From assembly GCA_964016885.1 (NCBI GenBank), contig OZ024742.1, forward strand, positions 370,140,001 to 370,204,000: a DNA stretch of 64,000 bases, in the 5' to 3' direction. Shown piece after piece: positions 1-64,000 of the stretch. The position numbers were made by a program, and so were the translations under genes. Under the pieces are notes generated by a model. That model ran no database searches, had not been told where the DNA came from, and saw only the letters and a program-made list of their open reading frames with translations. The stretch is from Eledone cirrhosa (taxonomy: Eukaryota). Every line of letters begins with the position of its first letter. Position 1 is the stretch's first letter.

Positions 1-119
1 AAAAGAGAAAGGGGAGAGTTAGAGAGAGAAAAGAGGAAGGGGAGAGTTAGAGAGAGAAAAGAGGAAGGGGAGAGCTAGAGAGAGAAAAGAGAAAGGGGGG
101 GGGGGAGAGAGAGAGAGAT
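1..119. repeat. AG-rich compound microsatellite
   Basis: Purine-only runs with a repeated agagagagaaaagaggaaggggagagtt unit. Confidence 0.9.
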
Positions 120-349
120 GTATTTCAAATATTAGTGAGAAATATATTTAGTAGAGATGACAGATCCGGAACAATAGCCAAACTACAGAGAACAAGAATT
201 GATAGAAGTGAGAGGTGTGTGAGGGGGGAAGGAAGAGTGATAGAAGTGTTATGAGATATTTTCATCTCAACATATGGCAACAAGCTAAAGGACTGGTGGG
301 TGAGAAAGAGAGAGAATCACCTTTTGTTGTGAAATTTTTACCTTAAATT

Positions 350-665
350 CATCATCATCATCATTTAACGTCCATCTTCCACGCTTGCATGGGTTTGGAC
401 GGGAATTGTCCCACTTGAGGCAAGATTGGTTATCTTGCTCGCATAGGACTGTCTGGCGGGTTTTCTACGGCTGGATGCCCTTCCTAACACCAACCACGTT
501 TACAGTGTGGACTGGGAGGTTTTTACAGTGTTACCTACACGGCCACATTACAGCGTGGACTGTGTGGTTTTGTTGTGACACCTACACAACCTCATTTATT
601 TAGGACTGGATGTTGTGGTACCAACATAGCTTTACATTGAAAGGGGTAATGTGGATGGGGTGGGG
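350..665 (-). mobile_element. Short 3'-end copy of the RTE LINE (3' UTR plus (GAT)n tail)
   Basis: Nearly identical to 22199-22520, which is contiguous with the RTE ORF. On the minus strand it ends ...cccatgcaagcgtggaagatggacgttaaatgatgatgatgatg. Confidence 0.8.
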
Positions 666-983
666 GTAGTGGGAGGGGTGTGTATTAAATTCTTCCATAT
701 ATCCCAAAAGACAAACTACTGTTAGTCTGGGACGATGATATACTCTTCCTCTTCCTCATATATATGGTGGCACAGACAGACATAATTGTAGATAGAGATA
801 AACCTAACCAGTTGCCAGTTTTAGTATCTGGTCACTAGTCTTGGCTGTCTTTGACAGAGGTTACAAGCTATTGGCAAGGGGGGGGGGGTCAAGGATAGTT
901 TCCCCCCCCCCCCCCCCCCTCTCACTTTTACCAAACTTAAAATCTTTGAAAAAGAAATACAGGACTAAGCTTCAAATAAAAAG

Positions 984-1240
984 ATGTCCTTCCTAACACC
1001 AAACACTTTACAGTGTGGACTGGGTACTTTTGTCATGACACCTACATGACCACATTACAGTGTGAACTGGGTACTTTTGTCATGACACCTACCTGACCAC
1101 ATTACAGTATGGACTGGGTACTTTTGTCATGACACCTTCATGACCACATTACAGTGTGGACTGGGAGCTCCTTGTGGCACCAAAATTGACCACTTTACTG
1201 TGTGGACTGGAGACTTATTGTTGTAGCACCAAAACTGATC
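984..1240 (-). repeat. ~47-bp minisatellite (~5 copies) derived from an RTE 3' UTR segment
   Basis: Unit cacattacagtgtggactgggtacttttgtcatgacacctacatgac, preceded by gatgtccttcctaacacca as in 474-560. Confidence 0.8.
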
Positions 1241-1335
1241 TCTTTATTACAATATCTCTGCTGATTATCTGACTGACAGTGAAGATTTCCTCACCAAGAC
1301 ATCAGAGTAAATCGATCAAGTTCCTTTAACAGACA

Positions 1336-1612
1336 TTGGGGTGCCACTCTAGACATTTGACAGAGTCCATCATGATATGGGCCTTAGAAATACTGGTAGA
1401 GCCAGTCATTAGGGTGCCACACAAGACGTTTGAAAATATGTCCATCATGACATTTCAGTGAGCTTTATAGATGCTTGGTGGTACCCACCTCCCCATAACT
1501 GGTAGACTGTAGTTAGGGTGCCACTGGGGTAGCTAGGAGTTGGGGTGTCACTCTACATGTTTGACATTATGGTTTCTCAGTGGCCTTCAGAAATACTTGA
1601 TGATACCCTTCT
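1336..1612. repeat. Old degenerate tandem repeat
   Basis: gggtgccac/gggtgtcac motif occurs 4 times, with shared downstream tttga and gtccatcatga pieces. Confidence 0.5.
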
Positions 1613-1622
1613 CCCTTTGTAG

Positions 1623-2383
1623 TGGTAGATGGTAGTGGTGGTGATGGTGGTGGTGATGATAGTGGTAGTGGTGATGGAGGTGGCGGTGATGGTGGTGGTG
1701 GTGATGATAGTGGTGGTGGTGATGATAGTGGTGGTGGTGGTGATGATAGTGGTGGTGGTGATAGTGGTGGTAGGGGTAGTAGTAGTGGTGATGGTGGTGA
1801 TAGTGGTGGTAGGGGTAGTAGTAGTGGTGATGGTGGTGTTGGTGGTGGTGTTGGTGGTGGTGTTGGTGTTGGTGTCGGTGTCGGTGTCGGTGGTGGTGTT
1901 GGTGGTGGTATTGGTGTTGGTGGTGTTGGAGGTGTTGGTGGTGGTGTTGGTGGTGGTGTTGGTGGTGGTGTTGGTGGTGGTGTTGGTGGTGGTGGTGGTG
2001 GTGGTGGTGTTGGTGGTGGTGTTGGTGGTGGTGTTGGTGGTGGTGTTGGTGGTGGTGTTGGTGGTGGTGTTGGTGGTGGTGTTGGTGTTGGTGGTGGTGG
2101 TGGTGGTGGTGGTGTTGGTGGTGGTGTTGGTGGTGGCGGTGGTGGTGGTGGTGTTGGTGGTGGTGGTGGTGGTGGTGGTGGTGTTGGTGGTGGTGTTGGT
2201 GGTGGTGTTGGTGGTGGTGTTGGTGGTGGTGTTGGTGGTGGTGTTGGTGGTGGTGTTAGTGGTGGTGTTAGTGGTGGTGGTGGTGTTAGTGGTGGTGTTA
2301 GTGGTGGTGGTGGTGGTGTTAGTGGTGGTAGTGTTGGTAGTGTTGGTGGTGGTAGTGGTGGTGTTGGTGGTAGTGGTGGTGGT
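1623..2383. repeat. (GGT)n microsatellite with GTT/GAT/AGT interruptions
   Basis: Direct reading; the poly-Gly and poly-Val ORFs are artefacts of it. Confidence 0.95.
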
Positions 2384-2923
2384 AATGTAATGTAGGTGAG
2401 AAAGAAAGGAGAGGGAGAGAGAGTAGAGAATAGAGAGAGTGGAGAGCGAGAGAGAGACAGAAGGTGAAGGTGTAGCTATAGAATAAAATATTAGTGTACC
2501 ACTGCCATCAATGACAGCAGGTAATTACTGTGTGTTGAACTTTTAGAATCCAACATTAGGACTACTGACTATATCAACAAACAGGCAAACAGATATTTGT
2601 GTTTTGATAAATCTATGGTTTGCATAAGAGAATCCCTATAGTTTATGTTGATTACTGACGCATGAAAGTGATTAAAGATAAAAATGATATTTCAATTTAT
2701 TTCTAGAATATAATTACATAAATGTTCAGAATATATTAAGAAATGACATACAGGATTAATATGTAAGTTTGGAGAAATATCTATTTACAGGGACAAATGT
2801 AGGGTTAGAACCTAGGACCTTGTTGGAAAAGGAACTTATTTTTGTAGCAATATGACTGAGATAGGAAATGAATGTGTATATGTATAAATTTTATAGAGTT
2901 ACAGATGAATATATATATATATA

Positions 2924-3405
2924 CTAGCAGTGGTACTCGGCGTTGCACGGGATAAGGTATTTTGGAACGCGGACCGCCAACAGACCTAATCGTGGAAAAA
3001 CTGCATGCCTGGACAATATATAAAGAAAATATACCGAATACTCTGATGGCTGGATAATGTAAGATTTTCCTCGATGAGCAGGAAAAAGGCAGGTTTTCAC
3101 CTAAGCCATAAAAAGTTGGATCTTCTTTGCTCACGGTATGAAGAAGAGACTGACTAATACATAGTTACAATTTCAAGGAAATCGGTCTCACGTAACGCCT
3201 GAAAAAACCCCTAAAAAGCTGGAAAAAAAAACGCAGTTTTTCACCTAATACGGGCCCTAGGGGATCAAAAATGTTATGTGCATAACACTCCTTGAAATAT
3301 AAGTAATACACGTGTAAAGTTTGATAAAGATCGGTTGGGTACTTCTCGGGTTTCACACACACACACACACACACAACCTTCCTCAGTTTTATATATATAT
3401 ATAGA
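2924..3405 (-). mobile_element. Non-autonomous Helitron
   Basis: Minus strand starts A|TCTATATATATATAAAACTGAGG..(GT)n and ends cccgtgcaacgccgagtaccactgCTAG|T. This gives 5'-TC, a subterminal GC hairpin, 3'-CTAG and an AT target. Confidence 0.75.
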
Positions 3406-3888
3406 TTAAAATAACAGATTAAAGTTTAAGCAAAGAATCGTTGCTTTCACCCTTAAATGGGATCTTCTGAAACTAAAAACATCAATCTGTGAAAGCAGAA
3501 GTAAATATTTTGAAAAATGTTGCAACCGAAGGAAAACAGGAAGACGATACTTTGGTTCGTGAAGACGTTCCCTGGCAATGAACGGATAATAGCGAACATA
3601 ATACGTTATCAATGTTCATCAGAATGTCGTAATGCAGACAGCCAGGCATACAGACAGATATTATAAGAGCGCGACGGAGATGGATAACCGGCGCCTAACA
3701 CCCCTTTAACAACAGAACATTGAAAAATAAAAGCTGCAGTCAATATCTTTACAGCGCAAGGAATATATAAATGTAAGTTTGAAGTCAACCAGAGTAGGAA
3801 TGTGGATTTGTATAGACTTTTCAAAAATGAGGACAGACACAGACACACACACACACACACACACAGACATCAGTTTTATATATATAGA
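3406..3888 (-). mobile_element. Second Helitron-like element, 5' portion
   Basis: Minus strand starts TCTATATATATAAAACTGATGTCTG(TG)n, the same 5' terminus type as 3405. Its 3' limit is not clear. Confidence 0.55.
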
Positions 3889-4229
3889 CTAGCAGAAAAC
3901 CACCTGGTGGGCAGTTTTCTGCTAGCAAATCTAGTGTATATACTGATATTGTTGAGATTTGGATGAGAAATGTTTTCGGCACCACATGTTCACCGTCTCT
4001 CGGTGTGTCTTTTATGCATGTATAAATATATATGTTATCTATACGGTGAAATCTTTGAAATAAATATATGTTAAAACGAAAAAGGAGAAAAAGAGATTAG
4101 TGACGGAAATATAAACGTTATGATACATAAACGTTATGATATAACGATGGAAATATATCTTCAAATGGTCCTTGGCATGGTGTCAAGTCAGAACCGCCTC
4201 GAACTGGTTACTTCTGGCTTGTGCAAGGT

Positions 4230-4243
4230 GTCTCTATAGCAAC
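4230..4243. promoter_or_regulatory. Candidate RFX X-box
   Basis: GTCTCTATAGCAAC fits GTHNYYATRRNAAC. It lies in unique sequence ~50 bp upstream of GAAG|GTAAT donor-like sites at 4291 and 4318. Confidence 0.3.
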
Positions 4244-4503
4244 CAGTGATTCCCTCAGCCTCAGTGACCAAAGTCAGTGGAGAGGGGAAGGTAATGTTTC
4301 TATAAAGGAAGGGGAAGGTAATATTTCTGTAGCACGTGTTTTAGCGTCTATTCACTCTCTCTCTCCCGCTATCCCCCTCTCGTAGTCTGTCTCTTTCCTT
4401 CACTCTCACTCTCTCTCTACGCACGTGTTTCCACTGTCGGACAGACAGACAGAGAAATTGCTGGTTATATATATAAGTAGATATATATATAGTAATAATA
4501 ATA

Positions 4504-4651
4504 ATTGTTTCTACTTTTGGCACAAGGCCAGCAATAATCCCAGTGTATTACTGGTACTTTATTTTATCGATCTCGTAAGGATGAAAGGCAAAGTTAGCCT
4601 CGGCGGGATTTGAACTCAGATCGTAAAGGGCCGTAACTATGTTGCAAAGCA
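4504..4651 (-). mobile_element. tRNA-derived SINE fragment (family A)
   Basis: ggcacaaggcc...actggtactttattttatcga...aaggatgaaaggcaaag...gatttgaactcag; minus strand carries B-box-like gagttcaaatc; shared with 17108-17280 and 25727-25942. Confidence 0.7.
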
Positions 4652-4906
4652 ATAATAATAATAATATATATCAAGGAAACAAAAAACGTAGAAATAAGAG
4701 CATGCATCAACATAAAGTATTAGTTTCACGTTTACAAGAAAGAGTGAGTTACATAGTCAACATATTGAATAAATATACACACACACACACATGTGGTATA
4801 GTATTGATGTAAATAATAAATATGGAAGCCTATAATAAAATATAAAAATAGGAAGAATCTAGATTTGATTCTACATAATATAGGTTTGGAAACAGAAACC
4901 CCCACA

Positions 4907-7900
4907 TACAGGCAACATGTACAGGTAACATGTACAGGCAACATGTACAGGTAACATGTACAGGCAACATGTACAGGTAACACGTACAGGCAACATGTAC
5001 AGGTAACATGTACAGGCAACATGTACAGGTAACACGTACAGGCAACATGTACAGGCAACATGTACAGGTAACATGTACAGGCAACATGTACAGGTAACAC
5101 GTACAGGCAACATGTACAGGTAACATGTACAGGTAACACGTACAGGAAACATGTACAGGTAACATGTACAGGAAACATGTACAGGTAACATGTACAGGTA
5201 ACATGTACAGGCAACACGTACAGGCAACATGTACAGGTAACACGTACAGGTAACATGTACAGGTAACATGTACAGGTAACATGTACAGGTAACATGTACA
5301 GGAAACACGTACAGGCAACACGTACAGGCAACATGTACAGGTAACATGTACAGGCAACACGTACAGGCAACACGTACAGGTAACACGTACAGGTACCATG
5401 TACAGGTAACATGTACAGGAAACATGTACAGGTAACACGTACAGGTAACATGTACAGGTAACATGTACAGGTAACATGTACAGGTAACATGTACAGGAAA
5501 CACGTACAGGCAACACGTACAGGCAACATGTACAGGTAACACGTACAGGTAACATGTACAGGTAACATGTACAGGTAACATGTACAGGAAACATGTACAG
5601 GAAACATGTACAGGCAACATGTACAGGCAACATGTACAGGCAACATGTACAGGTAACATGTAAAGGTAACACGTACAGGTAACATGTACAGGTTATATGT
5701 ACAGGCAACATGTACAGGTAACACGTACAGGCAACACGTACAGGTAACATGTACAGGTAACATGTACAGGTAACATGTACAGGCAACACGTACAGGTAAC
5801 ACGTACAGGTTTCATGTACAGGCAACATGTACAGGTAACATGTACAGGCAACACGTACAGGTTTCATGTACAGGCAACATGTACAGGTAACATGTACAGG
5901 TAACATGTACAGGTAACACGTACAGGTAACATGTACAGGTAACATGTACAGGAAACATGTACAGGTAACATGTACAGGTAACATGTACAGGTAACATGTA
6001 CAGGTAACATGTACAGGAAACACGTACAGGCAACACGTACAGGCAACATGTACAGGTAACATGTACAGGCAACATGTACAGGTAACACGTACAGGTAACA
6101 TGTACAGGTAACATGTACAGGAAACATGTACAGGAAACATGTACAGGCAACATGTACAGGCAACATGTACAGGTAACATGTACAGGTAACACGTACAGGT
6201 AACATGTACAGGTTATATGTACAGGCAACATGTACAGGTAACACGTACAGGCAACACGTACAGGTAACATGTACAGGTAACATGTACAGGCAACACGTAC
6301 AGGTTTCATGTACAGGCAACACGTACAGGTTTCATGTACAGGCAACATGTACAGGTAACATGTACAGGTAACACGTACAGGTAACATGTACAGGTAACAT
6401 GTACAGGAAACATGTACAGGTAACATGTACAGGTAACATGTACAGGTAACATGTACAGGTAACACGTACAGGTAACATGTACAGGCAACACGTACAGGTA
6501 ACACGTACAGGTAACATGTACAGGCAACATGTACAGGTAACATGTACAGGCAACATGTACAGGCAACACGTACAGGTAACATGTACAGGTAACACGTACA
6601 GGCAACACGTACAGGTAACATGTACAGGCAACACGTACAGGTAACACGTACAGGTAACATGTACAGGAAACATGTACAGGTAACATGTACAGGAAACATG
6701 TACAGGTAACATGTACAGGAAACATGTACAGGTAACACGTACAGGTAACATGTACAGGTAACACGTACAGGTAACATGTACAGGTAACATGTACAGGTAA
6801 CATGTACAGGCAACATGTACAGGCAACATGTACAGGAAACATGTACAGGTAACACGTACAGGTAACATGTACAGGTAACACGTACAGGCAACATGTACAG
6901 GCAACACGTACAGGCAACACGTACAGGTAACACGTACAGGCAACATGTACAGGTAACATGTACAGGTAACATGTACAGGTAACATGTACAGGCAACATGT
7001 ACAGGTAACACGTACAGGTAACATGTACAGGTAACACGTACAGGTAACATGTACAGGTTATATGTACAGGCAACATGTACAGGTAACACGTACAGGCAAC
7101 ACGTACAGGTAACATGTACAGGTAACATGTACAGGTAACATGTACAGGTAACATGTACAGGCAACACGTACAGGTAACACGTACAGGTTTCATGTACAGG
7201 CAACATGTACAGGTAACATGTACAGGCAACACGTACAGGTAACACGTACAGGTTTCATGTACAGGCAACATGTACAGGTAACATGTACAGGTAACATGTA
7301 CAGGAAACATGTACAGGCAACACGTACAGGTAACATGTACAGGTAACATGTACAGGTAACACGTACAGGTAACATGTACAGGCAACACGTACAGGTAACA
7401 CGTACAGGTAACATGTACAGGTAACATGTACAGGTAACATGTACAGGTAACATGTACAGGAAACATGTACAGGCAACACGTACAGGTAACATGTACAGGT
7501 AACACGTACAGGCAACACGTACAGGTAACATGTACAGGCAACATGTACAGGTAACACGTACAGGTAACATGTACAGGAAACATGTACAGGTAACATGTAC
7601 AGGAAACATGTACAGGTAACATGTACAGGCAACATGTACAGGAAACATGTACAGGTAACACGTACAGGTAACATGTACAGGTAACACGTACAGGTAACAC
7701 GTACAGGTAACATGTACAGGCAACATGTACAGGCAACATGTACAGGAAACATGTACAGGTAACACGTACAGGTAACATGTACAGGTAACACGTACAGGCA
7801 ACATGTACAGGCAACACGTACAGGTAACATGTACAGGTAACACGTACAGGCAACACGTACAGGCAACACGTACAGGTAACATGTACAGGCAACATGTACA

Positions 7901-8581
7901 GGCAACACGTACAGGTAACATGTACAGGTAACATGTAAAGGCAACACGTACAGGCAACACGTACAGGTAACATGTACAGGTAACATGTACAGGCAACATG
8001 TACAGGCAACACGTACAGGTAACATGTACAGGTAACATGTACAGGCAACATGTACAGGCAACACGTACAGGTAACACGTACAGGCAACACGTACAGGTAA
8101 CATGTACAGGCAACATGTACAGGTAACACGTACAGGTAACATGTACAGGAAACATGTACAGGTAACATGTACAGGAAACATGTACAGGTAACATGTACAG
8201 GCAACATGTACAGGAAACATGTACAGGTAACACGTACAGGTAACACGTACAGGTAACATGTACAGGTAACACGTACAGGCAACATGTACAGGCAACACGT
8301 ACAGGTAACATGTACAGGTAACACGTACAGGCAACACGTACAGGCAACACGTACAGGCAACACGTACAGGTAATATGTACAGGCAACATGTACAGGCAAC
8401 ACGTACAGGTAACATGTACAGGTAACATGTAAAGGCAACACGTACAGGCAACACGTACAGGTAACATGTACAGGTAACATGTACAGGCAACATGTACAGG
8501 CAACACGTACAGGTAACATGTACAGGTAACACGTACAGGTAACATGTACAGGAAACATGTACAGGCAACATGTACAGGTAC
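4907..8581. repeat. 13-bp satellite TACAGG(T/C/A)AACA(T/C)G, ~280 copies
   Basis: Unbroken 13-bp period; explains the MLPVHVTCTCYLY ORFs. Confidence 0.97.
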
Positions 8582-8671
8582 ACATCACATATGTATGATA
8601 CATAGCTAGCCATGTGCCACATATTTAACACATACAGACAACATACACACATGGAAATAGAATGGCAGTAT

Positions 8672-10672
8672 ATGGTGGTGGTAGTGGTGGTTGTAGGGTG
8701 TGTGGTGGAGACGGTGGTGGTAGTGGTGACGGTAGGGTGTATGGTGGTGATGGTGGTTGTAGGGTGTATGGTGGTGATGGTGGTTGTAGGGTGTATGGTG
8801 GTGATGGTGGTTGTAGGGTGTATGGTGGTGATGGTGGTAATGGTGGTTGTAGGGTGTATGGTGGTGATGGTGGTTGTAGGTAGGGTGTGTGGTGGTGATG
8901 GTGGTTGTAGGTAGGGTGTGTGGTGGTGATGGTGGTTGTAGGTAGGGTGTATGGTGGTGGTGATGGTGGTTGTAGGTGTATGGTGGTGGTGATGGTGGTT
9001 GTAGGGTGTGTGGTGGTGGTGATGGTGGTTGTAGGTGTGTGGTGGTGGTGATGGTGGTTGTAGGGTGTGTGGTGGTGATGGTGGTTGTAGGGTGTGTGGT
9101 GGTGATGGTGGTTGTAGGGTGTATGGTGGTGATGGTGGTTGTAGGTAGTGTGTGTGGTGGTGATGGTGGTTGTAGGGTGTGTGGTGGTGGTGATGGTGGT
9201 TGTAGGGTGTATGGTGGTGATGGTGGTAATGGTGACGGTAGGGTGTGTGGTGGTGATGGTGGTTGTAGGTAGGGTGTGTGGTGGTGATGGTGGTTGTAGG
9301 TAGGGTGTGTGGTGGTGATGGTGGTTGTAGGTAGGGTGTGTGGTGGTGATGGTGGTTGTAGGTAGGGTGTGTGGTGGTGATGGTGGTTGTAGGTAGGGTG
9401 TGTGGTGGTGATGGTGGTTGTAGGTAGGGTGTGTGGTGGTGATGGTGGTTGTAGGGTGTATGGTGGTGGTGATGGTGGTTGTAGGTAGGGTGTGTGGTGG
9501 TGGTGATGGTGGTTGTAGGTAGGGTGTGTGGTGGTGGTGATGGTGGTTGTAGGGTGTATGGTGGTGATGGTGGTTGTAGGTAGGGTGTATGGTGGTGGTG
9601 ATGGTGGTTGTAGGTAGGGTGTGTGGTGGTGGTGATGGTGGTTGTAGGGTGTATGGTGGTGATGGTGGTTGTAGGTAGGGTGTGTGGTGGTGATGGTGGT
9701 TGTAGGTAGGGTGTATGGTGGTGGTGATGGTGGTTGTAGGGTGTATGGTGGTGATGGTGGTTGTAGGGTGTATGGTGGTGATGGTGGTTGTAGGTAGGGT
9801 GTATGGTGGTGGTGATGGTGGTTGTAGGGTGTGTGGTGGTGGTGATGGTGGTTGTAGGTAGTGTGTATGGTGGTGGTGATGGTGGTTGTAGGTAGGGTGT
9901 ATGGTGGTGATGGTTGTAGGGTGTATGGTGGTGGTGATGGTTGTAGGTAGTGTGTGTGGTGGTGATGGTGGTTGTAGGTAGGGTGTATGGTGGTGATGGT
10001 TGTAGGGTGTATGGTGGTGATGGTGGTTGTGTATGGTGGTGATGGTGGTTGTAGGGTGTATGGTGGTAGTGATGGTGGTTGTAGGTGTATGGTGGTAGTG
10101 ATGGTGGTTGTAGGTGTGGTGATGGTGGTCGTAGGGTGTATGGTGGTGGTGGTGGTTGTAGGGTGTATGGTGGTGGTGGTGGTAGGTCTGTGGTGGTGGT
10201 GGTGGTAGGTGTGTGGTGGTGGTGGTGGTAGGTGTGTGGTGGTGGTAGGTGTGTATTGGTGGTGATAGGTGTGTGGTGGTGGTAGTAGGTGTGTAGTGGT
10301 GGTAGGTGTGTAGTGGTGGTGATAGGTGTGTGGTGGTGGTGGTAGGTGTGTGGTGGTGGTAGGTGTGTGGTGGTGGTAGGTGTGTGGTGGTGGTAGGTGT
10401 GTATTGGTGGTGATAGGTGTGTGGTGGTGGTAGTAGGTGTGTAGTGGTGGTAGGTGTGTAGTGGTGGTGATAGGTGTGTGGTGGTGGTGGTAGGTGTGTG
10501 GTGGTGGTAGGTGTGTGGTGGTGGTAGGTGTGTATTGGTGGTGATAGGTGTGTGGTGGTGGTAGTAGGTGTGGTGGTGGTGGTAGGTGTGTAGTGGTGGT
10601 GATAGGTGTGTGGTGGTGGTGGTGGTGGTGGTAGGTGTGTGGTGGTGGTAGGTGTGTGGTGGTGGCAGTGGT
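8672..10672. repeat. GGT-based minisatellite (units ~24-31 bp, e.g. gtagggtgtatggtggtgatggtggtt)
   Basis: Direct reading; unit changes to ggtaggtgtgtggtggt after ~10190. Confidence 0.95.
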
Positions 10673-10734
10673 AAGTGATATATATATATTGGAGAAAAAA
10701 ATACAGTAAAACAGAAAAAAGCATATGTATATGT

Positions 10735-10877
10735 ATATTGCACATGTGTGCAGAGATGCATATATTGCACATGTGTGCAGAGATGCATATATTGCACATG
10801 TGTGCAGAGATGCATATATTGCACATGTGTGCAGAGATGCATATATTGCACATGTGTGCAGAGATGTATATATTGCC
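10735..10877. repeat. 27-bp tandem repeat, ~5 copies
   Basis: atattgcacatgtgtgcagagatgcat, with internal inverted repeat tgcaca-tg-tgtgca. Confidence 0.9.
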
Positions 10878-11040
10878 ATTGAAACATGTAGCCTGATAAC
10901 CAAGTTAAAAATATATGGAAGAGGTACACATATAAGCAGTTTTAAAGATATGCATTCATCTGTACATGTATGCTTACACATATACATCCTCACATACATA
11001 ATATATATATATATACAGACATATACAATATAACGTGTAT

Positions 11041-11073
<33 letters not shown>

Positions 11074-11348
11074 GTATAAATTCATAATATATGTGTTTGT
11101 GCGTATATACATGTATAATTTATATATAATATATATATGTAATCAATACAAACTTAATTGATTTATTATTAATATTGATTTTTTCCCTATTCATTATTGT
11201 TGCAGCTGTTGTTGTAGAAGCTATCAATAATTAGATTTTCTCTTCATTACATAAAAGTTACAACAGATAACATTCCAAGTATATTGTGTCAAGTTGGAGT
11301 CAGACAATTGATAGAGATTGGAACTATTCAGATTCTTCTCTTATATAA

Positions 11349-12412
11349 CCCTCAAGTCACCACCAACACCACCGCCCTCAAGCCACCACCAACACCACCA
11401 CCGCCCTCAAGCCACCACCAACACCGCCCTCAAGTCACCACCACCACCACGACCGCCCTCAAGCCACCACCACCACCACGACCGCCCTCAAGCCACCACC
11501 AACACCACCACCGTCCTCAAGTCACCACCAACACCACCACCGTCCTCAAGTCACCACCAACACCACCGCCCTCAAGCCACCACCACCCTCAAGTCACCAC
11601 CACCACGACCGCCCTCAAGCCACCACCAACACCACCACCGCCCTCAAGTCACCACCACCACCACGACCGCCCTCAAGCCACCACCACCACCACGACCGCC
11701 CTCAAGCCACCACCAACACCACCACCGTCCTCAAGTCACCACCAACACCACCACCGTCCTCAAGTCACCACCAACACCACCACCCTCAAGCCACCACCAA
11801 CACCACCACCACCCTCAAGTCACCACCACCACCACGACCGCCCTCAAGCCACCACCACCACCACGACCGCCCTCAAGCCACCACCAACACCACCACCGTC
11901 CTCAAGTCACCACCAACACCACCACCGTCCTCAAGTCACCACCAACACCACCACCCTCAAGTCACCACCAACACCACCACCAACACCACCACCGTCCTCA
12001 AGTCACCACCAACACCACCGCCCTCAAGCCACCACCACCACCACCGCCCTCAAGCCACCACCAACACCACCGCCCTCAAGCCACCACCACCACGACCGCC
12101 CTCAAGCCACCACCAACACCACCACCGTCCTCAAGTCACCACCAACACCACCACCGTCCTCAAGTCACCACCAACACCACCGCCCTCAAGCCACCACCAC
12201 CACCACCGCCCTCAAGCCACCACCAACACCACCGCCCTCAAGCCACCACCAACACCACCGCCCTCAAGCCACCACCAACACCACCGCCCTCAAGCCACCA
12301 CCAACACCACCGCCCTCAAGTCACCAACACCACCGCCCTCAAGTCACCACCATCAAGTTACCACCAACACCACCATCCTCTTCCCCACCACCATCTTCCA
12401 CCTCCCCACCAT
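11349..12412. repeat. CCA-based minisatellite anchored by ccctcaag
   Basis: Units such as ccctcaagccaccaccaacaccaccg (about 20-40 bp). Confidence 0.95.
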
Positions 12413-12429
12413 CAGTTTGTTAAAACCAG

Positions 12430-12483
12430 GTTTCCATTGTCACACCTATTGTTAACATGGAATCAGATGAAATTGACAAAAAG
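12430..12483 (+). other. Candidate internal exon (VSIVTPIVNMESDEIDKK)
   Basis: ccag| 54 nt open in phase 0 |gtagat, a unique island between two repeats. The acceptor is weak and no homology is recognised. Confidence 0.2.
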
Positions 12484-12494
12484 GTAGATGCTAT

Positions 12495-13325
12495 GTTGGT
12501 GGAGTGTGGAGTGGTGTAGTGGTGTAGTGGAGTGGTAGAGTGTGGTGTGGTGGTGTGGTGGAGTGTAGGGTTGTGTGATGTGGTGTGGAGTGGTGTAGTG
12601 TGGTAGATGTGGTGTAGTTGAGTGTGGGGTGGAGTGGTGTTGGATGGTAGAGTGTGGAGTGGTGGTGGTGTGAAGTGGTGGAGTGGTGGTGGTGTGAAGT
12701 GGTGGAGTGTGGTGGAGTGTAGGGTTGTGTGATGTGGTGTGGTGTAGTGGGAGTGTGGCGTGGAGTGGTGTTGGGTGGTAGAGTGTGGTGTGAAGTGGTG
12801 GAGTGTGGTGTGGTGGAGTGTAGGGTTGTGTGATGTGGAGTGGAGTGGAGTGGAGTGGAGTGGAGTAGTGTGGTAGATGTGGTGTAGTGGAGTGTAGGGT
12901 GGTAGATGTGGGGTGTAGTGTAGGGTTGTGTGATATGTAGTGTGGTGTGGTGTAGGGTGGGGAGTGTAGTGTAGGGCTGTGTGATGTGTGGTGGGGAGTG
13001 TAGTGTAGGGCTGTGTGATGTGTGGTGTGGTGTAGGGTGAGGAGTGTAGTGTAGGGCTGTGTGATGTGTGGTGTGGTGTAGGGTGGGGAGTGTAGTGTAG
13101 GGCTGTGTGATGTGTGGTGTGCTGTAGGGTGGGGAGTGTAGTGTAGGGCTGTGTGATGTGTGGTGTGGTGTAGGGTGGGGAGTGTAGTGTAGGGCTGTGT
13201 GATGTGTGGTGTGGTGTAGTGTAGGGCTGTGTGATGTGTAGTGTGGTGTGGTGTAGGGAGTGTAGTGTAGGGCTGTGTAATATGTAGTGTGGTGTGGTGT
13301 AGTATAGGGTGGTAGATGTGGTGGA
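12495..13325. repeat. GT-rich degenerate minisatellite (gtgtg/gtgga/gtgta pentamers, ~44-bp higher unit)
   Basis: Direct reading. Confidence 0.9.
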
Positions 13326-13419
13326 GTGCAGCAGAGAGCTAGTGCACTTGACTTCAGAGCCACGCCATGTTGTGCCAGTGAGTTTGCAGATGTTCCTCGC
13401 ATTCACTCTGCACTGACCA

Positions 13420-13469
13420 CAGCATAATACTCTACCTGACTTCAGAAAAAGTCAGGTAGAGTATTGCTG
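13420..13469. other. Isolated hairpin, 17-bp perfect stem
   Basis: aatactctacctgactt-cagaaa-aagtcaggtagagtatt (13426-13465), extendable by cagc/gctg. Confidence 0.8.
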
Positions 13470-13754
13470 CAGACAAGAAAATAGTGGACAGAAATACCTG
13501 CAAGAAATTGAAACACAGCATACAAGAGATGTGTGGTTCGATTCCTGACATTTTTCAACTATTATTATGGTTATTTGCAATGCAATGACTACATTTTCAA
13601 ACTTCTTGAATGCTTTGAAAATCCACCATATGTTTACATTTACATACGTGTGTGTGTGTGTGTGTGTGCGCAAAAGGCAAACAAATAAAACAAACGACTA
13701 CAATGAAGAAATATATTAATTTTACGCTTGATACAATACTTATGTGTGTATATA

Positions 13755-13785
<31 letters not shown>

Positions 13786-15076
13786 GTGGGTGTATATATA
13801 TATGTGTGGGTGTATGTCACCTGATCACCCCTACCTCTGGCCTCATAACACAACAGCCTGTCTAACCCATGCATGAATGGAAAATAGAAGTTAAATGGTT
13901 GGTAATAGGAAGACTATCCAGCCATAGCGAACCTGCCAAACAAAGGGTCAATAGAACTCTTCAGTTATATCTGAGACATTACAACCCCTCCCTAGTGTTG
14001 CTGATCTATATGATAAACACACCCAGTACACTCTGTAAAGTGGCTGATGATAGGAAGGGCATCTAGATCTAGAAAACCTGCCAAAGGGTTAGAAGGATAT
14101 TTCAGCTGTCAAAAACCTTACAAACTGCCTAGTGTTGGTGTCATGTTAAAATAGACTTGGTAGAATGTGGGATCAGATGTGAGATGTTGACCCCTGGCAC
14201 ATCTGAGAGGTCATTTGCCCCAGTTGAGTACTGACATGGTTTGTGAAGACTAATCAAAGGACTTGCTAGCAGTGAAAACAGACGTTAAATGGTGATGATG
14301 ATGATGGCGATGATGATGGTGAGGGTGATGGTGAGGGTGATGGTGGTGGTGACGATGGTGGTGGTGGAGATGGTGGTGGTGGTGATGGTGGTGATGGTGA
14401 TGTTGTTGGTGGTGGTGGTGAAGATGGTGGTGGTGGTGATGATGGTGGTGATATGGGGCTGATCAAATGACCTCCCATTGATCTCTTCTAAAAACCAACT
14501 TCATCTTGTTGCAGAAATCAGAAGAAAAAATATCAATAACAATATTTCAAAATATGATTGATCAGGTAGTGAGATAGGGGTGGGGATGGGGAAAGAGAGA
14601 TGGGGTGGGAAAGGGAGAGAGGGATGGGGAAGGGAGAGAGAGATGGGGAAGGGAGAGAGAGAGATGGGGAAGGGAGAGAGAGATGGGGAAGGGAGAGAGA
14701 AAGAGAGAGAGCGAGGCCAAAAGTCAGACATTTTACACAAGAGAGACAAAAAAATGTAGTCATTTTGAAGTGGGGGTGATGGTGGGAGAATGAGAGTGGG
14801 AGGAATGGGAGGATGAGAGTGGGGGAAGTGGGAGGATGAGTGGGGGAAGTGGGAGGATGAGAGGGGGGATGGAGAATGATAAACAGATAAAAGTTGAATT
14901 TAAAAAATGAAAACCAAAAGGCCAGAGGTGTGGGTAAGAGCAGCAAGTGAACCCAATTGTTTTAAGTGTTTAGGGAGAAGGGGTTCAATCAAGGGAGAAG
15001 GTAGCCATGTTTTACTGATTGGTTTCTGTTATTTGATGTTTTACAACTATGGAGCAGCTGGTGTAGTCTGGTAGAC

Positions 15077-15731
15077 TGACAACACTACTACTACCACTAC
15101 TACTACTGACAACACTACTACTACCACTACTACTACTGACAACACAACCACCACTACTACTACTGACAACACAACCACCACTACTACTACTGACAACACA
15201 ACCACCACTACTACTACTGACAACACAACCACCACTACTACTACTGACAACACAACCACCACCACCACTACTACTGACACCACCACCACCACCACTACTA
15301 CTACTGACACCACCACCACCACCACCACTACTACTGACACCACCACCACCACCACTACTACTACTGACACCACCACCACCACCACTACTACTACTGACAC
15401 CACCACCACTACTACTACTGACAACACAACCACTACCACTACTGACACCACCACCACCACCACCACTACTACTACTGACACCACCACCACTACTACTACT
15501 GACACCACCACCACTACTACTACTAACACCACCACCACCACCACCACTACTGACACCACCACCACCACTACTACCACTACTGACAACACTACCACTACTG
15601 ACACCACCACCACCACTGACACCACCACTACTACTGACAACACCACCAGCACAACTACTACTACAACCGTCACCACAAAAACTACACAACCACCATCACC
15701 ACTACTACAACTACACCACCACCACCACCAC
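15077..15731. repeat. CCA/CTA minisatellite anchored by ctgaca
   Basis: Direct reading. Confidence 0.93.
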
Positions 15732-16388
15732 ATCCCCCTCTTATTGCTACCTACATGTTTATCTAACTTCATATATATCAATATATGTACCTACATATCT
15801 ATCAATCAATCAATATACCCTTTTAAATATTATCTATCAAACTGAACCAATATCTCTCTCTTTCTAGAGAGAGATATTGATCTAAGCATATATGCATGTC
15901 TAGGAGAGCAGTTATTTTGAATTAAAATTGATGCCGGGTAGACAGGATAACCCATGCCAGACAACCTTTCCAGTGCAGGTGACATGATAAAACATACCCA
16001 ATCCATGCTGTCAAGTGATTGCTGATAGGAAGAGCATCCAACAACAACCTGCTACAAAACCATCACATGCCCAACATATAGTATTAGAACTATTTAGCCC
16101 AACACATAGAAGCATAGAAAAGTAGATAAAATTATCCAGATGATTATATATATATATATATATATATAATTAAGTTAAAAATGTACATCCACATATGTAT
16201 ACTGAAATACTAGTATGCATATGAATACACACACGTATACATATGTAGATGTACCGAGTTTTTCACTGGTCACTTTACTGTGAGTGTCCAGCTATTCTGT
16301 ATGTAAACACACAGACAAACCGGTTTTTAGAGTCATACTGGTTTTTGAGGAAACACCTTTCCTCTATTCTCCAGAAAGCCAGACAAGG

Positions 16389-16433
16389 AATATTGAACTA
16401 GTTTCGATGTTGTTACATCTCATCAGCAATATT
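16389..16433 (-). ncRNA. Minimal type I hammerhead ribozyme
   Basis: Minus strand: AATATTG CTGATGA GATGT-AACA-ACATC GAAA C-TA-G TT CAATATT. Full core, stem I 7 bp, stem II 5 bp, palindromic minimal stem III (ACTAGT), GUU cleavage triplet. Confidence 0.85.
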
Positions 16434-16679
16434 TACCTATCTTCCGGCCTTTCTAGAGAATCGTAAAAGCACATATCGTTATATGCTTTTTCTATGAAAA
16501 TTAGTAGTGGGCAGACTAATTTGCATAGAGCGTGAGTACGTACCGGTTCAACGGAGACGATAACAACAAATAACGAAACGAAATTACGAGGGTATAAGAT
16601 ACCACTAACTTTTAAAAATTTAGTCTTAACCATACAGTATGATATATTAATTTTATACTGACCGTATCAAAAACATTTC

Positions 16680-16769
16680 ATCTCTCGGACAGATTTTAGA
16701 CTCAATCTGTTTCGCTCTGAAAAATTGTGTTTGTAACAGATAATCTGTAGGCTATCATCAGCGAGAGAT
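16680..16769 (-). ncRNA. Type I hammerhead ribozyme (mirror copy)
   Basis: Reverse complement of 16852-16941. Confidence 0.75.
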
Positions 16770-16851
16770 AGATCAAATGAAACAAAACACCTCTAACAGC
16801 AATTTGAGGACCAAAGATATGTTCCTCGTGGTATTTTGTTTCATTTGATCT

Positions 16852-16941
16852 ATCTCTCGCTGATGATAGCCTACAGATTATCTGTTACAAACACAATTTT
16901 TCAGAGCGAAACAGATTGAGTCTAAAATCTGTCCGAGAGAT
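16852..16941 (+). ncRNA. Type I hammerhead ribozyme with 41-nt stem II domain
   Basis: ATCTCTCG CTGATGA [16867-16907] GAAA CAGATT-gagtctaa-AATCTG TC CGAGAGAT; predicted GUC cleavage after 16933. Confidence 0.75.
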
Positions 16942-17060
16942 GAAATGTTTTTGATACGGTCAGTATAAAATTAATATATCATACTGTATGGTTAAGACTA
17001 AATTTTTAAAAGTTAGTGGTATCCTATACCCTCGTAATTTTAGACACAAAATTTACTGTG

Positions 17061-17105
<45 letters not shown>

Positions 17106-17107
17106 AA

Positions 17108-17280
17108 GAGTCAGGGCCCGATGGCTGAGCTCTTGCCTTTACATTCTGAGTTCAAATCTTGCTGAGGTTAAATTTGCCTTTCATCCTTACAGGGGTTGTT
17201 AAAATAAAGTACCAGTAACGTACTGGTTTGATTTAATCCCCCATAATTGTTGGCTTTGTGCCTAAAATCAGAAACCATTC
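17108..17280 (+). mobile_element. SINE fragment (family A)
   Basis: ctgagttcaaatc...ttgcctttcatcctt...aaaataaagtaccagt...ttgtgcctaaaatcagaaacc. Confidence 0.7.
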
Positions 17281-17364
17281 TAAGTAATTGTCAACATGTT
17301 TTTAAAAACAATTTATCCAAAATATTGTAAATTCAGAGTACCATATATATTCGAGGTATTATAA

Positions 17365-17394
17365 AACCTGGGCAATGCCGGATACAGCTTCTAG
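17365..17394 (+). mobile_element. Helitron 3' terminus
   Basis: cctgggcaatgccggatacagcttCTAG|T, similar to the ends at 2924 and 26637. Confidence 0.5.
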
Positions 17395-18016
17395 TATATA
17401 TATTTATATATATAGATATTCATGTATTAATCTAGCAATATCAATATGTACATCTGTATAAATATATATCCATACATGAATCTGTCAATATGCCTATGTA
17501 TAGATTTAGCTGGACATATATGTCAGTGTGTACTCCCTCCTAGATATTACTATAGCCACCACACACCATGTGTTTCAATAATTATACCTATGTACCTACC
17601 TAGAAATTATGTTCATGTAACTATATACAATTTATTCAAACCAGTCACATACTTATGTATGTACATACATACACACACACAAACACCCCCCACACACCTA
17701 CACACATACCAACACCCATACAAACACCCTACACACATACATAGATAGACATACAAACAGAAGAGAGCAATTGTTATTTAGCAAGCCTCAAGTGAACAAA
17801 GAGTGGAAGATATAACAAGATATAGAGATTATTTACAAACAACAGTGATTTAGTCTATTGTGTAAAGAAGGAATGATGGAGACAGATGCTTCAGACAATG
17901 GCTAACATTTTACAATAGACTTTCTACAAGTAAGAGATTCTGGCAGCATTCATAGGCAACACAATCTCTAAACTTCATTTCTAACTAAACATATTTACAA
18001 CTATCTACTATGTATA

Positions 18017-18390
18017 GGCACATGGCTTAGTGGTTAGAGCATTGGGCTTGCAATCGAAAGGTTGCGAGTTCAATCTCAAACCGGGTGATGTGTTGTTTCC
18101 TTGAGCAAGACACTTTATTTCACGTTACCCCAGTTTACTCAGCTGTAGAATTGAGATGATAGGACTGGGGTCCCTATCATTAAATCACCCAAGACACCAA
18201 CAAGATATACCTTGGAGGAGGCCAGCTAAACCTGCATAGGTGTGAGCTGTCACACACACACACTATCTATACAGTATGTGAGTGTGTGTGGGGGAGGGTG
18301 TTATGAGGGGCCCTTCAGCTGGGTCTTGTAAGCATGTGATGACATGTCCAGCCCTTGTTAGCAGGGAAATCAGATATTAAATGATGATGG
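18017..18390 (+). mobile_element. tRNA-derived SINE (family B) with RTE-like tail
   Basis: A box tggcttagtgg, B box gagttcaatc, body ccttgagcaagacactt; first ~165 bp match 24839-25000; ends ttaaatgatgatg. Confidence 0.75.
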
Positions 18391-18475
18391 TGAGGACTCT
18401 TTTACTGTTTCCAGTCACTGGACTGCAGCCATGAAAGAAGAAATTAAACAACGAAAGGAAGGGAAGTGGGAGTAA

Positions 18476-19370
18476 CAGACTATACCCCAGTCTGGGTGGT
18501 ATCTCTCAGCTGTGTCCTGTTGACATACTATACTCCAGTCTGGGTGGTATCTCTCAGCTGTGTCCTGTTGATAGACTATACCCCAGTCTGGGTGGTATAC
18601 AGCTGTGTCCTGTTGACAGACTACACCCCAGTCTGGGTGGTATCTCTCAGCTGTGTCCTGTTGACAGACTATACCTCAGTCTGGGTGGTATCTCTCAGCT
18701 GTGTCCTGTTGACAGACTATACCCCAGTCTGGGTGGTATCTCTCAGCTGTGTCCTGTTGACAGACTATACCCCAGTCTGGGTGGTATCTCTCAGCTGTGT
18801 CCTGTTGATAGACTATACCCCAATCTGGGTGGTATCTCTCAGCTGTGTCCTGTTGACAGACTACACCCCAGTCTGGGTGGTATCTCTCAGCTGTGTCCTG
18901 TTGACATACTATACCCCAGTCTGGGTGGTATCTCTCAGCTGTGTCCTGTTGACAGACTACACCCCAGTCTGGGTGGTATCTCTCAGCTGTGTCCTGTTGA
19001 TAGACTATACCTCAGTCTGGGTGGTATCTCTCAGCTGTGTCCTGTTGACAGACTATACCCCAGTCTGGGTGTATCTCTCAGCTGTGTCCTGTTGACAGAC
19101 TACACCTCAGTCTGGGTGGTGTCTCTCAGCTGTGTCCTGTTGACAGACTATACCCGTCTGGGTAGTATCTCTCAGCTGTGTCCTGTTGACAGACTATACC
19201 CCAGTCTGGGTGGTATCTCTCAGCTGTGTCCTGTTGACAGACTATACCCCAGTCTGGGTGGTATCTCTCAACTGTGTCCTGTTGACAGACTATACCCCAG
19301 TGTCGGTGGTATCTCTCAGCTGTGTCCTGTTGACAGACTACACCTCAGTCTGGGTGGTGTCGCACAGCTG
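18476..19370. repeat. 48-bp minisatellite, ~18.5 copies
   Basis: gacagactataccccagtctgggtggtatctctcagctgtgtcctgtt. Confidence 0.95.
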
Positions 19371-20189
19371 CGCCTTTTACATCTCTGGAATGGGAAGAGA
19401 GTTATCTCATCTGGGTGTTTACCATTGCCACAATCGAAACCAGCTGGCTCCAGTTGTAATGGGAAACTAGTTGCATCAAGGCACTTTTGGATTATGTCAT
19501 TCAGAACTGCATGTTGGGGGAACAGGCCTGTGTTAAGGCAGCAGGATAGTGGGTACAGACTAGGGATTTACCTCTCTTGAATGGAAAGTGAGTTATCTTA
19601 CCTGGGTGTTTACCAAGGGATACACACTCCAGTAGATCAACCAATAGCAACAATATGTTGACAAAGAGAACCATTACAAACAAATCAACTTTATAAAGTG
19701 CAAATGTAAGTCCTAAAGTCAGGACTTTAACAATTTAATAGGAAATAAAAATAAAATTGAAATATTTATAGTGTCTTCACTATTAGTCAGATTGTGAAAA
19801 TTTGTTGTAATAGTGTAATGATTTTAGTTTTCTATGTAATGAATGCAGCCATGGCGTTTTTTGTACTTTTCAAGAATGTCTTTCTAATGTGGTTTCATGT
19901 GGTGCAGGACATTAAGAGTTAAAACATTAAAAGGAAGACTCAAGCAACAGAAGAACTGCAAACTGTTAAAATAATATATTCATCTATAAAACAAGAGAAA
20001 TCAAGCATCATTCAAGGAGGTCAAATTGTTTCTTTTGAACAAAGAACAAACATGCTAGACATTATCCAGGGGTGTCTTGTTGGAATGGAAAAGTATGGTG
20101 GCTCAAAAATCAATAAAGATATGGATTTATAAGATAGGAATTGTTTGATATAGGTTATTTAAACTGAATGAGCTAAGAGAACCATTAGC

Positions 20190-20966
20190 ACTTGGTATTA
20201 ACCCAGGCATGAAACACATCCACTCATTTTAAAAGGTTCCTATTTAAATTTTTTTTTTTAAACAATTTTATGTAAGAACCATATAATAGTGAAATAATTT
20301 TAGTAAATCTTTCAAAATTCTTCATTAATTAATTAAAATAAAATGTATTTTATTAGAAATAGTCATGGGAGAATTGAAAGGTTCCTATTTAAATTTAAAA
20401 TTTTCAATATAATTTTACATAAGAATCATATGTAAAGTTGCTATCTTGATAATTAAATAATTTTAGTAAATCTCTCAAAATTTCATCAATTACATTGGCT
20501 TACTTTTTTCATCTAACGGAATTTGAAATATAATTTGCTTTTGATAATCCCCCGTTTATGAGCTATAAGCATTAACCATTCTGTTACCATATTTCTAATG
20601 AGATACACTGCATTTTAAGTAATGCATGAATGATTAGGAGATATTTCATTAAAATGGTTTTCTTAATGTAACATAACAAAAGGTTCATACATAAAATTAT
20701 GCTGGAAGATGTTAATTTAAATAGGAACCCTTTAAAATGGGAGATTTTCATTCATAGAACCAGAGGCAGTTTTAGAGCAGGTTGGTATCAAATCATTCAT
20801 TCATAAATTTGGAGGGATTACTTTAATTATTTCATCATCGAGATGGGTTTTTTTAACATATCCCAACAAAAGGTTTATCTATAAAACCATGCTGGAAAAT
20901 TTTAATTTAAATAGAATCATTTACAATGGATGGTTTTGTTTCATAGGAGCCAGAGGCAAGAGTTAA
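20190..20966. mobile_element. Cluster of degenerate copies of a small AT-rich element in both orientations (MITE-like)
   Basis: aaaggttcctatttaaatt at ~20233 and ~20378; reverse complement aatttaaataggaacc at ~20715 and a diverged copy at ~20903; ttaacc and agttaa ends. Confidence 0.4.
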
Positions 20967-21149
20967 AGGGGTTTTAGAACAAGGAAAAACAACAATAAAT
21001 AATTGTTTAAAAGAAAGATTCAAAAGAACTAGTGACCAAAATAATGAAGTTATCAATTGACAATGGTAAATAGTGGAAGAGAAGGAAGTCTTCAGGAAGA
21101 TTCTTCATTCAAGAAGATATAACATATATTCTACTTTTATCTTTTACAG

Positions 21150-21253
21150 ATAAAAATTGCACCTCCTCTTCTCTGGAGGTTGATCCTACCTTAATATTAA
21201 TGTTGTCATGGAGACAACAGAAGAGACAGAAGGCATCATAGTTGGTGGCACTG
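21150..21253 (+). other. Candidate exon with start codon (ATG 21208; METTEETEGIIVGGT)
   Basis: Good acceptor cttttatcttttacag|, gtcATGG start context, donor CTG|gtcagt. No recognised homology. Confidence 0.35.
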
Positions 21254-21550
21254 GTCAGTATGTTGTTGTTTAGCCCTGACACAGCCTGGACAGAATAGAT
21301 ATACACCTGGTCAGATGCTGTAGTGCTACCACCAATTAAATATATAAATAATGGCAGTAATAGTGAGATTGTTGGTTTCTTTAAGGTCACTCTACTAGGA
21401 ATCTGCCTGTAGCTAACATAGGGAACACTTCTCAAACTATTGAAGTATTTAAGACGATTTAACAGAATTCGTAATATAATCGACTCGTCTCCCCACAGCC
21501 CTGGCGGACAGAGTGGAGATGTTTCCCCAGGGGACGGCAAGGGAGCCACT

Positions 21551-22198
21551 GTTTAGCCCCGAGACAGCCTGGACAGAGTAGATATACAACTGGTCAGTAT
21601 GTCGTTGTTTAGCCCTGAGACAGCCTGGACAGAGTAGATATACAACTGGTCAGTATGTCGTTGTTTAGCCCCGAGACAGGCTGGACAGAGTAGATATACA
21701 ACTGGTCAGTATGTCGTTGTTTAGCCCCGAGACAGGCTGGACAGAGTAGATATACAACTGGTCAGTATGTCGTTGTTTAGCCCTGAGACAGCCTGGACAG
21801 AGTAGATATACAACTGGTCAGTATGTCGTTGTTTAGCCCTGAGACAGGCTGGACAGAGTAGATATACAACTGGTCAGTATGTCGTTGTTTAGCCCTGAGA
21901 CAGCCTGGACAGAGTAGATATACAACTGGTCAGTATGTCGTTGTTTAGCCCTGAGACAGGCTGGACAGAGTAGATATACAACTGGTCAGTATGTCGTTGT
22001 TTAGCCCCGAGACAGGCTGGACAGAGTAGATATACAACTGGTCAGTATGTCGTTGTTTAGCCCTGAGACAGCCTGGACAGAGTAGATATACAACTGGTCA
22101 GTATGTCGTTGTTTAGCCCTGAGACAGGCTGGACAGAGTAGATATACAACTGGTCAGTATGTCGTTGTTTAGCCCTGAGACAGGCTGGACAGAGTAGA
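21551..22198. repeat. 56-bp minisatellite, ~11.5 copies
   Basis: gtttagccctgagacagcctggacagagtagatatacaactggtcagtatgtcgtt; a progenitor-like copy lies at 21250-21314. Confidence 0.95.
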
Positions 22199-23859
22199 CA
22201 TCATCATCATCATCGTTCAACGTCTATCTTCCACGCTTGCATGGGTTTGGACGGGAGTTTTCCCACTTGAGGCAAGATTGGTTGTCTTGCTCATATAGGA
22301 CTGTCTGGCAGGTTTTCTACGGCTGGATGCCCTTCCTAACACCAACCACGTTTACAGTGTGGACTGGGAGGTTTTTACCGTGTTACCTACACGGCCACAT
22401 TACAGCGTGGACTGTGTGTTTTTTTTCGTGACACCTACACGACCTCATTTATTTCGGACTGGATGTTGTGGTACCAACATAACTTTACATCGAAAGGGGT
22501 GGTGTGGATGGGGTGTGGGACGGGGGTATATTTTTGTTAGATGTGCCTACTTACTGTAGGTTTCGCTTTGTACTTAGGCAAGGCGGGTCTTCTGTATTAC
22601 TGTGTAGCGCCAAAGATCTCGGTCCAGTGACATTGTCTTGGAGAGGTGTAAGTGTGTGAGGTCGGAATTTATCAAGTCGTCCCAGGTTTTTCTGGGTCTG
22701 CCTACTCCATGGCTACCGTCTATTTTTAACGCCCTGCACTTTTTTTATACAGCTGTCATCTTTCATGCGCATCACATGACCATACCAACGTAGTCTTCTC
22801 TCGAGTAAACAACATCTGATTCCTCTTATTCCTAATTTCTCCCTTAGTTCATTTATGCTTTGCCGTTCACGTATATTACTATTACACATCCAACGGAGCA
22901 TGCAAACTTCGTTCCTCTCCAGTCTGCGTATATCCTCTGCACACAATGCCCAAGTCTCACTGCCATGTAACATTGCTGTTCGTATGCAGGCATCGTACAG
23001 CCTGCCTTTCATTTTTACAGAGAACCCTTTAGCGGCCAATAGTGGTATACGCTCTCTGAACTTTTTTCATCTCGTTCTGACTCTAGCTACTATACTTTCA
23101 GAGCACCCTCCACCACTGCTGATTTTGTCACCCAGGTAACGGAAGCTGTCCACTATTTCTATAGAACCATCTGTGCAATGGAATGAGCTAGTATTCTGTG
23201 GGCACTTGCTGCTACTTATTGCACCTGAGCACCAGCCACATATAAAATTTATATTCTTAGTTAGCTTACCTGTGATTCCACTATATTTTATGCACCCATA
23301 CTTTGCATTTGGGACATAAAATGGAGTTTCTACCTACTCCTTTCCTACACACTGAGCATGGCCATTTCCCAGATGGGACCAGTGCCCTATTTTCCTTCCT
23401 ACAAACTAGAACTTTAGTCTTAGACAGGTTAATTTTAAGGCCTTTTGATTCTAGGCCATGCTTCCATGTTTGGAATTTCTTCTCTAGTTCAGCCATTGAT
23501 TCAGCTATGAGCGTTAGATCGTCTGCGTATAGGAGTTCCCATGGGCAGCCGGTCTTGAACTCCACTGTTATAGCCTGAAGGGCAATAATAAATAGTAGGG
23601 GGCTAAGGACGGAGCCCTGATGAATACCAACTTTTACGCTAAACTCTTCACTATATTCGTTGTTAATTCTAACCTTGCTGACTGTTTCTTTATACATGGC
23701 TTGTAAAGCTCTCACAAGCCATTCATCAACACCTAGTTTTCTAAGGGCCCACCAGATAATCGAGCGGGGTACTCTGTCAAAGGCTTTCTCCAAGTCAACA
23801 AAAGCTAAGTATAGGGGTTTACTCTTAGCTAGGTACTTCTCCTGTAGTTGTCGTACAAT
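22199..23859 (-). mobile_element. 5'-truncated RTE-clade LINE with 3' UTR and (GAT)n tail
   Basis: RT motifs AFVDLEKAFDRVPR, QGSVLSPLLF, LYADDL, FRYLG; C-terminal LHGSETW, RRLRWYGHVMR, GRPRKTW. Confidence 0.93.
22574..23859 (-). pseudogene. Disrupted RTE reverse transcriptase, C-terminal half
   Basis: Frameshifts near 23283 and 22740 and an in-frame stop near 23068; Cys/His-rich insert CSVC..CPKC..H..CGWC between RT motifs. Confidence 0.88.
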
Positions 23860-23925
23860 ACAAAGGCATTCCAACCAGGACCATTACATCTTATTTCATT
23901 TATAGTGTATCTTGGGCAATGGACC

Positions 23926-24381
23926 ATCATCATCGTTTAACGTCCATTTTTCCACAATGGCATGGGTTACACGAGGTGTCCCGTTGTAAGATAGATCAGG
24001 TGACCATGTCTTGCTCATAGAGAAATATTTCTGGCTTAGATGCCCTTCCATCGTCAAACATATTTACAGTGTGGGCTGGGTCCTTGTTGTCATGACACCA
24101 ACACGACCACTTTACAGTGTGGGCTGGGTCCTTGCTGTCGTGACACCAACACGACCACTTTACAGTGTGGACTGGGCCCTTGTTGTCATGACACCAACAC
24201 AACCACTTTACAGTGTGGACTGGGTCCTTGTTGTCATGACACCAACACGACCACTTTACAGTGTGTACTAGGTGCTTGTTGTCATGACACCAACACGACC
24301 ACTTTACAGTGTGGACTGGGTCCTTGTTGTCATGACACCAACACGACTACTTTACAGTGTGGACTGGGTCCTTGTCGTGAC
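23926..24381 (-). mobile_element. RTE-tail copy with internal 48-bp tandem expansion (24063-24381, ~6.5 copies)
   Basis: catcatcatcgtttaacgtcc tail, then gatgcccttcc, then repeats of accactttacagtgtggactgggtccttgttgtcatgacaccaacacg. Confidence 0.8.
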
Positions 24382-24470
24382 ACTTTTTATTGTGTCCTTT
24401 ATTAAAACTGTAAGATGTTTTAGAACTGCAGGCCGTAATATTAGAGGAATTGTATTGCTATTTCTAGCAG

Positions 24471-24504
24471 ATAAAGGGAGCCTCGTCTGGAAAAAGAAAA
24501 GAAG
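24471..24504 (+). other. Candidate 34-nt exon
   Basis: tatttctagcag|ATAAAGGG...AAGAAG|gtgcgt; open in two frames (DKGSLVWKKKR or IKGASSGKRKE). Confidence 0.25.
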
Positions 24505-24686
24505 GTGCGTGAGAAAAGAATTGCTACTTGTGAATGTGTGTGAGTGTATGTATTTGTGTTGCTGAGGGTGGTGGCAGCAATGGTGACAACAGCAGAAACC
24601 CAATGTAACCGCTGACAGTAACAGTGAAATCAATACAGTGAAGAAAATTAATCACCAAACAGCTGCTGTCACCTGGAGGAAACATT

Positions 24687-24734
<48 letters not shown>

Positions 24735-24741
24735 TATATAC

Positions 24742-24778
<37 letters not shown>

Positions 24779-24801
24779 TACATATACATATATACATATA
24801 C

Positions 24802-24836
<35 letters not shown>

Positions 24837-24838
24837 GC

Positions 24839-25162
24839 GGCACATGGCTTAGTGGTTAGAGCATTGGGCTTGCAATCAAAAGGTTGTGAGTTCAATTCCC
24901 AGACCAGGTGGTGTGTTGTTTCCTTGAGCAAGACACTTTATTTCACATTGCTCCAGTTTACTCAGATGTAGAAATGAGATGATAGGGACTGGGGTCCATA
25001 TCATTCCACTGTAAAGTGGTCGTGGAGGTGCCACGGCAAAAAAGCACCCACCACTCACTGTAAATGAGGTTGGTGTTAGGAGGGCATCCAGCTGTAGAAA
25101 TCAAGCCAGAACCTGTTCCCGTCCCACCCTTGCAAGCAGGGAGGAGCGGATGTAAAATGATG
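24839..25162 (+). mobile_element. tRNA-derived SINE (family B) with RTE-type 3' part
   Basis: A and B boxes, ccttgagcaagacactt body, then ggtgttaggagggcatccagctgtagaaa and a gatgtaaaatgatg end. Confidence 0.8.
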
Positions 25163-25726
25163 TGCGGTGCATGTGTGTGTGTGTTATCCCAGGTTCAATT
25201 AGGGGTAGAAACCATATATATATATATATATATATAGGTATTCATCTAACCCAAGCTAGCGTGGAAAAATGGACGTTAAACTATGATAACGATGATATAT
25301 ACATATTAAGTATGAACTATCCGATTTCCTTAAGCACTTTCAATTTGAAACCAGACATTCCATATCATCATCATTTAAAGTCCATTTCCACTCTAGCATG
25401 GGTTAGACAAGTTGCCCCATTGCGAGACAAGCCAGGATTGATGACCATAACTTCCTCATACAGGACTGGGTTTTTATTTGGTTTCCACAGCTGGATGCCC
25501 TTCCTAACACACACACAGTATACCAAATGTCAGGGGTTGAACAATTAAACATTGTATATGGCCTGCCACTGATATGTGTCATATGTTACCTGTATACAGG
25601 TGTGGCATGGTTGACTAAACACAAGTTTACCACATCATTCTCATTGGTCTTGGAAGACTGGCTAAAGTCATGGGGGGGGGGGGACAGCTACTTTCTCTTC
25701 TGGCCAAAGATGTGTGTGTGTGTGTA

Positions 25727-25942
25727 ATAATGGTTTCTGATTTAGGCACAAGGCAAGCAATTTGGAGGGAAGAGAAAATTCATTTAAATCCACCCCAGTG
25801 CATTACTGGTACTTTATTTTATCGACCCAGTAAGGATGAAAGGCAAAGCTAACCTCGACAGGATTTGAACTGAGAACATAAAAGGCTGTAACTCTCTGCC
25901 ACAAAGTATGCTGTTTGATGCTCAACTGATACTGCCAATCCA
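25727..25942 (-). mobile_element. SINE (family A)
   Basis: Matches 4504-4651 and extends to a head-like ...actgccaatccactg. Confidence 0.7.
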
Positions 25943-26080
25943 CTGTTGTGTGTGTAATAATCATACAAAATAAGAAAGGTGAAATGAAATCATTACAAGT
26001 CTTCCTTACAACTCTTCTACACATTCTTTTATATGAAATATCTGATATGTGGCTTGAGTAGCAGCTGCCTTCTTGGGGAA

Positions 26081-26637
26081 TCTAGATATATAAAGTTGTA
26101 TTCCTGTCTGTCTGTTCCTATGGTTTTGGAGATAAACCTCCATAACCATATATATTCTGAAACTACATTGTCCAGGGTACTTGGATAAGTATATTTCATT
26201 TTAATCAATGGGTTCCCCGGGGGCACAAAACCCCTGCTGAAAATATTTCCCCTTTGATTTATATGAAATTTAAACCATAAGTAAATGACAAGATATGATG
26301 ACTATTCACAAAATTTCCATAATATTAAGATACCCTCATGGGGTTAACCCCTATTAGGGTTCCCTGGGGGCACAAACCTCCACTGAAAATTGTTTCCCTT
26401 CGATTTATGAAATTTAAACCATAGGTAAATGACAAGATAAGGTGCCTATTCACAAAAGTTTTGAATTGATATATTCCAAAAAATGTTTTCCCATTTTTCA
26501 TGCATCACATTTTACATTGAGTAATATTGAAATGCAGAGTTTTTCTCCATAAATTATATCACTGATTTAAAATCAATCATCATTTTCTTACAAAAAAAAA
26601 TGTGCGACACACAGCAATGCGCGGGTAATTCAGCTAG
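26081..26637 (+). mobile_element. Non-autonomous Helitron with internal ~115-bp duplication
   Basis: Starts A|TCTAGATATATAAAGTTG..(CTGT)n and ends cacagcaatgcgcgggtaattcagCTAG|T; duplicated gggttcc...attcacaaaa blocks at ~26210 and ~26357. Confidence 0.7.
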
Positions 26638-26999
26638 TATATTATAAAATGACATTCAGTACAACACATGTTATAATGCTTGGTAATGGTGGCGCCATAA
26701 ATAAAGCTCTCAGTTCTCACTATAATGTGGTTGGTGTGAGGAAAGGCATCTAGATTTACAAAACTAAGCCCCAAGAAAAATGTTAGTTTAAGATCAGAGG
26801 AAAATCGATTGCTCTAAGATTATTTCCACATAAGTCAATAGAATGTTTGTCATACACCGCCAACAAAATCTCATAAAACATTAATAATAGTGTATATAGC
26901 GCTAACATTCCTTAATATTATCTCATTCAATATGTCATCCATTTTTGTTGATTTTAATAATTTACATAATTATTTTATTTAAAATTGTTGTTTTGGTGT

Positions 27000-27171
27000 C
27001 ATGATAAAAAACACCATGTCCACGGTTTAAATGAGGCTAGCGTTAGGAACACCCAGCCATAGAAACAGTTCCGTATGAACAATATATGGTCTTCTGACCT
27101 GGCTTGTCCCACAACAGGACAACTCACTTAAGCCATGCTAGCATGGAAAGGTGGAAGTTAAACGATGATGA
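27000..27171 (+). mobile_element. Degenerate RTE-tail copy
   Basis: gcgttaggaacacccagccatagaaa...ccatgctagcatggaaaggtggaagttaaacgatgatg. Confidence 0.65.
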
Positions 27172-27318
27172 ATGAGAGAGAACATAAAACAACTATGTTA
27201 CTATCTTGGAGAAAAAAGATTAAAAAGGAGAAACAAAGAAAAGCAATATTTGTGGCATGTTATATTCTTCTATAATAAAGAGAGTATTAAGAGATTTGTT
27301 GCTTCCACTCTGTTCTAG

Positions 27319-27397
27319 AAGATCAATGTCAATGTCTGGTTGGAACTGATGCATTGATTTCTAGAGGACCAACAGGGCAGGATTCACTGGGGTTAGG
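27319..27397 (+). other. Candidate exon running into the first satellite unit
   Basis: ttgcttccactctgttctag| acceptor; phase-1 frame reads (E)DQCQCLVGTDALISRGPTGQDSLGLG; donor AGG|gtaggg. Confidence 0.25.
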
Positions 27398-30300
27398 GTA
27401 GGGTCTGAAGAGATGTACACCACATGAGGGATTGACTGGGATTAGGGTAGGGTCTGAAGAGATGTACACCACATGAGGGATTGACTGGAGTTAGGGTAGG
27501 GTCTGAAGAGATGTACACCACATGAGGGATTGACTGGGGTTAGGGTAAGGTCTGAAAAGATGTACACAACATGAGGGATTGACTGGGGTTAGGGTAGGGT
27601 CTGAAGAGATGTACACCACATGAGGGATTGATTGGGGTTAGGGTAGGGTCTGAAGAGATGTACAACACATGTGGGATTGACTGGGGTTAGGGTAAGGTCT
27701 GAAGAGATGTACAACACATGAGGGATTGACTGGGGTTAGGGTAGGGTCTGAAGAGATGTACACCACATGAGGGATTGACTAGGGTTAGGGTAGGGTCTGA
27801 AGAGATGTACAACACATGAGGGATTGACTGGGGTTAGGGTAGGGTCTGAAGAGATGTACACGACATGAGGGATTGACTGGGGTTAGGGTAGGGTCTGAAG
27901 AGATGTACACAACATGAGGGATTGACTGGAGTTAGGGTAGGGTCTGAAGAGATGTACAACACATGAGGGATTGACTGGGGTTAGGGTAGGGTCTGAAGAG
28001 ATGTACACGACATGAGGGATTGACTGGGGTTAGGGTAGGGTCTGAAGAGATGTACAACACATGAGGGATTGACTGGGGTTAGGGTAGGGTCTGAAGAGAT
28101 GTACACGACATGAGGGATTGACTGGAGTTAGGGTAGGGTCTGAAGAGATGTACACCACATGAGGGATTGACTGGGGTTAGTGTAGGGTCTGAAGAGATGT
28201 ACACGACATGAGGGATTGACTGGAGTTAGGGTAGGGTCTGAAGAGATGTACACGACATGAGGGATTGACTGGGGTTAGGGTAGGGTCTGAAGAGATGTAC
28301 AACACATGAGGGATTGACTGGGGTTAGGGTAGGGTCTGAAGAGATGTACACCACATGAGGGATTGACTAGGTTAGGGTAGGGTCTGAAGAGATGTACACG
28401 ACATGAGGGATTGACTAGGTTAGGGTAGGGTCTGAAGAGATGTACACGACATGAGGGATTGACTGGGGTTAGGGTAGGGTCTGAAGAGATGTACAACACA
28501 TGAGGGATTGACTGGGGTTAGGGTAGGGTCTGAAGAGATGTACACGACATGAGGGATTGACTGGGTTAGGGTAGGGTCTGAAGAGATGTACACAACATGA
28601 GGGATTGACTGGGTTAGGGTAGGGTCTGAAGAGATGTACACAACATGAGGGATTGACTGGGGTTAGGGTAGGGTCTGAAGAGATGTACACCACATGAGGG
28701 ATTGACTGGGGTTAGGGTAGGGTCTGAAGAGATGTACACGACATGAGGGATTGACTGGGTTAGGGTAGGGTCTGAAGAGATGTACACAACATGAGGGATT
28801 GACTGGGTTAGGGTAGGGTCTGAAGAGATGTACACAACATGAGGGATTGACTGGGGTTAGGGTAGGGTCTGAAGAGATGTACACCACATGAGGGATTGAC
28901 TGGGGTTAGGGTAGGGTCTGAAGAGATGTACACCACATGAGGGATTGACTGGGGTTAGGGTAGGGTCTGAAGAGATGTACACAACATGAGGGATTGACTG
29001 GGGTTAGGGTAGGGTCTGAAGAGATGTACACCACATGAGGGATTGACTGGGGTTAGGGTAGGGTCTGAAGAGATGTACACAACATGAGGGATTGACTGGG
29101 TTAGGGTAGGGTCTGAAGAGATGTACACAACATGAGGCATTGACTGGGTTAGGGTAGGGTCTGAAGAGATGTACACCACATGAGGGATTGACTGGGGTTA
29201 GGGTAGGGTCTGAAGAGATGTACACCACATGAGGGATTGACTGGGGTTAGGGTAGGGTCTGAAGAGATGTACAACACATGAGGGATTGACTGGGGTTAGT
29301 GTAGGGTCTGAAGAGATGTACACCGCATGAGGGATTGACTGGGGTTAGGGTAAGGTCTGAAGAGATGTACACCACATGAGGGATTGACTGGGGTTAGGGT
29401 AGGGTCTGAAGAGATGTACACCACATGAGGGATTGACTGGAGTTAGGGTAGGGTCTGAAGAGATGTACACCACATGAGGGATTGACTGGGGTTAGGGTAG
29501 GGTCTGAAGAGATGTACACCACATGAGGGATTGACTGGGGTTAGGGTAGGGTCTGAAGAGATGTACACCGCATGAGGGATTGACTGGGGTTAGTGTAGGG
29601 TCTGAAGAGATGTACACAACATGAGGGATTGACTGGGGTTAGGGTAGGGTCTGAAGAGATGTACACAACATGAGGGATTGACTGGGTTAGGGTAGGGTCT
29701 GAAGAGATGTACACCACATGAGGGATTGACTGGGGTTAGGGTAGGGTCTGAAGAGATGTACACCACATGAGGGATTGACTGGGGTTAGGGTAGGGTCTGA
29801 AGAGATGTACAACACATGAGGGATTGACTGGGGTTAGTGTAGGGTCTGAAGAGATGTACACCGCATGAAGGATTGACTGGGGTTAGGGTAAGGTCTGAAG
29901 AGATGTACACCACATGAGGGATTGACTGGGTTAGGGTAGGGTCTGAAGAGATGTACACCACATGAGGGATTGACTGGGGTTAGGGTAGGGTCTGAAGAGA
30001 TGTACACCACATGAGGGATTGACTGGGGTTAGGGTAGGGTCTGAAGAGATGTACAACACATGAGGGATTGACTGGGGTTAGTGTAGGGTCTGAAGAGATG
30101 TACACCGCATGAGGGATTGACTGGGGTTAGGGTAAGGTCTGAAGAGATGTACACCACATGAGGGATTGACTGGGGTTAGGGTAGGGTCTGAAGAGATGTA
30201 CACCACATGAGGGATTGACTGGAGTTAGGGTAGGGTCTGAAGAGATGTACACAACATGAGGGATTGACTGGGTTAGGGTAGGGTCTGAAGAGATGTACAC

Positions 30301-33300
30301 CACATGAGGGATTGACTGGGGTTAGTGTAGGGTCTGAAGAGATGTACACCGCATGAGGGATTGACTGGAGTTAGGGTAGGGTCTGAAGAGATGTACACCA
30401 CATGAGGGATTGACTGGGGTTAGTGTAGGGTCTGAAGAGATGTACACAGCATGAGGGATTGACTGGGGTTAGGGTAGGGTCTGAAGAGATGTACACAGCA
30501 TGAGGGATTGACTGGGGTTAGGGTAAGGTCTGAAGAGATGTACACAACATGAGGGATTGACTGGGTTAGGGTAGGGTCTGAAGAGATGTACACAACATGA
30601 GGGATTGACTGGGGTTAGGGTAAGGTCTGAAGAGATGTACACAGCATGAGGGATTGACTGGGGTTAGGGTAGGGTCTGAAGAGATGTACACAGCATGAGG
30701 GATTGACTGGGGTTAGGGTAGGGTCTGAAGAGATGTACACCACATGAGGGATTGACTGGGTTAGGGTAGGGTCTGAAGAGATGTACACAACATGAGGGAT
30801 TGACTGGGGTTAGGGTAGGGTCTGAAGAGATGTACACAACATGAGGGATTGACTGGGTTAGGGTAGGGTCTGAAGAGATGTACACAACATGAGGGATTGA
30901 CTGGGGTTAGGGTAAGGTCTGAAGAGATGTACACAGCATGAGGGATTGACTGGGGTTAGGGTAGGGTCTGAAGAGATGTACACAGCATGAGGGATTGACT
31001 GGGGTTAGGGTAGGGTCTGAAGAGATGTACACCACATGAGGGATTGACTGGGTTAGGGTAGGGTCTGAAGAGATGTACACAACATGAGGGATTGACTGGG
31101 GTTAGGGTAAGGTCTGAAGAGATGTACACAACATGAGGGATTGACTGGGTTAGGGTAGGGTCTGAAGAGATGTACACAACATGAGGGATTGACTGGGGTT
31201 AGGGTAAGGTCTGAAGAGATGTACACAGCATGAGGGATTGACTGGGGTTAGGGTAGGGTCTGAAGAGATGTACACAACATGAGGGATTGACTGGGGTTAG
31301 GGTAAGGTCTGAAGAGATGTACACAACATGAGGGATTGACTGGGGTTAGGGTAGGGTCTGAAGAGATGTACACAGCATGAGGGATTGACTGGGGCTAGGG
31401 TAGGGTCTGAAGAGATGTACACAGCATGAGGGATTGACTGGGGTTAGGGTAGGGTCTGAAGAGATGTACACCACATGAGGGAGTGACTGGGGTTAGGGTA
31501 GGGTCTGAAGAGATGTACACCACATGTGGGATTGACTGGGGTTAGGGTAGGGTCTGAAGAGATGTACACCACATGAGGGATTGACTGGGGTTAGGGTAAG
31601 GTCTGAAGAGATGTACAACACATGAGGGATTGACTGGGGTTAGGGTAGGGTCTGAAGAGATGTACACAACATGAGGGATTGACTGGGTTAGGGTAGGGTC
31701 TGAAGAGATGTACACAACATGAGGGATTGACTGGGGTTAGGGTAGGGTCTGAAGAGATGTACACAACATGAGGGATTGACTGGGTTAGGGTAGGGTCTGA
31801 AGAGATGTACACAGCATGAGGGATTGACTGGGGTTAGGGTAGGGTCTGAAGAGATGTACACAGCATGAGGGATTGACTGGAGTTAGGGTAGGGTCTGAAG
31901 AGATGTACACGACATGAGGGATTGACTGGGGTTAGGGTAGGGTCTGAAGAGATGTACACAACATGAGGGATTGACTGGGGTTAGGGTAGGGTCTGAAGAG
32001 ATGTACACAACATGAGGGATTGACTGGGGTTAGGGTAAGGTCTGAAGAGATGTACACCACATGAGGGATTGACTGGGGTTAGGGTAGGGTCTGAAGAGAT
32101 GTACACCGCATGAGGGATTGACTGGGGTTAGGGTAGGGTCTGAAGAGATGTACACAGCATGAGGGATTGACTGGGGCTAGGGTAGGGTCTGAAGAGATGT
32201 ACACAGCATGAGGGATTGACTGGGGTTAGGGTAGGGTCTGAAGAGATGTACACCACATGAGGGAGTGACTGGGGTTAGGGTAGGGTCTGAAGAGATGTAC
32301 ACCACATGTGGGATTGACTGGGGTTAGGGTAGGGTCTGAAGAGATGTACACCACATGAGGGATTGACTGGGGTTAGGGTAAGGTCTGAAGAGATGTACAA
32401 CACATGAGGGATTGACTGGGGTTAGGGTAGGGTCTGAAGAGATGTACACAACATGAGGGATTGACTGGGTTAGGGTAGGGTCTGAAGAGATGTACACAAC
32501 ATGAGGGATTGACTGGGGTTAGGGTAGGGTCTGAAGAGATGTACACAACATGAGGGATTGACTGGGTTAGGGTAGGGTCTGAAGAGATGTACACAGCATG
32601 AGGGATTGACTGGGGTTAGGGTAGGGTCTGAAGAGATGTACACAGCATGAGGGATTGACTGGAGTTAGGGTAGGGTCTGAAGAGATGTACACGACATGAG
32701 GGATTGACTGGGGTTAGGGTAGGGTCTGAAGAGATGTACACAACATGAGGGATTGACTGGGGTTAGGGTAGGGTCTGAAGAGATGTACACAACATGAGGG
32801 ATTGACTGGGGTTAGGGTAAGGTCTGAAGAGATGTACACCACATGAGGGATTGACTGGGGTTAGGGTAGGGTCTGAAGAGATGTACACCGCATGAGGGAT
32901 TGACTGGGGTTAGGGTAGGGCCTGAAGAGATGTACACAACATGAGGGATTGACTGGGGTTAGGGTAGGGTCTGAAGAGATGTACACAACATGAGGGATTG
33001 ACTAGGGTTAGGGTAGGGTCTGAAGAGATGTACACAGCATGAGGGATTGACTGGGGTTAGGGTAGGGCCTGAAGAGATGTACACAACATGAGGGATTGAC
33101 TAGGGTTAGGGTAGGGTCTGAAGTGATGTACACAGCATGAGGGATTGACTGGGGCTAGGGTAGGGTCTGAAGAGATGTACACAGCATGTGGGATTGACTG
33201 GGGTTAGGGTAGGGTCTGAAGAGATGTACACAACATGAGGGATTGACTGGGGTTAGGGTAGGGTCTGAAGAGATGTACACCACATGAGGGATTGACTGGG

Positions 33301-36300
33301 GTTAGGGTAGGGTCTGAAGAGATGTACACCACATGAGGGATTGACTGGAGTTAGGGTAGGGTCTGAAGAGATGTACACCACATGAGGGATTGACTGGGGT
33401 TAGGGTAGGGTCTGAAGAGATGTACACCACATGAGGGATTGACTGGGGTTAGGGTAGGGCCTGAAGAGATGTACACCACATGAGGGATTGACTGGAGTTA
33501 GGGTAGGGTCTGAAGAGATGTACACCACATGAGGGATTGACTGGGGTTAGGGTAGGGTCTGAAGAGATGTACACCACATGAGGGATTGACTGGGGTTAGG
33601 GTAGGGTCTGAAGAGATGTACACCACATGAGGGATTGACTGGAGTTAGGGTAAGGTCTGAAGAGATGTACACAACATGAGGGATTGACTGGAGTTAGGGT
33701 AAGGTCTGAAGAGATGTACACAACATGAGGGATTGACTGGAGTTAGGGTAGGGCCTGAAGAGATGTACACCACATGAGGGATTGACTGGAGTTAGGGTAG
33801 GGTCTGAAGAGATGTACACCACATGAGGGATTGACTGGGGTTAGGGTAGGGTCTGAAGAGATGTACACCACATGAGGGATTGACTGGGGTTAGGGTAGGG
33901 TCTGAAGAGATGTACACCACATGAGGGATTGACTGGGGTTAGGGTAAGGTCTGAAGAGATGTACACCACATGTGGGATTGACTGGGGTTAGGGTAGGGTC
34001 TGAAGAGATGTACACGACATGAGGGATTGACTGGAGTTAGGGTAAGGTCTGAAGAGATGTACACCACATGTGGGATTGACTGGGGTTAGGGTAGGGTCTG
34101 AAGAGATGTACACGACATGTGGGATTGACTGGGGTGAGGGTAGGGTCTGAAGAGATGTACACGACATGAGGGATTGACTGGAGTTAGGGTAAGGTCTGAA
34201 GAGATGTACACCACATGTGGGATTGACTGGGGTTAGGGTAGGGTCTGAAGACATGTACACAACATGTGGGATTGACTGGGGTTAGGGTAGGGTCTGAAGA
34301 GATGTACACGACATGAGGGATTGACTGGGGTTAGGGTAGGGTCTGAAGAGATGTACACGACATGAGGGATTGACTGGGGTTAGGGTAGGGTCTGAAGAGA
34401 TGTACACCGCATGAGGGATTGACTGGGGTTAGGGTAGGGTCTGAAGAGATGTACACAGCATGAGGGATTGACTGGGGTTAGGGTAGGGTCTGAAGAGATG
34501 TACACAACATGAGGGATTGACTAGGGTTAGGGTAGGGTCTGAAGAGATGTACACAGCATGAGGGATTGACTGGGGTTAGGGTAGGGCCTGAAGAGATGTA
34601 CACAACATGAGGGATTGACTAGGGTTAGGGTAGGGTCTGAAGAGATGTACACAGCATGAGGGATTGACTGGGGCTAGGGTAGGGTCTGAAGAGATGTACA
34701 CAGCATGAGGGATTGACTGGGGTTAGGGTAGGGTCTGAAGAGTTGTACACAGCATGAGGGATTGACTGGGGTTAGGGTAAGGTCTGAAGAGATGTACACC
34801 ACATGTGGGATTGACTGGGGTTAGGGTAGGGTCTGAAGAGATGTACACGACATGAGGGATTGACTGGAGTTAGGGTAGGGTCTGAAGAGATGTACACCAC
34901 ATGAGGGATTGACTGGAGTTAGGGTAAGGTATGAAGAGATGTACACCACATGTGGGATTGACTGGGGTTAGGGTAGGGTCTGAAGAGATGTACACGACAT
35001 GAGGGATTGACTGGGGTTAGGGTAGGGTCTGAAGAGATGTACACCACATGTGGGATTGACTGGGGTTAGGGTAGGGTCTGAAGAGATGTACACGACATGA
35101 GGGATTGACTGGGGTTAGGGTAGGGTCTGAAGAGATGTACACCACATGTGGGATTGACTGGGGTTAGGGTAGGGTCTGAAGAGATGTACACGACATGAGG
35201 GATTGACTGGGGTTAGGGTAGGGTCTGAAGAGATGTACACGTCATGAGGGATTGACTGGAGTTAGGGTAGGGTCTGAAGAGATGTACACGACATGAGGGA
35301 TTGACTGGGGTTAGGGTAGGGCGTGAAAAGATGTACACGACATGAGGGATTGACTGGAGTTAGGGTAGGGTCTGAAGAGATGTACACAACATGAGGGATT
35401 GACTGGGATTAGGGTAGGGCGTGAAAAGATGTACACGACATGAGGGATTGACTGGAGTTAGGGTAGGGTCTGAAGAGATGTACACAACATGAGGGATTGA
35501 CTGGGGTTAGGGTAGAGTCTGAAGAGATGTACACCACATGAGGGATTGACTGGGGTTAGGGTAGAGTCTGAAGAGATGTACACCACATGAGGGATTGACT
35601 GGGGTTAGGGTAGGGTCTGAAGAGATGTACACCACATGAGGGATTGACTGGGGTTAGGGTAAGGTCTGAAGAGATGTACACCACATGAGGGATTGACTGG
35701 GGTTAGGGTAGGGTCTGAAGAGATGTACACCACATGAGGGATTGACTGGGGTTAGGGTAGGGTCTGAAGAGATGTACACCACATGAGGGATTGACTGGGG
35801 TTAGGGTAGAGTCTGAAGAGATGTACACCACATGAGGGATTGACAGGGGTTAGGGTAGAGTCTGAAGAGATGTACACCACATGAGGGATTGACTGGGGTT
35901 AGGGTAGGGTCTGAAGAGATGTACAACACATGAGGGATTGACTGGGGTTAGGGTAGGGTCTGAAGAGATGTACACCACATGAGGGATTGACTGGGGTTAG
36001 GGTAGGGTCTGAAGAGATGTACACCACATGAGGGATTGACTGGAGTTAGGGTAAGGTCTGAAGAGATGTACACCACATGAGGGATTGACTGGGGTTAGGG
36101 TAGGGTCTGAAGAGATGTACACCACATGAGGGATTGACTGGGGTTAGGGTAGGGCCTGAAGAGATGTACACCACATGAGGGATTGACTGGAGTTAGGGTA
36201 GGGTCCGAAGAGATGTACACCACATGAGGGATTGACTGGGGTTAGGGTAGGGTCTGAAGAGATGTACACCACATGAGGGATTGACTGGGGTTAGGGTAGG

Positions 36301-39300
36301 GTCTGAAGAGATGTACACCACATGAGGGATTGACTGGAGTTAGGGTAAGGTCTGAAGAGATGTACACAACATGAGGGATTGACTGGAGTTAGGGTAAGGT
36401 CTGAAGAGATGTACACAACATGAGGGATTGACTGGAGTTAGGGTAGGGCCTGAAGAGATGTACACCACATGAGGGATTGACTGGAGTTAGGGTAGGGTCT
36501 GAAGAGATGTACACCACATGAGGGATTGACTGGGGTTAGGGTAGGGTCTGAAGAGATGTACACCACATGAGGGATTGACTGGGGTTAGGGTAGGGTCTGA
36601 AGAGATGTACACCACATGAGGGATTGACTGGGGTTAGGGTAAGGTCTGAAGAGATGTACACCACATGTGGGATTGACTGGGGTTAGGGTAGGGTCTGAAG
36701 AGATGTACACGACATGAGGGATTGACTGGAGTTAGGGTAAGGTCTGAAGAGATGTACACGACATGAGGGATTGACTGGAGTTAGGGTAAGGTCTGAAGAG
36801 ATGTACACCACATGTGGGATTGACTGGGGTTAGGGTAGGGTCTGAAGACATGTACACAACATGTGGGATTGACTGGGGTTAGGGTAGGGTCTGAAGAGAT
36901 GTACACGACATGAGGGATTGACTGGGGTTAGGGTAGTGTCTGAAGAGATGTACACGACATGAGGGATTGACTGGGGTTAGGGTAGGGTCTGAAGAGATGT
37001 ACACGACATGAGGGATTGACTGGGGTTAGGGTAGGGTCTGAAGAGATGTACACAGCATGAGGGATTGACTGGGGTTAGGGTAGGGTCTGAAGAGATGTAC
37101 ACAACATGAGGGATTGACTAGGGTTAGGGTAGGGTCTGAAGAGATGTACACAGCATGAGGGATTGACTGGGGTTAGGGTAGGGTCTGAAGAGATGTACAC
37201 AACATGAGGGATTGACTAGGGTTAGGGTAGGGTCTGAAGAGATGTACACAGCATGAGGGATTGACTGGGGTTAGGGTAGGGTCTGAAGAGATGTACACAG
37301 CATGAGGGATTGACTGGGGTTAGGGTAGGGTCTGAAGAGTTGTACACAGCATGAGGGATTGACTGGGGTTAGGGTAAGGTCTGAAGAGATGTACACCACA
37401 TGTGGGATTGACTGGGGTTAGGGTAGGGTCTGAAGAGATGTACACGACATGAGGGATTGACTGGGGTTAGGGTAAGGTCTGAAGAGATGTACACCACATG
37501 TGGGATTGACTGGGGTTAGGGTAGGGTCTGAAGAGATGTACACGACATGAGGGATTGACTGGGGTTAGGGTAGGGTCTGAAGAGATGTACACGACATGAG
37601 GGATTGACTGGAGTTAGGGTAGGGTCTGAAGAGATGTACACCACATGAGGGATTGACTGGAGTTAGGGTAAGGTATGAAGAGATGTACACCACATGTGGG
37701 ATTGACTGGGGTTAGGGTAGGGTCTGAAGAGATGTACACGACATGAGGGATTGACTGGGGTTAGGGTAGGGTCTGAAGAGATGTACACCACATGTGGGAT
37801 TGACTGGGGTTAGGGTAGGGTCTGAAGAGATGTACACGACATGAGGGATTGACTGGGGTTAGGGTAGGGTCTGAAGAGATGTACACCACATGTGGGATTG
37901 ACTGGGGTTAGGGTAGGGTCTGAAGAGATGTACACGACATGAGGGATTGACTGGGGTTAGGGTAGGGTCTGAAGAGATGTACACGTCATGAGGGATTGAC
38001 TGGAGTTAGGGTAGGGTCTGAAGAGATGTACACGACATGAGGGATTGACTGGGGTTAGGGTAGGGCGTGAAAAGATGTACACGACATGAGGGATTGACTG
38101 GAGTTAGGGTAGGGTCTGAAGAGATGTACACAACATGAGGGATTGACTGGGATTAGGGTAGGGCGTGAAAAGATGTACACGACATGAGGGATTGACTGGA
38201 GTTAGGGTAGGGTCTGAAGAGATGTACACAACATGAGGGATTGACTGGGGTTAGGGTAGAGTCTGAAGAGATGTACACCACATGAGGGATTGACTGGGGT
38301 TAGGGTAGAGTCTGAAGAGATGTACACCACATGAGGGATTGACTGGGGTTAGGGTAGAGTCTGAAGAGATGTACACCACATGAGGGATTGACTGGGGTTA
38401 GGGTAAGGTCTGAAGAGATGTACACCACATGAGGGATTGACTGGGGTTAGGGTAGGGTCTGAAGAGATGTACACCACATGAGGGATTGACTGGGGTTAGG
38501 GTAGGGTCTGAAGAGATGTACACCACATGAGGGATTGACTGGGGTTAGGGTAGAGTCTGAAGAGATGTACACCACATGAGGGATTGACTGGGGTTAGGGT
38601 AGAGTCTGAAGAGATGTACACCACATGAGGGATTGACTGGGGTTAGGGTAGAGTCTGAAGAGATGTACACCACATGAGGGATTGACTGGGGTTAGGGTAG
38701 GGTCTGAAGAGATGTACAACACATGAGGGATTGACTGGGGTTAGGGTAGGGTCTGAAGAGATGTACACCACATGAGGGATTGACTGGGGTTAGGGTAGGG
38801 TCTGAAGAGATGTACACCACATGAGGGATTGACTGGAGTTAGGGTAAGGTCTGAAGAGATGTACACCACATGAGGGATTGACTGGGGTTAGGGTAGGGTC
38901 TGAAGAGATGTACACCACATGAGGGATTGACTGGGGTTAGGGTAGGGTCTGAAGAGACGTACAACACATGAGGGATTGACTGGGGTTAGGGTAGGGTCTG
39001 AAGAGATGTACACCACATGAGGGATTGACTGGGGTTAGGGTAGGGTCTGAAGAGATGTACACCACATGAGGGATTGACTGGGGTTAGGTTAAGGTCTGAA
39101 GAGATGTACACCACATGAGGGATTGACTGGGGTTAGGGTAAGGTCTGAAGAGATGTACACCACATGAGGGATTGACTGGAGTTAGGGTAGGGTCTGAAGA
39201 GATGTACACCACATGAGGGATTGACTGGGGTTAGGGTAAGGTCTGAAGAGATGTACACCACATGAGGGATTGACTGGGGTTAGGGTAGGGTCTGAAGAGA

Positions 39301-39503
39301 TGTACACCACATGAGGGATTGACTGGGATTAGGGTAGGGTCTGAAGAGATGTACACCACATGAGGGATTGACTGGAGTTAGGGTAGGGTCTGAAGAGATG
39401 TACACCACATGAGGGAGTGACTGGGGTTAGGGTAGGGTCTGAAGAGATGTACACAACATGAGGGATTGACTGGGGTTAGGGTAGGGTCTGAAGAGATGTA
39501 CAT
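27380..39503. repeat. 49-bp satellite, ~248 copies
   Basis: gggattgactggggttagggtagggtctgaagagatgtacaccacatga, with some 48-bp variants. Confidence 0.98.
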
Positions 39504-39792
39504 GAGGAATAAGAAGTGGAAGGATAACTGGAGAAATGAGTGAGACTCATATATTCACAACATTAGTGATGAGTGGAGGAAAGATGAGTGAGACTCAGAT
39601 ATATACAACATGAGTGAAGGAGAGACAATTGAGTGTGTAAGTATAGGTGACATAAGACCAGCTGGCCCCAACAGCCTGAAGCCATTGTAGTTGTATTACG
39701 TAAAGTAGAGCGGAGGAAGACATGTCTGTCAGAAGGTTTCTAGAAATTAAATCAAGTGTTTTTTCTCTGGATATCTTGTCTAACCATTTAGT

Positions 39793-41820
39793 ATTTACAT
39801 TATTCTATATATACTATTGTATTTTCACGGTAAAGGCTTTACCTCACATAATATCTCACATAACATTTACATTACTCTATATATACTATTGTATTGTCAC
39901 AGTAAAGGCTTTACCTCACATAATATCTCACATAACATTTACATTACTCTATATATACCATTGTATTTTCACAGTAAAGGCGTTACCTCACATAATTATC
40001 TCGCATAACATTTACATTACTCTATATATACTATTGTATTTTCACAGTAAAGACTTTACCTCACATAACATTGACATTACTCTATATATACTCTTGTATT
40101 TTCACAGTAAAGGCTTTACCTCACATAATATCTCTCATAACATTTACATTACTCTATATATACTATTGTATTTTCACAGTAAAGACTTTACCTCACATAA
40201 TATCTCACATAACATTGACATTACTCTATATATACTATTGTATTTTCACAGTAAAGACTTTACCTCACATAATATCTCACATAACATTGACATTACTCTA
40301 TATATACTCTTGTATTTTCACAGTAAAGGCTTTACCTCACATATCTCACATAACATTTACATTACTCTATATATACTATTGTATTTTCACAGTAAAGGCT
40401 TTACCTCACATAATATCTCTCATAACATTTACATTACTCTATATATACTATTGTATTTTCACAGTAAAGACTTTACCTCACATAATATCTCACATAACAT
40501 TGACATTACTCTATATATACTCTTGTATTTTCACAGTAAAGGCTTTACCTCACATATCTCACATAACATTTACATTACTCTATATATACTATTGTATTTT
40601 CACAGTAAAGGCTTTACCTCACATAATATCTCACATAACATTTACATTACTCTATATATACTATTGTATTTTCACAGTAAAGGCTTTACCTTACATAATA
40701 TCTCACATAACATTTACATTACTCTATATATACTATTGTATTTTCACAGTAAAGGCTTTACCTCACATAATATCTCTCATAACATTTACATTACTCTATA
40801 TATACTATTGTATTTTCACAGTAAAGACTTTACCTCACATAATATCTCACATAACATTGACATTACTCTATATATACTCTTGTATTTTCACAGTAAAGGC
40901 TTTACCTCACATATCTCACATAACATTTACATTACTCTATATATACTATTGTATTTTCACAGTAAAGGCTTTACCTCACATAATATCTCACATAACATTT
41001 ACATTACTCTATATATACTATTGTATTTTCACAGTAAAGGCTTTACCTTACATAATATCTCACATAACATTTACATTACTCTATATATACTATTGTATTT
41101 TCACAGTAAAGGCTTTACCTCACATAATATCTCGCATAACATTTACATTACTCTATATATACTATTGTATTTTCACAGTAAAGGCTTTAGCTGACATAAT
41201 ATCTCACCTAACATTTACATTACTCTATATATACTATTGTATTTTCACAGTAAAGGCTTTACCTCACATAACATTTACATTACTTTATACATACTATTGT
41301 ATTTTCACAGTAAAGGCTTTACCTCACATAATATCTCGCATAACATTTACATTACTATATATATACTATTGTATTTTCACAGTAAAGGCTTTACCTTACA
41401 TAATATCTCACATAACATTTACATTACTCTATATATACTATTGTGTTTTCACAGTAAAGGCTTTACCTCACATAACATTTACATTACTTTATATATACTA
41501 TTGTATTTTCACAGTAAAGGCTTTACCTCACATAATATCTCGCATAACATTTACATTACACTATATATACTATTGTATTTTCACAGTAAAGTCTTTACCT
41601 CATATAACATTTACATTACTCTAAATATACTATTGTATTTTCACAGTAAAGGCTTTACCTCACATATCTCACATAACATTAAATTACTCTATATATACTA
41701 TTGTATTTTCACAGTAAAGGCCTTACCTCACATAATATATCACATAACATTTACATTACTCTATATATACTATTCTATTTTCACAGTAAAGGCTTTACCT
41801 CACATAATATCTCACATAAC
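39793..41820. repeat. 72-bp satellite (60- and 69-bp variants), ~29 copies
   Basis: cacagtaaaggctttacctcacataatatctcacataacatttacattactctatatatactattgtatttt. Confidence 0.96.
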
Positions 41821-42033
41821 ATCTCGTATACGAGAGACATGTATTGACGTGTGTGAACAAGCTCGGCTACCGAGTTGGATTTACTTACTCAAAAGTGAGT
41901 TTTGATTTATTGTTTTTGTACTGTAATATACATTAACCCCTTGCCTGGGTCGTCAGACTCTGAGTTTATTTATTTTCGCCCCTTTTTGGTGCGAATTTTA
42001 CATTTAAAAGTTTATTACGGCAAACTGATAGAA

Positions 42034-43213
42034 ATGGACGGAATTTTCACATCTCATCCTAACGAGAAAGCCACGCCCCCTAAGAAAGGTGATACAGAGA
42101 AGCTAGAAGCACAATGCTCTAAGTCTTCCCTCCTCACTTCTGCAAAAGAAACATGGAACACGGAATTAAAAGAAAAATTTGTATAAATGGGTGAAAACCC
42201 AGAAAGTCACAAACGCAGACAAAAACAACAATGACAATAACAGCACGACCAACAACAGCAATAGTCACAACACCAACCAAGAAAAAAATGAAAAAAATAA
42301 CGATAACACCAAACAAAGCGAACCCACTACTGGTGCCTCCTTTGCACAGGCGGTCCGAAAAACACAGACCTGCAAGCAACTGGACATTACAACTCAGAGA
42401 AAAGATGAAGGAAGCAAAACAGTATGTAACTTTCAAAGAAGGAGGAGACTTCACAATCACCTCCCCACAAGAAATCAAAAGAGACACGACACTAAGAACG
42501 ATATCTTTCAGAACAATTTCCAACATAACAAGGAAACCAGCTCAATTATCCTAAAAAGAAATTGTCTGGTCCTAAAAAATGTGCGGAGTGATATATCGTT
42601 CATACAAAAAGGGCCACTCTATGGGAATATAACGGTGCTAATGAAGGATCAATTGACGGCCAGGAAATACTCTGTGTCACCAATTGTTTCCAAGCTACAC
42701 ACATTTTTCCCCACATATTTGGAGAAAAGAACGCAAAAAATAAGAGTCTCCGGAATCAGGCCAAATGCATGCATTTCCTGGGTACTAACAGGATTTTTAG
42801 AAGACGAGGACGGAATCCTCTCAGTAGAAGTCACCACAGACGTTTTCGGCGGTTTGAGCGTGGAGGTTCTGGTCCAAATGAGACCCAAACGAATAGCTAG
42901 AATACCACAGAGGGTGTCCCTCGATGGAGAAACATTTATATACATTTCAGCCGAGGGTAGGAGGCCCATATGTTACTACTGTTCAAGCAGGGGTCATCTA
43001 AGGGCTGCCTGTCCTCAATTGACAAAAAAAAAGGCCCTTTTGCCTACACCCCACACACCACCACCACCACCACCACCACAACAAAAACAACAACAACAAA
43101 AACAACACAGAAAAATAACACAAGACACGGTCCCACCCAAAACAACTCCAAAAACACACACAAACACAACAAAACCCCACAATACGCCACTACCCGACAG
43201 CACAGACGAGGAC
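42034..43213 (+). pseudogene. LINE ORF1p (gag-like, zinc knuckle), frameshifted
   Basis: SFAQAV motif, EGRRPI-CYYCSSRGHLRAAC (CX2CX4HX4C, 42971-43012), Pro/Gln/Thr-rich tail; N-terminal part split over several frames. Confidence 0.75.
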
Positions 43214-43214
43214 C

Positions 43215-44373
43215 CAGCTGAAACGGAACTGGAACGAGGTAACGGCCAGGGTGCTTGCACTCAACCAGAAGTGGGCCCAGTGCAAACTATCCCTGAAAGG
43301 TCGAGCGGAGGTGGCGAACGCTTATATAGCATCCGTCATCTACTACCGCTTGACCATCGTGCCTTGCCCAGTGAAAAGACTCGCCAAAATGGAGTGTGCG
43401 CTGTTCCAATTTCTTTGGAACAAGTGGACCCCTCTGGTGAGGAGATCCATCTGCTGTCAACACCCTTCGAAAGGAGGGCTGGGGATGCCGTGGTTACAGA
43501 TGCGTAAACACGCATTAAGGCTACGGCACCTCCAGGTATTCCTCACTGGTCAACCGGTGTGGGCCCCGTTTGTGAGGCGAGCCTTTCCCAGACTCGTCTC
43601 GCTCACCGAGCTGCAATCCTGGGTCAAGCAAAGACCGAGAAAAGTGGGCGACTGGCACATTGAATGTGCCCAGGCGCTCACGGCCCTCTGGAAAGCGGAC
43701 CCGGCAATCAGTGGAGACTCCACCTCGACATTCTATAGAGGGTTGGTACGCAGCAGGTGCGACGATGCTCTCGGAGAAGTTCTAGGCATGGAGGAAGATA
43801 AACTGGCCAGTCTGTTCAGTAGGACGTTTGGCCCTGGACCGATGATGGACAACTTTCAAAAGTCCCTGGCTTGGCTGTGCTACCGAGGGGGCTCTACCCG
43901 TTCGAGACAAGCTCCACAGGCATGGGAGCCTGGGTAGGGATCCTTTGAATAAGATCTGTCCGAGATGCGTGCATGACGACGAAACCGTTGCGCACGCATT
44001 CGTACACTGCCCAGGCATTGCTGACCTGTGGGGCTATGTGGAACGACTATTGTCGAGGGTGGGACCAATCCGGTTGACCACCGAGTCCATTGTCACGATC
44101 AAACCGCCTCCCCCTTTCAAAAACGAAGGAGAGGCGGTTTTTGTCTGTGTGATAGCCATGGCTAAAGAAGTTGTATGGTGGACGAGGCTGAAAGGGCTGA
44201 GGTCAGACACCTTTCTCTCCGGCCAACAACTGGTCCCCTTTTTCAAATACCATTTTAAAAGAAGGATCAGAATGGAGAGAGAGGTGCTCTACCCCAGCAA
44301 GTTTTATGAAAGGTGGGTGAAAGTAGGGAGAATGGCCAAAGTGAATGGGTCTTCTCTCTATATCAGCCTGTAG
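43215..44373 (+). pseudogene. LINE ORF2p C-terminal region (post-RT plus zf-RVT-type zinc finger)
   Basis: NWNEV..W...KLSLKGR...FQFLW...PSKGGLGMP and CPRCVHDDETVAHAFVHC; frameshift near 43890. Confidence 0.85.
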
Positions 44374-44608
44374 GTGAAAGAAGAGGAAAAAGAGGAGACG
44401 AGGGAAGCACCTACTCTTTGTGCTCCTGAGGAGAAGGGTTGCACATTTTTTCCGGGGTGTGTGCGACCCATGTTAATGCCCCCTCCCTATTGAGGACTTT
44501 GTTTGTTGTTGTTATTTCATTGTTATATTTTTGTACTCGTTAATTATATGTAAACTTCCCCCCTTGTATCTGTCCCTACCTTTTGTGCCCTGGTGGCAAA
44601 TAAAGAAA

Positions 44609-44736
44609 TTACTCTATATACACTATTGTATTTTCACAGTAAAGGCTTTACCTTCTATAATATCTTACATAACATTTACATTACTCTATATATACTATTA
44701 TATTTTCACTGTAAAGGCTTTAACTCACATAATATC
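44609..44736. repeat. Continuation of the 72-bp satellite (~2 units)
   Basis: Resumes at ttactctatata, almost in register with the left flank. Confidence 0.9.
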
Positions 44737-44868
44737 GAATCTACGAGATTTTGACATTTATTTTAAGAACAATACCTTAACATAAGTAGGAGTAGCCAGT
44801 TACAGCTGGTTTAAGCTATTTATATGTTGAGTACTACCTGACATTATGACACTTTCGGGTGGTTTAAT

Positions 44869-45910
44869 CCCTACTATAGGCAGGACTGACAGGTGGTGTA
44901 TTCCTATTATAGGCAGGACTGACAGGTGGTGTATTCCTACTATAGGCAGGACTGACAGGTGGTGTATTCCTACTATAGGCAGGACTGACAGGTGGTGTAT
45001 TCCTACTATAGGCAGGACTGACAGGTGCTGTATTCCCTACTATAGGCAGGACTGACAGGTGGTGTATCCCTACTATAGGCAGGACTGACAGGTGGTGTAT
45101 TCCTACTATAGGCAGGACTGACAGGTGGTGTATTCCTACTATAGGCAGGACTGACAGGTGGTGTATTCCCTACTATAGGCAGGACTGACAGGTGGTGTAT
45201 TCCTACTATAGGCAGGACTGACAGGTGGTGTATCCCTACTATAGGCAGGACTGACAGGTGGTGTATTCCTACTATAGGCAGGACTGACAGGTGCTGTATT
45301 CCTACTATAGGCAGGACTGACAGGTGCTGTATTCCCTACTATAGGCAGGACTGACAGGTGGTGTATTCCTACTATAGGCAGGACTGACAGGTGGTGTATT
45401 CCTACTATAGGCAGGACTGACAGGTGCTGTATTCCCTACTATAAGCAGGACTGACAGGTGGTGTATTCCTACTATAGGCAGGACTGACAGGTGGTGTATT
45501 CCTACTATAGGCAGGACTGACAGGTGGTGTATTCCTACTATAGGCAGGACTGACAGGTGGTGTATTCCTACTATAGGCAGGACTGACAGGTGCTGTATTC
45601 CCTACTATAGGCAGGACTGACAGGTGGTGTATTCCTACTATAGGCAGGACTGACAGGTGGTGTATTCCTACTATAGGCAGGACTGACAGGTGGTGTATCC
45701 CTACTATAGGCAGGACTGACAGGTGGTGTATTCCTACTATAGGCAGGACTGACAGGTGCTGTATTCCCTACTATAGGCAGGACTGACAGGTGGTGTATCC
45801 CTACTATAGGCAGGACTGACAGGTGGTGTATTCCTACTATAGGCAGGACTGACAGGTGGTGTATTCCTACTATAGGCAGGACTGACAGGTGGTGTATTCC
45901 TACTATAGGC
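44869..45910. repeat. 33-bp minisatellite, ~31 copies
   Basis: cctactataggcaggactgacaggtggtgtatt. Confidence 0.96.
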
Positions 45911-45990
45911 TGTTTTCCTACTAACATTAGAAATTAAAAACAAACAAAACTATTATTTGGATTAGAAGAATTGGTAGAGTGTCAGTCAAA

Positions 45991-46500
45991 GTGCTGTGTG
46001 CTCTACAGTAACCCAGCCCTGTCAATGCTGTGTACTCTACATTGACCCAGCCCTGCCAATGATGTGTACTCTACATTGACCCAACCATGTCAATTCTGTG
46101 TACTCTACATTGACCCAACCATGTCAATTCTGTGTACTCTACATTGACCCGGCCATGTCAAGCTGTGTACTATACATTGGCCCAGCCCTGCCAATGATGT
46201 GTACTCTAAATTGACCCAGCTATGTCAATGCGGTGTCCTCTACATTGACCCAGCCATGTCAATGCCGTGTACTCTACATTGACCCAGCTCTGCCTATGCT
46301 GTGTACTCTACATTGACCCAGCCCTGTCAATGCTGTGTACTCTACATTGACACAGCCCTGTCAATGCTGTGTACTCTACATTGACCCAGCCCTGTCAATG
46401 CTGTGTATTCTACATTGACCCAGCCCTGCCAATCATGTGTACTCTACATTGACCCAGCCATGTCAATGCTGTGTACTGTACATTGACCCAGCCCTGTCAA
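45991..46500. repeat. 34-bp minisatellite, ~15 copies, inside a degraded family-A SINE
   Basis: tgtgtactctacattgacccagccctgtcaatgc, with a 7-bp stem cattgac/gtcaatg. Confidence 0.9.
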
Positions 46501-46562
46501 CATTACCTATCGGGATCAATAAATAATGTAGAGGTCTAGTGATGGAGTTGAGACTATTACAC

Positions 46563-49500
46563 TACATTAGAGAGGGAAGACAAACATACATTAGAGAGGT
46601 AAGACAAACATACATTAGAGAGGTAAGACAAACATACATTAGAGAGGTAAGACAAACATACATTAGAGAGATAAGACAAACATACATTAGAGAGATAAGA
46701 CAAACATACATTAGAGAGATAAGACAAACATACATTAGAGAGGGAATACAAACATACATTAGAGAGGGAAGACAAACATACATTAGAGAGGGCAGACAAA
46801 CATACATTAGAGAGGGAAGACAACCATACATTAGAGAGGGAATATAAACATACATTAGAGAGGGAAGACAAACATACATTAGAGAGGGAAGACAAACATA
46901 CATTAGAGAGGGAAGACAAACATACATTAGAGAGGTAAGACAAACATACATTAGAGAGGTAAGACAAACATACATTAGAGAGATAAGACAAACATACATT
47001 AGAGAGATAAGACAAACATACATTAGATAGATAAGACAAACATACATTAGAGAGGGAATACAAACATACATTAGAGAGGGAAGACAAACATACATTAGAG
47101 AGGGAAGACAAACATACATTAGAGAGGGCAGACAAACATACATTAGAGAGGGAAGACAACCATACATTAGAGAGGGAATATAAACATACATTAGAGAGGG
47201 AAGACAAACATACATTAGAGAGGGAAGACAAACATACATTATAGAGGGAAGACAAACATACATTAGAGAGGGAAGACAAACATACATTAGAGAGGGAAGA
47301 CAAACATACATTATAGAGGGAAGACAAACATACATTAGAGAGGGAAGACAAACATACATTAGAGAGGGAAGACAAACATACATTAGAGAGGGAAGACAAA
47401 CATACATTAGAGAGGGAAGACAAACATACATTAGAGAGGGAAGACAAACATACATTAGAGAGGGAAGACAAACATACATTAGAGAGGGAAGACAAACATA
47501 CATTAGAGAGGGAAGATAAACATACATTAGAGAGGGAAGATAAACATACATTAGAGAGGGAAGATAAACATACATTAGAGAGGGAAGATAAACATACATT
47601 AGAGAGGGAAGACAAACATACATTAGAGAGGGAAGACAAACATACATTAGAGAGGGAAGACAAACATACATTAGAGAGGGAAGATAAACATACATTAGAC
47701 AGGGAAGATAAACATACATTAGAGAGGGAAGACAAACATACATTAGAGAGGGAAGACAAACATACATTAGAGAGGGAAGACAAACATACATTAGAGAGGG
47801 AAGACAAACATACATTAGAGAGGGAAGACAAACATACATTAGAATGGGAAGACAAACATACATTAGAGAGGGAAGACAAACATACATTAGAGAGGGAAGA
47901 CAAACATACATTAGAGAGGAAATATAAACATACATTAGAGAGGGAAGACAAACATACATTAGAGAGGGAAGACAAACATACATTAGAGAGGGAAGACAAA
48001 CATACATTAGAGAGGGAAGACAAACATACATTAGAGAGGGAATACAAACATACATTAGAGAGGGAAGGCAAACATACATTAGAGAGGGAAGACAAACATA
48101 CATTAGAGAGGGAAGACAAACATACATTAGAGAGGGAAGACAAACATACTTTAGAGAGGGAAGACAAACATACATTAGAGATGGAAGACAAACATACATT
48201 AGAGATGGAAGACAAACATACATTAGAGAGGGAATACAAACATACATTAGAGAGGGAAGACAAACATACATTAGAGAGGGAAGACAAACATACATTAGAG
48301 AGGGAAGACAAACATACATTAGAGAGGGAAGACAAACATACATTAGAAAGGGAAGACAAACATACATTAGAGAGGGAAGATAAACATACATTAGAGAGGG
48401 GAGATAAACATACATTAGAGAGGGAATATAAACATACATTAGAGAGGGGAGATAAACATACATTAGAGAGGGAAGACAAACATACATTAGAGAGGGAAGA
48501 TAAACATACATTAGAGAGGGAAGATAAATATACATTAGAGAGGGGAGACAAACATACTTTAGAGAGGGAAGACAAACATACATTAGAGATGGAAGACAAA
48601 CATACATTAGAGATGGAAGACAAACATACATTAGAGAGGGAAGACAAACATACATTAGAGAGGGAAGACAAACAAACATGAGAGAGGGAAGACAAACATA
48701 CATTAGAGAGGGAAGACAAACATACATTAGAGAGGGAAGACAAACATACATTAGAGAGGGAATACAAACATACATTAGAGAGGGAAGACAAACATACATT
48801 AGAGAGGGAAGACAAACATACATTAGAGAGGGAAGACAACCATACATTAGAGAGGGAATATAAACATACATTAGAGAGGGAAGACAAACATACATTAGAG
48901 AGGGAAGACAAACATACATTATAGAGGGAAGACAAACATTAGAGAGGGAAGACAAACATACATTAGAGAGGGAATACAAACATACAATAGAAAGGGAAGA
49001 CAAACATACATTAGAGAGGGAATACAAACATACATTAGAAAGGGAAGACAAACATACATTAGAGAGGGAAGACAAACATACATTAGAGAGGGAAGACAAA
49101 CATACATTAAAGAGGGAAGACAAACATACATTAGAGAGGGAAGATAAACATACATTAGAGAGGGAATATAAACATACATTAGAGAGGGAAGACAAACATA
49201 CATTAGAGAGGGAAGACAAACATACATTAGAGAGGGAAGACAAACATACATTAGAGAGAGAAGACAAACATACATTAGAGAGAGAAGACAAACATACATT
49301 AGAGAGGGAAGATAAACATACATTAGAGAGGGAAGACAAACATACATTAGAGAGAGAAGACAAACATACATTAGAGAGAGAAGACAAACATACATTAGAG
49401 AGGGAAGATAAACATACATTAGAGAGGGAAGACAAACATACATTAGAGAGGGAAGACAAACATACATTAGAGAGGGAAGACAAACATACATTAGAGAGGG

Positions 49501-52500
49501 AAGACAAACATACATTAGAGAGGGAAGACAAACATACATTAGAGAGGGAAGATAAACATACATTAGAGAGGGAAGATAAACATACATAAGAGAGGGAAGA
49601 CAAACATACATTAGAGAGGGAAGACAAACATACATTAGAGAGGGAAGACAACATACATTAGAGAGGGAATATAAACATACATTAGAGAGGGAATATAAAC
49701 ATACATAAGAGAGGGAAGACAAACATACATTAGAGAGGGAAGACACACCTACATTAGAGAGGGAAGACAAACATACATTAGAGAGGGAAGACAAACATAC
49801 ATTAGAGAGGTAAGACAAACATACATTAGAGAGGGAAGACAAACATACATTAGAGAGGGAAGACAAACATACATTAGAGAGGGAAGATAAACATACATTA
49901 GAGAGGGAAGATAAACATACATTAGAGAGGGAAGATAAACATACATTAGAGAGGGGAGACAAACATACTTTAGAGAGGGAAGATAAACATACATTAGAGA
50001 GGGAAGATAAACATACATTAGAGAGGGGAGATAAACATACATTAGAGAGGGGAGATAAACATACATTAGAGAGGGGAGATAAACATACATTAGAGAGGGG
50101 AGATAAACATACATTAGAGAGGGGAGATAAACATACATTAGAGAGGGGAGATAAACATACATTAGAGAGGGAAGATAAACATACATTACAGAGGGAAGAT
50201 AAACATACATTACAGAGGGAAGATAAACATACATTAGAGAGGGGAGATAAACATACATTAGAGAGGGGAGATAAACATACATTAGAGAGGGGAGATAAAC
50301 ATACATTAGAGAGGGAAGATAAACATACATTAGAGAGGGAAGATAAACATACATTAGATAGGGAAGATAAACATACATTAGATAGGGAAGATAAACATAC
50401 ATTAGAGAGGGAAGATAAACATACATTAGAGAGGGAAGATAAACATACATTAGAGAGGGAAGACAAACATACATTAGAGAGGGAAGACAAACATACATTA
50501 GAGAGGGAAGACAAACATACATTAGAGAGGGAATACAAACATACATTAGAAAGGGAAGACAAACATACATTAGAGAGGGAAGATAAACATACATTAGAGA
50601 GGGAAGATAAACATACATTAGAGAGGGAAGACAAACATACATTAGAGAGGGGAGACAACCATACATTAGAGAGGGAAGACAAACATACATTAGAGAGGGA
50701 AGATAAACATACATTAGAGAAGGAAGATAAACATACATTAGAGAGGGAAGATAAACATACATTAGAGAGAGGAGACAAACATACTTTAGAGAGGGAAGAC
50801 AAACATACATTAGAGAGGGAAGACAAACATACATTAGAGAGGGAAGACAAACAAATATGAGAGAGGGAAGACAAACATACATTAGAGAGGGAAGAGAAAC
50901 ATACATTAGAGAGGGAAGAGAAACATACATTAGAGAGGGAAGAGAAACATACATTAGAGAGGGAAGAGAAACATACATTAGAGAGGGAAGAGAAACATAC
51001 ATTAGAGAGGGAAGAGAAAAATACATTAGAGAGGGAAGACAAATATATATTAGAGAGGGAAGATAAACATACATTAGAGAGGGAAGATAAACATACATTA
51101 GAGAGGGGAGATAAACATACATTAGAGAGGGAAGATAAACATACATTAGAGAGGGAAGATAAACATACATTAGAGAGGGAAGACAAACATACTTTAGAGA
51201 GGGAAGATAAACATACATTAGAGAGGGAAGATAAACATACATTAGAGAGGGGAAGATAAACATACATTAGAGAGGGGAGATAAACATACATTAGAGAGGG
51301 GAGATAAAAATACATTAGAGAGGGGAGATAAACATACATTAGAGAGGGAAGATAAACATACATTACAGAGGGAAGATAAACATACATTACAGAGGGAAGA
51401 TAAACATACATTAGAGAGGGGAGATAAACATACATTAGAGAGGGGAGATAAACATACATTAGAGAGGGGAGATAAACATACATTAGAGAGGGAAGATAAA
51501 CATACATTAGAGAGGGAAGATAAACATACATTAGAGAGGGAAGATAAACATACATTAGAGAGGGAAGATAAACATACATTAGAGAGGGAAGACAAACATA
51601 CATTAGAGAGGGAAGACAAACATACATTAGAGAGGGAAGACAAACATACATTAGAGAGGGAATACAAACATACATTAGAAAGGGAAGACAAACATACATT
51701 AGAGAGGGAAGATAAACATACATTAGAGAGGGAAGATAAACATACATTAGAGAGGGAAGACAAACATACATTAGAGAGGGGAGACAACCATACATTAGAG
51801 AGGGAAGACAAACATACATTAGAGAGGGAAGATAAACATACATTAGAGAAGGAAGATAAACATACATTAGAGAGGGAAGATAAACATACATTAGAGAGAG
51901 GAGACAAACATACTTTAGAGAGGGAAGACAAACATACATTAGAGAGGGAAGACAAACATACATTAGAGAGGGAAGACAAACAAATATGAGAGAGGGAAGA
52001 CAAACATACATTAGAGAGGGGAGATAAACATACATTAGAGAGGGGAGATAAACATACATTAGAGAGGGGAGATAAACATACATTAGAGAGGGAAGATAAA
52101 CATACATTAGAGAGGGAAGATAAACATACATTAGAGAGGGAAGATAAACATACATTAGAGAGGGAAGATAAACATACATTAGAGAGGGAAGACAAACATA
52201 CATTAGAGAGGGAAGACAAACATACATTAGAGAGGGAAGACAAACATACATTAGAGAGGGAATACAAACATACATTAGAAAGGGAAGACAAACATACATT
52301 AGAGAGGGAAGATAAACATACATTAGAGAGGGAAGATAAACATACATTAGAGAGGGAAGACAAACATACATTAGAGAGGGGAGACAACCATACATTAGAG
52401 AGGGAAGACAAACATACATTAGAGAGGGAAGATAAACATACATTAGAGAAGGAAGATAAACATACATTAGAGAGGGAAGATAAACATACATTAGAGAGAG

Positions 52501-53081
52501 GAGACAAACATACTTTAGAGAGGGAAGACAAACATACATTAGAGAGGGAAGACAAACATACATTAGAGAGGGAAGACAAACAAATATGAGAGAGGGAAGA
52601 CAAACATACATTAGAGAGGGAAGAGAAACATACATTAGAGAGGGAAGAGAAACATACATTAGAGAGGGAAGAGAAACATACATTAGAGAGGGAAGAGAAA
52701 CATACATTAGAGAGGGAAGAGAAACATACATTAGAGAGGGAAGAGAAAAATACATTAGAGAGGGAAGACAAACATACATTAGAGAGGGAAGACAAATATA
52801 TATTAGAGAGGGAAGATAAACATACATTAGAGAGGGAAGATAAACATACATTAGAGAGGGGAGATAAACATACATTAGAGAGGGAAGATAAACATACATT
52901 AGAGAGGGAAGATAAACATACATTAGAGAGGGAAGACAAACATACATTAGAGAGGGAATATAAACATACATTAGAGAGGGAAGACAAACATACTTTAGAG
53001 AGGGAAGACAAACATACATTAGAGAGGGAAGACAAACATACTTTAGAGAGGGAAGACAAACATACATTAGAGAGGGAAGAC
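46563..53081. repeat. 24-bp satellite, ~270 copies
   Basis: acattagagagggaagacaaacat; explains the SSLSNVCL and PSLMYVCL ORFs. Confidence 0.98.
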
Positions 53082-53164
53082 GATATAGGGGAGGAGAAAG
53101 TGAAAGGAAGTGTAGGTTTATATAAAGTTTGAAATATAAATATTTAAAAATAGAATCTAGATAA

Positions 53165-53542
53165 ACACACAACACACAACACTGACACACACAGCACACA
53201 CCACACTAACACACACAGCACAGACACAACACACACCACACTAACACACACAGCACAGACACAACACACAATACACTAACACACACAGCACACACACAAC
53301 ACACTAACACACACAGCACAGACACAATACACTAACACACACAACACACTAACACACAATACACTAACACACACAACACACAACACAAACAGCACACACA
53401 CAATACACTAACACACAACACACACACAATACACTAACACACACAGCACACACACACAACACACTAACACAACACACTAACACACACAACACACACACAA
53501 CACACTAACACACACAACACACACACTAACACACACAACACT
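53165..53542. repeat. CA-rich compound microsatellite
   Basis: acactaacacacac units. Confidence 0.9.
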
Positions 53543-53648
53543 CAATAAATCTCGCCATCAACACCGCCCCTTATAGAAATATATGAATATTAAAATAATA
53601 GGAAATAAAAATGGGGGGGAGCTACTTAGAAAGGATAAGGACATCCTT

Positions 53649-54984
53649 GAGAGTGGGAGAGAGAGTGGGAGAGAGAGTGGGGGGAGAGAGTGGGAGAGAG
53701 AGTGGGGGAGGGAGTGGGGGAGAGAGTGGGGGAGAGAGTGGGGGAGAGAGAGAGATGGAGAGAGAGATGGAGAGAGAAATGGAGAGAGAGATGGAGAGAG
53801 AAATGGAGAGAGAGATGGAGAGAGAGATGGAGAGAGAAATGGAGAGAGAAATGGAGAGAGAGATGGAGAGAGAGATGGAGAGAGAGAGATGGAGAGAGAG
53901 ATGGAGAGAGAGTGAGAGAGAGATGGAGAGAGAGAGTGAGAGAGATGGAGAGTGAGAGTGAGAGAGAGAGAGTGAGAGAGAGATTGAGTGAGAGAGAGAT
54001 TGAGTGAGAGAGAGATTGAGTGAGAGAGAGATTGAGTGAGAGAGAGATTGAGTGAGAGAGAGATAGAGTGAGAGAGAGAGTGAGAGAGAGAGAGAGAGAG
54101 AGAATGGAGAGAGAGAGAGAGATGGAGAGATGGAGAGAGAGATGGAGAGATGGAGAGAGTGAGAGAGATGGAGAGATGGAGAGAGTGAGAGAGATGGAGA
54201 GATGGAGAGAGTGAGAGAGATGGAGAGAGTGAGAGAGAGTGAGATGGAGAGAGATGGAGAGAGATGGAGAGAGATGGAGAGAGATGGAGAGAGAGAGATG
54301 GCGAGAGAGAGATGGAGAGAAAGATGGAGAGAAAGATGGAGAGAGAGTGAGAGAGATATGGAGAGAGAGATGGAGAGAGAGATGGAGAGAGAGATGGAGA
54401 GAGAGATGGAGAGAGAGAGAGATGGAGAGAGAGATGGAGAGAGAGAGAGATGGAGAGAGAGATGGAGAGAGAGAGAGATGGAGAGAGAGATGGAGAGAGA
54501 GAGATGGAGAGAGAGAGAGAGAGATGGAGAGAGAGTGAGAGAGATGGAGAGAGAGATGGAGAGAGAGTGAGAGAGATGGAGAGAGAGTGAGAGAGATAGG
54601 GAGAGAGAGTGAGAGAGATAGGGAGAGAGAGTGAGAGAGATAGGGAGAGAGAGTGAGAGAGATAGGGAGAGAGAGTGAGAGAGATAGGGAGAGAGAGTGA
54701 GAGAGATAGGGAGAGAGAGTGAGAGAGATAGGGAGAGAGAGTGAGAGATATGGAGAGAGAGTGAGAGAGATAGGGAGAGAGAGTGAGAGATAGGGAGAGA
54801 GGGTGAGAGATATGGAGAGAGAGTGAGAGAGATATGGAGAGAGAGTGAGAGAGATAGGGAGAGAGAGTGAGAGATATGGAGAGAGAGTGAGAGAGATATG
54901 GAGAGAGAGTGAGAGAGAGATGGAGGGAGAGAGAGAGAGAGTGAGAGAGAGTGAGAGAGAGATGGAGAGAGAGATAGTGAGAGA

Positions 54985-55023
<39 letters not shown>

Positions 55024-55050
55024 AGAGAGAGAGAGATGGAGAGAGAGATG

Positions 55051-55083
<33 letters not shown>

Positions 55084-55450
55084 AGAGAGATGGAGAGAGA
55101 GTGAGAGAGATAGGGAGAGAGAGTGAGAGAGATAGGGAGAGAGAGTGAGAGAGATAGGGAGAGAGAGTGAGAGAGATAGGGAGAGAGAGTGAGAGAGATA
55201 GGGAGAGAGAGTGAGAGAGATAGGGAGAGAGAGTGAGAGATAGGGAGAGAGAGTGAGAGATATGGAGAGAGAGTGAGAGATATGGAGAGAGAGTGAGAGA
55301 TATGGAGAGAGAGTGAGAGAGATAGGGAGAGAGAGTGAGAGATATGGAGAGAGAGTGAGAGAGATATGGAGAGAGAGTGAGAGAGAGATGGAGAGTGGGA
55401 GAGAGTGAGAGAGAGATGGAGAGCGAGATGGAGAGAGAGATAGTGAGAGA

Positions 55451-55493
<43 letters not shown>

Positions 55494-55840
55494 AGAGAGA
55501 GAGAGATGAAGAGAGAGAGAGAGAGATGGAGAGAGAGAGAGATGGAGAGAGAGAGAGAGAGAGTGAGAGAGATAGGGAGAGAGAGTGAGAGAGATAGGGA
55601 GAGAGAGTGAGAGAGATAGGGAGAGAGAGTGAGAGAGAGTGAGAGAGAGTGAGAGAGATATGGAGAGAGAGTGAGAGAGATATGGAGAGAGAGTGAGAGA
55701 GATATGGAGAGAGAGTGAGAGAGATATGGAGAGAGAGTGAGAGAAATATGGAGAGAGATGGAGAGAGAGTGAGAGAGATATGGAGAGAGAGTGAGAGAGA
55801 TATGGAGAGAGAGTGAGAGAGAGATGGAGAGAGAGATGGA
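53649..55840. repeat. (AG)n compound satellite with gatgga/gagtga/gatagg interruptions
   Basis: Direct reading. Confidence 0.95.
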
Positions 55841-56317
55841 TTTTGGGAGATGGATAAAATAAATTGACTGAAACAGAGACTGCTACATACACATATATAG
55901 AAACACATACCAACACATATACATGCACACATACATATATACACACACACACACACAAACACATACACACACATACACACACGTATAGAGACACTGGCTC
56001 CAACATTAGTTCCAACAATGTGAAAGCTCAACAACAACAACTGTTATTAACCAACTCTTAAGAACAGGGACAACACAGAAGACAGGTATTGTTTATAATC
56101 TTAATATTAAATAGAAAGAAGGGAAGGGGGGAGGGGGGAGAGGAAGGGAAGGGGAGAGAGAATGCAAGGAAGAATGAAAGAAGGAAAAAGAAAGAAAAAG
56201 AGAAAGGAAGAAAGAAGATAAAGACTTAAAATTCAATAAACATTGTAGAAGTTTAGTGAAATATGGAGAGGATGGTAACTACTAGAGATGTGTAGAATAT
56301 ATATGGTGACAGGTGTG

Positions 56318-59417
<3,100 letters not shown>

Positions 59418-59482
59418 ATAAAATATTAAACAAATAATGAATAAACAATGAAACAGTTCCTTATATTAAACAAAAAAAGTTC

Positions 59483-59630
59483 ATTATTTAACGATCGTTT
59501 CTAGGATATATATGTGTTAGAATTGGCATGCATATTCAACAGATCTATGTACAAAATTATACAAAATTATACAAACTATCAAGATTAAATATACATACCA
59601 ACACATATATACGCCGTCTTCAGAAATAAT
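59483..59630 (-). ncRNA. Hammerhead ribozyme (mirror copy)
   Basis: Reverse complement of 59639-59786. Confidence 0.6.
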
Positions 59631-59638
59631 CATTAATG

Positions 59639-59786
59639 ATTATTTCTGAAGACGGCGTATATATGTGTTGGTATGTATATTTAATCTTGATAGTTTGTAT
59701 AATTTTGTATAATTTTGTACATAGATCTGTTGAATATGCATGCCAATTCTAACACATATATATCCTAGAAACGATCGTTAAATAAT
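59639..59786 (+). ncRNA. Type I hammerhead ribozyme with 115-nt stem II
   Basis: ATTATTT CTGAAGA [59653-59767] GAAA CGATCG TT AAATAAT; palindromic stem III ACGATCGT; the base of stem II is imperfect. Confidence 0.6.
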
Positions 59787-59985
59787 GAACTTTTTTTGTT
59801 TAATATAAGGAACTGTTTCATTGTTTATTCATTATTTGTTTAATATTTTATCTTGACTCTGTATACCGTTTATCTTTCACCGAAAGTGATTTTTCATTAC
59901 ATCTCTTCTTTCCATGATATCCGGAATACATTGAGTTCTTCATACGGATTGGACACTACCGTAAACTCTTGGTAGATTTATCTAC

Positions 59986-60007
59986 ATATATATATATACA
60001 GATACAT

Positions 60008-60078
<71 letters not shown>

Positions 60079-60173
60079 TACATATATATATATACAGATA
60101 CATATATATATATATACAGATACACATATATATATATATATACAGATACACATATATATATATATATACAGAT

Positions 60174-60214
<41 letters not shown>

Positions 60215-60275
60215 CAGATACATATATATATATATACAGATACATACATATATATATACAGATACATACATATAT

Positions 60276-60306
<31 letters not shown>

Positions 60307-60311
60307 CACAG

Positions 60312-60354
<43 letters not shown>

Positions 60355-60409
60355 TACATACATATATATATATACAGATACATACATATATATATATATA
60401 TATATACAG

Positions 60410-60442
<33 letters not shown>

Positions 60443-60463
60443 CAGATACATATATATATATAG

Positions 60464-60508
<45 letters not shown>

Positions 60509-60617
60509 TACATATATATATATATATACAGATACATATATATATATATATATATACAGATACATATATATATATATATATATATACAGATATATATATA
60601 TATATATATATATACAG

Positions 60618-60652
<35 letters not shown>

Positions 60653-60892
60653 TACATACATATATATATACATATATACAGATACATACATATATATATA
60701 CAGGTACATACATATATATATACAGGTACATACATATATATATATATACAGGTACATACATATATATATATACAGGTACATACATATATATATATAGGTA
60801 CATACATATATATATACAGGTACATACATATATATATATACAGGTACATACATATATATATATACAGGTACATACATATATATATATACAGG

Positions 60893-60924
<32 letters not shown>

Positions 60925-60989
60925 CAGGTACATACATATATATATATATACAGGTACATACATATATATATATATATACAGGTACATAC

Positions 60990-61020
<31 letters not shown>

Positions 61021-61096
61021 CCTGTACATACATACATATATATATATATATACAGGTACATACATATATATATATATATATGTATGTATGTACCTG

Positions 61097-61147
<51 letters not shown>

Positions 61148-61148
61148 G

Positions 61149-61203
<55 letters not shown>

Positions 61204-61323
61204 GTACATACATACATATATATATATATACAGGTACATACATACATATATATATATATATACAGGTACATACATACATACATATATATATATATACAGG
61301 TACATAGATATATATATATACAG

Positions 61324-61361
<38 letters not shown>

Positions 61362-61365
61362 GTAC

Positions 61366-61398
<33 letters not shown>

Positions 61399-61802
61399 CA
61401 GGTACATACATACATATATATATATATATATAGGTACATACATACATACATATAGGTACATACATACATACATATATCATCATCATCATCATCATCATCA
61501 TCACCGTTTTACGTCCGTTCTTCCACGCTAGCATGGGTTAGACGGGTTGTCCTGTTGTGGGCAGTGTCTGGTCGGCTGACCATGCCTTGCTCATACAGGA
61601 ACTGATCTGGCTTGATTTCTACAGCTGGATGCCCTTCCTAACACCAACCTCATTTACAGTGAGTGCTGGGTGCTTTTTCGTGGCGCCTACACGTCCACTT
61701 TACAGTGTGGGCTGGGTACATACATATAGGTACATACATATATATAGGTACATACATCATCATCATTTTACGTCCGCTTTTCCCTGCTTGCAATATAGGT
61801 AC

Positions 61803-61837
<35 letters not shown>

Positions 61838-61842
61838 GGTAC

Positions 61843-61873
<31 letters not shown>

Positions 61874-62070
61874 GGTACATACATACATATATATATAGGT
61901 ACATACATACATATATATATAGGTACATACATACATATATATATAGGTACATACATACATATATATATAGGTACATACATACATAAATATATAGGTACAT
62001 ACATACATACATATATAGGTACATACATACATACATATATAGGTACATACATACATACATATATAGGTAC

Positions 62071-62122
<52 letters not shown>

Positions 62123-62143
62123 GTACATACATATATATATAGG

Positions 62144-62179
<36 letters not shown>

Positions 62180-62280
62180 CAGGTACATACATATATATAT
62201 AGGTACATACATACATATATAGGTACATACATACATACATAGGTACATACATACATATATATATAGGTACATACATACAT

Positions 62281-62311
<31 letters not shown>

Positions 62312-62315
62312 CAGG

Positions 62316-62347
<32 letters not shown>

Positions 62348-62351
62348 CAGG

Positions 62352-62385
<34 letters not shown>

Positions 62386-62389
62386 CAGG

Positions 62390-62421
<32 letters not shown>

Positions 62422-62848
62422 CAGGTACATACATACATATATATACATATATATATACAGGTACATACATACATATATATACATATATATATATATATAC
62501 ATATATATATACAGGTACATACATACATATATATATATATATACATATATATATACAGGTACATACATACATATATATATATATACAGGTACATACATAC
62601 ATACATACATATATATATATATACAGGTACATACATACATACATATATATATATATACAGGTACATACATACATACATATATATATATACAGGTACATAC
62701 ATACATATATATATATACAGGTACATACATATATATATATATATATACAGGTACATACATACATACATATATATATATATACAGGTACATACATACATAC
62801 ATATATATATATACAGGTACATACATACATACATATATATACAGGTAC

Positions 62849-62881
<33 letters not shown>

Positions 62882-63038
62882 CAGGTACATACATACATAC
62901 ATACATATATATATATATATACAGGTACATATATATATATATATGTACCTGTATATATAGATATATATATATGTATATATGTATATATATACATATATAT
63001 ATATCTATATATACATATATATATATCTATATATACAG

Positions 63039-63069
<31 letters not shown>

Positions 63070-63072
63070 CAG

Positions 63073-63152
<80 letters not shown>

Positions 63153-63312
63153 GTACATATATATATATACAGGTACATATATATATATACAGGTACATAT
63201 ATATATATAGGTACATATACATATATATATACAGGTAGATACATATATATACAGGTAGATACATATATATATACAGGTAGATACATATATATACAGGTAC
63301 ATACCTATATAT
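59986..63312. repeat. (TA)n/(TACA)n array punctuated by cagatac, then caggtac/taggtac
   Basis: Direct reading; interrupted by an RTE-tail copy. Confidence 0.95.
61477..61716 (-). mobile_element. RTE-tail copy with (GAT)n tail
   Basis: (cat)n..cgtccgttcttccacgctagcatggg...ctggatgcccttcctaacaccaacc; a second tail stub lies at 61756-61792. Confidence 0.8.
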
Positions 63313-63813
63313 AGGGATGCACACAAACTCATACAGGTAATGTACACATATACAAGTACACATACACACACTCATATAGAGGTACACACAATTCTACAGG
63401 TAGACAGACAATTGTACACACACAGGTACACAGACACACACACACACACACTCATATCCAGGTATACACAATTATAGACACGTACACTCATATCCAGGTA
63501 CACGTACACACACACACATAGTATGTACATCACTCTAGCATAGAAAACTGAGGATCAAACCAGCTAATGTCCATTGTATTTATTTATGTGCAGGTATATG
63601 TACACACACACCTAAATATGTGATTGGTTCTATATCTTACGCCCGTCTCCCTCATTTGGAAGTCATGTGATGACGTCAGCAGTCTTCAACTGCTACTAAG
63701 TCACTAGTAGACCTTTGCGATAGAACATCAAGGATCAATTCCCATTGACGAACCTCTTATTTGGTCCTGGTTGTGTTTGTTCCTACCTGGTGGTTCTGGA
63801 GCTGTGTACTAGG

Positions 63814-64000
63814 TGTAACTATTGCACTGCACACAACACAGAGAAGAAACCAACGATTTACGTTTGGTCGAGGCTAAATTATTTAACACTCACACATAGT
63901 GCCGAACTTACCACTAATAACTAAATGTGTACCATCTGAATCACCGATAAGCACTTCGGAAATGCAAGTCCAGTGAAATCATTGAGCAAGTGGGAAATTT
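63814..64000 (-). mobile_element. Possible LTR end, running off the window
   Basis: Minus strand ends ...ctctgtgttgtgtgcagtgcaatagttACA after an A-rich signal; only the terminal pattern supports this. Confidence 0.2.

Follow-up and report, generated by a model that had tools for sequence, protein, structure and literature searches.

Metazoan non-LTR retrozymes are described with units of 150-450 bp (Cervera and de la Pena 2020, PMC7229834), and retrozyme units of 51-972 bp are reported by Li, Clavereau and Pollet 2026 (10.64898/2026.07.22.740005). Arkhipova et al. 2013 (PMC3846280) describe an insertion of one PLE in another, a microhomology 5' junction that lacks target duplication, head-to-head inversions, and a tail carried by one pLTR; the account of Craig et al. 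2021 (PMC8557442) gives the same PLE layout together with a (TA)n bias. Cervera and de la Pena 2014 (PMC4209133) describe hammerheads that face each other on opposite strands at distances of 100-700 bp, and also the presence of an extra base in front of helix II.

Here we describe two repeat families, A and B, that meet at one locus of the window (the whole 64,000-nt stretch of Eledone cirrhosa DNA that was analysed). Like non-LTR retrozymes, both consist of non-coding, low-GC tandem units with one putative type I hammerhead each, occur as dispersed monomers and long arrays, and have a mobilisation by PLEs proposed for them. Unlike non-LTR retrozymes, their units (457-468 nt) lie at the upper edge of the range described in PMC7229834, the window holds one truncated unit per family and not a homotypic tandem, and no homology to an autonomous pLTR appeared among 45 GIY-YIG loci. 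Their insertions further resemble those of PLEs as described in PMC3846280 and PMC8557442, sharing 5' truncation, partial tandems, a head-to-head copy, a tail at one end, (TA)n targets, a microhomology 5' junction and terminal-repeat palindromes, but A and B have no ORF and their tails measure ~73-80 nt, against 30-40 bp in the PLEs described there. The classes are known ones, and families A and B themselves are new; a literature search found no description of either family or of the architecture of A, and the supplements of PMC4209133, PMC7229834 and PMC3088659 may show similar variants.

The locus is quite probably a one-off join of two unrelated hammerhead-bearing tandem-repeat families, likely formed when B inserted beside an inverted-repeat A insertion and A's end was lost at a 6-nt microhomology, or else through a deletion that later brought two neighbouring insertions together (Table 1). 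What was observed directly is the family to which each part belongs, how long the units are, that they form tandem arrays and head-to-head inversions, that they end in (TA)n, and that the junction is unique. The locus itself, as ordinary debris of two ribozyme repeats with a common target, carries little weight.

Table 1. Features of the A-B locus, in window coordinates
Feature	Position	Strand	Evidence
(TA)n stretch bordering family B at its 3' end; likely target of the insertion	16145..16167	.	sequence
Family B, ~420 nt of the 466-nt tandem unit, without tail and without inverted partner	16168..16586	-	match to L006; L027 tandem copies
Family B hammerhead, putative canonical type I	16373..16444	-	Rfam HH9; helix II A-U/U-A exchange
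6-nt microhomology, A unit position ~420 to B unit position ~1	16581..16586	.	locus mapping; unique in genome
Family A main copy, unit positions 167-420 of ~468; 5'-truncated, without the last 48 nt and tail	16581..16832	-	locus mapping
Family A putative hammerhead, C17 16688	16680..16769	-	close-copy comparison (n=26); alignment
Upstream segment complementary to loop II, pairing predicted	16771..16790	-	complementarity tests
Inverted copy of family A, truncated at 5', with unit positions 208-468; stands head-to-head to the main copy	16830..17088	+	locus mapping
Family A hammerhead in mirror orientation, C17 16933; the stem II change recurs at 16905	16852..16941	+	inverted repeat
(TA)n stretch bordering the inverted A copy at its 3' end	17070..17100	.	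sequence

The inverted repeat has arms of 211 nt each (16581-16791 and 16830-17040) spaced by 38 nt, and sequence comparison bore out the arm length and the number of mismatches given in the initial annotation of this DNA; the two mismatches fall at 16597/17024 and 16788/16833. Also as described there, stem I has 8 bp and stem III 7 bp in both arms, the site is GUC, and CUGAUGA is followed by the extra UA and a long stem II domain. GAAA comes after this domain, and C17 falls at 16688 (minus) and 16933 (plus). The 38-nt "spacer" of that description has the correct length but is no true spacer: the minus-strand A copy continues to 16832 and overlaps the inverted copy by 3 nt. Since the right arm extends to ~17070-17088, the left arm is the shortened one. 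The tail-less end of the inverted A copy lies in (TA)n, and the last ~18 nt of its alignment are a TA run. An acaga/tctgt hairpin had been pointed out in the stem II domain; it is present but varies between family A subfamilies, and the conserved loop feature is instead a complementarity to the upstream segment. A second minus-strand hammerhead was rightly recognised (it matches Rfam Hammerhead_HH9) but wrongly called minimal, as its helix II has 4 bp and its helix I is bulged and extended, and the predicted cuts at 16688 and 16396 do lie 292 nt apart. The Rfam scan that had been proposed as a check matched the family B motif and missed both arm hammerheads; its miRNA and snoRNA matches in the window were discarded, being weak and due to hairpins and TA-rich stretches. 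The segment 16168-17088 is not overlapped by any ORF of >=100 aa, and GC is 0.33 across 16001-18000. Altogether, the locus consists of a single truncated B unit and, on each strand, a single truncated A unit, which is not the composition of an active retrozyme copy.

We then surveyed the paralogs by a genome search with minus 16830-16370 as the query, which gave 59 matches from the best 40 of 1,359 candidates. Besides the window's own full-length match, all 58 cover either query positions 1-251 or 244-461 and never both, and the same search yielded no tandem or dispersed copies of the 292-nt piece. In the 3.0-Gb genome, a 28-nt junction pattern and a 24-nt junction pattern allowing up to two mismatches each had one match, the window. 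A contig of run X4, from another organism, follows B to 16586 and then continues in B's own sequence. The initial annotation had read the locus as a non-autonomous PLE/retrozyme-like unit with two dissimilar ribozymes. Its choice of class stands (non-coding, hammerhead-bearing repeats with Penelope-type anatomy), while the single unit does not, since the paralogs split at the junction and none of 148 other loci (109 A, 39 B) contains both families; the five window-overlapping loci were left out of this set, its loci of ~3 kb each overlap, and its B loci represent ~15 distinct sites. The genome survey for the two-ribozyme layout, which the annotation had itself called for, thus assigns the two motifs to separate families, a warning that adjoining dissimilar hammerheads need a paralog survey before being named one element.

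Genome-wide, the A core pattern has 422 exact matches and the B core pattern 7,754, against 0 for each reversed control (3.0-Gb genome), so neither motif is a chance occurrence; the 422 A cores are a lower bound, because the pattern omits the window's own variant and the A' subfamily. The A (~468 nt) and B (466 nt, from tandem copies in locus L027) units show no significant similarity (best E 0.097), and each family builds homotypic tandem arrays. Among the 100 matches listed, B arrays reach up to 31 units, often with a divergent partner, and A', a young 457-nt subfamily that is 70% identical to A and whose own matches are 98-100% identical, forms an array of at least 7 units. The window B copy is 100% identical to locus L006 over 419 nt, and 110 of 129 near-full-length B matches (overlapping loci counted) lie at 99-100% identity. 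The window A copy differs from the commonest letter of 26 close copies in 3 of 252 columns, with the changes present in both arms, and a genome search with two of these private variants gave two matches, both the window's own arms. The genome offers two recently active retrozyme families of opposite ribozyme design (dimer-type B, self-contained A), whose near-identical young copies are easy to assay.

Several further observations concern the make-up and distribution of these copies. In many A copies the end of a unit is separated from the following unit or tail by 120-200 nt of an abundant repeat, which accounts for the observed spacings of 593 and 672 nt. We take this repeat to be SINE-like; it occurs in L013 and L048, in other copies (e.g. 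L002:1890-2075) and also at window positions 17136-17288, and is possibly a captured passenger. Some B copies sit in (GAT)n/(ATC)n and not in (TA)n (L156:1190-1770; L027:1000-1035). Unrelated as they are, A and B have near-equal unit lengths (~468 and 466 nt) and tail lengths (~73-80 nt), which may reflect a shared mobilising enzyme. The window B sequence (16168-16586) recurs at ~98-99% identity in contigs of four organisms, whereas A is nearly confined to one; in sequencing runs X4 and X7, B is present and cover over A is zero. The spread of B over four organisms may stem from shared ancestry, horizontal spread or contamination by an abundant repeat, which are indistinguishable here. Eight viral-contig matches to the A core pattern were set aside as chance, none of them having stems I and III.

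The family B ribozyme matches Rfam RF02275 Hammerhead_HH9 at 16444-16373 (minus) with 36.5 bits (E 1.4e-6), below the gathering score of 52. Its core CUGAUGA lies at 16426-16420, the 4-bp helix II is closed by the loop UAACAA, helix I is bulged and extended, and helix III consists of two pairs around UA in the palindrome ACUAGU, of dimer type. Cleavage is predicted at GUU with N17 at 16396, GUU being the site in 93 of the 100 B copies listed. At the second pair of helix II, every one of the 100 copies listed has either A-U or U-A, as do 23 of 24 B cores (15 loci); the identical double change was seen in four sequencing runs. With its core, stems and helix II covariation, family B is, as judged from sequence, a canonical type I hammerhead. 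It shares with RF02275, a type I hammerhead with a weak dimer-type helix III, the 4-bp helix II, the 6-nt loop, the bulged extended helix I and the palindromic helix III, and differs by its score below the gathering value and by GUU, not GUC, in 93/100 copies listed. Weak-helix-III variants from PLEs reportedly cut as dimers, to go by the title of a 2017 study by Lunse and colleagues. The B ribozyme, too, probably needs a second B copy to cut; hammerheads with weak helix III often cut solely as dimers according to PMC7761336. Nested co-folding of B with B gave no dimer helix III, a method that cannot model the dimer fold and decides nothing on B. The min-HHR of PLEs, as described in PMC4209133, has a helix II of 7-8 bp, a helix I of 4-5 bp and an extra base before helix II; we excluded this class for B, in which helix II has 4-5 bp, helix I has 7 bp plus an extension, and the extra base is absent.

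Regarding insertion anatomy, A and B insertions are truncated at the 5' end, form partial tandems, include an inverted copy placed head-to-head, end in (TA)n and are extended on one side. Inversion was found in 40 of 67 other loci tabulated (A, A', B); 28 of these 40 inverted insertions have one tailed end, 3 two tail-less ends, 1 two tails and 8 are unclear. Tails of A and B measure ~73-80 nt, (TA)n borders both composite ends and most other A/B ends inspected, and an arm identity of ~99% also occurs at other A and A' insertions. At the window composite, both outer ends (B 420, A 468) are plain; therefore the part meant to carry A's tail is missing, and losing the middle of two insertions would be expected to leave just such a tail-less composite. 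Another hybrid of this layout was found at L014:1100-2145 (= L062), where an inverted A insertion, its main copy stopping at unit position 429, is followed by a 5'-truncated young A' copy; the overlap at this join is 1-2 nt. MITE-like terminal inverted repeats, considered from L002, were rejected as arm lengths differ from copy to copy, and the locus maps contained no LTR-like layout.

We also examined candidates for an autonomous partner among GIY-YIG profile matches (best 150 of 10,596 candidates scored). The genome contains a 937-aa open frame with RT and C-terminal GIY-YIG, in which RVT_1 scores 28 bits, just below the cut-off of 29.6. Across 45 GIY-YIG loci (30 top and 15 long-frame), no autonomous PLE had terminal sequence in common with A or B, and locus L194 showed a separate B insertion nearby and nothing more; because no autonomous PLE shares the A/B termini in these 45 loci, the mobilising PLE enzyme is one that we only infer. 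In two GIY-YIG loci (L186:8328, L103:1035) there is yet another hammerhead-like motif, the third, which is small and has a minimal helix III. Judged by the comparisons above, A and B are likely non-LTR retrozymes mobilised by Penelope enzymes. By analogy with PLE work and with non-LTR retrozymes (PMC7229834; PMC7761336; 10.64898/2026.07.22.740005), arrays would be transcribed and the hammerhead would cut once per unit, giving ~460-nt monomers able to circularise; a PLE reverse transcriptase with GIY-YIG endonuclease might then copy these monomers in trans into (TA)n runs. The product of such copying would be partial tandems plus an inverted 5'-truncated copy with a ~75-nt tail at one end, and divergent ribozymes at a locus would arise as a by-product of inversion.

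How the two families came together can be weighed against this anatomy. In a template switch, the PLE reverse transcriptase would have copied B RNA from its 3' end, jumped within the B hairpin at the 6-nt microhomology to A RNA, and then produced the inversion, all in one event. PLE template jumps are proposed in the scenarios set out in PMC3846280, the A and B parts are both young, the two families share the use of (TA)n and a similar tail length, and the break in the window B copy falls at the centre of a ~30-bp palindrome carried by the B unit. A single event, however, usually leaves one tailed end (28/40) and the window has none, nor does any other genomic copy with the window's private A variants mark a source, which makes the switch rather unlikely; two-ended tail-less insertions do occur (3/40). 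Were it true, the locus would still be a one-off hybrid, and one enzyme would carry both families. An assembly artefact, namely a fold-back or chimeric read that created the junction or the inverted arm, is very unlikely. The window is largely satellite in a very repeat-rich region, and on 16545-16875 at 98% likeness runs X1, X3, X5 and X23 provide no contig or read spanning either junction, a gap that proves nothing, and the insertion may be polymorphic. Against an artefact, the arm mismatches (which the initial annotation took to argue for real genomic sequence), the 3-nt inversion overlap and the microhomology are typical of real insertions in these families, and run X1 contains the unique left flank (15900-16136) without a single difference. 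The sequencing runs compared showed neither an empty nor an A-only allele. For the favoured join of two separate insertions, the order is undated: the A arms differ at 2/211 positions and B differs from its closest copy at 0/419, values that are not distinguishable.

The functional two-hammerhead, non-autonomous unit of the initial annotation, which would excise and circularise a 292-nt RNA, has in its favour that both motifs lie on one strand at that distance and would leave chemically compatible ends if both sites cut, that 1-2 bp of stem II can suffice in the pseudoknotted hammerheads described in PMC3088659, and that B could pair in trans with other B RNAs. It is nonetheless extremely improbable: the arrangement exists in one copy in 3.0 Gb against thousands of homotypic copies, the piece itself recurs neither in tandem nor dispersed in the paralog search, weak helix III motifs need a dimer in the systems described in PMC7761336 and PMC4209133, and nested co-folding of A with B gave no shared helix. 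Efficient formation of the 292-nt RNA probably does not occur, because the 2-bp palindromic helix III of B probably needs a second B ribozyme and none is present in cis. A transcript starting outside the arms would, from the sequence, fold into a 211-bp hairpin. The A-B composite as a whole is probably inert, because of this hairpin, the dependence of B helix III on a second B ribozyme and a private change in stem II of A.

In the window family A hammerhead, CUGAUGA (16761-16755) is followed by the extra UA. An alignment of 23 copies drawn from several subfamilies shows no change in CUGA or GAAA but a variable N7, and stems I-III are 96-99% paired, stem I showing one two-sided change. With this core, a UH site, three stems and an open stem I, the motif is classed as a predicted type I hammerhead. 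Between A9 and G10.1, 45 of 79 cores have 1 extra base, 22 have 2 and 12 have 3, compared with at most one or two bases there in the known hammerhead alignments presented in PMC10085705. The private change in the window, at 16716/16905, is G>A; G is the letter in 24 of 26 close copies, and the change reduces stem II to two contiguous pairs. The lowest-energy fold of the window A copy is not the hammerhead, while a majority-type A copy and an A' copy, each isolated, do fold into it. The window A ribozyme is not proven dead, because pseudoknotted hammerheads with a stem II of 1-2 bp are reported to be active (PMC3088659). A segment just downstream of the family A ribozyme (alignment columns 138-145, window ~16674-16668, minus) is conserved at 95%, and its neighbours are not.

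Loop II of family A holds GAUUA-UCUGUU-ACAAACAC, which is antiparallel and in register to the 19 nt immediately 5' of stem I; in the window, predicted pairing (minus) joins 16790-16782 with 16734-16727 and 16775-16771 with 16745-16741. In 26 of 27 A copies this duplex was equalled or beaten by <=10 of 200 shuffles, and in 17 of 27 it ranked first among 354 nearby sequence windows; as exceptions among the 27, L131 shows nothing, and in three copies the inverted arm of the copy itself confounds the test. Opposite UU in the 5-bp helix, 96 of the 100 copies listed have purines at both upstream bases, a pattern to be read with the caveat that A/G exchange is also the commonest mutation and that the copies are related, and at the two bases separating the helices all four letters occur. 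Two-sided covariation in the loop II helices amounted to 1 change in 299 cells, with 123 of 500 shuffles reaching the count and 31 of 500 the score, and a search for a doubly changed, compensated variant gave 2 matches, both uncompensated. When the upstream segment was included, nested folding preferred the long helix over the hammerhead in 3/3 copies tried. At its full 19 nt the helix would probably not fit beside stem II, given the 5-nt linker, which leaves two readings, two short pseudoknot helices paired in the active fold or an off-switch.

Compared with the pseudoknotted (Perreault et al. 2011, PMC3088659) and PLE (PMC4209133) hammerheads, A shares the extra bases between A9 and G10.1 and a candidate helix between the stem I side and loop II. 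Where those described there have one such helix, A has two candidates (5 and 8 bp); it also departs from them by its loop II of ~26-32 nt, by a helix III of 7 bp and by 3-nt insertions in 12/79 cores. We tentatively propose, as a possibility somewhat short of probable, that family A represents an undescribed animal-retrozyme hammerhead whose large loop II would wrap an extended stem I via predicted short helices (GAUUA/UAAUC; ACAAACAC/GUGUUUGU), either holding the active fold as a double pseudoknot or zipping into a 19-nt off-switch, with a core that tolerates 1-3 extra bases after CUGAnGA and with cleavage as a monomer. If the loop II pairing is true, it would constitute a new mode of stabilising or regulating hammerhead cleavage, relevant to retrozyme biology and ribozyme engineering.

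Elsewhere in the window, a weak tRNA-like Rfam match (18023-18079; 20.9 bits, E 0.98) is probably chance or SINE-derived. Two short minus-strand frames at 22713-23874 are presumably pieces of a LINE reverse transcriptase. Long satellite arrays occupy 27380-39502 (49-bp unit, 248 copies) and 46563-53081 (24-bp unit, 272 copies).
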